Below, piece by piece: positions 1 through 64,000 of a stretch of 64,000 nucleotides of DNA. The stretch spans positions 1,302,001-1,366,000 of the forward strand of contig SMSO01000005.1 of the NCBI GenBank assembly GCA_004764695.1. Reading direction: 5' to 3'. Both the position numbers and the translations under genes were made by a program. Source of the DNA: Schizochytrium sp. TIO01 (lineage: Eukaryota > Protista > Bigyra: Labyrinthulomycetes). The notes below the pieces were generated by a model. The model was not told where the DNA came from and did no database searches. It was given only the letters and a program-made list of their open reading frames with translations. The number at the start of each line of letters is the position of its first letter. The first letter of the stretch is position 1.

Positions 1-2128
1 CGAACCTTACTACAAAGCCTGGGTTGCCCTTTTCAGTGCCAGATCAATGGCAATTTCCCGCAAAGATTATCGTTCCTTATTTTGTTCAGGTTTTAGTTCA
101 ACTTCCAAATTTAGTTTACATGATATGGGCTGGCCGCCTGATGCCCTCTTTTGAATAACTACTAATGTGTGTTAAACTCAAAACCAGCTACGAAACGACA
201 TACGTTATCAATTCAACTTACCTGGACCAAAGCATACATGTAATGAATATTACTCAGGCAGACTTGGTCCAGCCTGCCATAGTGTCTAGCCTGTTTGAAT
301 ATTGTTTATGTTCTGTTGTATTTATGTTATTTGTTTGTGTTATTGGAGTAGAGGGGATAAACGTGACCAACTCTTTCCATTGTCCTGAGTACACGTATAC
401 AACCCTTCAAATGATAAATTTCTGAGACATGAGGGTTCGAAAAACGAAGCACTCCAACATGTCAAGAATGGCGCTCAGCCCATAGCGGCCATCCCGGGCT
501 TGCTACCAACTCGCCAAAATTCACTTTTCTACTACACCAGCCTTAAATCAAGAATTCGACTCTCTCACTAAACGGAGACAACTCTTAGGCATCGCCTTAA
601 GTATCTATTATCTTAGGTAGCAGCTCAAGCTAAACCAATCATTGGAATCTGACCAAAGAACTCTACACAATAATATAGATCTAGAGTTTATTTGTAATCA
701 AAATATTCAGTATCAATAATATGTTTATGAGTTCGTCCTCATTGACAATACAATAGCTCACGGGAGAGGCAGGCCAACACAAGAACGGGATAACAAGGCT
801 TAAATCGAGATGGGCAAGCACTTCTTGTTGTTCTCAATGTTGGACACTATACCGAATTTTGGAAAGCTCTCAAACTATGGTCACTGTGTGTTTGACGACA
901 TATAGATTTTCTATACCATAGTCAAGCGCTAACCTTGGGCTAACTCTTTTTCAATGCCATCAGTGGTTGCTGGACCAAATACAACCTGGCTTGATGCGAT
1001 ATATATTTATTGTTGCTACTATTATTATTATTATTAAATGCATGTAAGCATTTTTTCCCCTCACTTTTCCCTTTTTAATTTAAAAAGATAAAACAATAAC
1101 CGATTTTAAAATTATTTTAACTCTTTGAAGGATCTGAAAACAGTAACCTACTTCGTTAAATCGAGCTTTTGCAAGTTAGTCAGCAGTATGTTAGTCACTT
1201 CACTTCGTTTCTGTCAGCGCAAGAAGGCAAAGGAAAGGAACCTGTGCTAACGCAAAAACCTCTTTCCCAGCCAGTATCTATACGATGCTTCAGGAGAAAC
1301 AATATTCTTGTTGGGTTTCTTTCGTTTGACCTCTGTCCAAACAGTTTGGTTTTGGACATCGCTTGCCCACGCTCAATATATATGTTTAATTCCTTCCCGC
1401 ATGCCCTTTGGTACATGTAGTATCCAGTATAATTAGCTATGCAAAACCCTTAGAAAGGATAGACTTTTGGCGCCTGTCAAAATGCGAGCCAGTAATTAAG
1501 TATTAAGTAAACATAATCGGTGGCAGCGCAAGAAGTTTTAAACTCTAATTAGCGGGAACAATAACTTAGAACACGTATCAACACATTTCTATAAACAGGT
1601 AGGTGCCTCAATATATAGCTCTCTCTCTCTCTCTGCGTATATATAAGTTACTAGAGAGTTTGCTCATATATGATTCTATATAATTGAGGTTAAACCTCGT
1701 TTCCCTTTTTTAAAGAAAATGTAGCCCCTTTAAATTCAAAAATATCGTGGAAGTCTGACTCAAAGAAAGCCGCTACCCCGATTTCTATCACCACATGCTA
1801 TCTAACACCCTATCATGAATTAATGAATTAAATGAATCAAGAAAAACGTATACTACTAAGTATTTATTAAGACAACGGTGTATTCTAGCATATTAGATTC
1901 GCGGAGAAATCAAGCAGAAACGAAAAGAATAAAAAGAGGGACAAACTATGGTATCCAGTCACATGAACTCTCATAAAACGCCTTCTTAGCTTTCCTAATA
2001 TTTTTTTATTTTTTAAGTCAAGAAAAGACAAACGTCTCATGTAGAAGAAAAGGGTTAAACATCCGGAAACTCATAGTTGTTAAGGCCGCCATTGCGTTTG
2101 TTGCGAATATGATACTAACACAATTTAA

Positions 2129-2307
2129 GGCCTACGTATAGCATCATAGGAGATGTTCATGAAAGTGCCATGGCTACAAATCGGCGAGTTGAAGCTCTTA
2201 TCATTCACAATAACAACTTCAACTTCTTCCATTCTTTTTCTTGCCTTTTTTCTTCTTTCAATCTAAGGTTTTATGAAAAATGAAGTATTGCATATATTAC
2301 GTAGGCC
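2129..2307. mobile_element. Putative Tourist/PIF-Harbinger-like MITE (179 bp)
   Basis: Perfect 10-bp terminal inverted repeats GGCCTACGTA (2129-2138) / TACGTAGGCC (2298-2307), flanked on both sides by TAA (2126-2128, 2308-2310). AT-rich non-coding interior. Confidence 0.5.
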
Positions 2308-5300
2308 TAAATCTATCATGGAAAGAAACAGAAGGGGGGGGGGGAACGAAGAATAAGGCTCATTCAATGACGCCACGTGTATATTTATAAAATGTTTTTC
2401 TTACACTTGCAGACAAAGAGATCTCACGGGTAGCAAAGAGAAGAAGTCTGTATAGACGAAAGACTACATTGCCAGACTGAACAATTTGAAAGCGCAATCG
2501 CTAAAAGTGCTACTACGGTGGGCACGTTCGAATAGTTTTTTCTATATATCATTTTCAACTTATTTAGAAGCATCCATATTTTGTAGAACGAGACAACCGA
2601 CATCTGTAATGACAGGATATCTAGGGGTAATCTTCTTACCTAACTTATCTACACCTGTACACCATCTTCGAGAAGCCCTCCGAAGACAGGGGAGAAATTA
2701 TATGAGCATATGCTCATATCAACAACAAGTAGACGATGAAACCAAAGCAAATCATTCATCGTTGCTATTTTTTAATTCTCCTCGATTAAATTGCATAAGA
2801 ACACAGGGCGATGGATGAAAGTCTCAACGTTGTCGTAAGTAGGTAGTTAGGGCCTAGTCCCTATTAATTATGTCACATTTTTGTTTGCCCAACTCGCGAC
2901 CGTCTCTACTCCTACCAAGGGTAACTTATCAACTTAATAGCAGCAATCTTTTTGCCTTACGCCATACCATGTAGTAAGCATTCTTAGTTTTTATTCTCTA
3001 TCAAACCATTTAATTCAAAATTATTATGCTTACCAATGAGAAGAAAATAAAACCACATTTTTAATCTTGAGAAGAAGTTTTCCGATGTAAAATTTTGCAC
3101 TTAAAAATATTATTCCATACCTCAGAAAGGGAACCCCCTTTCTTACCACAGTTAAAGTTTTATTACTGGAAGATTTTTAACCACAGGGAAACTCGGGCGC
3201 CCAACCATTCGCGTTAGGTTATTCCTATCAAGATAGTAGTATATTTAAGGTCCGTTTTTTAAAAAGCACGGATTGTGGAACAGGAATGAGCTTTCTGTAA
3301 CCAACTTTGAAAAAAAGTGAAAAAAAGAAGTGAAGAATCAAGATTAAGAGTTTAAGAGACAGGTATAGAGGCTTAGTATACTAAATATTTGTAAATAAGA
3401 AGGGTACGGGCAATTATGATTAGACTAGGTTCTATAGTAGCATAATTCTTCGATGTCCCTCGTTTTAATAGCTATGAATATAATAACTCAAACTAACTTT
3501 TGTCTCCCTACCTACCTTTCACTCATCAGCTGGCGAAAGGCGCGGCTTGACTGCCATTTACATTCACTCATTCATCTATTCCTATAGTGTATATTCTCAC
3601 CCACCTTGGCACACTTCTTCCCATCCCATATTTCCTCTTGGCCTCGCATCTGTTTAAAAGAACTCTTTGAAAAAGTACTTAAAAATTCCTCTCTCTGCTT
3701 TAAACTTTTATGATTGAAATTTAAAGTTTCATTTTCATTTTTAAATAGAAGAAATAGCCTATCCTAAGACAAATTACCACCATAGTATTGAAAAAGCCCC
3801 TTTCTTTTAGTGAGGGTAGTCAATACTCGTGGGCACGAACTCCTTAGAGGCCTCCGTTGATCTGCTTGTTCTTATGTTTTTAGTGAAGCAAACAAGCTTT
3901 GAGAAAGGTGGGTAGGCAGGCACAGACACTCTTCTAATTTCTGTCGCAAATACCTCCAATAGGTTGACGGGTCGACTGTAGCATGACCTATCGACGATTA
4001 TCTGTTTGATACCAACGATCACACAAAGAATCAAGTGACCAAGACACGTCGCCAGAACTCCAACCCATTTCTGCCAGCAAGCGAGATATCTTTCTCCTTT
4101 TTGTTCCCAAGAACAGGGAGCGAATCAAGATTGAGCAACCACGCACACCACCATTGTGAGGCAAATCATACTTTTGACGTCGAAATGTTAGGTAGAGTGA
4201 GTGTCACAAAGATACTTGGATTAGCTACCGCACTGGTTTTAAAAAACAACTCAAACTACGCACTGAGGCTTCTAGTGACCTGATCACTGAGGAGCTTCAT
4301 CTAGCGACGAAACTAAAACTAATGTGTTTACCCCTCCGTTCAGTCAATATCCAGACCAGACTGCAGCAACATCCAAACAAACAGAGACCAAGCCAAATGA
4401 TATGTGGCAACATACAACCAGATGGTCAAGCCCTTACAAAGCAAACAAGGTCTTTGAAACTTGCTCTGCGAGGAAGCCGTCCTGTTGCCCGGCGTCTGGC
4501 GTATGAAGCTTCCACTAAGCACAACCACTCCTAACACTTGATGACATCAAAATACATTTTCCTCAAGTTTTGGTACTACCAAGTGTTCAATATGATTTTA
4601 TTAGATAACTATTATTAGATTGGTGTAACATTGACCGACATCCCATGGCGAGCGAATGTCAGTTGCCATCATAACCAGCCAGTAGGAGAAACTTTTCAAG
4701 ACATGGTAATCTCGATCCTACGGCCAAATTATTTATAATGCCTTTCAGATTGGTGAAGACTCCTCTCGCTCACTCGTTCTCTTATTCTCATCATCTCTCG
4801 TCCTGTCTTTTCTCTCGCTGACTCACCCACTTACACGCACTCGCACTCGCACGCTCGCTCCGTTGACTGCATTATTGGTTGGTTATTTTCGATTGACTCT
4901 CTCCTTTTCTTCGCAAGCAAACAAGTGGTCGCATGGCTCTGCAAGACTTGCATTTCTTGCTTTTTGACTTAGCTCCAATAGCTAGCTACTAAATTGTCTG
5001 GAAGAGACATTTTCAATTAAACTATGATAGGTTTGGTAACCTTCAGGATTAGGTTGCAAGAAAATGTCTCTATTATGATACATCAACAACCTTCGTCATT
5101 GGAAAGCTTTGAAGATCCTTCGTGTTAAAATGCTTTCTTCGTCGCTACGGTGGGTCAAGACAACTAACGAATTGGATTAGTGCGCGTCAGTGCATAAACA
5201 GTATCAAGCAGCATCCAAGCCACCTTTACCAAAAAGATTGCAGAGAAAACAGGCACTCTCATTGAACAGTGACATGCATGCCTATTTCAATTGTCAACTA

Positions 5301-8300
5301 TAATTCTCCAGAGTGTAAAATTTAGATTGCATTTGCTAATTTGATACAATAGTAACCCTCCTGGGGTTTCAAAGCTGCTATTTTTTTAAATGTTGAAGGA
5401 CTAGACAATACTAATGACTAGTTTTAGCCTCAGGATTGTAAATACGATAACAAGGTCCAAGAACGAACATTAACGAAAACTTTGGCATGAATGAGACAGA
5501 AAAGATCGTATTAAGACGACCAATGGCACACGTACCTAGGTACTCAAACAGCTTTTACTTAACTCTCAGACGTTCTCCATTTGCGTGTATTGGATGATGA
5601 CCATAGCAGTAAACCCCCAATTTGATGGCAGCTTAGCGTGAATAAATATTCACGCACATGATAATACAAATAATTGATTGATATCATTCAAGTGAAGGGT
5701 AATAATATGATAAACGGCACTCGGATCGGAGTATCGACTAGGTAGTGACCCAGACGTAGCATGTAAGACTTGGCGTTTCACTGCGAAGCCCCCTCACCAG
5801 AGTCAGCATACTCTGGTAAGCTTCACTTATTGCAGGTAGCCTCACAGAAAAAGTGTCAAATGCTGCTTTTATATTTCAATTTTGACATATGTTGTCGACG
5901 CACTAGTATTGCTAGGCTGAGTGGATGCGCCGTGCCAAGCGCATGTTTACTCATATGATTGATTGACCCATGCATAGTTCACCTCATAAAAAGTATCTTC
6001 TTATATCCTAACATGTTCAAAAAAAACATTCAAGAGCATCTTCATCGAAGGAATACGGAGAATTGATCCTGGAGTGATCTGAGATTCTAGATGTCAACCT
6101 ACCGCGGCAAGATGTGCAAACGAGAGCAAAGATACTTCTGCTTTATAGCTTTTTCAATCATACTATATGAACATTATAGCCAAGCCGTGGATGCCCAACA
6201 ACATTGTAGATCTCACCAACCTGAAAAGAACCAATGGGTAAAGCAGGAAGTGGCAGTGGCGCTTTGAGGTTATGCTATTAGAGCTTTATGCTGAAAAAAA
6301 AAAAACACCTAACTTCTATTTTGAACAAAGTACAAGTCGTTCAATGTAAGCGAATAGTCCAAAGCAATTTCTTGACAAATAAACTATCTGGCTCTCGAAA
6401 CATATGCTCTATTTTAAACCACCAGGGCAGTTAGAGTAGCAATCTAGTCAGCATAGAATCTATACTATGTTTTAGCGCAATTTTTTTTGTCTTGTTCCAC
6501 AGAGGAAATAAAAATACCAGCGTTATAAACAGTTTGCGCAGTTGGGATATCGACCCTTCGATAGAGGATGAAGACGACCTATTTAAACTAAAACTAAATT
6601 GTACTTTAACTTGATACAGCAACATGGATACTTGGACCGTGGCAATCTTTCAATCGAACCAATACCATTTTACATCTATTCTCTCAGAAATTGCTTCAAG
6701 GGACCGGGGTTCCCATTTCTAAAATAGTAAAAAGACAAGAGCAACACCTCACGTCCTGAAGTTCACAGGCAGAGCGATTCCGGGAAAAAAGGAACAGACG
6801 CTAATGCTATGATGATGATGATGATGATAATGATTACACTACTTTTGATTGTTTTGTTTGTTTTCTTAATAAAAATGGTTTCTGCAATACATACTTAGGC
6901 ATTAGCTGAATTTGAAAGCATCAATGGCATCGAGACCAAAGTGGAAGAAAAAGTAAAAAGACCCGGGAGCGGAATCTATAGTATACTTTGGTAAACCAAT
7001 CAAAACCAGCCAAGAAGCATTCCTTTTTTATCTTATGCAAGTAAAAGTACTGTTTGTTTTTTTACAAGAGGAAGAAGAAAAAGAAAAATAATGGGGGAAA
7101 AAAAAGCAATGGTGGTCAAATATTCATTCATCTATGTTCATTACTGTTCAATTATTGAAGTCTTGTCTTTTCTCAAATTAATTTATAAATTAGATTATAA
7201 AATCATTTAGTCAATCATTTAATCAACCATGCCAACAGGTTCATGAGTTTTCTAACAGGCAAACGCCAAAGGCGCCAATCCCCGAGCCACGACAGCTTGC
7301 AATCTGTCGGCATACATGGTACCGACTGCCGAGCGCGAGTTCTCCCTGGGGTGCCTGCGCACACTTGTGCCTCCGCTTCTGCAGAATTTCTGCTTTCTTC
7401 CGTTTCCTTTCCTTTTCCATTCCTCTCCTCTTCCCCAAAACAACTCTTCCAAAAAATTTTCTTCTTCTTCATATTATTATTACTACTCTCCTTATTATTC
7501 TCCTCGCCTCGCCTTATAATAAGAGGCTGGTAGTATTTATTGTCATCCACGATGGTAGCTTGAATAGGAATAATAGAGGGAAAATATGAAGAATAATAAA
7601 ACTTTATTGTTTCTTTTTTAATAAAAAGTAATTATACCTTTCATAAAATTAAGGTGTCCTCGTCCTGTCTTATCTACTTGTTTATGTTTATTTCTTATGT
7701 GTTTTTGCTATTGTTTTGTTTTAATTTAATTTTGCTTTTTGATCAAATTAGAATAGATAACTTATCCCTTTCCTGTTTCACAAATGCTACCATAGACTAA
7801 ACCTGCTAAAAAGCGGATGAAATCTGGTGACTACAGGATTATATTCCAGAACTTCGTGAAAGAATGCATGAACATTATTATTATGATTAGTAGTAGTAGC
7901 AGTAGCGCCGTGGCAATAGCACACGAATGAAGGGCATCAGCATCATTTTTTTTTAACATTTTCATCATCTTTCGTCATCTTTCATCACCTTTAGAAAGAT
8001 ACCAAGTTTCTAGAGCACTCCTGGCCGAGCTTCACTCATTTCTGGAACCCTTCCATGAACATCCATTTCTGTATCGCTTGACAGCTGCTTACCACGCCTT
8101 CCCGTGCCGTGGGCAAGCTCTGTCTCTGTCAGAGTCACATGTGGCTTGCTTGACTTGAAACTTGCAACAGCGCTGGCAAAGTCTCCCAGAATAGCCCCTC
8201 TTCCCACCTCCCTGTTTTTAAAGGCTGGGGCTCGCACTTTAGATGAGAAAATTTCTCAAAACGAGAGGAAACGCGATAAGCCGGCCCATCAGGTCGAAGG

Positions 8301-11300
8301 CATGGCATGTGGATTGGGATTACGTCCGCTTACAGGGCTGCTCGATTGCGTGCTTCGAGAGAGGTATACACAGTGAGTAATGCATTCATGCCACGGCTCT
8401 GTCACGGATCTCTGACAAGAAGCTTGACCCACAGACTCGACTTCTTTCTTATGAAGAAAAAAGTACCCACACAGGCGCAAATGGAAAACTGTTTTCTCTT
8501 CTTCTTCGCTTTCTGATGCCGTTTATTATAATTCACTCTTTTCTTTTAAAATATTCTAAATCTTCAAAATGTAATTCGGGTATTTCTATTTTTTTCTATA
8601 AAATAATTTTTAATTTAAAAAAAAACTGCAGCATATTTTAGTTTTGAATATATTAATTAGAAGTCGATAGAGCCAAAAAAGAAACAAAAGAGCCAACAGT
8701 TTTAGAATAATTCTGACTAAAGGGATGCATTTCATCTCCAGCATATTGAACTTAGTTAGTATACTGCCACAACATGCGAACGCCTGAAGGGTGCGAATGG
8801 CAGCAGAGACTAATGTTCATACACTTTCATGCATGCAGATGATTTTGAGACTTATTTCTCGCATTATTATCCTGAGCTGGGCTTGCCATTCTCGCTCCTT
8901 TACTGTTATGCACTTTTTCTTTTCTTTTTTTAATCATAATAATCATGAATAAGTCAAAAGCGCTTGGATTCTTTCTCACTCTTTCTTAGTGATGATAGTT
9001 ACTCTCCTTTCCTTTCCTTTCTTTTAGCTGCAAATTTAATTAATTAATAATGAGATTGAAATACTCTGTATTTATATTATTATTTTCAAAGATGAAAAGA
9101 GCTCGGGAAGAATAATAATCACTTTTTGGATATATGTTGGTTGTCTAAATTGTTTGTTTGTTTGTTTGTTTTCTTTTACTTGCCAGCCTTCTAACTTCTT
9201 CCTTCTGGCGATCTTTCGGACGAAGTTCTTGTACTCCACTCGGGTGTTCTGCTCGTGTTCTCTAATCATAGCTAAACAAAGTAACCTGCCCACACAACTC
9301 GGCTCATCCTCTACGGAGGCTGTGCTTGTGCCCCTGACTTGTGTCTTTTTATGGTGCAGTGGTCACCACCCCTAATCTATCTTCATATCTTCACATGGAA
9401 GAATTAATAAGAGAGAGAGGGTTGATTGTGTCATTCTTTGGCGCAACTGTTCCCTTTTTATTTTTCCCATTACAAGTGGATGAGTTAAATGACTTTTTCT
9501 TTCAATACAAAAGAAACATAATAAAAAAGTTGTTGCTGCCGCTTTCTTATTTTCTTATTTTAAAATAATAATAAAAATATTCCTCTGTTTAGTTATTTAT
9601 TTATTTGGTTGAACATTCAAATTGCCCAAAACCGCAAAGGGAAACGTGCCAGGGACCGCTCGAGCCCGAAATTGAGGCTTCGGCCGGGCGAGCCTGCGAA
9701 AGCGGTGGCGAGTATAGCCACTAGCGCCCGTAAATCCCTGCCGCGCGGTTCGCCACGGAGCCTTGGGCTGGCCTCGTGGCTCGACTTGGAGCAGAGAGGT
9801 TCGTCCTCTCATCACTTGTTCTTTCATTTAATCGTCATCTGCGGATCGCCAGCTTTTGCTTCTGGCCAGGCAAACCAGAGCACCAGTAGACCTGAGGTGG
9901 TATAACCTTTGAGGAGGTCATAGTCGTGCGGGAAGGTGCTTTCGACGGCCTGGGAGGCTTTGGGCCAGGCTTGCTTCAGGTCACGGCGAGCGCTGGTTTT
10001 TCTTCTTTCACAGCCTTTTGACTCATTTCCCCTCCGCGGTCTCAGAGGAAAACAGCACTAGAAAATATATCAAAAGAAAAAGAAGGACAAAGAAGAAAGC
10101 GAAGCATTGTGCCAAGCCATAACGCAAAGGCAAGACTCTCTGTTCATTGCCGCCTTTACGAGTGCGAGGAGAAATTCTTCAAAGCGTTATTGAGTCTGTC
10201 CTCGTGAACTTACGTGTTGCTTTACTTAATATTAGAGCTCCAATTGTTTCTTTTATAAGTTGGCTCACTTCTGCTGAGTAAAGTTCACCCTTATCTTGCG
10301 AGTTGGCTTCTCTGCAGAACAGCACGGCATAACGCAAGGAGTTGAAGAAAGTCTACAATCGGTGGTGATCAAAATCTATTATTGAGGGCTCTCATATCTG
10401 AAGGAAGCGCTGCTGGTGGCCTTGAAAAACAAATCCTAGCGTGGGCTTGGGGCAAAGTACGAGCAAATTACTTGGTGGGCGGGTACTAAGGCGATCAGGT
10501 GAATGAAGCGAAGTAAAGCAAAGAGCCATTGGTTTTCGTCAGTTTAATTGCTTAGATTCTTGGATTCTGGAGCCCGTTCGAATTTTACAAATAGTCATTT
10601 TGTTTAATTTGAATCCTTTTTACTTGGAAAATCGCACCTTTGGGCCTCCCATTATCGACAGTGCTTACCGACAGATTGAATAATACAATCGCTTCTTATT
10701 GCTGGCTTTGAATAAATCTCTCGCGGCCTTTTTTTATACTCTACTATTCAGTTCTGGAGGAATAGAAGTTAAAGCTTCTAGAGGGAGCCACCGGCACCTT
10801 TTCGTTTGTACATCCCAAAAGCTCACACTCCTGATCTTCTTTTTTAATCCAGAAATTGCACCACGCATTTCTCCACCAAAGGCAGCATTTCCCGGCCCAA
10901 AACATTTCTAGATTGCTCAACAAAGGATTTAGACAAACAGACGCACTCAATCCATTTCCCGAAGAGGACAGACATTTGCATACACTCCATATAGACAAGC
11001 CTAAGCTTGACGGTTCTCCCAGATCCTTAATCATCCCCCAGCCGACTTTTCGTAATTGACTGACTACTAATCCCACATTGCCAAACTACGCTTTGCCTTT
11101 CTTTGTAGACACAACTCTCACTGCCAAACACCAACAGCAGCATTAGGATTGAACCTTGTTGTAAGCTCTGACCGCTGGCATTGTCAATTGAATCACTTTC
11201 TTCAGTACCGGTTCACCTTCAAAACTTTTCTCGTGGGGTTCGGCAACTTATGCACAGCTGCCATTTTCCAAAGCCGTATTATTTGCTGTTCGTGTTGAAT

Positions 11301-11912
11301 ATAAGGCAAGTCTTCGCAATTTCCTGCCAAGGTTGGTTGCCAAGTTTGGACGAGACTTCTGTGGCCGTGCAGTCATCGACCCATTTCTTGCTGACAAATA
11401 TCACAGCTTTGGAAAATACTCATCAGCAGAAACACGACGTGGAGTGGATCTCGCCGTGCCTCCTGTACTCAATCGCCTGTTTACCCTCTTCTTAAACCCA
11501 AAGAAGCAGCAGCAGGAGTGGTGCTCGGAGACCGCCGAGAAGCAAACATTCGTTAAAGTGGATCTGTGCGCCAGCAACCAAACCGATAGAATCTCAAAAT
11601 TTACAACCTGGCATAGATATATCTTCTGACCAGAATCCCTCTGTTTCCCTCAGTAGCCAATAACGCCGGCATAACAGGGACGGTCCTCACGTCGACACGG
11701 GATTTCTCCTAGAGCCTGGAGAAAGAGCGGCACAATTAGAGAACAGCCGGGATTGCGCGGTGACCAGAACCTCTTATCCTGAGGAATTAGTCCCTCAGCG
11801 CACCCCAACACCACAGGTGCTGTCCACCACACTAGTATCTGTCAGCCAGGAGTGATTCAGAAGAAGACATACCCTTGCTAGCGATATTTAGGGCCAGCGC
11901 CCACCAACTTGT

Positions 11913-14159
11913 ATGAGACAAAACTCCAAGGACTCCCACGCCAAGGAGCGTCATGGGTCTTTGCAGGAAGTCCAAGGCAGGCACCCATCGTCTCTTGCAT
12001 CATCTTCATCCTTAAGTTCTGCAGCGCAACCATCGCGCCCTCAGCAGCTAGGATCAATGCCACAGTTCCCAAGAAATAGCCGTAGTAGCAGTAGTAGTAG
12101 TAGTTCTGGCGGAAGCGCCCCGATTCCAATTCCAGCAAATGTGTACCCCCAATTGCAACAACAACAGCAGTCGACGCCAACACCTAGAATTCCGCCTCAG
12201 AGACCACCGGTGCCTCCAACCAGAACTATCCATTCATTTGAAGCACCACCAGCGACAGGGGGTCAGCTAGTGGACGAGCGCGCTCTTGCCAATGCTACAG
12301 TCATGCATGGGCCCGATACGATGCGAGTGAAGCTCCTTCAAGCGAACATGCGTAATACCAGTTCGAGCAGTAGTGCCTCTAGTTCTCACAGTTCAACTTA
12401 TTCTAATGATGCAGCAAGTGCTCCACCACGTAGCTCGGCTGCTACACGTTCAATTCTTGGTAATGGTTACATTCTAGGTGGGGATAATAATGGTGCGGGC
12501 GAAGACGACCACAGTGTTGTGGGAGTTGGAGGTATCGCTATCGCAAGCAGTAGCAGCACAGATGACTCGCAGAGTGAACATGGTGGTCGCTCAGGCAAAC
12601 GAAAACGAGTGGCAAGTAAGCGGAATGCTTGTGAGGCGTGCTACAATGGCAGAGTCAAATGTGAGTACGAATCTGAAACCTCTTTGCGTTGCAAGCGCTG
12701 TGAACGTTTAAACAAGGAATGCGTGGGCCGCATTGTCTTGCGAGGCGGCAAACCTAAAAACAACAAATTTATTAGCAAGATTAATGAGTATCGTGCTAAC
12801 GCTGGTCAACAAGGGCCTGCTGGACTAGCACTACTCGCAGGCTCTGTCTTCGTACCCCAGCACAACCTTTCACACATTGAGTTAGCATCTGCTGCACAAG
12901 CTTTGGTCGATCTGTATCGCGAACTTGGCCTTGGGCCCGGCCCACCGACTGGTTTACGGTGGCTTCTCAATTCTCTTACCATGGTGGCAGTAAGAGAGAA
13001 CGACACAACAAGAATGCACCACTGCACATCTGTCGCCATGGCCAGTGGTTATAAGCTTCGACTCAACCAGCTGGATCCGCCGCGCCTCCATCATGATGTT
13101 TATGCGCACTTCGATCGGGAAATTGAAAGCGAACTTATGGATTTATCTGCAGGAGCTGCCTTTGTCCTTAAGCACGAAGGTAACTTGCGCACAGTGCAGG
13201 CTAATCGTCACTGGGAAGCTTTATTTGAGACCACAGAACAGATGGCAAGGGAACTTCTATCACGTCCGCAGGGACTCATTTGGAGCCGCTTCGTTGAGCG
13301 TCGCATCACAGAACAATTCTCTGCAGCTTCTCTTACCGCCTTTCTTCAGGCTGGCGAACCTAAGGCCTCTGTTTCGGGTAGACCTCCACGTGTTGCCTGG
13401 TCTTACATGACGCCAACAAAAGTTGAGCTCATTGATGCTGAGAAGTGCAGATTTGCAGCAAATATGTATCAGACCGGAGTTCTTTCACTTGAAGGCCATA
13501 TCCTGTATACAATCATTGGATTCCGTAACCTTGAACCACTTGATGATAATTCTCGACAACGCTTCCAGAATGTCGCTCAATTTCGCTCTCCAACTCACGT
13601 CGATCACACGACACGGCAAGGATACCCTCAGCTAATGCATACTCAAATATCCGAGCCGGCTGCACTGCACTCACACCAGCAACCCCCACGACAACCACTC
13701 CATCTCGAGCAAGAAGCATACTTGAGTCAGCAACGGAGTATGCATCCCCGAATGTCAGAGCAGCAGCACCAGCAGTACATATTTTACCAGCAACAGCAAC
13801 ATCACCATCACCAACAACAACAACAACAACAACAGCACTATGCTCAACAGCAGCGATATCTACAACAGCAGCAGCACCAACAGCAGCAAGCTCAATTATC
13901 GCACTCCCAACCTCTTGCAACAACTCCAGGACGTAGCGGGGATGATTTTGACGAACTTGTTTCTCTCTTTGCCGTTGACACACAGCAACAGTACACGCAC
14001 CCTTCACAACAAATGCCAAGGCCGACGATGGCATCGGGTGCGTCGCGTACACCTAGCTCTTCTGCCTACATGTCTACTGCACCAAGCACTAGCCCAATTG
14101 CTCCTTCTGTGGCCTCCCCTTCGCCTCGCTCGAAAACAAAACGAAGAAGCCCTAAGTGA
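11913..14159 (+). CDS. Zn(II)2Cys6 (GAL4-type) binuclear cluster transcription factor, 748 aa
   Basis: ACEACYNGRVKCEYESETSLRCKRCERLNKEC matches CxxCx6Cx(n)CxxCx6C. Basic NLS-like KRKR lies just upstream; S/P-rich N-terminus and polyQ/H C-terminus. Confidence 0.88.
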   Translation: MRQNSKDSHAKERHGSLQEVQGRHPSSLASSSSLSSAAQPSRPQQLGSMPQFPRNSRSSSSSSSSGGSAPIPIPANVYPQLQQQQQSTPTPRIPPQRPPVPPTRTIHSFEAPPATGGQLVDERALANATVMHGPDTMRVKLLQANMRNTSSSSSASSSHSSTYSNDAASAPPRSSAATRSILGNGYILGGDNNGAGEDDHSVVGVGGIAIASSSSTDDSQSEHGGRSGKRKRVASKRNACEACYNGRVKCEYESETSLRCKRCERLNKECVGRIVLRGGKPKNNKFISKINEYRANAGQQGPAGLALLAGSVFVPQHNLSHIELASAAQALVDLYRELGLGPGPPTGLRWLLNSLTMVAVRENDTTRMHHCTSVAMASGYKLRLNQLDPPRLHHDVYAHFDREIESELMDLSAGAAFVLKHEGNLRTVQANRHWEALFETTEQMARELLSRPQGLIWSRFVERRITEQFSAASLTAFLQAGEPKASVSGRPPRVAWSYMTPTKVELIDAEKCRFAANMYQTGVLSLEGHILYTIIGFRNLEPLDDNSRQRFQNVAQFRSPTHVDHTTRQGYPQLMHTQISEPAALHSHQQPPRQPLHLEQEAYLSQQRSMHPRMSEQQHQQYIFYQQQQHHHHQQQQQQQQHYAQQQRYLQQQQHQQQQAQLSHSQPLATTPGRSGDDFDELVSLFAVDTQQQYTHPSQQMPRPTMASGASRTPSSSAYMSTAPSTSPIAPSVASPSPRSKTKRRSPK

Positions 14160-16399
14160 ATTGCTAAGTCGAGTACGGCGAGATTACTGTCTTTCTTTAT
14201 ATCTTTCTAAGGGTCTTTCAGTGGTACGCTGCAGTGCCAACGTTGACCGATGCAACTTAATCTTTGTCATCTTTTCAGCCACGCTTTTTAATCCTTGAAT
14301 TGACTGTCTCATTGGAATTTATGATATCTGATAACATGCATGTAAATCTTTCTTCTATTTCCTTAAATTTGCCGCCGAAATCACATACCTTAGAGGCTTG
14401 AATACGAAGCTTCTCTTTAGGATACACCCAGTGTACCGTATCCATCTACTTTTTGGTGTTTCATGGGCAGAGTGCTGGGACGCAAATACCTCTACAATAT
14501 GATTCCCAATGTATAAAATGAACGCCTTGGTGGTTTGCTTTCTGTTTAATCTGGTGTAATTTGTTTATGGTTTTCCGTCATTTTGATCAACATATTAACT
14601 TAAACCAAAACTATACAATTGGCTTTAGGGAGTTGAGCTACCTTTTGGCTGGCTGGCTGGCTTGCCTTTTTCAGTTTCCTGATTCAAGTCGGATGTGATT
14701 CTGCTCCAGTCGAGCTTGATCTTCCACTCGCACGGCGTCCGAAAATCGCACGATACCCTCTGCTCAGGTCCAAGTTTCGCGCAGCTTGAAACCTAAACCC
14801 AGGCTGATGGAAGCAATTTATTGAACAGCAGAACTAAAGTCGCGTGCTGCCCAGCCAGCATTCAACACAAAGATAGCTGGCAAGGCAAGACTTGCATGCA
14901 GGGTGAAAGCAAACTAAAGAAGATCAACCAATTATCACGAAGCGGGCCATAAACCTTATTCGTTTCAGTTGGAAGTACTAGCAACCAATTTGTTATCTAA
15001 GAATTACCTGCTAACTCTTTTGCTTTTCTCCATCTGTAAAGTATAATTTCATCACTTTTTCTTTACTCTGTAAACAGCGAAAACTGGCTTGTTAACATTT
15101 CCTCTTTTAGTTCCTTACTTTTTAGTAACTGCGGTTACTCGAGCTCTTCTTCTCTCTCCTTCCATAGAAAACCAAAGCTTTCTTATCCTTTTGTAAAGGC
15201 TGTCTCCCTATTATGGAGGAACAGGTTGGTGCCTAGAGCCCTCTATCTTCAAAGTATCGAGACTCCAGGTACCACCCAGGATCCCTTTTCATTCGTCGTT
15301 TTGGTTCAACTCTAGCTAGGGAGAATAATGAGAAAGATTCGCGATAAGTAGTTTACCGCATCAGCGAATGCATGCCTTTGCCTCATATCCCTTCGCCTAG
15401 GACTGCCTAGAGCACATACCCTTCCGTTAGAATCTTGGACTCCCTCCATCCATCGTGCACAGTGCGAACGTAGCATGAACAAGGCACGAGGAAGCAAGCA
15501 TGCATACCCCATCTCAGGATGAACCGCCGAAGAAGAGAATGCATGTGCCTTCAAGTGGAATGAATTATTGGCATCGACGACGGAATCAATGGATGGAAAT
15601 GTAATGCAGCGCAGACCATAGGCGCTGCTACAGTTAACGCTAGCCACGAAAGCGGGTCTTTCAGGTCCATCAAAGCGCCAATGAAATGATTGGCATTACA
15701 ATAGGTACCAAACCTACGCCTGCAGTCGCAACTGCAAGCACGTGGCCACGAGCCTCCAGCCCATGTCAACATCGTGGCTGAGGCTCCCCGGTGCCTCTCG
15801 AGCCACTGACTTCTGAATCCACGTGAGTGATTGATCGATCGATCGATCCACGGACTCATATCCTCAAAATATTGCTTCAACTTCGTCTCTTCGATTCGAC
15901 TTTTTGCCCAAGGTGAGCTTAGCGAGTCAGCTACCCGAATCCGTAGGACACCACAGTGGTCACCTCTTAGCCTGCTGCCTAAGCAGGTGCTATGCAGCTA
16001 CGAGGTGCCTAAGAGTAGCTTACCGACCGCCGGTTTTTGCCCTGTGTAAGACCCACATAGCTAAAACAGTACCGCATGGAGGGACCCGTGCTAACGACCT
16101 CGCTCCCGAGCTGTAGACAGACAGACAGACCCCTGTCATTGGCGGCTGAGGAGGCTACGGTCAAGGGCAGGGTTTGTCGCAGAGGATGGAGGCAGGCCCT
16201 CGAGCCTATGTGCGGTGTTTCCCAGGGCCCTGGCGAGCCCCTGCTTCGAAGCGAGCGGGCTTGCGAGGTTAATTGCATCAATTTGCGATCCAGCCTCAGA
16301 TACAAGTTTACGCAGCACGGGGCCCAAAGGATGCGCGCCTAAGGAGGCGTAGCGGACTCCTACCGAGGCCGTAGTTAAAAGAAACAAACAACGACGAAA

Positions 16400-16460
16400 A
16401 TGAATGAATGAAAGAATGAATGAAAGAATGAATGAAAGAATGAATGAAAGAATGAATGAA
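16400..16460. repeat. (GAAT/GAAA) compound microsatellite
   Basis: Repeated tgaatgaatgaaagaa units seen directly. Confidence 0.85.
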
Positions 16461-16613
16461 TAGATGATGATACCAGTAGAAGCCGCATAGGCGTTACCGT
16501 AGCAGTGGCGTAGGAGGAGTATGACCTGAAAGAGCATGAAAAGGAGAACTCGCGGAAAGAGGAATCGACGAAGGAATAAACGGATCATGAATGAATGAGT
16601 GAATGAATGAATA

Positions 16614-16693
16614 CATCGCATCGCATCGCATCGCATCGCATCGCATCGCATCGCATCGCATCGCATCGCATCGCATCGCATCGCATCGCATCG
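16614..16693. repeat. (CATCG)16 pentanucleotide microsatellite
   Basis: Perfect tandem run; it generates the spurious MRCDA ORFs. Confidence 0.97.
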
Positions 16694-16930
16694 AGTGTCT
16701 GTGAAAGGAAAGGGAAAGTCTCTGGCAAGGCTTGATTGAAGTGGGGACGCAAAGCTGCGGAATGAGGCAACCGTCGATGACTGAGCGTGTGTCTGTCTGT
16801 CTGTCTGTCTGTTGAAGAGCCTCTGCTTGTTCATGCCTTAAGGCAGAAGAAGAAGAAGAAAGAAACTTTCATGTTTGGTTTTGTATATGATACCAATTCT
16901 TTTAATTCTTTTCTCTTTGGTTTTTAATGT

Positions 16931-16982
16931 GTTTGTTTGTTTGTTTGTTTGTTTGTTTGTTTGTTTGTTTGTTTGTTTGTTT
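16931..16982. repeat. (GTTT)13 microsatellite
   Basis: Perfect tandem run. Confidence 0.95.
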
Positions 16983-17690
16983 AAGGAAATAAATCGTCAA
17001 TTGAAGAAACGAACAAACAATCAAATAAATCAATAGCTAGGCAAGCGGAAGCCCAGAACCTTGACGAGCGGAGCGCGAGCTTGGCGCGGGCGGGACCGCC
17101 TCTGAAGCGGTGTGCTGGAGCGCGACCGTGGCTCCTGGCGAGGATCCTTTGGCAGCGCTGGCGCCTTGTTAACTTCTGGCCGCCCTTTGAAACAGCGATA
17201 TTGATAAGACGGGAAAGAAGAGGGCAGATCCAAGACCACCACCATAACGACAAAGCGCGAACTGATACTACGCCTTGCTGCGGCTTGAGCCCGTAGGTGC
17301 CTGGGACCTAGAAAGCGCACAAGAGACTCTTCGCGATCAGAGACAAGACTTTGGAACCTGCGATCTCCACACGACGAGCATCGACTAACGGACGGCTTGG
17401 CGTCCCAATTATAGATCCCTCTCTCTAGTATATTGCTGCGTTCTTTCTGTTAAGGTTTTTGTTGAAGTATTGTATTGCAACTCCATCCGTACGGAGCTGC
17501 GTATTTCGGCAGGTTTGTGGTTTTGAAAAAGCATCATAGATTTAAGGCTGTACTGTGAGGAGTACGGCGAAAAGGACTGACGGTTCGCTGCTTAATTGAG
17601 ACTTTGGAGAGAAAGTCTCGCTCGATATATAGAGCTAGCTCTCAGAGATATTTGGGAGGGCAAATTGTCGAACCATACATCGGAGTCACA

Positions 17691-19601
17691 ATGATGCATG
17701 GAAATGCAGGAGAGAACAAAATGCCGCTGCAAGAACTCCTTCAAATTGACGTGGACTCCGAGGGAAGAGTTCGCAGACGTCGCAGATCCTGGAGCTCGTG
17801 CAGTAGCCCGCAACACCTCAAGGCCCCAGGGCACCTTCTAGGCATTACCTCGGATGACATTGCCGATACGCTGCCTATGCCACCACTGCCATCGTCCTCG
17901 GCAGAAGGCTCGTCGTCTCGTAAACCACCCCTTTTGAACGCATCCTTGGACGAGGACGAGGTAGATAATATCTCCAATGTTGATATAAGGCGCGACTTCG
18001 ATTCGGGATACGACTCTGATACACTGAGAGACATTGATGACTTGCTGTCGCCAGATTCGCCACAACACCAGTACAGAAATGGAACTAATCCTCTGGACAA
18101 GTCGCCCATCGGCCGTCGCATCGTCGCACAGCCGCAACAGGATTTGGATCACAGCTTGCAATCTCATCTCGACGATGACCAAGATGACGAGTATGAAGAA
18201 GAGGATGAAGAAGATGTGCTTTCAGCCCGAAACCGTCGCCGCTACGAATATGGTGGAAAGACTGAAGGAAACAATCGAAAAATTAAGGATGTTAGGGATA
18301 CAATTACAGATGATCAGTCTGAGGCTGAGGTGAAAGCAGAACATGGTAGCTGCGCAGGAGAACAAACGCCAACCCGCAACCGCGAGCCCAAACTGGACTA
18401 CAGCACCGACGAAAATGTGGACATTCTCAATCTCATTAATAACTCTAGACACCAGCGGTCAGAGAAACGCCGTAAAGTCATGAGCAGGATTCTTACACCT
18501 GAGAGCGTTGCCAAGCACCTACGCACTCGAAGTGATACGGACGTTTGCTCACCAGCTGAGAAAGCCGTGCGCAGAAAGTCAGTTAATACGAAGGGCTGGA
18601 AACCATTTGGGTCGCGCGATCACCCACCTCGTCTCTCAACCTTGCGGAAGGTTGTATCTTCGAGCAGATCACTTGCTGCTGCCGCAGAAGCAACCCAAAT
18701 GGCCCGGGCTGCACAAAAGCGCCAACAAGAAGAGGAGGAAGAAGAAGAGCTTCTCGATACCAATAAACATCGCCAAGCAGAACCCCAGGACCATCAAACA
18801 GCTGCGCAGCCCTTATCACCTACGACTACTGCGAGCAAATGGTCATCTTTAGATATCTTGCGTTGGGCCCTCGTACTCGGACTTTGGATCGTAGCTATTG
18901 TCAACCCGCACGCAATTGCTGATATCTCGAAAAGGCTGACAAGTGGTATTCAAGGGGAGTCATTCTCGCAACCTGAGCCCGTCGTTCATTACCAACCACC
19001 GCCTCCACCCGTGGAACGACAAGACCAACAGCAGCGTGTCATAGTTGGGGATGTGCAAGATTCTCAGAGTGCTTCCGTTGAGGCCCCTAAAGATGCCAAA
19101 AACCATGCAACTACTCATGGTAAACCTAAACCCTCCAAATTTGTCATGCCTTCGGAACCTGCGCGTGTGGAATTTGCATCACCAATCGCTGACGGTGCTG
19201 ATGTCCCTCAATCAAGTATGACAATGCGTTTGCGGTTTGTTCATCTCTATCCGGAGCAGCTCGCACTCCATCGTAATCCACGCCTTTGTATGCGCGTGAC
19301 AAATGGGGGTGAGGATACCATGCTGGGTTGCATGCCTGTGAAGGAGGACACTATGGAAGTTTCACTCAAGGCTCTTAAGCTTGGCCCAACCCGTGTTGTA
19401 GCTGTTCTTGTTTCCGAAGCTAAGAAGCTTGGGCGAGCCTCACGACAGATGAATGTTGTCTTGGCTGACCCTGTGCCGGAGGATCCCCGCCTGGCAGCTC
19501 CTATTACGACGACAACAACAACAACGACAACAGACGAAGAAACGCAAGAGCGTTGCGTTACTACGTGCTCTCGAACCTGCACGTTGACCTATGAGGTCTA
19601 A
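17691..19601 (+). CDS. Uncharacterised single-pass membrane protein (disordered acidic N-terminal half, TM helix, C-terminal beta-rich domain)
   Basis: Long ORF with first ATG at 17691 (alternative 17721). Hydrophobic segment ILRWALVLGLWIVAIV; globular-looking C-terminal ~130 aa (ARVEFASP...LCMRV...LGPTRVVAVLV). Confidence 0.75.
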   Translation: MMHGNAGENKMPLQELLQIDVDSEGRVRRRRRSWSSCSSPQHLKAPGHLLGITSDDIADTLPMPPLPSSSAEGSSSRKPPLLNASLDEDEVDNISNVDIRRDFDSGYDSDTLRDIDDLLSPDSPQHQYRNGTNPLDKSPIGRRIVAQPQQDLDHSLQSHLDDDQDDEYEEEDEEDVLSARNRRRYEYGGKTEGNNRKIKDVRDTITDDQSEAEVKAEHGSCAGEQTPTRNREPKLDYSTDENVDILNLINNSRHQRSEKRRKVMSRILTPESVAKHLRTRSDTDVCSPAEKAVRRKSVNTKGWKPFGSRDHPPRLSTLRKVVSSSRSLAAAAEATQMARAAQKRQQEEEEEEELLDTNKHRQAEPQDHQTAAQPLSPTTTASKWSSLDILRWALVLGLWIVAIVNPHAIADISKRLTSGIQGESFSQPEPVVHYQPPPPPVERQDQQQRVIVGDVQDSQSASVEAPKDAKNHATTHGKPKPSKFVMPSEPARVEFASPIADGADVPQSSMTMRLRFVHLYPEQLALHRNPRLCMRVTNGGEDTMLGCMPVKEDTMEVSLKALKLGPTRVVAVLVSEAKKLGRASRQMNVVLADPVPEDPRLAAPITTTTTTTTTDEETQERCVTTCSRTCTLTYEV

Positions 19602-19862
19602 TTTATACTACCACGCTCGGATCTGTACCTGTAAGAGTTGCAGATCAATAAACTACTCTTTGTTCTATTTTCCTTCATCTATGCAACAGTGGAAATCATA
19701 TATCATATCCCCTTCTCCCCACCTCAATTACTTGAATCCCCCCCCTACTTTTGTTTCATGATTAAATATATATCTTTCATATTGTCTCTTTCCTTTTAAC
19801 TAATCATCACAAATAGCAAAATGTGTTATACTTCTGCTTCTTTGCTTAGCATTTTAATTTTA

Positions 19863-22063
19863 CTAAGTACATTGCAAGCTCAACTTTTGCAGCCGCGGGA
19901 AAATAAAGGAATTCAAAGAGTCTTGATGGTTGGCCTGTAACAAGCTAGCCTGACCAATGGTGCGCTCTATAATATTTTTGTGTCGTGCTGCATCCCAACG
20001 GTTTTGGCAAATGTCTAGATACAATAAGCAACCTAGAACCTGCAATTTAAAATAAACCAGAGATGGGTTGTCCAATTCCGTCGAACCTTTTTCACGGTCA
20101 AATCGTGCTTGCCATCCCTCAAGGCTTGCTTTCACAGATTTCGTCCCATCCAACCAGGCTGCATCTTCTCCGCCTAATTCGTAGAAAAGTTCAGTTGCGT
20201 CTAGGATGGTCGCTTCAGACTCCGCAGCAATGCCTCCTTGGAAAGGTGCGATATCATCTGATGTTAGCTCAAGAGCAAGGCCCGCTATGGAGTTAACCAA
20301 CGCAGGCCCGAGGGTATTTCTATGATTTTGCAATAATGCGTCCGCTATCTTGCACTCATCCGCAGACAGAAGAATATTCACAGTCGCAAGTCCAGGTTCG
20401 CGTGGCCCTGCTACAGTTAGCAAATATAGCAAGGTGTCGAAACCTCCACTAGAAGCTTCGATCTCCAACTCTGCCTCTTCAATATTTCCCATTATTTCGC
20501 TGCAGCCATCCTGTAGATACTCTCCAAGAGCATCTGTACTGAATCGAAGCACATTTAATAAGGATGGTTTAAAAAATCTGCCAATGAAGAAGTCGATGCC
20601 TTTCGTACAAGGCAGACAAATTGAGTAATAGAGCGAATACAAGCCTCCAGGGATTGTCGACAAGATAACAAGCTTTCGCCATCGAGTGACGTCCACTGAT
20701 ACTTTTCCTGGACACGCGCCACCTTAGAGGGGACCCTCTCGGTGAAGTACCGAACAGTCCATCTCAAAATACGTAGGCAAGCCACAGAAGTATTTGCTAG
20801 CTCAGGATGGTGCTTTGGATTGTCTTGATCCAACTGTTGAGCATTTGATGATGTACCTTCGATCCATCCGTAGCGAGCGTCTGTTAGACAGATTTCTAAC
20901 TCAACAGCAAGCATTTGCAAGAGAAACGATACAGGTGAGGCAGAACCTAATTCAACAGAAGTCATTTGAGGCCATACGGGTCCCATTTCATCAAAAAGTG
21001 CGGCAACAAGAGTAAAAATAACACATCGCTCCTCTGAGGCCATACGTGAGGAACGTTTCAAAGATGAAAATATTGCGTTTGAAAGACTCCTTGCGAGCGC
21101 ATAGGCAGAACCCTCCTCCTTTACGTTGAAATCCGTCAAAAATAGGTCTCGGTCCCAACCCAAAATGAAAGCTAAATTCAGACGGCCGAGGTCCAAAAAC
21201 AATTGGCCATCGGAGGAAGCCTGTTCGTTTGCAATCGTATTCCATGCGCCTGCGAGCTTTATGGCGTGATTGACTTCAAGCTGAGTATGAAGAATACACA
21301 AGATATCAATAGCGCGGCACCTGCGTTGGCAATTGTTTTCAATTTTGCAAGATTCCTCAATAAGCACATCGATGCAACTAGCACTTGACTCTGCGGAGTC
21401 GAAATTGGCGGCGTTGATTTCCACTAACCAACGCAGTGCATCTAGCATTTCTTCTGCGAAGATGTTATCAGCTTCAAGAAGACGCGTTGCGATGATGTGG
21501 TTCAAAAGACCGAGCAATTGAAGAACGTCTTCAGCATAAAACGGAGCATCAGTATATCTAACTTGTCGCATCATAGTGGATTGCTCAGAACCAGCATATG
21601 AAGTAGCTTCCTGAGCCTCTGCAATGTCCTGCGACAACATGCTTACAGGAATTGTGCATTTTGGACCCACCCCGGAGTCATCTTGTGGGGGGGGTTGTGC
21701 TACAAAGGCACCCAGAATTGTAATGGCCAGTTTTTGAAATCCACCGTCTTGAGAATCAGTAGCAAGCATACGTAATAGCGTCTTTGATGTTCGCACAGCT
21801 TCTGCAATGATTCTTCTATGCACCATAAACGAATCTCGCGAAACATGTTTAGCCAAAACTAGAAAAGCAGCTACTGCCGCGTTATCAGTCCCCGTCTTTA
21901 GCAGCTTCAATGCCGCTGCCACACGTTCATCACCTGTATCTCTGAGATTTTCATGGGTGCTTTCATTGCTGTTGCCATCCACGACTGCACTCTTCTTAGA
22001 ATTGTCACTGTTGCGGATAACCTCATTGACGCTCTCACTCCTCTTGCCACTGTTGTCACTCAT
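19863..22063 (-). CDS. Neurochondrin-like ARM-repeat protein, encoded in two overlapping frames joined near 20570
   Basis: N-terminal ERVAAALKLLKTGTDNAAVAAFLVLAK...LLRML resembles the neurochondrin N-terminus; helical Leu-rich composition. Upstream frame (ATG 22063) stops at 20555, and the -1 frame continues (LLNVLRFSTDALGEYLQD...) to 19863. Confidence 0.6.
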
Positions 22064-22546
22064 GGTACCATGAAGAGCTAGCTCCTCATAAAGCGCTCTC
22101 CAGGAGGCTTCCACAGAGAATGGCTCGTCTCGTTCGTCTGTACCAGCTTCTTGTGAAACTCTCAGTCCTGTCGTCAATGCCAGCAGCGACCACAAAAAAG
22201 ATCGAGAGGAAGAGAGGCTGACGGTGGTGAAGAAGAGTGACCTGCCCTGGGTTGCCCCCGTTTCAGGTTTTGACGATGCTGCTCTTGTTGCGGTGGCCTT
22301 TATTTACAACCCAATGGGCCTTTGTTTTTTCTTTTCTGCTCCCTTTTGAGAGGAAAGAATTCTGTTTTCTTGAATGGTTGATTGATTGAACGATTAATCA
22401 ATCTTCTTTTTGCGCCATCAAAGTTGGCGATCGTTGCGATATCTATCTAAGTAACTAGAATCTAACCATCAGCAGAACACGAACGATTACACCTTTGCGA
22501 TTAACTTGAGGCAGACGGGTTGAGTTCGCTTGTAGAGCTAGGAACC

Positions 22547-23775
22547 ATGCGGCGCATTGTGCTTTTCGGAGACTCCCTCACGCAGGAGGGCTTCATGCAG
22601 GGGTACTGGGCACAGCGGCTGTCAAACCGTGAGTGTGGATGAAGCATCGGCCGCAAGAACGCTGCTGCTCTTGTATGAATTGAATTGGTTGTGCAATCTT
22701 CAATAAAGAACTTGAGTTCAAGTGTTCCTGATGGGAGATCGGGCTTGCAGTGTAGAACGAAACTGTGCAGTGAATCTCGGGTTATGAATGTACCCGGAAC
22801 TGATAAAGGCTAACTTCTCTATACATACACATGTTGCGACCTGCCTAATTGGATCTTTGGGACGTGATCACTTTTGAAGGGATACAACACAGGTTACGTG
22901 CGCAGAGCAGATGTGCTCAACAGAGGCTTTTCTGGCTACAACTCGAGATGGGCCAAGGAAATTATGCCTGAGATCCAAAAGGATCTCGATGGAGCAGCCA
23001 TTGCCACAATTTTTCTCGGTGCCAGTAAGTTTATTTTTAATTATTATTTTGAGGCGAGCCGATGAGAGCTTTCTCATGGTCTCAACGGCTCAGAGAGGTA
23101 ACTCAGAGGGCAATAGGTTTTTCAATCGTAGGAAATAATTCGATTACTCACAGCAAGATTGGTTGTGAATGGCAATGATAATTTGTTTGTACAGACGACG
23201 CTTCAGACGATGTTCAGGCTGTCCCTGTGGAGGAGTATGGCTCTAACTTGAAGGAGATTGTAGAATTTTTCCGCAAATCCGGATGTGAAAAGGTTATCCT
23301 TATTGCCCCGCCTCCTCTCGATGAAGCCCTCTATTTCAAGGAGTTTCTTGAGAAACGTGGCAGGACCAAGGTAGACCGCAGGAATGATCTTGTTGTAACA
23401 TATGCAAGGAAATGTGCCGAAGTAGCCGAAGAGCTTGGAGTACCTTGCCTTCCCTTATTTGACAAGGTCAACGAGAAGGCTAAGGCTGATGACAAGCCGC
23501 TTGAATACTACTTCCGTGACGGTCTTCACCTTAACGCCGAGGGTGGAGAGATCCTCTTTGACGAGCTTCTCTTGCTCATTCAACGCACCATGCCAGAGTT
23601 CTTTGTGACCCCTTGCAAGTACACTGATAACCCTGCTAACTCTGGCTCGCTCTGCGAGGCCTTGCCTCCTTTTGGCCCGTGGTGGGATAAGATTGATCCT
23701 GAGGCTGGAATTGGCAAGTTTATGCCCTCTGGTGATGAACCTGAACCCAAGAAGGCTAAGACTTCCGACGAATAA
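22547..23775 (+). CDS. IAH1: SGNH/GDSL hydrolase, isoamyl-acetate-hydrolysing esterase (IAH1)-like; exons 22547-22628, 22893-23024, 23195-23775
   Basis: Splicing at GTGAGT...CAG and GTAAGT...CAG rebuilds all four SGNH blocks in frame: FGDSLT, NRGFSGYNS, GANDA (spans intron 2) and DGLH. Confidence 0.9.
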
Positions 23776-24260
23776 ATAACGAATGTAAACGCTGATTTGT
23801 TCTGTTGTTTGAAACTCTTCTGTTGGCATGTTAGACTGATTTTTGAAAAGATCAATGCGATTCGTTAAAATTACAGCTTTACAAAATATGGGGGATAGTA
23901 TATATCTAAAATATCCAATCATAACTTTTTTCTTTCTATTCTCTAGTGGTCGTATCGTATCAATTATTCGAGTCGGCATTGATTTTTGTATAAAGAACAA
24001 AATTGTGCCTTAATCTGATGCAGAGAATCTAAATACTACACTTAGGTATATTTTATTTCTTTTACATCATAAAAATTGTATTAAAAAACGAGGGGCAGTG
24101 CGAACATCTTTAAAAAGAAAATCAAGAAAAGATTCATGACTAACAATCACAACACAGATAATTGGAACGGGATTCGCGCCAATGACCTCCAACAAAGGAG
24201 CTCGTGGCAAACAATAATTGTCATGAACCTCCAAACAGTAGACTAACGCTTTGTATATAC

Positions 24261-25685
24261 TCAAGTTCGGGCAAGATCGTAGCTATCTACATGAATGCTT
24301 GGGCGCCGCGAACGTATGGCTGGAGTTGATAGAGGTGATGATGAATACTCAAGTTGTGGCTCTGATTCAGCAGGTTTGGGCATTTCTGAATTGTAAATCA
24401 GAACACCAGACACAATCACAACAAGAGCAACAAAGTAGAGCGGCACGAGGTTTTCATGGAAAATCAAATGGCCAGCCAGAACGGACCAAACATCCGAACT
24501 GAGTAGGGAAATGTTCAAGAACGCTGCATCAAAGTACTCAAGAAACTTCGAGATTGAGCTATACATTCCAAACAGACAAATCACGTAGCCTGCAATATAA
24601 AGCCATGCCTCCGTGGGCCATGAAGGAATGTCCGCAAGAGCCTTGTGTTCCATTATAGCAACCTCAATAGTGCCAAAAAAGAAACCAAAGGAACCCAGTA
24701 AGAAAAGGTACTCTACCCTATCATGCTGTTTTACCATAACTTCTTGCGCAACGTTGCTAATACCATAGCAGGTTGCAGCCATGATGACTAAAGCGTCTCC
24801 GAGAGCTGGATTGGATCCACGGGATTCATCACCAGAGCTACGCACAACATCGATGATGACTACAATGCACAGACCAAAAATACACAAGAGAACACCCCCC
24901 ATATTACGGTAGCTGTACACAACCTTGAGAAAGATCCTACTTAGAAACATAACGACAGGGATTGAAAAGCAATCAAGCAAAGTTGCGCTCGAAATTGTTG
25001 TGTACCGGTAGGCCAGAACTGCGAGGAAATTACCTTGCACATCGGTGAAGGCAATCAAGGCATAGACATACCATGGAGCTGAAAATTGTACATCAGTCTT
25101 GTGACGTCGAGGCTGATCCTCAGATATAGAGATTGAGGTCCTGAGCCGAGATGCGCCTTCATCACTCCCAACTGTTTCGAATTGGCTTTCTCTCGACGTC
25201 ATCAGCTCCTCGCGGCTGTCGAACAGCGCATTTTCACGAAGTCTTTGCAGCCAGAAGAACCCATAAATTCCAGCCAAAAAGACATACATGAGTAGGTTTT
25301 GAAAACCTGGCACGCTCACGCCTGCTGTTCTTACAAGTGCTTCAGAAAAGACACCAGTGCCAGTGAGCAGCAGCGAAAGCAGTTGGCCCAAAATGACACC
25401 ATTCCATCTTCGCCAGCATCTTCTTACGCCCGTAGAAGCCGAAATGTCTCCATCTTCTGCATTCACCTCCCAGCCTCTATCTCCGTTCACGTCGCGACCG
25501 TTTCGAGTATTGTTGTTGCTTTGCGTACTGCTTTCGACGTTGTTGTTATCGCCAACCACCTCTTCATAGTCCCCATGAACTTCGCGGGGCGCCATGCTGG
25601 ACCTTGTGTCCTGCTCCAACTCGACGTCCTCGAAACCCAATTCCTCTGAGCCTCCAGAGGGCCTCACTAATGGCGCCAGCTCCAT
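24261..25685 (-). CDS. SLC35F1/F2-like (DUF914) drug/metabolite transporter superfamily protein
   Basis: About 10 TM helices with LGQLLSLLLTGTG, DVQGNFLAVLAYRYTTISSATLLDCFSIP, GDALVI...YGISNVAQE and NISLLSSDVW. First ATG is at 25685. Confidence 0.9.
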   Translation of the reverse strand: MELAPLVRPSGGSEELGFEDVELEQDTRSSMAPREVHGDYEEVVGDNNNVESSTQSNNNTRNGRDVNGDRGWEVNAEDGDISASTGVRRCWRRWNGVILGQLLSLLLTGTGVFSEALVRTAGVSVPGFQNLLMYVFLAGIYGFFWLQRLRENALFDSREELMTSRESQFETVGSDEGASRLRTSISISEDQPRRHKTDVQFSAPWYVYALIAFTDVQGNFLAVLAYRYTTISSATLLDCFSIPVVMFLSRIFLKVVYSYRNMGGVLLCIFGLCIVVIIDVVRSSGDESRGSNPALGDALVIMAATCYGISNVAQEVMVKQHDRVEYLFLLGSFGFFFGTIEVAIMEHKALADIPSWPTEAWLYIAGYVICLFGMYSSISKFLEYFDAAFLNISLLSSDVWSVLAGHLIFHENLVPLYFVALVVIVSGVLIYNSEMPKPAESEPQLEYSSSPLSTPAIRSRRPSIHVDSYDLART

Positions 25686-25787
25686 CCGACGCGACACCAC
25701 GCTTGGAGAGAAGAAGTGGAATTGCGCCCGATTTTGACCTTCTGCGGCTTTTCATGTGCTTTCTTTGCATTGCTTATTTCCAATCAT

Positions 25788-25844
25788 CATTCATTCATTC
25801 ATTCATTCATTCATTCATTCATTCATTCATTCATTCATTCATTC
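25788..25844. repeat. (CATT)14 microsatellite
   Basis: Perfect tandem run upstream of the SLC35F gene. Confidence 0.95.
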
Positions 25845-26684
25845 GACTCCTCTCTCTTCATTATCAGGCCCTATCTATGATTAACAACCTACTGTGGCAA
25901 ATGGTAATAGCAGCAAGAATCATGCCCAGATCTCTTCTTTTGGTGACGTTCTTTGGAGTTTGGTGCTATTCACGCTCGGCACTTCTTTAGTTTGTCGCAC
26001 CTGAGTTGCCAAAGCATTGTGAAAATAATGGCATGCGTGGGGTGGTGAAGCCAAGTTCGCACGCACATGCATGCATGGTACAGGGACAAATAAACTAGTG
26101 GACGCATGGACGAAATGATTGCTAGGTTTCCAACATTGCAATAAGCTTGGGTTGCGGATGGGTCAAGAGGTTTTATGGAACAAGGCTGCGGTCGTGTCAC
26201 GCTCGTCAGGTATGATTAGCCGCAATGTGTGCAATTGCGAAGAAGGAAAAGCTGTGTTTTTGACTTGGAGATTCTCGAAAATATGGGGTCGAATTTCACG
26301 GAGCCCGTGAGTCGTCCAATACTCTCTGAAATGTACGATGTCCCAGTACATAAGCAAAATGTGTCATTCTGTCCCAACCTCTTCTTTAAAGTACTTGTCA
26401 CTTCAACGACGAGAGGATATCTATCGTCTTGAAGATGATCAAGTTCAAGAATAAAACATCGCCTTTATTGCGCAGTGTTGCTTAATCCAAACATTTCAGG
26501 AGGTTAGGAAAGCCTGGCCATGTAAAGGCTGGAACTACGTTCTGTGTCCATGGCATGGGCGCCGCTTACTTATTCCCAAGCTCCACAGGATCTCGCAGAG
26601 CAGGTGCTCTCACAACAGGCCCTCGAAGGTGGAGGGCGGAACGGCAGAACACCTGCGGAACCCCTTTCAGCAGATAGTAAATAT

Positions 26685-26729
26685 ATAAATTATAAAATAA
26701 TTATAAATAAATTATAAATAAATTATAAA
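26685..26729. repeat. AT-only ~11-bp tandem repeat (TAAATTATAAA) x4
   Basis: Seen directly. Confidence 0.8.
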
Positions 26730-27249
26730 CATAGTAGGTTCCTAAATACCCTCCCTTAATTACTTTTATAAAGTACTTTGCGGCCAAGTTCGAGTATAAG
26801 AAGGTCTGCGATCGCCCTGGTATCGCCAGAGTAATGGGGGGACTGAATCCAGCCAGAAGGATTGCGCAAAACCGGAAAGCCTGCGACGCGAGACCTCTCT
26901 CTCACCACGGAAATGCGGCCGAAGATCGTCGTAGCTGCTTTTCTTCTTTCATCTCTTGCTTGAGACCTACCTGCCTGACTTTATCGTAAATCGGTGCGTG
27001 GGTAGTTTACATCACAATAAGTGGTACTCGATGATGGTACAAGCTGTTAATGGGGATCTGGGAATCTTGAAAGCACTGGGCTTGAGAAGGAAACAAACCG
27101 TGATGGAGAAACATGGTCCTACGTATTATGCTGTTTAGGCATTACGGCGATAGCTTAGAATGGATGCATTGAAGCAAAAACAAAAATAACAACTAGGTAC
27201 TCTAGCACTACAATTCGACGGAATGATACATAAGAACGAAAGCAAAATC

Positions 27250-27720
27250 AGATTGCGGATTGATAAAAGCGACCGGAAGAATTTTGGACGCCTCGACAAC
27301 TTGGGTGTTTTCTCGTTGGGGATTGCTGGAGGCAGATATGCAGCACACTGCTGTCTCACAGACGAACTCAGAGGCGAGTGTAGGTCCTCTGGCACGGATC
27401 CACGCCGTGCACAGAGCAGTGACAGCACCTCGAAATGGCCATGGAGAATTGGCGCAGTGCGAGGCTGTTCGGCGTGTCCTTTGTAGCGGCGATTTTGAAC
27501 TAAGGTCGCAGAAAACATGGCTTCCCGGGCAAAGACCTGATGCTGCAAATGGTGCCATTGAAACTACGGTTGTGGAGCGCTCCGCCAAACCGGTGAACCT
27601 GTTCGCATCTTGCCAAGTTATGTGTAGCGATGTAGTGATCGAGTCCGATCTTGAGCATAGGCAAAGAATCATCGACGCATTCATGTAATGCTTCATACAT
27701 CTTGATTGTTGAATCTTCTT
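27250..27720 (-). pseudogene. Possible decayed ankyrin-repeat gene fragment
   Basis: Different minus-strand frames give ankyrin-like pieces: GGALHNRSFNG..CSIRSL, YKGHAE and LHGHFEVLSLLCARRG. No intact ORF. Confidence 0.3.
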
Positions 27721-28496
27721 GCGATGATACCTAGTACGTTGAGCTGGTGCTTTGGAGGATCTATGATGCAGAGCTATAGTAATAGGAAATCAGAATAAGA
27801 GGGCTATTTTTAGTCATGAGCATCTTGCTGAGGAGCCAAACCTGTAGAACATATTGAGTAGAGGGAATACCATGATACGCTATAAGTAGAAAGATCAAGT
27901 CAAAGCACTGATTGCGGTAGCAACTGAAGCTGCCTAATTTCGGAATAGCTGACCGACCTCATTACATTAGGGCCGATGGGACCAGATGGCCGTCTGTAGA
28001 ACCTTCTCGGTTTATGATTAGTGCCAAATTGGCATGAGGCGTGGGGTTCCATGAATATCTAAAAGTTGCTACACATGTCTTTAGTCAATTCAATCTGTAG
28101 ACAGTTTTCTACAGAAGTAAACGCAAAACGTATGTACATCGCAATCAGAATAAAACGCATTATTATTATTATTATCATTATTATTATGCTTTACATGATA
28201 AGAACCAACTTCCATTAGCCCTTTCTGCTGAATTTCTGATCTGTCTATTCAACTTTTGATAACCTAGAAAGCAAAATTTTGTATAACCAATCACAGTTTT
28301 TGTTTAGAATGTTAGTGGGGGGATCAAAACTTTGCAAAGTTTACCTCGCGTGCAGTGTTTGCAAAAAAAGATAGAGTTGACATATACATATAGATCTGTA
28401 CAGACATATTATATATATATATCTTTGTCATAAGTATTCAAAGGCACACATTGCAGAATGTTTAACATTACATGTATGAAGAATGAACTCTCGCGT

Positions 28497-29210
28497 CTAC
28501 TCAGATGGACTTGGTGGGAAATGTGGATAGCCATACATGTGCATTCCCGATGACGATTCATTCTGATTCGGTCTATCGCCATTGTGTTGCACCATTGAAG
28601 AAGGCGGAGGGGACTGCATTTGAGGAAGTGACATAAACTGGGATCCGTGATTTAAAGCAGCAACAACATCAGCGGGGTTCGACATGGAAAGTGACTGACG
28701 CATTGGTGAATTCTGCACCAGATGTGCATGCATCGCTGCAAGCTCAGCAGGGCTAGGCTGCTGGCTAGGCTGTAGGTGGTGTTGATTTAGAGATGAATGC
28801 TGTCCTAGTTGAGCGCGAATTGAAGAGAGATCCCCTGAGTGAGACATTTGATTCGGAGAAGGAAATGCGAACAGGTTCGTTGAGGATGAAGCCATATCTG
28901 TGCGACGAAGGCTGTCCATTCCGGTGTATTGATGTGGCGGTGGAGTATGCATATGATGCGCATCAGGAGAGCTTGAAGTAACCGCATGTAGGCCCGGAGA
29001 ATGAGACATGTTTTGGTTGTGCTGCGGTTGTTGAATGTGTGCATTCATATGGTGCAAAGGGATTCCGGGATGTTGGTGCAAGTGGCCGTTGTTTTGGTTT
29101 GAAAGAACGTGTTGCTGCTGATGTTGGTGATGTTGGAGATTATGATTTTGGTGTTGGTGTTGGTGTTGTTGGTGATGGTGAAGCTGCTGCTGATGATGAT
29201 GATACTGTTG

Positions 29211-29246
<36 letters not shown>

Positions 29247-32200
29247 AAGGTGCAGTTGTTGTTGATGTTGAAGCTGCTGCTGTAGCAGTAGCTGTTGCTG
29301 TTGTTGATGATGATGATGATGATGATGATGTTGTTGATGTTGTTGTTGATGATGCTGCTGATGTTGCTGTTGCTGATGTTGCTGTTGCTGCTGTTGTTGT
29401 TGTTGCTGCTGCTGCTGCTGTGGTGTCTGAGACTGTTGTTGTTTTTGTGTATGCTGTGCCTGCTGCGATTGTTGTACTTCCTGTGGTTTTGGTGTGTGTT
29501 GAGGCTGCTGCGATTGTTGCTGTGTTTGAGACTGTTGTGGTTTTTGTAACGGCTGTGGCTGCTGCGATTGTTGTGGTTTTGGTATGTGTTGCGGCTGCTG
29601 CAACTGTTGTACTTGTTGCGGCTGTTGACCCTGTTCGGGGGAATGTCCAGAAAGGCCAAATACTTTCTTGATTTGGGAAGCATTAGAGAAACTGGCTTGG
29701 GAGGCCATCTTGACTGCATATTGTTTTATTGCTGGGGTTTCGATAATCTCAGAAACAACCTTTTGTACCTGTGGAGGGAATTGTTGAGAAGATGTAGCGA
29801 GGCTTCTCGAAGCATGGGGCTGGAATGTCTCAATCTTGTCTCCAGAGTTGTTAATATTGAGATATGCGAGAAAACGTAGCAATAGTTCAAAAAGAATTGG
29901 TACAGAGTGCTCCAAACCTAGGTCAGGCGGCATGCTTGCATTTGCAAATAGCATGCGCCAAAGCTTCCTTGAACTTGTTTTTGTTTCTTCCATTCCCTTC
30001 GCGAGTTCAGAAAAGTGGTCAGAGCTCTTGAGGATCTGCATCAGAATACGCTCCTCAGGAACTGCAACCTCTAGTTTTGAGCTCTCGTCTAAAACTTTTG
30101 TTAGGAGATCCTCATTCACAGGCCCCAGAATAACCTGTGATGTAGCAGTCTTTACACAAGCCTTCGCCGCAGCATTATTTTGTACTTTATGCATGTGTTC
30201 GTATGCAGCAACGAAGCCGCTACGTCCAGATTCAGGAATATAAGGGACATCATGTTGTTGGCAACAAGATTGACAGAAGAATTGTTGTGAGTTCGAAGCC
30301 AGAAGATCTACTGCATCCTGCTCTAGTCCAATACAATCTCCGTGAAACCATCCGTTGCAAGACCCGCAGCATAGCATCGACTTATCGAAGTCGGTCGTGC
30401 CAAAATCTGGCTTACGACATGAACAGAAGATATTTACCATTGGTCTTTTCCCATCACGAATCCGGCAAGATGGGCAATTGAAATCCTTCATCTCTTGAGA
30501 CTCGGCAAGTGAGATACCAACACACAATGGATGAAACCAATTTGAACAGGATGTGCAATGCACCATCGGATCTCTCTCACCATGGTCACGCTGACAGTAA
30601 CAAAACTTATTCAGCGATTTCTCTGGAAGGTCGAGCAGTTTTCCGTCGTAGATGCAAGTAGGGCAATGGAACTTGCCAAGTTCTTGCACGCGCTCCTTAG
30701 TGGTAGCGAGACACTGTGGGTGATACCATTCGTTGCATGAGTCACAAGCAAACATAAAGGTGTTTGAAAGGTTTGGCTTGCGACAAACGCAGTACAATTT
30801 TGTCTTACTTTTGGCGCGTGGCTCGATAGGTCCATCTTCCTCGCCTTGAACTAGCTGCCCCAGTGTTTCTTGGTCAATACACTGGTACGAAGCCTTGAGC
30901 ACAGCCCTCAAAGCGTCACTCTCCTCTATCAAAGTAGAGCTATTAGTTGGAGAGCTATCCGAGGATCGGTCACCAGGACATCTCTCATTTCCTACAGACT
31001 TATCAACGCGCAGTAAAAGTGCTTCAGAAGCCTGGTTGCGCCAAGTACGTACGGACGCGATGAAAGAGAGAATTTCTCGCATAACTTGAAAGTTCTCCTC
31101 AGTAATCCCTAATGCAAGACCGTCTTCAACAAACTTGAGCACTTGAGCTTCCCGCCAACGGCTTTTGTTATCAGCTCCAAAATGTTCGACCAAAGCACGG
31201 GCATCCTTCATCCAGTTTTCAATTTTGTCAGAAACAGCAGCGAGTTCAGCTTCCATCTCACGAGCAGGACGGAAAGCAAGTTCGGATAGGCTAGCAACTA
31301 ACTTTTGAACCTCCAACGCATTTCTTTTTGAACTCTTCATCTGCTCAAGATAAGTTGCTTCCCACTGCAAAACGTGATCAATACGCTCACGAAAACCTTT
31401 AGTAATAGTGTGCACGTCGATAAACTTTGGGAGCGAAGGGGTGTTGTCAAGGTGTTTCTTTGCTTCCCGTGCCAAAGGACGAGGCTCGCGCTCGAGAAAA
31501 CTTTTGGCTGTTTCAAGCCACTTGCAGGCGTCAACAGAAGACAACGCAGATTCGACCTCAGGACTTACACGAATACGGACGTTCTGTAGAAGCTCTTCTC
31601 TTGCGGTGGTAAGAAGAGATAAAGCTTCCTGATCTAATGGATTGTGCTCAAGCTTTTGATGACTTTCAAGAATTTTGCTTTCACACGTTTTTAGCGACTC
31701 AAGACGCTGTGATAAATTTAACACTTCAGGAATGGTAGATCCACCGCCACCACCATATCTCTGCACCGCTGCCTCTACCTCAGCAGCACTTGCCCAGCCT
31801 GACATGGGAAGCCGTGGAACCAAAAGAATACGGTTGAGGCTTTCGCGAACCTCTTGGAGAGCTTCACCAGAAGCTTTTAGCGCCATCACCTCTTTACTGT
31901 GAATACTAACTCCATAGCCTTGGGCTTGGTTAATTAAATTCTCTGCAGAACTTGCACCTGAATTGCCTTGAGCTTGCAATTTACCAAGAACATACACAAT
32001 ACCAGGAGCTAGTGTCTGGGTTGGAGATAGGGTCACTGGACCGCTTTCACTATTCATTTTGCACAGCTCAATGAGGGCAACTTCGGGGAGCTGGTCAGCA
32101 CTTGCAAGCTCTGCACCTGCAGCTGCTTCTTCAGGTAAATAAGTGTTCCATGCACCTTGGCGCCATTGGTTAAGCTTTGTTAAACAATCCCCAAGCTTCT

Positions 32201-35200
32201 TCAACATTGTATGTAGACGAGAGCTCGATATGATATGAAGGACCTCAAGGGAAGATGCGTCGGAGGAGGTGAGACCATGCGCAAGGCAATATGCTATCTT
32301 CTTGGTTGTCTTGTCGCCTTCTGACACGGCGCTTTCCTGAGGAATAACTACAGAGAGCGAACAAAATCGACGGCAAACTTTGCACTGGATATCGCTGACA
32401 CCTGCGGCACCACCCATGCGTGACATAGCCATTGCGTGAGCTCCGCTTACGCTACCACCTCTCTCGCGCCCATCAATCACTCGATTTGAACCACGACCTT
32501 TCTGCACGACTTGAGATCCAGCCAACTGAGGTTGGTTGCTAGTATCTTGGTTTTCTTGTTTTACCTTTTCCTTTCGATCGTTCATCCTGGCTTGTACGAG
32601 GTGGCTTGGCTCTTCAGAGATCACATTCATTCCCGCGTCCTCACACCTTCTCCTTAAATCAAACTCTGCGCTAAGCAATTTCAACAAGGAGGGGTAGAGC
32701 TTACGCGCAAGAGCAAAGGCTTCATCATCTTGTGATTTATCACCGACTTGAGCGGCACCAGCCAACGCATGATCCACAAGTGAAAGGAGTAGTGTACTGT
32801 GGGAAACTACGGGGTTCTTACGCAAGGACATATAACGCTCAACACAAGCATCACCAAAAGGCAGCCATCGAGGAGTAGCAAAGTTGACAGCCTCTGCACA
32901 GTTGATTCCATGGTTAAAACCGCCATGATAGCCCTGAGGGAAAGTTAAAACGAATTCGCCTTCTCGTTGAATGAGATGGTACACAGGAACATCAAGTTTT
33001 GCCAACTCACCAGGGTTAAATTGAGTAACAATACCAGTAAGTACATCCGGCCGAGCTGTGAAAAGGTCAGGAGTCAATTGACGCGCGGCCTCCTCAAATT
33101 TATGTGCGCCAGAAGAAGGTACACCATACCATGTCTTTGGTTCTCCCCAATGATGATAGTTTATTGATGCAAAGTAGTGATCTTCAGTGTGCCAGCAAAA
33201 GGAGCTGAAGAACATGCCCATATATAACCAGGGCACAATCACGCCTGTAATATCTTCTCCTACATATTGTAGCAGTGACCCCGGCAGTTTGGGGAAGTTG
33301 TTCAGGTTCCAAGGATCATTACGGTATTTATTTGCCAAGGCCAGAGAAATTGGGGGCTCCGTTACTGGAAGTGCACGGTTGTGGGTCGGAAAACCAGATC
33401 CAACTGAGCCAGTATCTAAATCACTACCGTAAGAAACTTTAAGATCTACCAGTTCCATGTCTGTACGGGCTACGTTCGATATCAGGCGCCAGTACTCTTT
33501 CTCTAAAGCAGCATCGCCTTCAGGAGTGTCAGCGTTGGCTAAGGCATCATGAATGAAAGAATCGTTGCTTTCGCGGGCCTTTGCGATGTATTTGTCCCGA
33601 AATGCATTACCCATATCCTTGTATTCCGGAATACTAAATGTCTGGCCTTCGCCAAAGCCAAATGACGCAATCCGCTTAGGTACTCGTGAGCTTCTGCCAT
33701 CGTACTGATGGGGACGTTGCTTAGCATGGGCTTGTGATGGATGCGGCACAGAATCTTTCCTTCCCGTTGTCAAGGATGCTGCTGTGGGAGTGGGAAATGA
33801 AGAGGATGATTCTTGCTTAATATCGCCCTCGTCTACCATCATGTGGTCGTCTGAATTTTTAGAGACATGATTGGAAGATTTCGTGCCCTCCTCTTCGACA
33901 CCTTGGCCGTCATCGGTTTCGTCTTCATCATCTTCATCGTCATCTTCCATGCATACCGAGCAGAACCAGTCGCCAGAAGGAATCTGTCGTGGCGCCGGCT
34001 CCAAACAGTTCGCGTGATATGCATAATTACAACCATCACATAAGAGCAAGGTAGCAGGGCTGTCGGCTCGTGTACAAATTTGACAAATACCTTCTAATGC
34101 CGCCTCACGAGCGAGAGTGCGACTACACCCAGAGGCGAGAAGCATGACCAGGGTCTCCCTGTCTACAGTCTCTTCGTGAGACAAAGTCCGTGCCGCGTCC
34201 TCAAATGTATACCGTACCTTGAACGCCTCCGCACTCGGAGCAAACTCAATTAGGTGCAAGGCTCCACGCTCAACATCCTCTCGAGAAGTTGCATCAATAG
34301 TCATTTGTTGGTCTTCAGGGAGAACACCTTCCATAACCTGACCAACCAAGCAATCCTTAAGGTCTGGAAAATATTTGTAAAAGGCAGCGCCAAGCACAAC
34401 ATCTGGGTCCTCGCGGGGGCCAAGTCTTTGACAAAGGCGCATCTTGGTCACACGAAGAGTCTGAGCAGCTTCGGCACTGCGACGCACAAGAGTCTCAACC
34501 TTAGGTGGGCGACCGCGTCGTTTCTTTCGTACTGGCTCACCATCTGCACCGAGCAAAATGCCATCAGAAATACTGGGGTCGGGAATATAAACGATTTCAG
34601 AGTCCTCGTAGGAGAGTGTCGGGTTACTTGCTGTCTCGATTTCGCTTGCAGCCTTACGAACCGCATAATCTGCTGCATCTTCACCCATTTGTCCTGCACG
34701 AGCACCCTCAATACCACATGCTACACTGCTGAAAGCTCGCGAAAGAAGAGCTTCAACAGAATCATTCTCGAAATCTGGGGGAACAACGCTATCCTGCGAA
34801 GTTGCTTCGTGCTCTGGAATTAGCAGAAAGGGGAGGAGGTAGCGCTCATATGCTGTTGCCAAGGCTTGAGAAAGGTTTTCCAGTTGTACACCATCTGAGT
34901 CGTTAGGCTCACCGATACTTGTAACAGGGACCAACACTCTTGTGATACCATGCCAAAACGTATTTTTTTGCGCTTGAGTGATGAGATCCCTCACTTTGTT
35001 CACACCTCCAGCTTTTTCAACTGCACTGTAGAGCTGATAGAGACGCACATTCTCCTCAGTGCCTGGCTTCGACAAACTTGGAATTTTCGGAATGGCTTGG
35101 TCGCCCATGGGGACTCCTCTTTTGAAGTGAAACTTGCGAACATCAAATAGAAATTCTCGTTCTACACGCGCGACACCATCGACCTTGGTCAGATTTTGCA

Positions 35201-35384
35201 CGCGAGTGTGGAATCTGAAGATTTGCGGATCCACTGCGAAACATGGTTTCCAATTTGCAGGGGGTACAATCTTGCAAATGCCTGCTTGTTCAGCCTCATC
35301 CCGGATAGACGAAATAAATTTCATAGGATCTTTGAATTCTTCGACCGTCGGGTGGTACACAGGTGCCTCCTTGATGAGCTCCAT
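28497..35384 (-). CDS. KDM5/JARID1-type histone H3K4 demethylase, 2295 aa
   Basis: JmjN (APVYHPTVEEFKDP...GICKIVPP), ARID-like region (LYQLYSAVEKAGG), PHD (CQIC...LLLCDGC...YH..CL...WFCSVC), JmjC with intact Fe ligands (WHTEDH, YHGGFN), C5HC2-like remnant, PLU-1-like helical region, three further PHD fingers and a polyQ/H tail. Confidence 0.93.
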
Positions 35385-36310
35385 GGTGACAGTCTTTTAA
35401 AAGTCCTTGCGAAAGATAAAGCCAATATCTGTACTAAGAGTAAAAGACGTCGAATTGAAATCAAATCCTCGCTTCAATATAAAAAAAAAAACAGTTAAAA
35501 ACAAGTGCGTACGATGAAGGTCCACGAACAGAGATAACCCAGATCGCAGAAAATATATATGGCTTGTAGTAGCCTTGCTAAACGCGATGTGACCCCGTTC
35601 ACCAAAATCTGCGATTATGATCGAACAAAATTCCGCAAATTAGTGCGAAAATCCCAAAAGCCTGCAGCTACAATACCCCGAAATCTGCCAGGACTTCAGC
35701 TGACGAAGATGCTGCAAGAGGAGGGAGTCCCAGAACCCAGGGTCGCAACAATGTCCTTGTGAATACTTCGGTCGCCCTATCAAATACAGAGCAAGTGAAT
35801 CAACAACAATTTAGATTGAATGAAAGTCGCCGCGGCCGCGCTCGATTCAAAAAAGGGATCGCGCCGCGCAGACAAATCTACAGCGCCGCCAATGTTTAAA
35901 AAAAAGGGTCTTGGCAGCGGACGCTATTCCACGCCCGCGCACCGCCAGAGGAGTCGAGACGTCGCGCAAACCAGTCCGAGCGCGCGCAATTCGATTCTGC
36001 GCGCAGATCGCGACAGATATCTCATATTGCTCTTCGATCATTCATTTCTTACTAAGAGAAAACCAGAGGTTGTAGTCCTGTAATACACTCACGCGTATTT
36101 TAACAACAGTATCCTTGTCTACCCCCCTACGTTTTTTACTCCACAGCTTGTATCATGCTTATTTTCGAAATGTAACCTGATTATGTACGCATGAAAGGAG
36201 ATAGAGAGTAAGTTAAGGGAGTAGACTTAGTCTGGAAAGGGGCCCGCGGCGTCCTAAAATTTATCTATGTAATAGCTATGCTAAACTGGTAGGACTGAGG
36301 CGAGTGTGGT

Positions 36311-36398
36311 GTATTTTAATGGCTCTTCGTTGGAGGAGGGAGGACGTATTTTAATGGGGATTCTAGAGAGTGTATGTGTATTTTAATGGTATTTTAGG
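36311..36398. repeat. Spaced direct repeat GTATTTTAATGG x3 plus a partial fourth copy
   Basis: Copies at 36311, 36346 and 36378; partial GTATTTTAGG at 36389. Confidence 0.8.
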
Positions 36399-38095
36399 AC
36401 GCGAGGACGATGAGTGCAATTATGAACAAATGAATGCCTTCTTCGAGATTGTATGCGGGGATAACGACGGAAACTCTCGCAGTAAGGAGAGGGATACTTA
36501 CGAAAGGCTGAGCTTGTGCACATGGAGCGATCGATGACCAGGGGATTTCTATCGAAGAAGCAAATTTGCTCGAAATCATGACGCTTCCAAGTGTAGGTAG
36601 CAAACCTTCCGTACATTGAGAGATTGATTATCTCACACGCAAATGGAAAATGAGAGCAGAAAGCAAAAGGTCTATCAGAAATTGGGGGAACTGCAAGCCC
36701 GAGAATACGCCTCGATAGGGCCAATAGAGTTCATGGAATGACTAGAGAATTTTCCCAAATTGGTGCTAAACAACGCAACATCGTGATCGTGGTGATGGAA
36801 TGTTTCATCTTATCGAAATTCGTCACTAATTATGGGTGGACAATCCTACATATTAGACCCACAGGACCTGAGTGTCACTAATCTAGAAGATGATGAAGGT
36901 GATAGAATCTTACCTTGGAGCTGTTATATCAGCTATGAGTTGCAAGTTGTATCCTGAAAAGACCATAGTCCGTGTGGTAAGCGCTCGGTGAGTTTTGCTG
37001 TAAAGCTCAGACAAACATGTATGGTGCCGTACGCATTTACGGATTTAGCACGTACGGCAGCATACATATTTAGCAGTTGCTTCTAGCTTGCTAATTCATT
37101 AATCGTCAGTTCCAGGCTTGGGGGAGACTCTGTCATCGCTGATGCAAGAGGCACTTCAAGAGTTCAGGAATCAAACTCCCTACCCGTGGAAATATGTATT
37201 TCTATCGCCTCGCCTCAAAAGCCCACATTGAACTCCAATATCAAGACGTAGGGCTCTAGTCATGAAAAGAGGCAAACTCTGCTATTTGCTAAGCGCCCTG
37301 GAGCAGCACAAAAGTGTCTCAGGCGGACCACCTACACAGTCCTCCATCGTCATCCTAAGAGCTGTTAGTCTCAGTCACCTATAAAAGGGTTTGTCTCCAG
37401 CACCACAATCCCAGATGTAGTGATGTAGTAGAGCAACTAAACCTCCACCCACCATCTAACATACTGACGGTGACGACCACAACCACGATGATGATCACGA
37501 TGGGAGTTGGCACGATGCTGGTCATGTTGGTTCCCAGCTCTTGGTTCTAAGACATCGCCTTGGCACTTCAAATCGCTTACCCTGGACCTAAACTCAAACG
37601 AACTCAACACCTCCTCGCAATCGATGGTGCCTCGGACTGGACTCTTCGCGCATCCATCGCAGTCCCATGTTCGATCAAGTTATGCGCGATATATGGAGAG
37701 AGCGGGGTCAAGTCAACAAAAACGAAATCGAAACGAAAGGACCCCATAGCGAACTCCTATGCCAAAGCCTATACACGCTCCAGTCTAAGTTTGATCGACT
37801 TTGACTTCCTCATCCTCTCTAAATACGATGTACCAACTATGTTAATCTACCTACTGCTTAAGTAATAGTCTTCAGTGAAATCTATGACGTCTACTTCAGC
37901 ATGATAAATAAGTGCAACTTTGTCAGAGGAATTGTCAGAATCACCAAAATCGTTGAAGAAGCAAATACCCTTCGCCACGGAGGTCCTGCTTGTCTTTGCG
38001 GCTGAGACCGGAGACCTGGCCTCTTCTGGAACTGGCCCTGGACCTGCTTGGCTAAGGGTGCTGCCGTTCTGCCAGTGGCCTTTGTGTAGTCAAAG

Positions 38096-39064
38096 ATGCT
38101 GCAGCTCAAGGTGCGGGCGGTGACCATGGCGGATGTCTCGAGTCTGCGAAGTCGCTGCGGCGAGAGCCTCAGCCACGCACTAGGTGACAACGCAATGATC
38201 GCCAGCATGTTTGCTAATGTTGCGGTGATGGTGTTCGTGCTGTGGTGGGTACAACGTCCGCTGGACCCTCAGCTCTTCCAAACGCTTTCGGGCGCGGCGC
38301 TTCTCACCTTTATTTATAAACGCGACAGCTCAAGTGCCGCTAAACGCGAAGCTTTAGGCCAGATGCGCCGCGCAATCTCCCATTTTGTTCAAGTTGAGGC
38401 TGACCTCTTTCGGGAGGCCCGTGCCTTTCGCAACGATGTCGCTTCCGAGGTTAATCTTGTACAGCAGCTTATTGACGATGAGCGCGGATTCTTCTATTCC
38501 TGGACGAGTTTTTGGCGCCGCGAGCCGATTCTCCGAGACACATCCCTTTACGAAGGCGCTGCTCTCCAGACGACCAGTGCTCTTGCAACCCTCCTCAACG
38601 GACCTGTGGCTGATAGGCTCGTCCAGACACGTGGCTTCGGACCCGTGGTTTTCGTGTGCCTGCCGAAGAACGCTCCGAGCGTCGAAAAGTCACAAAAATC
38701 TGTTCGAAACTCCTTCCGAGATTCTCTGCCGATGACTCTGCTGGTCGGGACCGAAAAGCCGAGGCATGTTCGTGTTTTTGGTGTATACTTTTTCGGCACG
38801 CTTATCACACGGTTTAGCGCGGCATCCGCAGTGCTTGCGATGTTTCCGGAAACGTTGGAGTCACCGCGGCTGCGAAGGGTTCGCAACGAGTCTAGAAGAC
38901 TCGTTGCAGTTCTAAGAGAACGGGAGGAAGAATTACAGAGGGTTGTCATGGCAAAATTCGGTATTCAAAACCAAAAGATGCAAAACAAGAAAGAAATTAA
39001 GCAAGTGAAGAAGACAATTGGAGATGCCGATGTGGCAAAGGCAGGGTCAAAGAAATTAGCCTAA
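38096..39064 (+). CDS. Hypothetical protein, 322 aa, with N-terminal hydrophobic helices and basic coiled C-terminus
   Basis: 969-bp ORF, GC-richer than its flanks; TM-like MIASMFANVAVMVFVLWWV. No family recognised. Confidence 0.5.
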   Translation: MLQLKVRAVTMADVSSLRSRCGESLSHALGDNAMIASMFANVAVMVFVLWWVQRPLDPQLFQTLSGAALLTFIYKRDSSSAAKREALGQMRRAISHFVQVEADLFREARAFRNDVASEVNLVQQLIDDERGFFYSWTSFWRREPILRDTSLYEGAALQTTSALATLLNGPVADRLVQTRGFGPVVFVCLPKNAPSVEKSQKSVRNSFRDSLPMTLLVGTEKPRHVRVFGVYFFGTLITRFSAASAVLAMFPETLESPRLRRVRNESRRLVAVLREREEELQRVVMAKFGIQNQKMQNKKEIKQVKKTIGDADVAKAGSKKLA

Positions 39065-39610
39065 AGAGTGGAACAGGGCGAGATAGTTACAAGGTGGGGA
39101 AGTAGCTACTGAAGGCTTCTGGTGAATGTAGCATAAGAAACGATCAAAATGTATCAGTTTAAAGGCACCTTGTAAATGGAGTCGTTTAATGTCGAAATGT
39201 TGAAGATAGAAAATTTAGAATAGTAGCAGATAAGATAAATTTAGAGAAGCACTTACCCAAAGAAATGGCCTTCCAACTTGAACTCTCAGATCCTTACTTG
39301 GTCACTGTGACACCAGTTTGTCAATCTCATTTATGTGGACCGCTGATCATTTTTTCTTCTTTAGAACCGAGGCAGTCTAAGGTACTTTCATTATTAAATA
39401 TTATATCTCTTCTCAAATCTCGAGTAGAATTGGCCAGCATGGCTTTGCCTTCTGATGCTTAAAGTATAGATTTGCTATTTCATGAACCTAACCATGTATT
39501 TGCAAAATCAGGCAATATGTTAAGGTGCATACATAAAAAGATAAATCATACACAAGAAAGTCTAACGGGGCAACACTGAGGTGGCAAGAGAGAAGAAGAA
39601 AATGTGCACA

Positions 39611-40498
39611 TTAGAAAGACTGTTCAAGACTATCGGGAGGCATACCATCTCCAATTATATCAAGATGGATCCTACCATTCAAAATATACTGTGCAATATT
39701 CTCAGGGTTTTCTGACCATTTGGCAGACTCAAGCGTATATGGAGGGGCTGTTATCTCATATATCGCAATGAAGGTGCTGATGAAGTCAATAAACCACTCC
39801 CAAAAGGGTTGATGAACTATCAAACCTTCTTCGCGTACTGCCCAAAATATTGTGCGCATCCACATGCGACAATCATCAAGCTTAAACCGACGGCCTTGAT
39901 GGATAAGTGCTCTCTTAGGGCAAAGCCAAGCATCTCGGTGAGCTTTTGTTCTTGCATCGCATGGGCGTTGGGAAGACCAAGCCTTTGAACTTGGATCCAT
40001 TCTTTCAATTATCCATGCGGCGAGTCGTTCACCATGCGGATCGAGGTGATTAGCAATGAATTTATCTAGCCATCGATCACGGAACATCTTACGATAAAAC
40101 CGGTTCGTCATTGCGACTATCCTCCCCTCGCTGATATCCTTGAGTAACAGCTTTGTCCGTTCTGTATCGTACGTCGAGCTAGGATCTGATATTGACGAGC
40201 TGCTATCAAACACAGCTTGTCGCGCAAGTATGATCTGTATACGGTTTTCTCGAGCCACAGGATCAGCATCTTGCGCCTCGACCCTCTGTAGCTCCTCCTC
40301 AGGAGCGTCTGGCCCAAGTAGAAGGTCTTCTTGCTCTTTTTTAGTCATTTTGATTTCTCCTGCACGGAAAGACTTGGCACTAGCATTGTAAGAATGCGCA
40401 TTCCCATTTACCAAGCTCTCAAATATACTTTCATCCCAGAGATGTTGCGCAAGCTTTGTTGCCTCTTTAGGGCTGAACTTGGTTTGCCCAGAACCCAT
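39611..40498 (-). CDS. Truncated (2/2) haemoglobin-like protein with predicted N-myristoylation
   Basis: Globin landmarks: NRFYRKM (B9-B10 FY), DKFI (CD1 F), KAHRDAW (proximal His F8) and CRMWMR (G8 Trp). N-terminus MGSGQTK. Confidence 0.65.
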   Translation of the reverse strand: MGSGQTKFSPKEATKLAQHLWDESIFESLVNGNAHSYNASAKSFRAGEIKMTKKEQEDLLLGPDAPEEELQRVEAQDADPVARENRIQIILARQAVFDSSSSISDPSSTYDTERTKLLLKDISEGRIVAMTNRFYRKMFRDRWLDKFIANHLDPHGERLAAWIIERMDPSSKAWSSQRPCDARTKAHRDAWLCPKRALIHQGRRFKLDDCRMWMRTIFWAVREEGLIVHQPFWEWFIDFISTFIAIYEITAPPYTLESAKWSENPENIAQYILNGRIHLDIIGDGMPPDSLEQSF

Positions 40499-41600
40499 TC
40501 TGTGCTACTATCAAACCTTGCGTCAGAACGCAGAGCCAAGGGCTAAAATCTCTCTTCTCAATTTAAGTTCGCTCTTGGCACTCATGGGTTTGCAATTTGC
40601 AGAATGCAATTTCCAGGTGTCGTGCACCACAATCGTCAGTTTACTAGAAAACCTTTTTACAGTGGAGGAGATCTTTGCACACAGGCTATTTACCTCTGTT
40701 GTATCTAGTAACATGCACCTCTCTAACTAAAAGAAGAAATATATAACATTTCTGGTGCGAATTTTAAAAGCCAAGTAAATGCCAATTTGCGAATTTGACC
40801 CTGTCTTAGAAAAAGGATATTAAATCATGATCCAACAAACAATGTTTATTTTTCCTTTTCCTGACTTACATCATTGCATCTTGCATTGTTTTGCCCTTGC
40901 ATGTGAACAGCCTTGGTATGATCTTTTGAGAGGATGAGTTTTTTTCTATTGCATATCAAGGTTTGCAGTTTCCTGTTTCTCATGATAGTCTGCACTGCGA
41001 AAAAACATAAGCACACACCTGAGCAGGCTTGTAGAACTGGTACTAATCATAGTTTATTATATCTGATACTAGTAGGTTGTGGTAGGCCTAAGAAGGTAGT
41101 GATAGGTACCTAGTAGTACCTATTACCTCCGTCAGAACCGGATAACGGGTAATTGGAAGTGCTGGAATGAATACTTGAAAGAAGACGTGGCAGGTAAAAC
41201 GAGTCATCATACAGCAATGCTCCAGAGCAGCAACTTAATAAATCGTGGCAACAAGCTGCAATAGTCTCCACAATTAAAGGAATGCTTAATTTGACATAGA
41301 CAGAACTCTGCGTCGCGTAAAATATAAGCTTGCAGACGTCTTTTCTGTCATTGCGGTAGGGCATTGCACTAGACCAGTACAAGTGTTCATCTCCACGAAT
41401 CAATTCCAGACTTTCGCGGTATGAGGAAAACTAGAGCTCGTTGGCATTCTGATCTTCCACAGGCTGTTGATTCGTTATTGTAGCGCATCAATCCACAATT
41501 TGGCACAGTACCCAACTTGTGGGGATTTCATTCTAATAATGGACTGCATCGGCATTTATTTGTTTGGCTTTTTTATTAAAATTGTAACTTGCAATCTTAA

Positions 41601-44600
41601 TTATCTTATTTTGAAGGGGGCTGCGACCTGAAAAGGATCCTCATCCCCCTCATGATCATCATCATCATCATGGATATTTGTCCGATAGTTGGAAATCTGC
41701 TGAGAGCCCGTGATCGAAGACAATGGAAAGCGACTAAAGTCACCTGCATCATCACTCATCTCCTCGTCACTCACTTCCGATTTGCCGTCATTGCCGGTTT
41801 CCCATCCGTGAGAAAAACGGATAATTAACTTGGGTATAAATATAAGCATAATCGTACCTGCTGATGTCACGAAAATAATAAAAAACTGTAGAATGAAGTT
41901 GGTGGTGGGATCTGAGGATGTCGAAAAAAATACTGGTATAGAGATAGCCAGAACTTCAAAGGCGGCTATTACGGCGATGGTGATAAAGCGCCCTTCATTG
42001 AACTCAGAAGGAATATTTCTACTCTTAAAACTCAAATAAAGTCCATAGACAAGAGAGAGGCACAATAAAGCAATAATGGGCGCAGCAAGTTTAATTGAAT
42101 AATCCGAGCGACAGAGGCCATAGGACTCCAAGGCATTACCCTCATCATCAGCTTTAATGAGGATGCGCGTGTAAATTAAGGGATCTGTCACCCACCAGTA
42201 TGCAAAGAGAGCTATAAGGAGGACAATGAGACAGAATTGGTAAATACGTAGCTTCTTGTTGGTGACGTACTGCAAACGAAGTCGCTCATCATTAAAGACA
42301 TGGATTTGTCTCCATGTTTTCAACCAAAGTGAGGAGTATACAATTGCAAAGCCCATACCATAAAGGACAGGCGCGAGCATGCAAGAAAGATTTAACGAGG
42401 CGCTAGATATAGCTTTGTCATCACTGGATTTTAAAGACACAGTCCCCTCATCGGAAAGATCCACAGCGACGAGCGTAGATGGCCCAACAATCCCATCATC
42501 TTGAAACGATAAAGGGATGGTGGCAGTTAGAGCAATTATACCACCACTAAGGATTTGCAGAAGAAAGGGTGGAGAAGCGACCAAGAGCAGTCGCCTTGTT
42601 TTGTTAAGCTGGACCCAAACAATTAATACGACGCAAAATAAGATAGCCATGCCTGTTAATACGTATGCAAAAACCAAAAATGCCAAAGGCACTAGCTGAG
42701 TGTCTTCTGTTGGCGTAAGAATCGAGACACCGTCACAAGTAATTGAAGCCAGAACGTTGTAATTTGTAGATCTAGAGAAATCGAGGCCATAAAGTGCTAT
42801 AGCTCCCTCGGCAGCAAGAGGCGAGCCTTCACTGGTTACCTCGGAACCGTCAAGTACAGCTCGCATTAGAAACCCAATAAAACGTGTGTTTTTAAGTCCA
42901 AAATCAACGCCAGTTTTATCGCAGCCACCGTCAACAGTAGAGGTATAATCTTGACGAGCCATGATGTCTAACGTCTGTACAGCAGGATAACAATTATCTG
43001 GAAGGTCTCCATGCAGGATCTCAAAGCTTGCACGATCCGCATCATAGAAGGATTGTACAAAACATGCTTGAATGGACCCTGTAGACGGCGGAACAAAAGG
43101 ATCAGAACCTGCAGTAGGAAGTTTTACCCATTCTGTGAGATCTGGGATGCTCCCTAAAACTGGCATATAACCTAACGAAAATTGATTCGATGCAATTGCG
43201 CTTTTTTGAGCATCCACCGTGTCTACGCAAACAACATTAGTAGCACTGCAATTTGCTTGGGCAATAATAGTGGAAGGCTCGTAGGTCTTCTCTAGATAAC
43301 CCCCAAAGTCTTTGGCGAGATCATCAAGAGAAAGGACCCGCACAATAATTATACCTTCACTAGGTAGTTCGACATCTGGATTAAGAGTCTGAATCCGAGA
43401 ATCATCCCATGTTGTAATACTTCCTCCAAAAATATCTGTAAGAACTGATGGAGTCATGTTGATTCCATTTTCGCCGGGTTCTTTCAGACCATTCTTTGTG
43501 GTTTCACATGCAGATGTATTTTGCACTGCTGAATGTGCGCCACAAAAGTTCATAAGAACACCAAGTCCAATGCCAGCATAAGGAAGCCGGAACAACCCAT
43601 TGTGGTATTTCCAATTGAAGCGACTTCCACTAGTAATGGCGACACCCTCATCTTGAGCTCGTTCAAAAGCCTCAGATGCTGTGCTTTCGTAAAACTCATC
43701 AAAACTTATATCGGAGTGTTCTGCTTCATATATGAGTTCATATTCTTTTAGAATGTTCTTTAGGGACGCAGCGCCAAAGTATGAAACGACAGATGGCTTT
43801 TCATCATCAAAGACAGGTTCTAATTCTCCAGTTGCCGCATTTGAGTACACCATGTCTTCTCGAAGCCTTGCTATAACCTTTTCACGCACCTTTTCTGTTA
43901 AAGGTGCAAATGCCAAATTTACTGCCATAGAACGTGGAACGTCATGGAGATAAAACCATTCCAAGAAGTTCTGCAATGCCAAAACATTTGACTTTTGTGC
44001 ACCTTTTCTTCGAGAGCTATCCTTCATAATGACAAAGTACGTATAACCAACAATTGGCCAAGCATGCGGACCCTGTGCGTTACTAATTTCTACCGTAAGG
44101 CGATCTTCTTCAAGCCTGCTCCCAGTCCCAAGACCCTTTTCAACCAGAGCATTGGAGACAGTGTCTGATTTTGCCACAACTGGAGCATACCCAGCAGTCT
44201 TAGCCAGACTTGCAAACGAAAGGCCGACAGCAAGAGCTTCACCAAGTACTGAGTAGCCAACTGAGCCCAGTTTTGTTGCGACAAAGCCTGCGACTCCTTC
44301 ATTTCCTTGGCGCTTTGTAACTACGCCTGAAAGAAAAGTATCATAGTTTTCATTACTTGCATTCCGTCCAATCAAAGACTCAAAGGTAGGGTCAACGTTT
44401 GAAAGAGTTTCTTTAAAAATCTCACTTGTGCCAGATCCATCTTCACGCACTACAACATGAATTTGGTAGTAATCTTCATTCGATAAACATGCCTGGATAT
44501 TCTCTTGGACAGAAGCACTCTCAGCGTACAGTATATTTAAGCCGACTATATCTGTATGATTCCACTCTGTAATTTCTAAGCGAAAAATTCGTGCTAGAGT

Positions 44601-45068
44601 TGTTAGATTGAGAACTAAGGTATGTCCTAGAGCATCCAACAAGGGTAGATTATAGATAGGAACTACGGCACCAGCCACGGCAGGGTACATCTGGGCACTA
44701 GGGTATGTGAGATAATCTGTTTCGCTGAGCAGTGAATCAGAGCCTGCGAAATCAAGTATGATTGGAGTCTCTTCGAAGGATGAACATGAGCCGTTAAGAA
44801 TACGGCATTTTCCATTTGATGAACCCATGCCTGTATACGATACATCGATGCTCTCATTCACAAAGCGATAGGCAAAAATGGCTTGCTGATACAAACGTTC
44901 AGGGAACGTTGCCCCCGCACCTCTTACGATGATCCGCCCATCAACTTCAGCGCTAATGTCTTCAGCTTCGATCAGGGCATCTACTTCGGCCTGAGAGAAG
45001 GCTGCCTTTGCGAGAATACTTGAGCTAGCAGCTAGGCTGAGTAAGAATAACAGAACAGACTTTCGCAT
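41601..45068 (-). CDS. Class C (7tm_3, GABA-B-like) GPCR with two extracellular PstS-type phosphate-binding-protein domains, 1155 aa
   Basis: Signal peptide; PstS motifs GAGATFP, GMGSSNG, DFAGSD, VVREDGSGTS and WPIVGYTY; a second, degenerate PBP repeat (DIFGGSITTWDDSRIQTLNP). 7TM with ASPPF, GFAIVYSSLWLKTWR, SRNIPSEFNEGRFI and FIPKL. Confidence 0.88.
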   Translation of the reverse strand: MRKSVLLFLLSLAASSSILAKAAFSQAEVDALIEAEDISAEVDGRIIVRGAGATFPERLYQQAIFAYRFVNESIDVSYTGMGSSNGKCRILNGSCSSFEETPIILDFAGSDSLLSETDYLTYPSAQMYPAVAGAVVPIYNLPLLDALGHTLVLNLTTLARIFRLEITEWNHTDIVGLNILYAESASVQENIQACLSNEDYYQIHVVVREDGSGTSEIFKETLSNVDPTFESLIGRNASNENYDTFLSGVVTKRQGNEGVAGFVATKLGSVGYSVLGEALAVGLSFASLAKTAGYAPVVAKSDTVSNALVEKGLGTGSRLEEDRLTVEISNAQGPHAWPIVGYTYFVIMKDSSRRKGAQKSNVLALQNFLEWFYLHDVPRSMAVNLAFAPLTEKVREKVIARLREDMVYSNAATGELEPVFDDEKPSVVSYFGAASLKNILKEYELIYEAEHSDISFDEFYESTASEAFERAQDEGVAITSGSRFNWKYHNGLFRLPYAGIGLGVLMNFCGAHSAVQNTSACETTKNGLKEPGENGINMTPSVLTDIFGGSITTWDDSRIQTLNPDVELPSEGIIIVRVLSLDDLAKDFGGYLEKTYEPSTIIAQANCSATNVVCVDTVDAQKSAIASNQFSLGYMPVLGSIPDLTEWVKLPTAGSDPFVPPSTGSIQACFVQSFYDADRASFEILHGDLPDNCYPAVQTLDIMARQDYTSTVDGGCDKTGVDFGLKNTRFIGFLMRAVLDGSEVTSEGSPLAAEGAIALYGLDFSRSTNYNVLASITCDGVSILTPTEDTQLVPLAFLVFAYVLTGMAILFCVVLIVWVQLNKTRRLLLVASPPFLLQILSGGIIALTATIPLSFQDDGIVGPSTLVAVDLSDEGTVSLKSSDDKAISSASLNLSCMLAPVLYGMGFAIVYSSLWLKTWRQIHVFNDERLRLQYVTNKKLRIYQFCLIVLLIALFAYWWVTDPLIYTRILIKADDEGNALESYGLCRSDYSIKLAAPIIALLCLSLVYGLYLSFKSRNIPSEFNEGRFITIAVIAAFEVLAISIPVFFSTSSDPTTNFILQFFIIFVTSAGTIMLIFIPKLIIRFSHGWETGNDGKSEVSDEEMSDDAGDFSRFPLSSITGSQQISNYRTNIHDDDDDHEGDEDPFQVAAPFKIR

Positions 45069-48000
45069 GGAGATGAAGGTGTTGTGGCGGTATAGCTTTC
45101 AAGTACTTTTTCAACCTCTTCTGTTTATTTTGCGTTTCGGTTTTGCTGATTTAATTCGAACTATTTGCTACGTACTACGTAAATTTAAGAAGAGAGAAAC
45201 ACAGCATTAAGGATTTTACCAGGGGTTGAGATTTGCCAATTAGATATTCGTGGCTACAAGTGGAAAGGGTACGGAGAGATGGTTAAGTATATGCATGTGC
45301 AAGATAAAGGCCTGCTGGAAAGTACTCCAGGAGACTACTTCATCACTTAGAGAGGTCTTTCGCACTCATTTTAGCATGCTTGTGCTGCTCCAATTATTCT
45401 AAATATGAAGAGGATCCCTATGAAGATAAAAATTGTAGAAAACATGCTTCGATCCAGCAGACAGATACTGATTGTACTTAATGACTCAATACTTTTACTT
45501 GATGTTTATTCTTTAAACTTTGGGGCCTCACACTAGTTATGGTCGGCTATCACGTATACGGAAGTTATTCTGCTTAGATCACAGACAATGATTTCAGCAG
45601 CCCCATTTTTAACTTTCGAGCCATTCTTCAAAGTTGAGTTACAAGCTCTATAAAGGGTAGGTAGGTAAGGTACTACCTAGGACCACAAGAGACAATGATG
45701 GCTTGGAATAGTCCCTTAACTCTGGGTTACATATTGCTCTCGAGCAAAGCCCTCCGTTATCGAAGCGCGGATTCATAAAGCAAGTTCCATTAACATAGTG
45801 GTGGCATGAAACTAAAGTAATCCCTCCTAAAAACTTCCCGTCTCAAGCTCAGAATGCTTCTGAATCTGCGCATACTGGTGCATTCTCAGCTCGAACACAG
45901 TTTTATTTAGTGTTGCTAGCTAGCCTCCCACTTCTTTTCTAGCTCCATAATGAACCCATTAAAATGAATCTAGTGAGGGAATATTATACGAGTTTATGAC
46001 GATGCATTGCGCACATGCAGCCTGATAACTTATGGCTCGTTATGTTCAAGCCTACCTTCAAAGTCTTTCCGTGATAGTTACGCTGATTCAACCATATGCT
46101 CCAAGATCCTATCCAGATCAAGCTCGTCTTGAAGCAAAAATCTGAGAAACTGGCTAGTTCGGAGAGCAAGCTAAAGTCTGCGCTTATGAATACCCTGCAA
46201 GTTTGATAAATGTAATGTTATTCGCATGCTGCCAGTTTTTAAAGAGCTTGGATAGGAAAATGGTTAAATAGTCAGAAATTTATCTGCTGGCAATAGTACG
46301 TACATAGAGATGAATGTGATTGGGAGGACATGTGCAACGCCCGCCTAAAGATTCAACCAATTCGTCTGAGATCGAATCGCTTCATTGCATTAAACTTCCA
46401 CTGGATGAATCAGCAAAGAACGGAAGAAACTTTTAAACTAGGCACTTTTGCACAAATTTTATAAATCTCCTCTTCATAGCACCTGACCTTAAAGTTGTAT
46501 GCGTCCCTCCTCGAGCGGGCACGAGGTTTCCAGCACCTTCTAGCTGGGTCATACGAGGGTATGAACATTGAGAATGATGTTCAATTTGAACCACGCCACT
46601 CGAATCTTGCTGATAAGAATAGGAAATGTAAGTTAAGTACACACTTAGATTTGGAGGAGCAGTTAAGGTTCAAGGTAACGATTGATAGAAGAATCTTAGA
46701 TTTGGCCAACGCGCGCACGTTTTTCTTTGGAATCTCCGCTTTGCATGTCTTTCCTGAGGCCAGCTGATGTTTTCCAGCAACATACAAGTTGACTGAGGTA
46801 ATTCTTGGCTCTTGATAGTAAAAAAGGGCATCATCCTTGCATAACCTTGCGCATCAAGTCAGGCATGGTAGCTTCCAAGACAAGCTGATTGTATAAACCT
46901 GTTAAAGTATGCATTGAACACTCAATATGCTTAGTGGAAAACAGGATCATGAAAAGATCTTGGGAAAAGGCCAAGATTGGCACTCGAAGATACTTTCACA
47001 CAAGATCAGTGACATTTACGCTAGTTTTACTTTCCGTCTGCTGAAAATGTTGTCATTCTATAGCAAGAACGTCTTTATACATATATATATTAAAGTAGAT
47101 TCGGCACTGAGAAAGAAGTTTGGCTCTACAGCGAACTCTCTCTGGAACTTTGAAGTTCAATCCTCAGGCTGCTTGTGTGCTAATGTGCAAACAGGCACGT
47201 ATTGGAAACGTGAGATTTTCGAGTTACTGTGTTGGCATGGATCTCTAAAATTGACGACCAGATAGTGAATCGTACCAACTGAGAGCGATCGAGACACTAA
47301 CTAGGCCTGCCACCGCAATAACGATGACTTAATGCTAACCATTTCATCTTTTACAGCTTTGCTTGAGTGAGTGTGACCGTCTTTGTGTTTGCATTCCAAT
47401 ACCACTCTGGAATGCCAACAGAGGTTCTGGACTTAATATGACGCTTAAAAGAAGACTATCTGCACGCCATTTCCCCCTTTGTTTTCGCAGCGATAGGAAA
47501 GAGGAACTTGCGCGCTTTAAGTAGTAACAAGACAAATTAAAAAAAATAGTTGCTTTGCATGTCAGGTGATTGATATCTGGCCGCTCGATGACACAAGGGT
47601 GGCGGGACGGTGCTGGATCACGAGCTCTAAACCAATTTATCTTATGCATAGCTTCGGCATCCACCAGGTTCTGCGAACTTTGCTCGGCATTTCACCTCGA
47701 AGCTCAAAATCAAGGCGAAGCTAGAGGATCTGGCCGCTTCTATTTGCCTATTGGGCCAAGATACTATTGAACAATTTGAAGCGAGATGTGTTGCGGGACT
47801 ATTTCCTCCCAGTACTTCCGAAAAAAGTCTGCCTACTCAAATTACTATCAAGATACTATCAATAAGCCAGTGTGTATCTGGCGTGTTTGGTGGAGCTTTA
47901 AGACTAGTGTTTGTACTTGATGGCTCACTCACATGTAGGGGAGTATGCATGTTTCCCCCAGATGTGCGAATGTTGATAGGCGTTGGCTCTTATAGTGTAA

Positions 48001-48155
48001 TTTGCAGAACGGTATGATTGCAGACCAGACCAGAATCAGTTCTGCCTAATATTCTCAACAAACCCATAAAACAAAGATAGGCTCCGCATCTGAGCTCGTG
48101 TTGATTGAATATAAATATAAACTGATACTTGGAATACAGAATACAAGTAAATACC

Positions 48156-50999
48156 ATGTCCAATGAACGTGTTGTACAAAGCGTGTTGACAACGATAGTT
48201 AACGTGCGAAAACGCATTCAAAACATTATGGTGTTACAAAGGCAGCTCGCATCTTTTGATCAAGTACTAAAGGTCATGGAGTTCGCGCTTTCAGAAAAAG
48301 CAGCGGAAGTTCTAAGTGGTCTTAACGAGCTTGAGTCGCTTATTGGTGAAGTAGGCCTTGCTCTCGATATTCTTAACTCTGATACGACAGACCGTCGCGT
48401 GACAAAGTTCATTGCATGCTGGCACAGTGAGGCTGTCAAGCGGCGGTTGTTGCGTCTCTCGACGCGTATTGTAGAAGTCTTCAAAACATTAGATATGTCC
48501 ATAGATCCTAGCGAGGAAGAGCTTCTTGAATATCTGATAAGTGATGAACAGCACACCCAAGACGACCGAGCTGATCGTGATCAACTCAACGAAGAGCTAC
48601 CATTTCTACTTGAAAGCCTCGAAGACATTATTGATCCTGAACAATATGCTTATCTTCGGAATGCACTCGCGGATGCTCTGGATGCGGGAGAATTTTGCTT
48701 GAGCAATGAAGGAGTAAAATATGCAATGTCTTCGGTTGCTCACGAACTACAAACCCTGGGCGATGAAGAGGAAATGGCAAACTTAACAGGGGATGACCTT
48801 CTCGTTGATGTGGACAATGAACTTGGTCGAGGAGGCTTTGGAGTCGTCTTTCTAGGACGATTCCTCGACATTCCATGCGCTGTAAAAATGATTGATATTG
48901 GTGAGGATGTAGTTTCCGACGCCGCACGGATTAATTTACGAAACGAAGTAAAAATCTGGCGAGAGATCAAACACCCAAACATTGTAGAATTTTATGGAGC
49001 TGCGATTGTCGATCATCGTATGCTCATGGCACTTGAGCTTTGTGATCTATCACTCGGCGAAGTGATACATAAACAACACGTGAACTTTTCACATGATTTT
49101 GATACTTACTGTGCAATTGCACGCGGCATCTGCCGTGCAGTGGCTCATCTCCATGCAAATTTTATCATTCATCGTGATATCAAGCCTAGCAATATCATGG
49201 TAAGCGAAAGCTTGCACATGGTCAAGCTAACAGACTTTGGTATGTCTCTGGCGAAAGAGGAAATTTACAGAAAGGCTATTACTTCTACGATTCGCGGCAC
49301 ACCAGTATACATGGCTCCAGAAGTTTGTTTTCCTCCTGCTCACTGGACATTTCGGGCCGATGTGTACTCTCTAGCCATTTTGTTGTGGGAAATGTTCAAC
49401 GGAGAGCACCCTTTTGAAGAGGAATCGAGTTCAATGCACATTATGCATCGTGTAGCGATGACCAATGAACGCCCCCCTCTGAATGAAGATATGCCTCATT
49501 GGCTATGGAAGGTAATGGAAAACGCCTGGGATCCCATCCCTGAACGTCGGCCTACTGCCGATATGATACTGTTGAAGATAGACAAACACTCAAAGGATAC
49601 GAGTCGCACAAGTATGCGGGTAATCGGGAACATGTTGAGCCGAATACGACGACGACCAGGAAAGCCGAGTGCCACGATGATGGCTCGGAAAGCATCAACT
49701 GTGGAATCTGCGAATCGTGTCTGTACACAAAATGAGTTCCGTCCAATAATGGGTAGCATCTTACGGAAGGGATCCCGAAGTCAGCCAGAGCCTCCTCTTG
49801 CACCACCCCCGGGCCTTGGACCTCGACCATCTTTCCATAGCATCGACAGTCTCGGACAGAATCCCTCGTTTTCAAGCCTAGGGTCTTCAATGGAAGGATT
49901 CTTTCCGAACACACAACATGCTCACTATCCTGACAGTTCGCATGACGGAGACGGGGAGGATGATGAAGAACTTGAAAAAGAAGATAATGAAGGTTTTCCA
50001 CTGAGGCAAGACTTGGCGCTTCTCCGTTTTCGATCCTACGATGACTCTTCATCAATCTCGCTAGGATCAGGTTCGGTCGGGCAGGCTTACGGCAAGCAGA
50101 CTGATGGCAGAGCCAACCTACTTGCCGTAGGTGGCATGTTCGGCCTAGAACTTTGGGATGCTCGCACTGGACGCAAAGTTAAGACTTTGCCTGGACACAC
50201 GGGAGCTGTTTTTGCTCTCAGCTTCTCTGTGAACAGTTCGATACTTGTTTCTGCTGCAGGAGATAGGACGATCCGGATTTGGGACACAGAAAAGTATCGT
50301 TGTACATCAACATTACGTGGACACAAAGATGCTGTAAATTGTGTTGCCATATCCCAGAACGCGAACATTATTGCCAGCGGAAGCAGTGATAAAACAATTA
50401 TGATTTGGAATCGTAAGTCTTCTGAAGTGGTATTCTCATTTACAGGCCATGGAGACGCAGTGACAGAAGTGTGTTTTACGCCAGACGAATCGAAGTTGGT
50501 CTCTGCTTCCCAGGATTGCACCATTCGAGTATGGTCACTACAGGATACAGGCTTACTATTTATCATACCTACTGGAAAACCTATCAAGAGTTTAGCTCTT
50601 TCTGCTGATGGTAACCAAGCTGCAGTAGCACACCCGGACAAAGTATTGGGGGTGTTTTCGTTAACCACTTTTGAATTAATAACTGAACTCCGCGCTCATT
50701 CTACCCCTGTGAATTTCGTTGCATGGTCTTCTGATCCTGGGGAGTTCTTTGCATCAGCTTCCCGAGGAGGCTCTATTCGATTATGGTCAGCGAGTGAGTT
50801 CGAGCAAGTTCGACAGTTGTCAGGTCATTCTTCACGATGCGACTTTGTTCGATTTAGTGCTAAAGGTGGATTTCTGATTTCCTGCTCCCGTGATCATACC
50901 ACAAGGATTTGGAATGTTAACTCCGGAAGGAATATCAAAACTCTTCAACACGAGACCATGCCTCTTTGCGCATCTTTCTCCCCCTTTTTCTTGCGCTAG
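48156..50999 (+). CDS. TKL-group protein kinase with N-terminal MLKL-like helical bundle and C-terminal WD40 propeller
   Basis: Kinase motifs GRGGFG, AVK, HRDIKPSN, DFG and GTPVYMAPE all intact. About 7 WD repeats (GHTGAVFALSFS...IRIWD; GHKDAVNCVAIS...IMIWN). First ~115 aa are amphipathic helices. First ATG is at 48156. Confidence 0.88.
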   Translation: MSNERVVQSVLTTIVNVRKRIQNIMVLQRQLASFDQVLKVMEFALSEKAAEVLSGLNELESLIGEVGLALDILNSDTTDRRVTKFIACWHSEAVKRRLLRLSTRIVEVFKTLDMSIDPSEEELLEYLISDEQHTQDDRADRDQLNEELPFLLESLEDIIDPEQYAYLRNALADALDAGEFCLSNEGVKYAMSSVAHELQTLGDEEEMANLTGDDLLVDVDNELGRGGFGVVFLGRFLDIPCAVKMIDIGEDVVSDAARINLRNEVKIWREIKHPNIVEFYGAAIVDHRMLMALELCDLSLGEVIHKQHVNFSHDFDTYCAIARGICRAVAHLHANFIIHRDIKPSNIMVSESLHMVKLTDFGMSLAKEEIYRKAITSTIRGTPVYMAPEVCFPPAHWTFRADVYSLAILLWEMFNGEHPFEEESSSMHIMHRVAMTNERPPLNEDMPHWLWKVMENAWDPIPERRPTADMILLKIDKHSKDTSRTSMRVIGNMLSRIRRRPGKPSATMMARKASTVESANRVCTQNEFRPIMGSILRKGSRSQPEPPLAPPPGLGPRPSFHSIDSLGQNPSFSSLGSSMEGFFPNTQHAHYPDSSHDGDGEDDEELEKEDNEGFPLRQDLALLRFRSYDDSSSISLGSGSVGQAYGKQTDGRANLLAVGGMFGLELWDARTGRKVKTLPGHTGAVFALSFSVNSSILVSAAGDRTIRIWDTEKYRCTSTLRGHKDAVNCVAISQNANIIASGSSDKTIMIWNRKSSEVVFSFTGHGDAVTEVCFTPDESKLVSASQDCTIRVWSLQDTGLLFIIPTGKPIKSLALSADGNQAAVAHPDKVLGVFSLTTFELITELRAHSTPVNFVAWSSDPGEFFASASRGGSIRLWSASEFEQVRQLSGHSSRCDFVRFSAKGGFLISCSRDHTTRIWNVNSGRNIKTLQHETMPLCASFSPFFLR

Positions 51000-51581
51000 G
51001 GAGGGTTCATTAGTGTGAACCAGGATAGAGATTCAATGACGATTCTTGTTCTTGTTTTAAACATAAAGAACGCCGAAATGAGATAGTACTGAGGTGGATG
51101 TATAATCGAGTCAGACCCATTTATGATTATGCTAGTTGGTTATTTGGTACTATGTTCTGATGTTGTCACCACAAAAGCTTATGTAAAAAAATAAATTGAT
51201 TCTAGAAAACTAAATAATAGCTGCAACCTTATGCTTAATGCACTCTAGCGAAAGAGCACAACGCATCTTTGTGACTTCAATTTCTAAATTCACTTAAAAC
51301 ATGATTGAAATCAATTCCTTCTAAATACAGCTTCCTGGCATCAACACCTATCAAGCATCAGCAATCCCAACAAGCTGGACACGTGACAGAGAGTCGATTA
51401 GTTCAAACAGAGGGTCCTTTTCTCCAATTAATTTTAGTTATATCAACGGCAAACTACTGGACTCTTGTAATGATAGGTTGATAAGACCCTCCATCTCTAG
51501 AATGCATTGAGCGTATTTCATTCTCTCGAATTCTTATGAATAGTAAGAACAAAAACTCCTTCTAGTTAAGAGCTTGGATAT

Positions 51582-53564
51582 TTATTTTGATGGAGGAGCA
51601 TATATTTCCTTGGGAACTTTCCTTTTGCTTGCAGGGTTGTTGCTCCACGATGAGTATAACTTGATCTCAAGTTTATTGATGGAGTCAACCAAGCTCTCGT
51701 AGCTGTCTTCCTGTGATGCGGTCATGTCAATCTTGTGCATGTGATCGAATGTGAGTCGGTGGTGAGTAGCCATCTCATTACAAAGGTAGGATACGACACG
51801 GGGACCGACACGGTACTCCCCCTCACGATCCTTTTCCAGACGAGCCTGGAAGTCAGCATGATCAATATTCACATATAAGTTTCGATCAGTCACAAAGCTC
51901 CGCTTTGGGACAACGTCAGGGTCGTCAGACCTAGCACGTACAAACTGAATCTGAAAGAGACCATCCTTTTGCTTTTTCTTGCGCTGTTGACGCTCTTCTG
52001 GCGTCTTACGAACAACAGGTTCATAATCAACATTGTCGACAGAGATGGGCTCATTATTTTTAATATCAGCTGCGGTGGCGTCGTCCTTGTTATCATCTAT
52101 TGGCAACTCTCTCGATTCTGAAAATTCAGTGTCGTCATCTTCAAGAGGATCCAAACCTTGCTCGTCTTGCTCCAAGAGAGATGCCATAGAGTCGCGAAGG
52201 GTGTCCTCTAGATCACTAAGGGTGTCCTCAACCGTCATGTCAATCACCTTTTGCAATTCTTTCATGAGCTCATCCTCAAGCTCACGGAGTTCTTTATAGA
52301 TAAATTTGCGGTTTGCAGACCGAACAAAGTCATCTCGGGTGAGCACAGGTGTGAGTGCCTTTCGCACTTCAATGCGTCCACATACGCTAGGGTGCTCCCA
52401 TAGCCGACCCTTGTACTTAGATTCTTCAAGAAATGATGAAAGACGGAATGCATCCGAAATAGCACGGCCACCTTTGAAAAAGCGAACACGTTTGTCTGAA
52501 TGGACCTCCTGGGTTACGATGACTTTCACATCCACTGTGGAGCCATCAGGGGCAGTAATGGTCCTCTCGAAACGGGTTCCTTTAATGCTGTCATAATCAA
52601 ACGCTTTGCACGTATGCTCTCGGCGGGTTGGCTTTCGTTTCTTGTTGCCGGGCGTGACCTTACCAACAATGATTCTTGCAGCGTTGTCACTAAGGAGTCC
52701 CTCAAAATGGTTTTCAATGTCTCGACAAAGGGAAATAAAACGAACGGATTCGAACCAGATCGGGTCAATGTCAAGCATCGCAACCACAGTTCCATGGTTC
52801 GAACTGTTCGGAAGAATACTCATTGGCGCTAGATCAGAGTCTGCTTCTTCACTTCTTGAAAGAACATACCGATCAAAGGCGTCACGGACAATCTCATCGG
52901 AAGCCAGAAGGGCATCCATTGGGATTTCATCTGGTCTCGGAACCTGGCTACTCCGGCGATCGAGGACGACGCTACGAACTTTGGCACCTTCTTCCTGAAC
53001 TGGAGATGTGTATACGCGCAGGGATTCTGCAGCAGCTCTAAACGCGTGTGCGCCAAAGCCAAACTGGCCGTTCAAGTATTCTACGTTGCGCTTTTGTGAA
53101 TCACCAATACCCAGCACGAGCTGCATCAGGTTATCCTTGTTCATACCCATACTGTTGTCCCGAATCCAAATTCGTTTCTTTGCAGAATCGATGTCAATCC
53201 TCACGTCAATTAAATGGTTGGGCTGGAACGCCTTGGTTTGCTTACCATCCTCAGCACTGTCTAGAGCGTTATCTACATATTCCATAATCACCCTCGGCAT
53301 GGACTTGTACGTAGACGCAATTGCATTCAGCAATGCCGTAGGATTTTTGATTTGCACTGCATATTCGGCCTCATCAGCACTGCCGGTTTCGATTTTAGAC
53401 TCAATAGCAGCGGGAGATACTCCACTTGCAGAATCCGAAGTTGCATACCTCAGACCGTGATTTGCGACCACCTGGCCAACACCATTGCAGTGTTGATATG
53501 CGGGTTTCGAGATTCTTGCATGGGCAAGATGATTTCTCGCGAGGGATCTCACGAGAGGCCGCAT
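51582..53564 (-). CDS. GHKL (HATPase_c_3, MORC/Hsp90/MutL-like) ATPase with mitochondrial-type presequence, 660 aa
   Basis: Bergerat-fold motifs EYVDNALD, DNSMGM, GQFGFG and HGTVV, followed by an S5-like region and coiled coil. Arg-rich, acid-free N-terminus MRPLVRSLARNHLAHARISK. Confidence 0.85.
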   Translation of the reverse strand: MRPLVRSLARNHLAHARISKPAYQHCNGVGQVVANHGLRYATSDSASGVSPAAIESKIETGSADEAEYAVQIKNPTALLNAIASTYKSMPRVIMEYVDNALDSAEDGKQTKAFQPNHLIDVRIDIDSAKKRIWIRDNSMGMNKDNLMQLVLGIGDSQKRNVEYLNGQFGFGAHAFRAAAESLRVYTSPVQEEGAKVRSVVLDRRSSQVPRPDEIPMDALLASDEIVRDAFDRYVLSRSEEADSDLAPMSILPNSSNHGTVVAMLDIDPIWFESVRFISLCRDIENHFEGLLSDNAARIIVGKVTPGNKKRKPTRREHTCKAFDYDSIKGTRFERTITAPDGSTVDVKVIVTQEVHSDKRVRFFKGGRAISDAFRLSSFLEESKYKGRLWEHPSVCGRIEVRKALTPVLTRDDFVRSANRKFIYKELRELEDELMKELQKVIDMTVEDTLSDLEDTLRDSMASLLEQDEQGLDPLEDDDTEFSESRELPIDDNKDDATAADIKNNEPISVDNVDYEPVVRKTPEERQQRKKKQKDGLFQIQFVRARSDDPDVVPKRSFVTDRNLYVNIDHADFQARLEKDREGEYRVGPRVVSYLCNEMATHHRLTFDHMHKIDMTASQEDSYESLVDSINKLEIKLYSSWSNNPASKRKVPKEIYAPPSK

Positions 53565-56500
53565 ATGTGGCGATTTCTGAATGAATATAAGCTTAACCAG
53601 GAGCTGCTACTTTTAATATTTATAGCAGTCTGTCTTTGAGCGGCGACCGCGGTTTGAGACGCCTTCACCACGTTCCTTCTCGCAGATCTCCAACCAAAGC
53701 TTTCCTAAACCAAGACTGATTGCTTAGTGTAGTTGTATGCGGAGTTCGCAGCACCTTATGGATGCGCCAGGCGCGAAGAGCCGACCACACTAGCGCGTCT
53801 GCGCGACTGATTCCACTCCTTCTCCATGCGAATCCTGATGGCAAAATCATATATTACGGATATCCGACTTTAAAGTTTTCTCTTTCACGGAATTCCGTAA
53901 ATAGTGAAGGAAGACGATAGCAGTAGTAGGTACTAAGGTACTCTAATTATCGCAGAGTCGCAGCTTTTTAAAGCAGGTGAAATAGTTTCATGGACATGGA
54001 TGACGAGTACTTTGATAATAATGTGAAGTGGAAGGATCTAGAAATACAAGAGACCAAATGCTGCTTTTGTTTTTGTAGAAGTGATATGATTTTTATTCAT
54101 GAGTTCGCTTCAATATTAATGGCAAACCATCATCTTTTTCGTCTTCTTTTCCTGTCTTATTAAGAAACAAACAAAAAATAAAAAATACATAGCACATGAC
54201 AGCCTATACATATCCTCCAGAGTATAATGCATCTTTGGCGCTGGTTGACATTTGCTCAAGATTTGCGAATGATAAATTCTGTAAACTAGCACAAGGCTTT
54301 ATGACGTATTCGAGTTCACCTTCGTGCTCTAATTCTGGCAAGTCATCAACTAGGTGATTGGGAGATTTCTCATTGTCGATCTCAATGCAGGAAGAAGGCA
54401 ACCTATCGAACGTGAGAAACCATTTCTTTCTCTTTTTGTCTAGCTCCAGTAAAAGGAAAAAAGAGCAAATCATGAACGAGTGAACTTGTGAATGAGTGAA
54501 TGAATGAATGAAAAACATCGCACTACTACCTCGAACTTTTAATCAGATGCAGGCCATTCATCCTTTCAGCCTCTAGAGGGAGGCGTAAAGCGTTGTAAGC
54601 TTTGTTGCTGGTTTCGTGTTGCTATATCAATTCTCTTATCATATAAGATCTTCATCCCCGTATGCCAGCCGATGCGCTACTTATACATGTCCACTTAGCT
54701 ATGGGATCTTTATGAAAGACCATTATAGGTAGTCAGAACATAAGAAAGAGAACAGAACGAGATGTAAAACGGTCAAATCTGAGTCTCTGCTATTCTATGG
54801 GCAAGCGATTGATAAATTTCTCGGGATGCTTGACCAACTCTTGGTTTCCGTGAAGATCAGGGTATGGGGATGCGTCTCGTGGAGTCGGGCTTGAAGGTGC
54901 TTCTCAGCTATCTTCCCCATCTTCTCCATGCCTGAAGGAAGCTAGTGGATGCAGTCTACGTGCAGGATATCGGTCACTGCTCTAATACGTTGCTCAAGGT
55001 GGAGCAGGCCCTCAGGCTCGCAGGAGTTTCACAAAGGAGCCATCCCAAAAGGGCTTTGCAAGTTTGGATCGAATTCGAGCACTTTCGATCGTACTGCGCT
55101 GATTCGATCCAAGTTCGGCCCACCGATTAAGACTAATTGAATTCAGGCTTGCCAGTACGATGCCCATGGCTGCACCTTGACTCAGGTTTTCCTGGCGTGC
55201 ACTCGAGCAAATTTTCAGTCAAGGTCTCATGGAGACAATCGGGCTTGAGAACTACGAGTAGCAAATCATTCTATACAATGTGCAAACATCCTATGATGCC
55301 TTTGGGACAGAGCCATCGCTCCGTGTGAAGCAAGTGGCCCAACATCATGAATGAATGAATGAATGAGTGCATATCTTCTGAGATTGCATGAAATAGCACA
55401 GATCGAGCGGCGTAGAGTCAGAGCTTAGCTAACATTGTGCCGGAGGTTTGTGCCTGTGTGGGTTGCTAAATCCTTATGTTGATGAGTCGTCATAGTTAGT
55501 AAACTGCTTTGTCACACTTCCCTTTTGGCTCCCAACAACTGCCGAAGGTGCTTCAAGAAAGGAGGGGCTCCACATACGTTGGCCCTGCAATGAATTCTGT
55601 CAGAAAGACCTGAAGTAAATCTTGGTTTATTAGAGACCTTACAGGAGAGCTGGGACGTGTTCAGGGTCGAGAGGGGACAGCGCTCGAGCATCAACTTTGA
55701 CTACGACACGGGGGTGCAGCTCGCCAGACAAGCCACTGTGGGAGGTCCAATCTTGCGACGCTTAGCCCAAATATGCGTTAGGATACTTGCCTGAGCGTCG
55801 TGCGATCGCCAGCCCAGGGCTCATTTGTGCGGGTTGAACTTCAGCTCTTGATTGAGTCTACCCAAGCTTCGCACATGTGTATCTTGAAGACCAAATACTT
55901 CGCTTTACGACCATTTATGACGAGCAAAGAATCATCATTGCTACTGCCATATGAAGATTTCAATCAAATAAAAAATGACAATCTCAGGGAACTTGAGGCT
56001 CGCTCGGCTTGGTATGTTTTACATGGCTTTTTCTCAACTTTAAACAGGTGCCACTGGTTCCTTTTGGCGAACTCGATCAAGGCATTTGATCCAAGTTTCT
56101 CTAAATTGGTATTCTAAGGATTCGCCTTAAATTTACTCTATGACCTGCACGTTTTAGTGGGACAATTGCACTACCAAAGCAGGAAAAGAAAAGAAAAGAA
56201 AGAAATTTTTAAAAGAAAAAGATGGGTTACACTCATACACCGTGTCTTGTATCTAATAGAACTTCGCATTACATTTTTACCCATTGTATCGCATTCATTA
56301 CCTTGCTCTGAGCTATACCACCCTACTCAAGGAGTCCTTCTTGCGCCCTGCCGCTGCTTTGCATAAAATCTGGGTTCTACATATTGATGGCACGCTGCTC
56401 TACTTTGTGTTCTCTGCAGTATTTTATCTGGACCCGGATCCTGACGCCTGCGTTCGGGTGGTGCTTAGTACTTGAGGCAAGCTAGCAAGTTAGCAAGCAA

Positions 56501-56940
56501 CTCAATGTAAATAATCATGCAAGCACGCCTGTCACGTGAAGCCATGCCATGAAGATTGTTGAAGATCTTCCTTTGCACGTTGGCGTGCGATTCCTGATCG
56601 ATCTCACGTTTATACGATTGACGGCCAAGCCCTTGGATTCCTTTGAAGTTGTCCTAAGAAGCATAAAACGTGCAGGTTCGCAGCCAAACAATAAACTGCA
56701 TCTGAGCTTACGAGGTCCTACTGGTTTACAGAGGAGCACAGCGATGGCCAGTTCTTGCGAGGAGCCACTTCAAGTTGCGCTCAGCTGCATCCGGAGTTCT
56801 GGATCGGATCGTTCGATCTCAGCACCAGCTCGCTCGGTTGCTTTCTTTCTGGCCTTCATCTCGCTTCGCGTGGACGGCCTTGCATGTGTCTAAGGCCTGT
56901 ACGAAGACATAGGAGGAGCCATCGTAGCAGAGCAGAGCAC

Positions 56941-56944
<4 letters not shown>

Positions 56945-56993
<49 letters not shown>
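56945..56993. repeat. (CAAT)12 microsatellite
   Basis: Perfect tandem run. Confidence 0.95.
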
Positions 56994-56994
<1 letters not shown>

Positions 56995-57011
56995 CATCAT
57001 TAATAAAAAAA

Positions 57012-57352
57012 CAGGGCCCAAGAGAACAGTTGCGCAACCCATTTTAAGGCGCTGCCAGAGGGGCTAGAGGGCACTTCGCGCGAAACCGCCTCAAAATCAG
57101 TGTAGCTACAAAGCCCAATATCACCACCCTCTCTTAAAAATTTACAAATTTCAAATTTTTTCTGTTTTGGTACCTCACAATCCACTGTACTACTATAGTG
57201 GCAAAATTTCACAGTGGTTTACAGAGTGGTGGTAGAGGGGAGGCAATATTGTTAAAAAAGAAGCTGTGGAATTTTAAGCAGAGGGCAGTGTGGGGGTTTA
57301 TTGGAGACAGTGTAGAATCACACCGTGTCTGGTGGCAGCGCACGAGGCCCTG
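57012..57352. mobile_element. Possible degenerate fold-back/MITE-like element
   Basis: Nested inverted repeats CAGGGCC/GGCCCTG, GCGCTGCCA/TGGCAGCGC and central CCACTGT/ACAGTGG. No target-site duplication seen. Confidence 0.3.
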
Positions 57353-58090
57353 AGCTCGTGAACTTGGTTCAAGGTTGAGAAAGAAGAGTTTCATACGCCC
57401 AACCAACAACCACGCAGCACTCCGCTCGCACTTGAAAGCTAAGCTGCGCAGACCCGCCCAGACAGGTCCAATCTCCCCGTTTCAGCAAGCACCGATACCG
57501 CTTTCTGCTGTGCACGTGTGCGGGATTCCAGGCGAGACAGAACTTGCGGAGACCAGCAGGAAAGCAGAGGGCACGGAATCCTCGATTTCCGTACAAACTT
57601 CGAACTGTGCTGTCCGCTCGGTTAGTTGTCTTTGCGCACGCTCAGAGACAGCCTCCGAGTCGACTCAAGGAAAGTCGGCGGTGCCTTCCTTCGTCTGCAC
57701 GCACCCCCAGGCTAGCGCCCGGGCGTCGTAGTTGCGGCGTTCTGCGTATCCCATCGGCCCGGAACGAACAAATTCGATTAAGCGGTTCAACCGGCTCAGC
57801 CATCGTTCGAGGCAACCAACCCGCCTGCCACAGCAAAGCATCGGCGGGCGCTTCCTCGCTCCCTCTTCAAGCGCGTCCTTCCCGAGGCTTCTTCCCTCCG
57901 CAGGCCAGCTGCAGCAGGCAGGCAGGCAGGCAGCGCTTCTCTCTCGAGGCCCATCCGCGTCAAAGAAACCGCGAGGGACCCGAAGGCAAAAAATCAAAGA
58001 GAACGCCCAGAGAACGCCCCTCGTTTAGTATTGGGTAACGCGGGGAACTTTTCGCCCAGAGAACAAAACCCCGCGAGTGCGGGAGCTTCG

Positions 58091-58147
58091 CAAGTAGGTT
58101 ATAGCCGTGCAGCAAGTGAGTTATAGCCTCGGTACAAGTAAGTTATT
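58091..58147. promoter_or_regulatory. Motif cluster CAAGTRRGTTAT(AG) x3 at 22-bp period
   Basis: Copies start at 58091, 58113 and 58135. The repeats are certain; the regulatory role is inferred. Confidence 0.5.
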
Positions 58148-58811
58148 CTAAAGGCGCTGTGTGTGCGGCGGCTTTGGCTCCACTGTAGAATTGATTCATT
58201 GATTGATTACATAGAAGTGCAAATTCGTTGTGCATTCGCTCATTCTGGTTCGTTCGACGTTTGGGCAATCCATCGATCGTTCGGTCAAGACTGATCAAAT
58301 AATCTGCGATCAATTGATCAGCGCGCGGGTGTTTGTGCAAAAGCTCGTACGATTGTGCCTCAGGATTGGTTGCACGATCGGTGTGGATTATAGCTCAATT
58401 CATTGGCCAATTCTATCAATCAATCAATCAATCAATCAATTCTATCAATTGTGCACACACCACAAAAGCTTCGTTCGCGCTGTCCTCTCGTGAGTTCGTT
58501 AGCCTCGACGGTGGGCATTGATTGACCACTCACTTACTTACCGTCTGTCGCAGAGTGCGTGGCCTTTGCTCCTGCTGCTTGCGAGTGAGCTATCGGCTGA
58601 GTCGTTGTCGATCGAAGGCGCTCTTCACTGAGCGAAGAGAAGACGTCCAAACATCGCAATAACGCAACAACAACAACAACGCAACGACAACTCAACAAAC
58701 AAACAACACATCGATTGACTAACGATTGACTGACTGACTGACTGAGTGATCGACTTACTTATTATTTGCGGCTGTGTGCAGGTGGTTTAACCCGTAGTAC
58801 AGGGGCCGCGC

Positions 58812-58866
58812 GCAAGTGGGTTATAGGGCCGCAAGTGGGTTATAGGCGCCGCAAGTGGGTTATAGC
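58812..58866. promoter_or_regulatory. Motif cluster GCAAGTGGGTTATAG x3 at ~20-bp period
   Basis: Copies start at 58812, 58831 and 58851; same motif as the 58091 cluster. Confidence 0.5.
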
Positions 58867-59061
58867 CGAGAGGAAGAAAGACTCGAGCCCAACCACGGAA
58901 TCTAACGATCGCTCGAATCGTCGTTTCGTTGTATCGATCGATATCGATCAATCATCGTTCGTCCCATCGCTGTGGAAGTAGCATATCGCCTTCACAGCAC
59001 AGCAAAGCAAAGTAAAACAAAGCAACGCAGGAGATCGGCGTGTGCTCGGATCCCAAGATAC

Positions 59062-59260
<199 letters not shown>

Positions 59261-59596
59261 CGAAGGGCGTTCTTCGACTGATTCTTTAGTTTCTTTGTTT
59301 GTTTTGGCGAAAGTAAAAGTAAAAGAAAACAAAGAACAAAAAAAAAAAAAGAAAAAAGAAAGAAAGAGAAAAGAGAAAAGAGAAGCAAAGCCAAAGGAGC
59401 GAAAGAGAGAGCTCGAGCTCCAGCGACCACGCAGAGCTCGGCAAGCAAGCGGACCGCGGCTGAGCAGAGCGGCCCGGTCTCGCCGAAATAGGAGGCCAGA
59501 GCAAGGCGAAGCAAAGCCAAGGCCAGCCGGAGGGAGCCGCGGCCAGAAGAAAGAGCGAGGCTCGCGGAGCTGCTAGCGTTAGCGGCGGGCTTGCTC

Positions 59597-59597
<1 letters not shown>

Positions 59598-59629
<32 letters not shown>

Positions 59630-59662
59630 TTTCTTTCTTTTTTTTTTCTTTTTTCTTTCTTT
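59598..59662. repeat. (TTTC)n polypyrimidine tract
   Basis: Seen directly. Confidence 0.85.
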
Positions 59663-60549
59663 CTCTCCTTGTTTTGAAAAGGAGCGGAGGCGTAGAGTTG
59701 TCGGTAGGAGCTGAGGACTAGGGCGACGATAACGACGACGGCGAAGAGAGAACGGAACGCGGAAAGAGAACGCCATAGTTAGGTAGTTTGAGACAGAAAG
59801 CAAAAGCGAAGGAAAGCAAAAGCCAAAGAGCAAACAAACGAGACTCGCGGCGGTTTGCGAGGCAGGCAAGAGCAAGCAAGCAAGCAAAGGCTGCGGAAGG
59901 ACTGAAGCAGAACTGGAGGCAGGACCCCGACTCTGCCTTGGGAGGAAGCGGCGAACGGCTTGGTTGGCAAGGCAGCTAGCTAGCTAGCTAGGCGGGCGTT
60001 GTTGACGGCGATCGGATCCGGTGCTCGTGAAACGAAGGGATATATTATATATAATATATATATATTGTTGCAGTGGAGATATTGGGCTCAAGCGCGAGTG
60101 GACCTTGGAGGAAAAGAAAGTCGGGATACTCGAGCACGTCTGGGAGGAAGAGAAACGAAGGTGCGTCGAAGGTGCCGCCTAAGTGACCGTTCATACGTCT
60201 ACCTGCGAGAATACCGTCTCGAGCAGAGGTGGTGGTGCTTGGTTCGCATCAAGCGAGGTAGTTAGTGAGTTAGTTAGTTGGTTAGTCTTGGTGCTGTTTG
60301 GTATTTGTGCTCTATCTATCTATCTATCTTTCTATCGAAGTGGCATATAACATACGTACCCAGCGTTATACATTCCTTTGTGTGGAAGCAGAGCGCGCTG
60401 GAGGCTAGAGGCCCTGCCTGAACACACGTTGAGCAAGCGAGCTCAACAAAGATAAGGTCCCAAGTACTCTATCAATCTATCTATCTAATTAATTAATCAC
60501 ACGACGGTGACGGCAGCGGCAGCAGCAGCAGCTACACAAAGCAAAAACG

Positions 60550-63105
60550 ATGTTGCGAAGAGGCCACACAATACCAGCGGCGATCCCTGCAAGAACACCT
60601 GAGTCGCCCGCAGGCAATGTATCAGATAGTAGTCACAACAGCAACATGAATGATCGTTCGGTGCTGGAAGCTCGCAGCAAGCATGCTGTGGACCTGTACA
60701 GGTGTGCTAAAAAATGCTTTAAGGAGAACGACTGCGATGAAGCACTGAGACTGCTTGAAGAGGCACTCGAGTTTAATCACCACCTCAATATTGCGCGCAG
60801 CCTGCAAGATCAAATCTACGCTCACTTGGAGGAAGGTCGTTCGCCGGCCTGGGCTCACTGCTCTGTGAGTAAGTCATGTCCATCTGTATTCCAAGGATCC
60901 TCGGTAGCACAGTCTTCGGCTACTATTAGCAGGAGGTCATCCACATCATCATCATCTTCTTCTTCTTCTTCTATTTCTCGTGGATCATCAAGGGCAAAGC
61001 CAAGCACATATGAAGAGCATAGAAATCCTGCTGTTATTGGAGAGTCTAATGATCATTGCCCAATGTCCTTCGGAAGCATCTCGCCTGGTACAAGGAGAAA
61101 CCTTTTTGCAGAGAACCAAAACAGCCTCAACAGCAGCCCGGAGTCTGTAAGGAGCAGTGCCAGCAAAGGAAAAGTCCATAGCAATAGGAGGCGCTCTGGA
61201 GGTAGTAGAGGGCGTCGGCACCACCAGGCTCTCAACAAAAGTGTAGACAGTGTACCCTTTCTCCAGCTCGGCAAATCGTCATCATTCAGCGAGGGCGTGT
61301 CTCTTGCACGCAGCCGAGCCGCAAGTCAACGGCAACCTCTTTTGAGAACGAAGTCGCAGTCTTTTGCACAACAAATAAATAACCTTTCTCCAGTGGCAAT
61401 GCGCCATGGACAATTCCAAAATGCACGCGACCCCAAACGCCTGCGATTGAGTCTTGACAGCGTGAGTAGTGTGGGAAGCTCAGGGCCATTCCACTTCAAC
61501 GGATTATGTGAGACACTTGACGATGATAACGCTGCCACGCGTACTGTATGCTCTTCCGCCTCAAGTGTGTCCCTTGCGAGCGTCCATACAGAGGCTAATC
61601 ACCTCGATCAGGACCCCGAGAGTACAACAGGATATTCACCAACATTTATTACTTCCAGAAACGAAGATGCTGCTACATCTAGCAGCTCATTCGTAACACA
61701 CGGTGCCCCCACTCCAGTTATCTCTCACAGCCCGACACTGCCACGATCCCGTCAGCGCAGCCAAAATCAGCAGCAGCTGCTGAGAACTCCCAAGCTGCAA
61801 GATGAGTCCCCTGAATTTTTGATCCGCGACTTTCGCAGCCGACCTGGTACATCTGCTGACGCGAGTTTCCTCTCGCCGCAACCTTTCCCGAGTGTTTTGA
61901 CCCCGAAGATGCCGGGTTCTGCGGGTTCAGTGATGTCAGGAATTGAGGGACCGGCACTAACGGAATCCCCAGAGCTCATTAACACACGCCGCGGTGCTGG
62001 AACCTCAAAGGTCGAGCTCGGAAATGTTCGTCGTCGCTTCGATCAGTTGGAGGTAGAGGAGAAGGACCCATCGCTCAGCTCAGAGCGGCGCTCGATCCCC
62101 ATGGAGGAGACCGAGGACAGCCTGCATGAGCATGATGAGCACACCAGAAACAACGATGTCAGCAGAAACATTGCGACCTCTTCGCGCTTTAGAGTGACTG
62201 CTTCGGCATCTGCAATGAGCTTTGGCCGCCCCCTGCCGTTTCCGGAACCTACAAAGCGGTCTGAAGGTGAACTTGTGGGCACTAGCTTGCCGCAGCGCCA
62301 GACTCGCAAGGCTAAACAGCGCGATCGCCGCCTTGCATGCCCATCCACAAACTTGCTCCGCAACCGCGGAGGCAAGGAAAACGGCAGCATGCCTTACAAC
62401 AGCCGGACGAGCGCTCTCAAGTGCGCAAAGACTCCCGCAAGGCAACTTGGAGGCCCGCCCTGCTTCGAGACTCCGACTCGCGATCAACAGTGCCAACTTG
62501 CTAGCGCACAATTCGACCCAGCTCTTGTGGTCAATGCGCTGGAACAGGCTGGCGTTCGCATGCTTGCGCTTGACTTTGATAACACTCTTATTGCTACTCA
62601 TACTAAGGGTCAGTTCCGTGGTTCCGTTAAGGACCTCAAGATCCGACCCATCTTTCGTTCTATTGTGCCTGCCGTGCTTGAGGCCGGCATTGCCATTAGC
62701 ATTGTGACTTTTAGCCCTCAAGTACAAATCGTCAAGCAGCTCTTGTCGGATACTTTCCCTACGGTCAAACTTGGATCCAACACTTTTGTTTGTGGCGCTC
62801 TCCCGAATGCCGTACTCGCATCATGTAACCTTTCTTTTAGCGATGCGGAAAATAAGCAATCCCCTATGTGCTATTCGCCACGTCAAGTTGGCAAACGCCC
62901 TCACATTCGCATGGTCTGTGATGAACATGCCTGGGCAAACAAGTGCGATGCCATTGGCCTAGACCAGGTTCTACTGGTTGATGATGACAAAAACAATATT
63001 GATACTGCCAAGCGTGCTGGCATCAAGGCTGTCTGGTTTCGTGCTGACTATGAGTGCAACGCAGCTGAGCTGCAACTTTTTGTAGAATTGCAAACCCCCA
63101 TGTGA
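60550..63105 (+). CDS. HAD-superfamily phosphatase (C-terminal) with N-terminal TPR-like hairpin and long S/T/P-rich disordered linker, 851 aa
   Basis: HAD motif I LALDFDNT, motif II IVTF, motif III GKRPH and motif IV LLVDDDKNN. TPR-like AVDLYRCAKKCFKENDCDEALRLLEEALEFN. Confidence 0.82.
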   Translation: MLRRGHTIPAAIPARTPESPAGNVSDSSHNSNMNDRSVLEARSKHAVDLYRCAKKCFKENDCDEALRLLEEALEFNHHLNIARSLQDQIYAHLEEGRSPAWAHCSVSKSCPSVFQGSSVAQSSATISRRSSTSSSSSSSSSISRGSSRAKPSTYEEHRNPAVIGESNDHCPMSFGSISPGTRRNLFAENQNSLNSSPESVRSSASKGKVHSNRRRSGGSRGRRHHQALNKSVDSVPFLQLGKSSSFSEGVSLARSRAASQRQPLLRTKSQSFAQQINNLSPVAMRHGQFQNARDPKRLRLSLDSVSSVGSSGPFHFNGLCETLDDDNAATRTVCSSASSVSLASVHTEANHLDQDPESTTGYSPTFITSRNEDAATSSSSFVTHGAPTPVISHSPTLPRSRQRSQNQQQLLRTPKLQDESPEFLIRDFRSRPGTSADASFLSPQPFPSVLTPKMPGSAGSVMSGIEGPALTESPELINTRRGAGTSKVELGNVRRRFDQLEVEEKDPSLSSERRSIPMEETEDSLHEHDEHTRNNDVSRNIATSSRFRVTASASAMSFGRPLPFPEPTKRSEGELVGTSLPQRQTRKAKQRDRRLACPSTNLLRNRGGKENGSMPYNSRTSALKCAKTPARQLGGPPCFETPTRDQQCQLASAQFDPALVVNALEQAGVRMLALDFDNTLIATHTKGQFRGSVKDLKIRPIFRSIVPAVLEAGIAISIVTFSPQVQIVKQLLSDTFPTVKLGSNTFVCGALPNAVLASCNLSFSDAENKQSPMCYSPRQVGKRPHIRMVCDEHAWANKCDAIGLDQVLLVDDDKNNIDTAKRAGIKAVWFRADYECNAAELQLFVELQTPM

Positions 63106-63810
63106 CAACATTTTTTTCCTGTTCTTTATGTTTATTTGTCTTCTCTCCTGTTTTTCGTTTTGCATCTCTTTTGCTCTGGACTTGCTTTATTTTGCTTGAT
63201 GGGATGATCTTATTTTAAAACGTGTGAACTCAAAGTTAAATTCTCCGCTAGAGACGATTCAACTTGTGTACCTATAACAGCGACTAAATAAAGAGTAAGA
63301 CAAAGCTCGGCAACTTCTACAACAAAAGCCCTTTAAAAAAATCAAACAAAACTGGACATTTCTTCGTCGTTTTATTCTGCACTCCTGCTAACCCAAGCCC
63401 TACAAGTAAGGATGCAGAATTGGTTGATATCGGGCATCTTCAAGATACGTATAATTCCATCAGGTACTAATTAACTAGTGAATCGGTGAGACAATCTCAA
63501 TCTTCATAGTAGCAGTACTTACCGAGGTGCCCACCCAGTTGGTAGGGAGCGAAAATACAAATCAAACAATTACTCACTGGGGTGTGTACTATAGATATAA
63601 GGAGGGAATAAAGGGAAATCACTAACGGCCATATTTCTGCTTGGATGCGGCTCTTTGGCAAAAGAAGCAGGGTTTCACAGTCTTTGTGTTTACTTTGGCC
63701 GCCCCTTCGCAGAAACTTATTAGAAACTTGACGAAGCAAAACTCCTGAATGTATTCACATCTTTAGCACTCGTAAAGGACAGCAGAGTTGGATGAATGAA
63801 GTGAAGAAAA

Positions 63811-64000
63811 ATGCAACGAGTTGACGTGCAAGCATCCAAGTGCCATAACGCAACACGGTTATTTCTGATTAATGAAAAGTATAAGGCGCTGCAAAGCCGG
63901 GGCATCGATGAAGAGACCTTGGCATGCTTGCACGAGGCATGTGAAGCGAAACAGCAATTGTATGGGCCAGATCATGGCTGGGCCATGGAAACGACGCAAG
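63811..64000 (+). CDS. Partial ORF running off the window, kinesin-light-chain-type TPR-like
   Basis: Open frame from ATG 63811: ...ALQSRGIDEETLACLHEACEAKQQLYGPDHGWAMETTQ, resembling the TPR_10/12 consensus (EAL...A......LGPDH). May be a relic. Confidence 0.35.
   Translation, partial: MQRVDVQASKCHNATRLFLINEKYKALQSRGIDEETLACLHEACEAKQQLYGPDHGWAMETTQ

Follow-up and report, generated by a model that had tools for sequence, protein, structure and literature searches.

Gene structure and transcript evidence

The locus examined in this study raises the question of whether a eukaryotic microbe could sense inorganic phosphate outside the cell by means of a class C G protein-coupled receptor (GPCR) bearing phosphate-binding domains of the bacterial PstS type. 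The window, the whole 64,000-nucleotide stretch of Schizochytrium sp. TIO01 DNA that was analyzed, contains a gene whose single open reading frame encodes 1155 amino acids with no internal stops, comprising an intact PstS-type domain (D1), a degenerate PstS repeat (D2) and a seven-transmembrane (7TM) domain. An initial sequence-only reading had taken both halves of this protein to belong to one gene and had proposed an N-terminal signal peptide; both proposals stand, with the signal peptide called from the hydrophobicity of the N-terminus and a helix in the structural model rather than from a dedicated predictor.

41601..45068, minus strand: whole coding sequence, 1155 amino acids plus stop codon; a single exon with an uninterrupted frame and no splice joints in the contigs of four runs
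45000..45068, minus strand: signal peptide, approximately residues 1-23; a hydrophobic segment (residues 5-23) follows basic R2 and K3 and forms a low-pLDDT helix in the model

The neighboring genes, one for a kinase-WD40 protein and one for a KDM5-like demethylase, are eukaryotic. Hondaea fermentalgiana is the closest named relative (58% identity), and eight of the 10 N-glycosylation sequons of the protein fall in the ectodomain. Variants among strains comprise 14 synonymous and 10 nonsynonymous changes with no stops, and show purifying selection.

None of the sequencing runs found to contain the gene is recorded as RNA, and expression of this copy rests on contigs from three runs whose RNA status was guessed. 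These probable RNA contigs tile over both domain junctions without joints. Those of runs X5 and X9 are patchy, low-depth pieces that stay roughly within the gene and its 5' flank. Record 10 of X5 (42663-44237) spans the D1/D2 junction and stops 29-30 bases beyond the D2/7TM boundary (42698/42699), just short of the at least 31 letters past a boundary that were counted as a bridge, while record 9 of the same run begins four bases from record 10 and runs on into the 7TM domain. A 6.6-kb contig from run X1 extends over the gene boundaries. Since such contigs are unable to prove one transcript, the single-mRNA argument rests on a paralog. The genome contains two paralogs of the receptor, the copy described here and a full-length gene on another contig (L002), and the latter matches an MMETSP transcript in all but one residue (1154 of 1155), which indicates that the fused design occurs on one mRNA.

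The lack of a run recorded as RNA and the X1 contig crossing the gene boundaries would be compatible with an artifact, whether two merged genes, a pseudogene or a bacterial contaminant. However, this explanation is close to refuted by the uninterrupted frame, the dozens of full-length eukaryotic homologs, the complete transcript of the paralog, the eukaryotic neighbors and the purifying selection in strain variants, and both contamination and gene merging were rejected. The gene is a real, intact, single-exon thraustochytrid gene.

The two PstS-type domains

D1 and its phosphate site have the following coordinates.

43839..44936, minus strand: D1, intact PstS-type phosphate-binding domain, residues 45-410, pLDDT approximately 90
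44904..44909, minus strand: T54 and F55, equivalent to phosphate ligands T10 and F11 of PstS; across the family the T54 position is T or S and the F55 position is F in most cases
44820..44822, minus strand: S83, equivalent to PstS S38 in the PstS and family alignments
44736..44738, minus strand: D111, equivalent to PstS D56 and invariant in the seven closest homologs
44427..44447, minus strand: R208-E-D210-G-S212-G213-T214, equivalent to PstS R135, D137, S139, G140 and T141; family majority R-x-D-x-S-G-T

D1 aligns end to end with the PstS proteins of Yersinia and E. coli (E 3e-22, PstS residues 4-308), and in the full model it superposes on E. coli PstS with a target-normalised TM-score of 0.90 at 26% identity (Foldseek). 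The NCBIfam PstS model TIGR00975 matches at E 1e-55 with 189.1 bits, under its equivalog cut-off of 205, and NF008171 reaches 124.5 bits, under its cut-off of 339. Pfam had been expected to show two PBP_like_2 domains followed by 7tm_3. Both PBP_like_2 and 7tm_3 were found, the former within D1 (residues 47-372 in two stretches, E 4e-22, 79.5 bits against a gathering cut-off of 27); D2 was recognized by profile and structure comparison. D1 also bears eukaryote-type insertions and the cysteines C88 and C95. The motifs ATF, GSS, GSD and R-x-D-G-S-G-T noted in the sequence-only reading do supply the phosphate site, as all eight ligands of E. coli PstS (T10, F11, S38, D56, R135, S139, G140, T141) are kept in D1, together with D137. 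Among these, PstS D56 (D111 here) is the carboxylate that chooses protonated phosphate over sulfate.

No BPD_transp_1 permease (PstC/PstA-type) was found in the 64-Mb genome, although 14 of 14 control genomes were positive, leaving the PstS domain without an importer to feed. D1 is therefore a PstS-type domain but not a PstS transport component. The same genome contains a third PstS-domain membrane protein, which lacks 7tm_3; surface PstS domains thus serve outside GPCRs too.

42699..43838, minus strand: D2, degenerate PstS-fold repeat, residues 411-790

The second repeat had been described as having lost the ligand residues, and this is borne out by the comparison of its profile with that of D1 (hhalign probability 99.7%, E 8e-27, 318 columns). 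The AlphaFold model of D2 is a complete two-lobed fold (pLDDT 81, pTM 0.82) whose best PDB matches are exclusively PstS proteins (E 2.6e-18), and every ligand side chain is substituted (T10>A, S38>A, D56>S, R135>V, D137>S, S139>D, G140>D, T141>L). Cysteines C509, C669, C693, C716 and C778 are kept in the family, as are W554 and P695. A complex prediction for D1 (residues 25-410) and D2 (residues 411-790) with alignment A2 gave a score of 0.26 against a mark of 0.32, which speaks neither for nor against a fixed interface. The loop matching PstS 135-141 varies in length and sequence between orthologs and is acidic where PstS has its anion hole, and this speaks against a second anion site that is conserved; the suggestion that D2 offers a site for a second ligand is consequently unlikely to hold for an anion.

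It is also conceivable that the same architecture recognizes a ligand other than orthophosphate, either a related oxyanion or a phosphorylated compound (candidates include arsenate, phosphite, pyrophosphate and organophosphates), with D2 perhaps adding a second ligand. One or more phosphate ligands are altered in approximately half of 42 family representatives, a specificity drift suggesting that the family overall may not be phosphate-specific, and D2 retains a complete two-lobed fold with conserved cysteines (including C669 and C693), W554 and P695. However, the exact set [T/S]-F-S-D-R-D-S-G-T is present in approximately half of the 42 representatives and in the closest orthologs, and both paralogs in the genome retain it in full, including D111, a retention that points to selection on the D1 site. 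For D2 itself, the variable loop and the acidic residues at the anion-hole position weigh against a ligand. A different ligand is thus considered unlikely for this protein.

The 7TM domain and cytoplasmic tail

41808..42686, minus strand: class C (GABA-B-like) 7TM domain, residues 795-1087
41604..41807, minus strand: cytoplasmic tail, residues 1088-1155, disordered (pLDDT below 50) and acidic, with a conserved terminal D-P-F common to homologs P0002 and P0003

The membrane domain had been called GABA-B-like from sequence. Pfam 7tm_3 matches residues 801-1080 (E 1e-31, 110.7 bits against a cut-off of 33.5), the closest solved 7TM domain is that of GABA-B2 (E 1.6e-13), and hydrophobicity analysis finds seven hydrophobic segments following the signal peptide. 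The C-terminus also models as a class C 7TM domain, with seven helices at pLDDT approximately 90, a hairpin at residues 965-987, and Foldseek matches to GABA-B receptors and GPR156; the full-length model has a pTM of 0.57, so the arrangement of the domains is uncertain. The KTWR, N-E/D and P-K motifs and the TM3 cysteine match in the alignment with GABA-B2. The corresponding features here are KTWR (K917-R920), E1025, P1079-K1080, the C896-C986 pair and a beta-hairpin in ECL2. Across 46 family sequences K917, R920, C896, C986 and E1025 never vary or are at least 90% conserved, and neither P1079 nor K1080 changes among the seven closest homologs. We take positions such as the TM3 lysine of KTWR and the acidic residue of TM6 to form the "ionic lock" of class C receptors.

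A stalk of approximately 15 residues joins D2 to TM1, and a cysteine-rich domain is absent. Neither ANF_receptor nor Peripla_BP_6 was matched in the protein, and the ectodomain consists of two PBP_like_2/PstS folds (Pfam and PDB matches), so that it belongs, as proposed, to the type II periplasmic binding proteins (PBPs) rather than to the type I Venus flytraps. By contrast, approximately nine further 7tm_3 genes of this genome carry ANF_receptor. Across the genome, 7tm_3 is paired with type I flytraps, with PstS folds of type II, possibly with Cache-like domains, and with ectodomains that have no Pfam match.

If the 7TM domain served mainly as an anchor, the protein could be a membrane-bound phosphate scavenger or transport accessory, its PstS domains enriching phosphate at the cell surface for separate transporters, or a "transporter" itself, and would not signal through G proteins. 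Rolfe et al. 2016 (PMC4815078) read the Plasmodiophora homologs as phosphate transporters, and the PstS-domain membrane protein without 7tm_3 would also fit a scavenging role. However, the class C activation residues and the TM3-ECL2 disulfide are conserved in 46 members, and a mere anchor would need none of them; in addition, G-alpha genes are abundant in the genome, with at least 13 intact copies. The 7tm_3 domain is a receptor fold, and we know of no transport activity for it. We regard scavenging or transport as improbable.

It is also possible that the protein is a receptor acting without heterotrimeric G proteins, through its acidic tail, endocytosis or partner kinases, or that it must pair with another class C subunit and has no output of its own, as GABA-B1 relates to GABA-B2. 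The disordered, acidic tail with its terminal D-P-F would suit the former and the presence of two paralogs would permit a heteromer, yet the 7TM domain is closest to GABA-B2, the G-protein-coupling subunit, and both paralogs keep the phosphate site, unlike the division of labor in GABA-B. Together, these two variants have a small probability.

Proposed mode of action

The explanation favored here, with somewhat better than even confidence, is that the protein is a receptor that detects inorganic phosphate outside the cell and passes the signal on via G proteins. As a candidate external phosphate sensor it is credible, with both binding and signaling predicted from its sequence. The protein would be a class C receptor of the plasma membrane in which a PstS-type (type II) module replaces the usual type I Venus flytrap. 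Orthophosphate would enter the cleft of D1 from the extracellular side and would be held, as in PstS, by a dehydrated hydrogen-bond network formed by T54, F55 (backbone NH), S83, D111, R208, S212, G213 (backbone NH) and T214, with D210 positioning R208. D1 would then shut around its hinge, and the change may be relayed via the ligand-dead D2 and the stalk to TM1, whereupon the 7TM domain would activate one of the organism's many G-alpha proteins. We infer that the receptor may dimerize and that its physiological output could be, for example, the control of phosphate uptake or behavior towards phosphate. D1 sits one whole domain away from the membrane, a distance that was counted against a route from D1 closure to the 7TM domain.

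A broader proposal would make the tandem of a live and a dead PstS domain the in-cis counterpart of the two flytraps of GABA-B1 and GABA-B2, within an old family of plasma-membrane orthophosphate receptors spread over several eukaryotic supergroups that would supply the surface phosphate sensor so far missing in stramenopiles and other protists. This extension is rather doubtful.

Distribution in eukaryotes and previous records

The proposed architecture search and paralog count revealed, besides the two paralogs in this genome, a family that falls into dozens of clusters at 50% identity, with dozens of full-length homologs in several eukaryotic lineages. Among its members are proteins of the bloom-forming alga Heterosigma akashiwo and of the crop pathogen Plasmodiophora brassicae, as well as chytrid-labelled records. 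Nearly all members share the tandem D1-D2-7TM design, at least 49 of the 53 that were examined. The P. brassicae homolog P0078 (E 8.5e-47) has D1, D2 and the 7TM domain, with T-L-S-D-R-D-S-G-T at the ligand positions.

The combination of PBP_like_2 and 7tm_3 is not new, and the expectation that similar fusions might already be on record was correct. Public records name such proteins automatically as "GABA-B receptor subunit 2" or "phosphate transport system substrate-binding protein", and the design has been published twice in passing. PBP_like_2 and 7tm_3 are listed for SPPG_06488 of the chytrid Spizellomyces punctatus (Krishnan et al. 2012, PMC3251606), and Plasmodiophora proteins with both domains (e.g., CEO97692.1) are termed "phosphate transporters" unique to Plasmodiophora and are single coding regions according to transcript data (Rolfe et al. 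2016, PMC4815078). The passages of the two papers that were examined mention neither the intact phosphate site nor the degenerate repeat nor the near-universal tandem design, and a 2025 fungal GPCR survey counts 7tm_3 genes and is silent on their ectodomains. Literature searches found no functional study of a PstS-GPCR or of GPCR phosphate sensing in thraustochytrids.

Comparison with known systems

Phosphate sensing as known in eukaryotes is internal (SPX/inositol pyrophosphate) or uses transporters as sensors, and external perception in microbes is poorly understood. Thraustochytrids are culturable and some are transformable, which gives this gene and its paralog practical value as starting points. 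In diatoms, the existence of a surface phosphate sensor has been posed as an open question (PMC11448323). A GPCR pocket that copies the best-understood phosphate site residue for residue provides a candidate sensor of this kind that can be tested directly, and relatives are present in an alga that forms harmful blooms, in a crop pathogen and in zoosporic fungi.

The nearest known counterparts are the fusions of Plasmodiophora and Spizellomyces, in which PBP_like_2 likewise lies N-terminal to 7tm_3, with P0078 homologous along its whole length; they belong to Rhizaria and chytrid fungi, respectively, whereas the gene described here belongs to Labyrinthulomycetes. The PstS protein of the bacterial PstSCAB importer (E. 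coli, PDB 1ixh and 9k3x) shares its full-length fold and eight ligands with D1, but is free in the periplasm, whereas D1 shares its chain with a dead duplicate in tandem and with a 7TM domain. Metazoan GABA-B (GB1/GB2, PDB 6uo8 and 7eb2) resembles this receptor in lacking a cysteine-rich domain before TM1, and the 7TM domain of GB2 is the closest. In addition, one binding and one non-binding bilobed domain recall, by analogy, the flytraps of GB1 and GB2. However, GABA-B uses the type I ANF_receptor (clan CL0144) in two subunits, while the type II PBP folds here (Pfam clan CL0177) lie in tandem in one chain, and the predicted ligand is an inorganic anion, unlike that of GABA-B. Among mammalian class C GPCRs, the calcium-sensing receptor CaSR answers extracellular inorganic ions, and modulation by phosphate has been reported; it has a type I flytrap and a cysteine-rich domain, and phosphate acts as a modulator at anion sites rather than in a dedicated PstS-type pocket. 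The family clearly shows that the class C 7TM domain accepts unrelated bilobed binding domains. Bacterial sensors that depend on solute-binding proteins (SBPs) similarly reuse a transporter-type binding protein as signaling input, with SBPs stimulating chemoreceptors or sensor kinases (reviewed in PMC8050422); there the SBP is usually separate from the bacterial sensor and docks on it, whereas here it is covalently joined to a eukaryotic GPCR.

Domain architecture and phosphate site

The receptor gene at 41601-45068 (-) is a single open reading frame of 1155 codons without interruption. Pfam assigned two domains to its product, both well over the gathering score, namely PBP_like_2 (residues 47-372, in two stretches, E 4e-22) and 7tm_3 (residues 801-1080, E 1e-31), the two families expected from the sequence-only reading. 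The first domain (D1, residues 25-410) aligned over its full length with PstS of Yersinia and of E. coli, both of known structure (E 3e-22, PstS residues 4-308), and the NCBIfam PstS equivalog TIGR00975 matched the receptor at E 1e-55, with a score (189 bits) slightly below the cut-off of 205. All of the E. coli PstS phosphate ligands are retained in D1, and the PstS motifs that had been picked out from the sequence alone were thereby recovered by alignment to solved structures. In the full-length AlphaFold model, D1 (pLDDT ~90) overlays E. coli PstS with a target-normalised TM-score of 0.90, in keeping with its earlier description as a PstS domain.

Phosphate ligands of E. coli PstS and their D1 equivalents, from the alignment to solved PstS
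T10, F11: T54, F55
S38: S83
D56: D111
R135, D137: R208, D210
S139, G140, T141: S212, G213, T214

On its own sequence, the second repeat (D2, residues 411-790) gives only a weak PstS match (E 8e-5, 59 residues). A D2 profile built from 22 family members matched the D1 profile with an hhalign probability of 99.7% (E 8e-27, 318 columns), and when D2 was modelled separately with AlphaFold (mean pLDDT 81, pTM 0.82), the top PDB matches were all PstS proteins (E 2.6e-18, target-normalised TM-score 0.75-0.78). This profile match and the PstS-only structural matches identify D2 as a true second PstS fold. Its ligand positions are replaced (T10>A, S38>A, D56>S, R135>V, D137>S, S139>D, G140>D and T141>L in PstS numbering), which agrees with the claim of a second periplasmic-binding repeat that has lost the ligand residues, and in the closest orthologs the ligand-equivalent loop is of variable length and often acidic. 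Judged from these residues, phosphate binding by D2 is very unlikely, nor does D2 resemble any other type of conserved anion site.

Membrane domain and tail

The receptor has an N-terminal hydrophobic signal segment followed by seven more hydrophobic segments, and it has ten N-glycosylation sequons, eight of them in the ectodomain. Among solved structures, its 7TM is closest to that of GABA-B2 (E 1.6e-13), with which the receptor shares KTWR at the end of TM3, N-E/D before TM6, P-K in TM7 and the TM3 cysteine. The 7TM of the full-length model (pLDDT about 90, with ECL2 as a beta-hairpin) matches GABA-B receptors and GPR156 and, together with the 7tm_3 and GABA-B2 scores, supports the previous assignment of a GABA-B-like 7TM. 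D2 ends approximately 15 residues ahead of TM1, where a conserved S-I-T-C-D-G motif is found; as in GABA-B receptors, there is no cysteine-rich domain between the ectodomain and TM1. The overall pTM of the full-length model is only 0.57, and the mutual placement of the receptor domains is therefore not established by it.

In 46 family members, conservation is complete or at least 90% at K917, R920, C896, C986 and E1025. We equate these residues with the ionic lock and TM3-ECL2 disulfide of class C receptors. Such conservation of activation residues argues against a protein that scavenges phosphate at the surface or assists transport and whose 7TM is a mere anchor, and a role in transport is further disfavored since, to our knowledge, 7tm_3 domains have no transport activity; we regard this explanation as improbable.

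Two further features were observed in this part of the protein. ECL1 (window 42396-42509, residues 854-891) contains an acidic, serine-rich insertion of approximately 20-25 residues relative to other homologs, which is common to the receptor and its Hondaea ortholog and is modelled with low confidence (pLDDT about 55). The tails of the receptor and its two closest orthologs (P0002 and P0003) are disordered and acidic, with a conserved D-P-F about 4-11 residues from the C-terminus (window 41604-41640, residues ~1143-1155). Motifs of this type can serve as docking sites for the endocytic adaptor AP-2.

Gene status and transcripts

The nearest named protein (58% identity, 1144 aa, same Pfam pair) is from the thraustochytrid Hondaea fermentalgiana and is auto-annotated as "GABA type B receptor subunit 2". 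The paralog count was one: the 64-Mb assembly (37 contigs) contains one full-length paralog at G000:C13:5354837-5358121, which is 39-42% identical and retains the entire phosphate site. This paralog agrees at 1154/1155 residues with an MMETSP transcript whose ORF is annotated as complete; a single mRNA therefore encodes the PstS-PstS-7TM fusion in this organism or a nearly identical strain, and the concern that the two halves might be separate genes is answered through the paralog. For the window copy, contigs from sequencing runs tile both domain junctions with no splice joints; transcript support is weaker here than for the paralog, as the RNA types of these runs are guessed and none is recorded as RNA. 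Strain variants in the coding region comprise 14 synonymous and 10 nonsynonymous changes, with no stop, no frameshift and no change at a ligand residue, a pattern that fits purifying selection.

Neighbouring genes in the window
28497-35384 (-): KDM5-like JmjN/JmjC/PHD protein, 2295 aa
48129-50999 (+): protein kinase and WD40 propeller protein
51582-53564 (-): HATPase_c_3 protein, 660 aa

None of these neighbours has an evident link to the receptor. They are ordinary eukaryotic genes, base composition is even over the region and the paralog lies on one transcript; contamination or a merged gene model was set aside on these grounds, and an artefactual origin of the fusion is highly improbable. 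One 6.6-kb contig from run X1 (mean depth ~100, window ~38000-44585) spans two ORFs without Pfam match, 38096-39064 (+) and 39611-40498 (-), and extends over the 3' two-thirds of the receptor gene, with a depth of ~5 over the remainder. This contig may stem from neighbouring genes of high expression that were joined during assembly, or from DNA in the sequencing run.

Distribution of the family

HMMER was run exhaustively against 1.84 billion cluster representatives and yielded 154 matches at E <= 1e-30, and a PstS-type domain and a 7TM occurred together in at least 60 of 158 proteins examined. Members in which single-sequence searches missed D2 still have a spacer of ~300-480 residues, and because the D2 profile matches 20 of the 21 sufficiently long spacers (E 1e-20 to 1e-63), the tandem design of one live and one dead PstS domain extends to almost every member examined. 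Of 42 representatives, approximately half carry [T/S]-F-S-D-R-D-S-G-T unaltered, the others being changed at one or more positions; for the receptor itself, another anion or a phosphorylated compound is an unlikely ligand.

Family members
Hondaea fermentalgiana: two genes
Plasmodiophora brassicae: e.g. CEO97692.1
Heterosigma akashiwo (raphidophyte alga): CAN0139913.1
Records labelled Batrachochytrium salamandrivorans: KAH9253170.1, KAH9250086.1
Several unnamed transcriptomes and metagenomes: some auto-named "phosphate transport system substrate-binding protein"

PstS-type domains are widely reused among eukaryote-like proteins. Some large proteins have up to four PstS-type repeats or other long extensions (P0032, 2386 aa, has four D1-like repeats), and other public proteins combine 7tm_3 with Peripla_BP_4, or with SBP_bac_1 and SBP_bac_8 (set: P0008, P0009, P0032, P0054, P0155).

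Genomic context

Matches to BPD_transp_1, the family of the PstC/PstA permeases, numbered zero in this genome and were present in all 14 control genomes. PstS-type domains occur three times only: in the receptor gene, its paralog and a third membrane protein (G000:C33:537187-538185, 26% identical to D1, open frame of 880 aa). As no importer was found for it to feed, the PstS domain in this genome most likely acts via its fusion partner.

At least 13 intact G-alpha genes indicate that heterotrimeric G-protein signalling is available to the organism and expanded; signalling without G proteins, or service as a silent heteromer partner, seems a rather doubtful role for the receptor. Four G-alpha genes are clustered in 26 kb (G000:C30:1577709-1603772), and identical scores at C8:834-1880 and C30:1602726-1603772 suggest that contig C8 is possibly a duplicate or haplotig of that C30 region.

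Of about 22 other 7tm_3 genes, 17 were examined for their ectodomains. About nine have a canonical ANF_receptor flytrap, the PstS ectodomain is found in the paralog, two genes of a contig C35 cluster have sub-threshold Cache matches (dCache_2 and sCache_2, E 5e-7 to 3e-4), and several have ectodomains of 530-760 aa without a Pfam match at E 1e-3. Given these differing ectodomain types, the class C 7TM is a module paired with different sensors in this organism. The C35 cluster (G000:C35:786500-813000; L021, L022, L026) is a tandem array of three or four 7tm_3 genes, each encoding about 1030-1066 aa; a class C 7TM joined to a Cache-type ectodomain would, if true, be another unusual sensor swap.

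7tm_3 genes without an ectodomain Pfam match (loci on G000 contigs C36, C33 and C3)
L018:1852-5025
L024:1524-4703
L028:2077-5232
L017:2145-4820

Comparison with known systems and proposed function

The receptor is a new member of an architecture noted before, as the sequence-only reading had allowed for other protists and chytrids. Krishnan et al. (2012, PMC3251606) describe SPPG_06488 of the chytrid Spizellomyces as a glutamate-family GPCR with an N-terminal PBP_like_2, a domain placed in Pfam clan CL0177 and not in the flytrap clan CL0144. Rolfe et al. (2016, PMC4815078) report four Plasmodiophora genes with PBP_like_2 and 7tm3, read as a new class of "phosphate transporters" thought unique to Plasmodiophora. 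The relevant passages of these two papers do not mention that the ligand set is intact, that the second repeat is degenerate or how broad the family is, and our literature search found no published test of binding or signalling for PstS-7TM fusions. The present analysis adds a residue-level phosphate site, the assignment of D2 as a dead PstS fold, a near-universal tandem design, the finding of no PstC/PstA-type permease partner in the genome, and the taxonomic spread.

The structural interpretation first made from the sequence is fully confirmed by Pfam, the PstS alignment, the D2 profile and model, and the GABA-B2 match. The functional interpretation as a phosphate receptor is plausible, directly testable and unproven; a receptor for external orthophosphate that signals through G proteins is the best-supported model and, on sequence evidence, a somewhat probable one. 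D1 would bind phosphate in the manner of PstS and then close, D2, rigid and ligand-dead, and a short stalk would pass the change on to the GABA-B-like 7TM, and the 7TM would activate a G protein. By analogy, this arrangement may resemble the GB1/GB2 flytrap pair, in which one bilobed domain binds ligand and the other does not, with both carried on one chain in the receptor.
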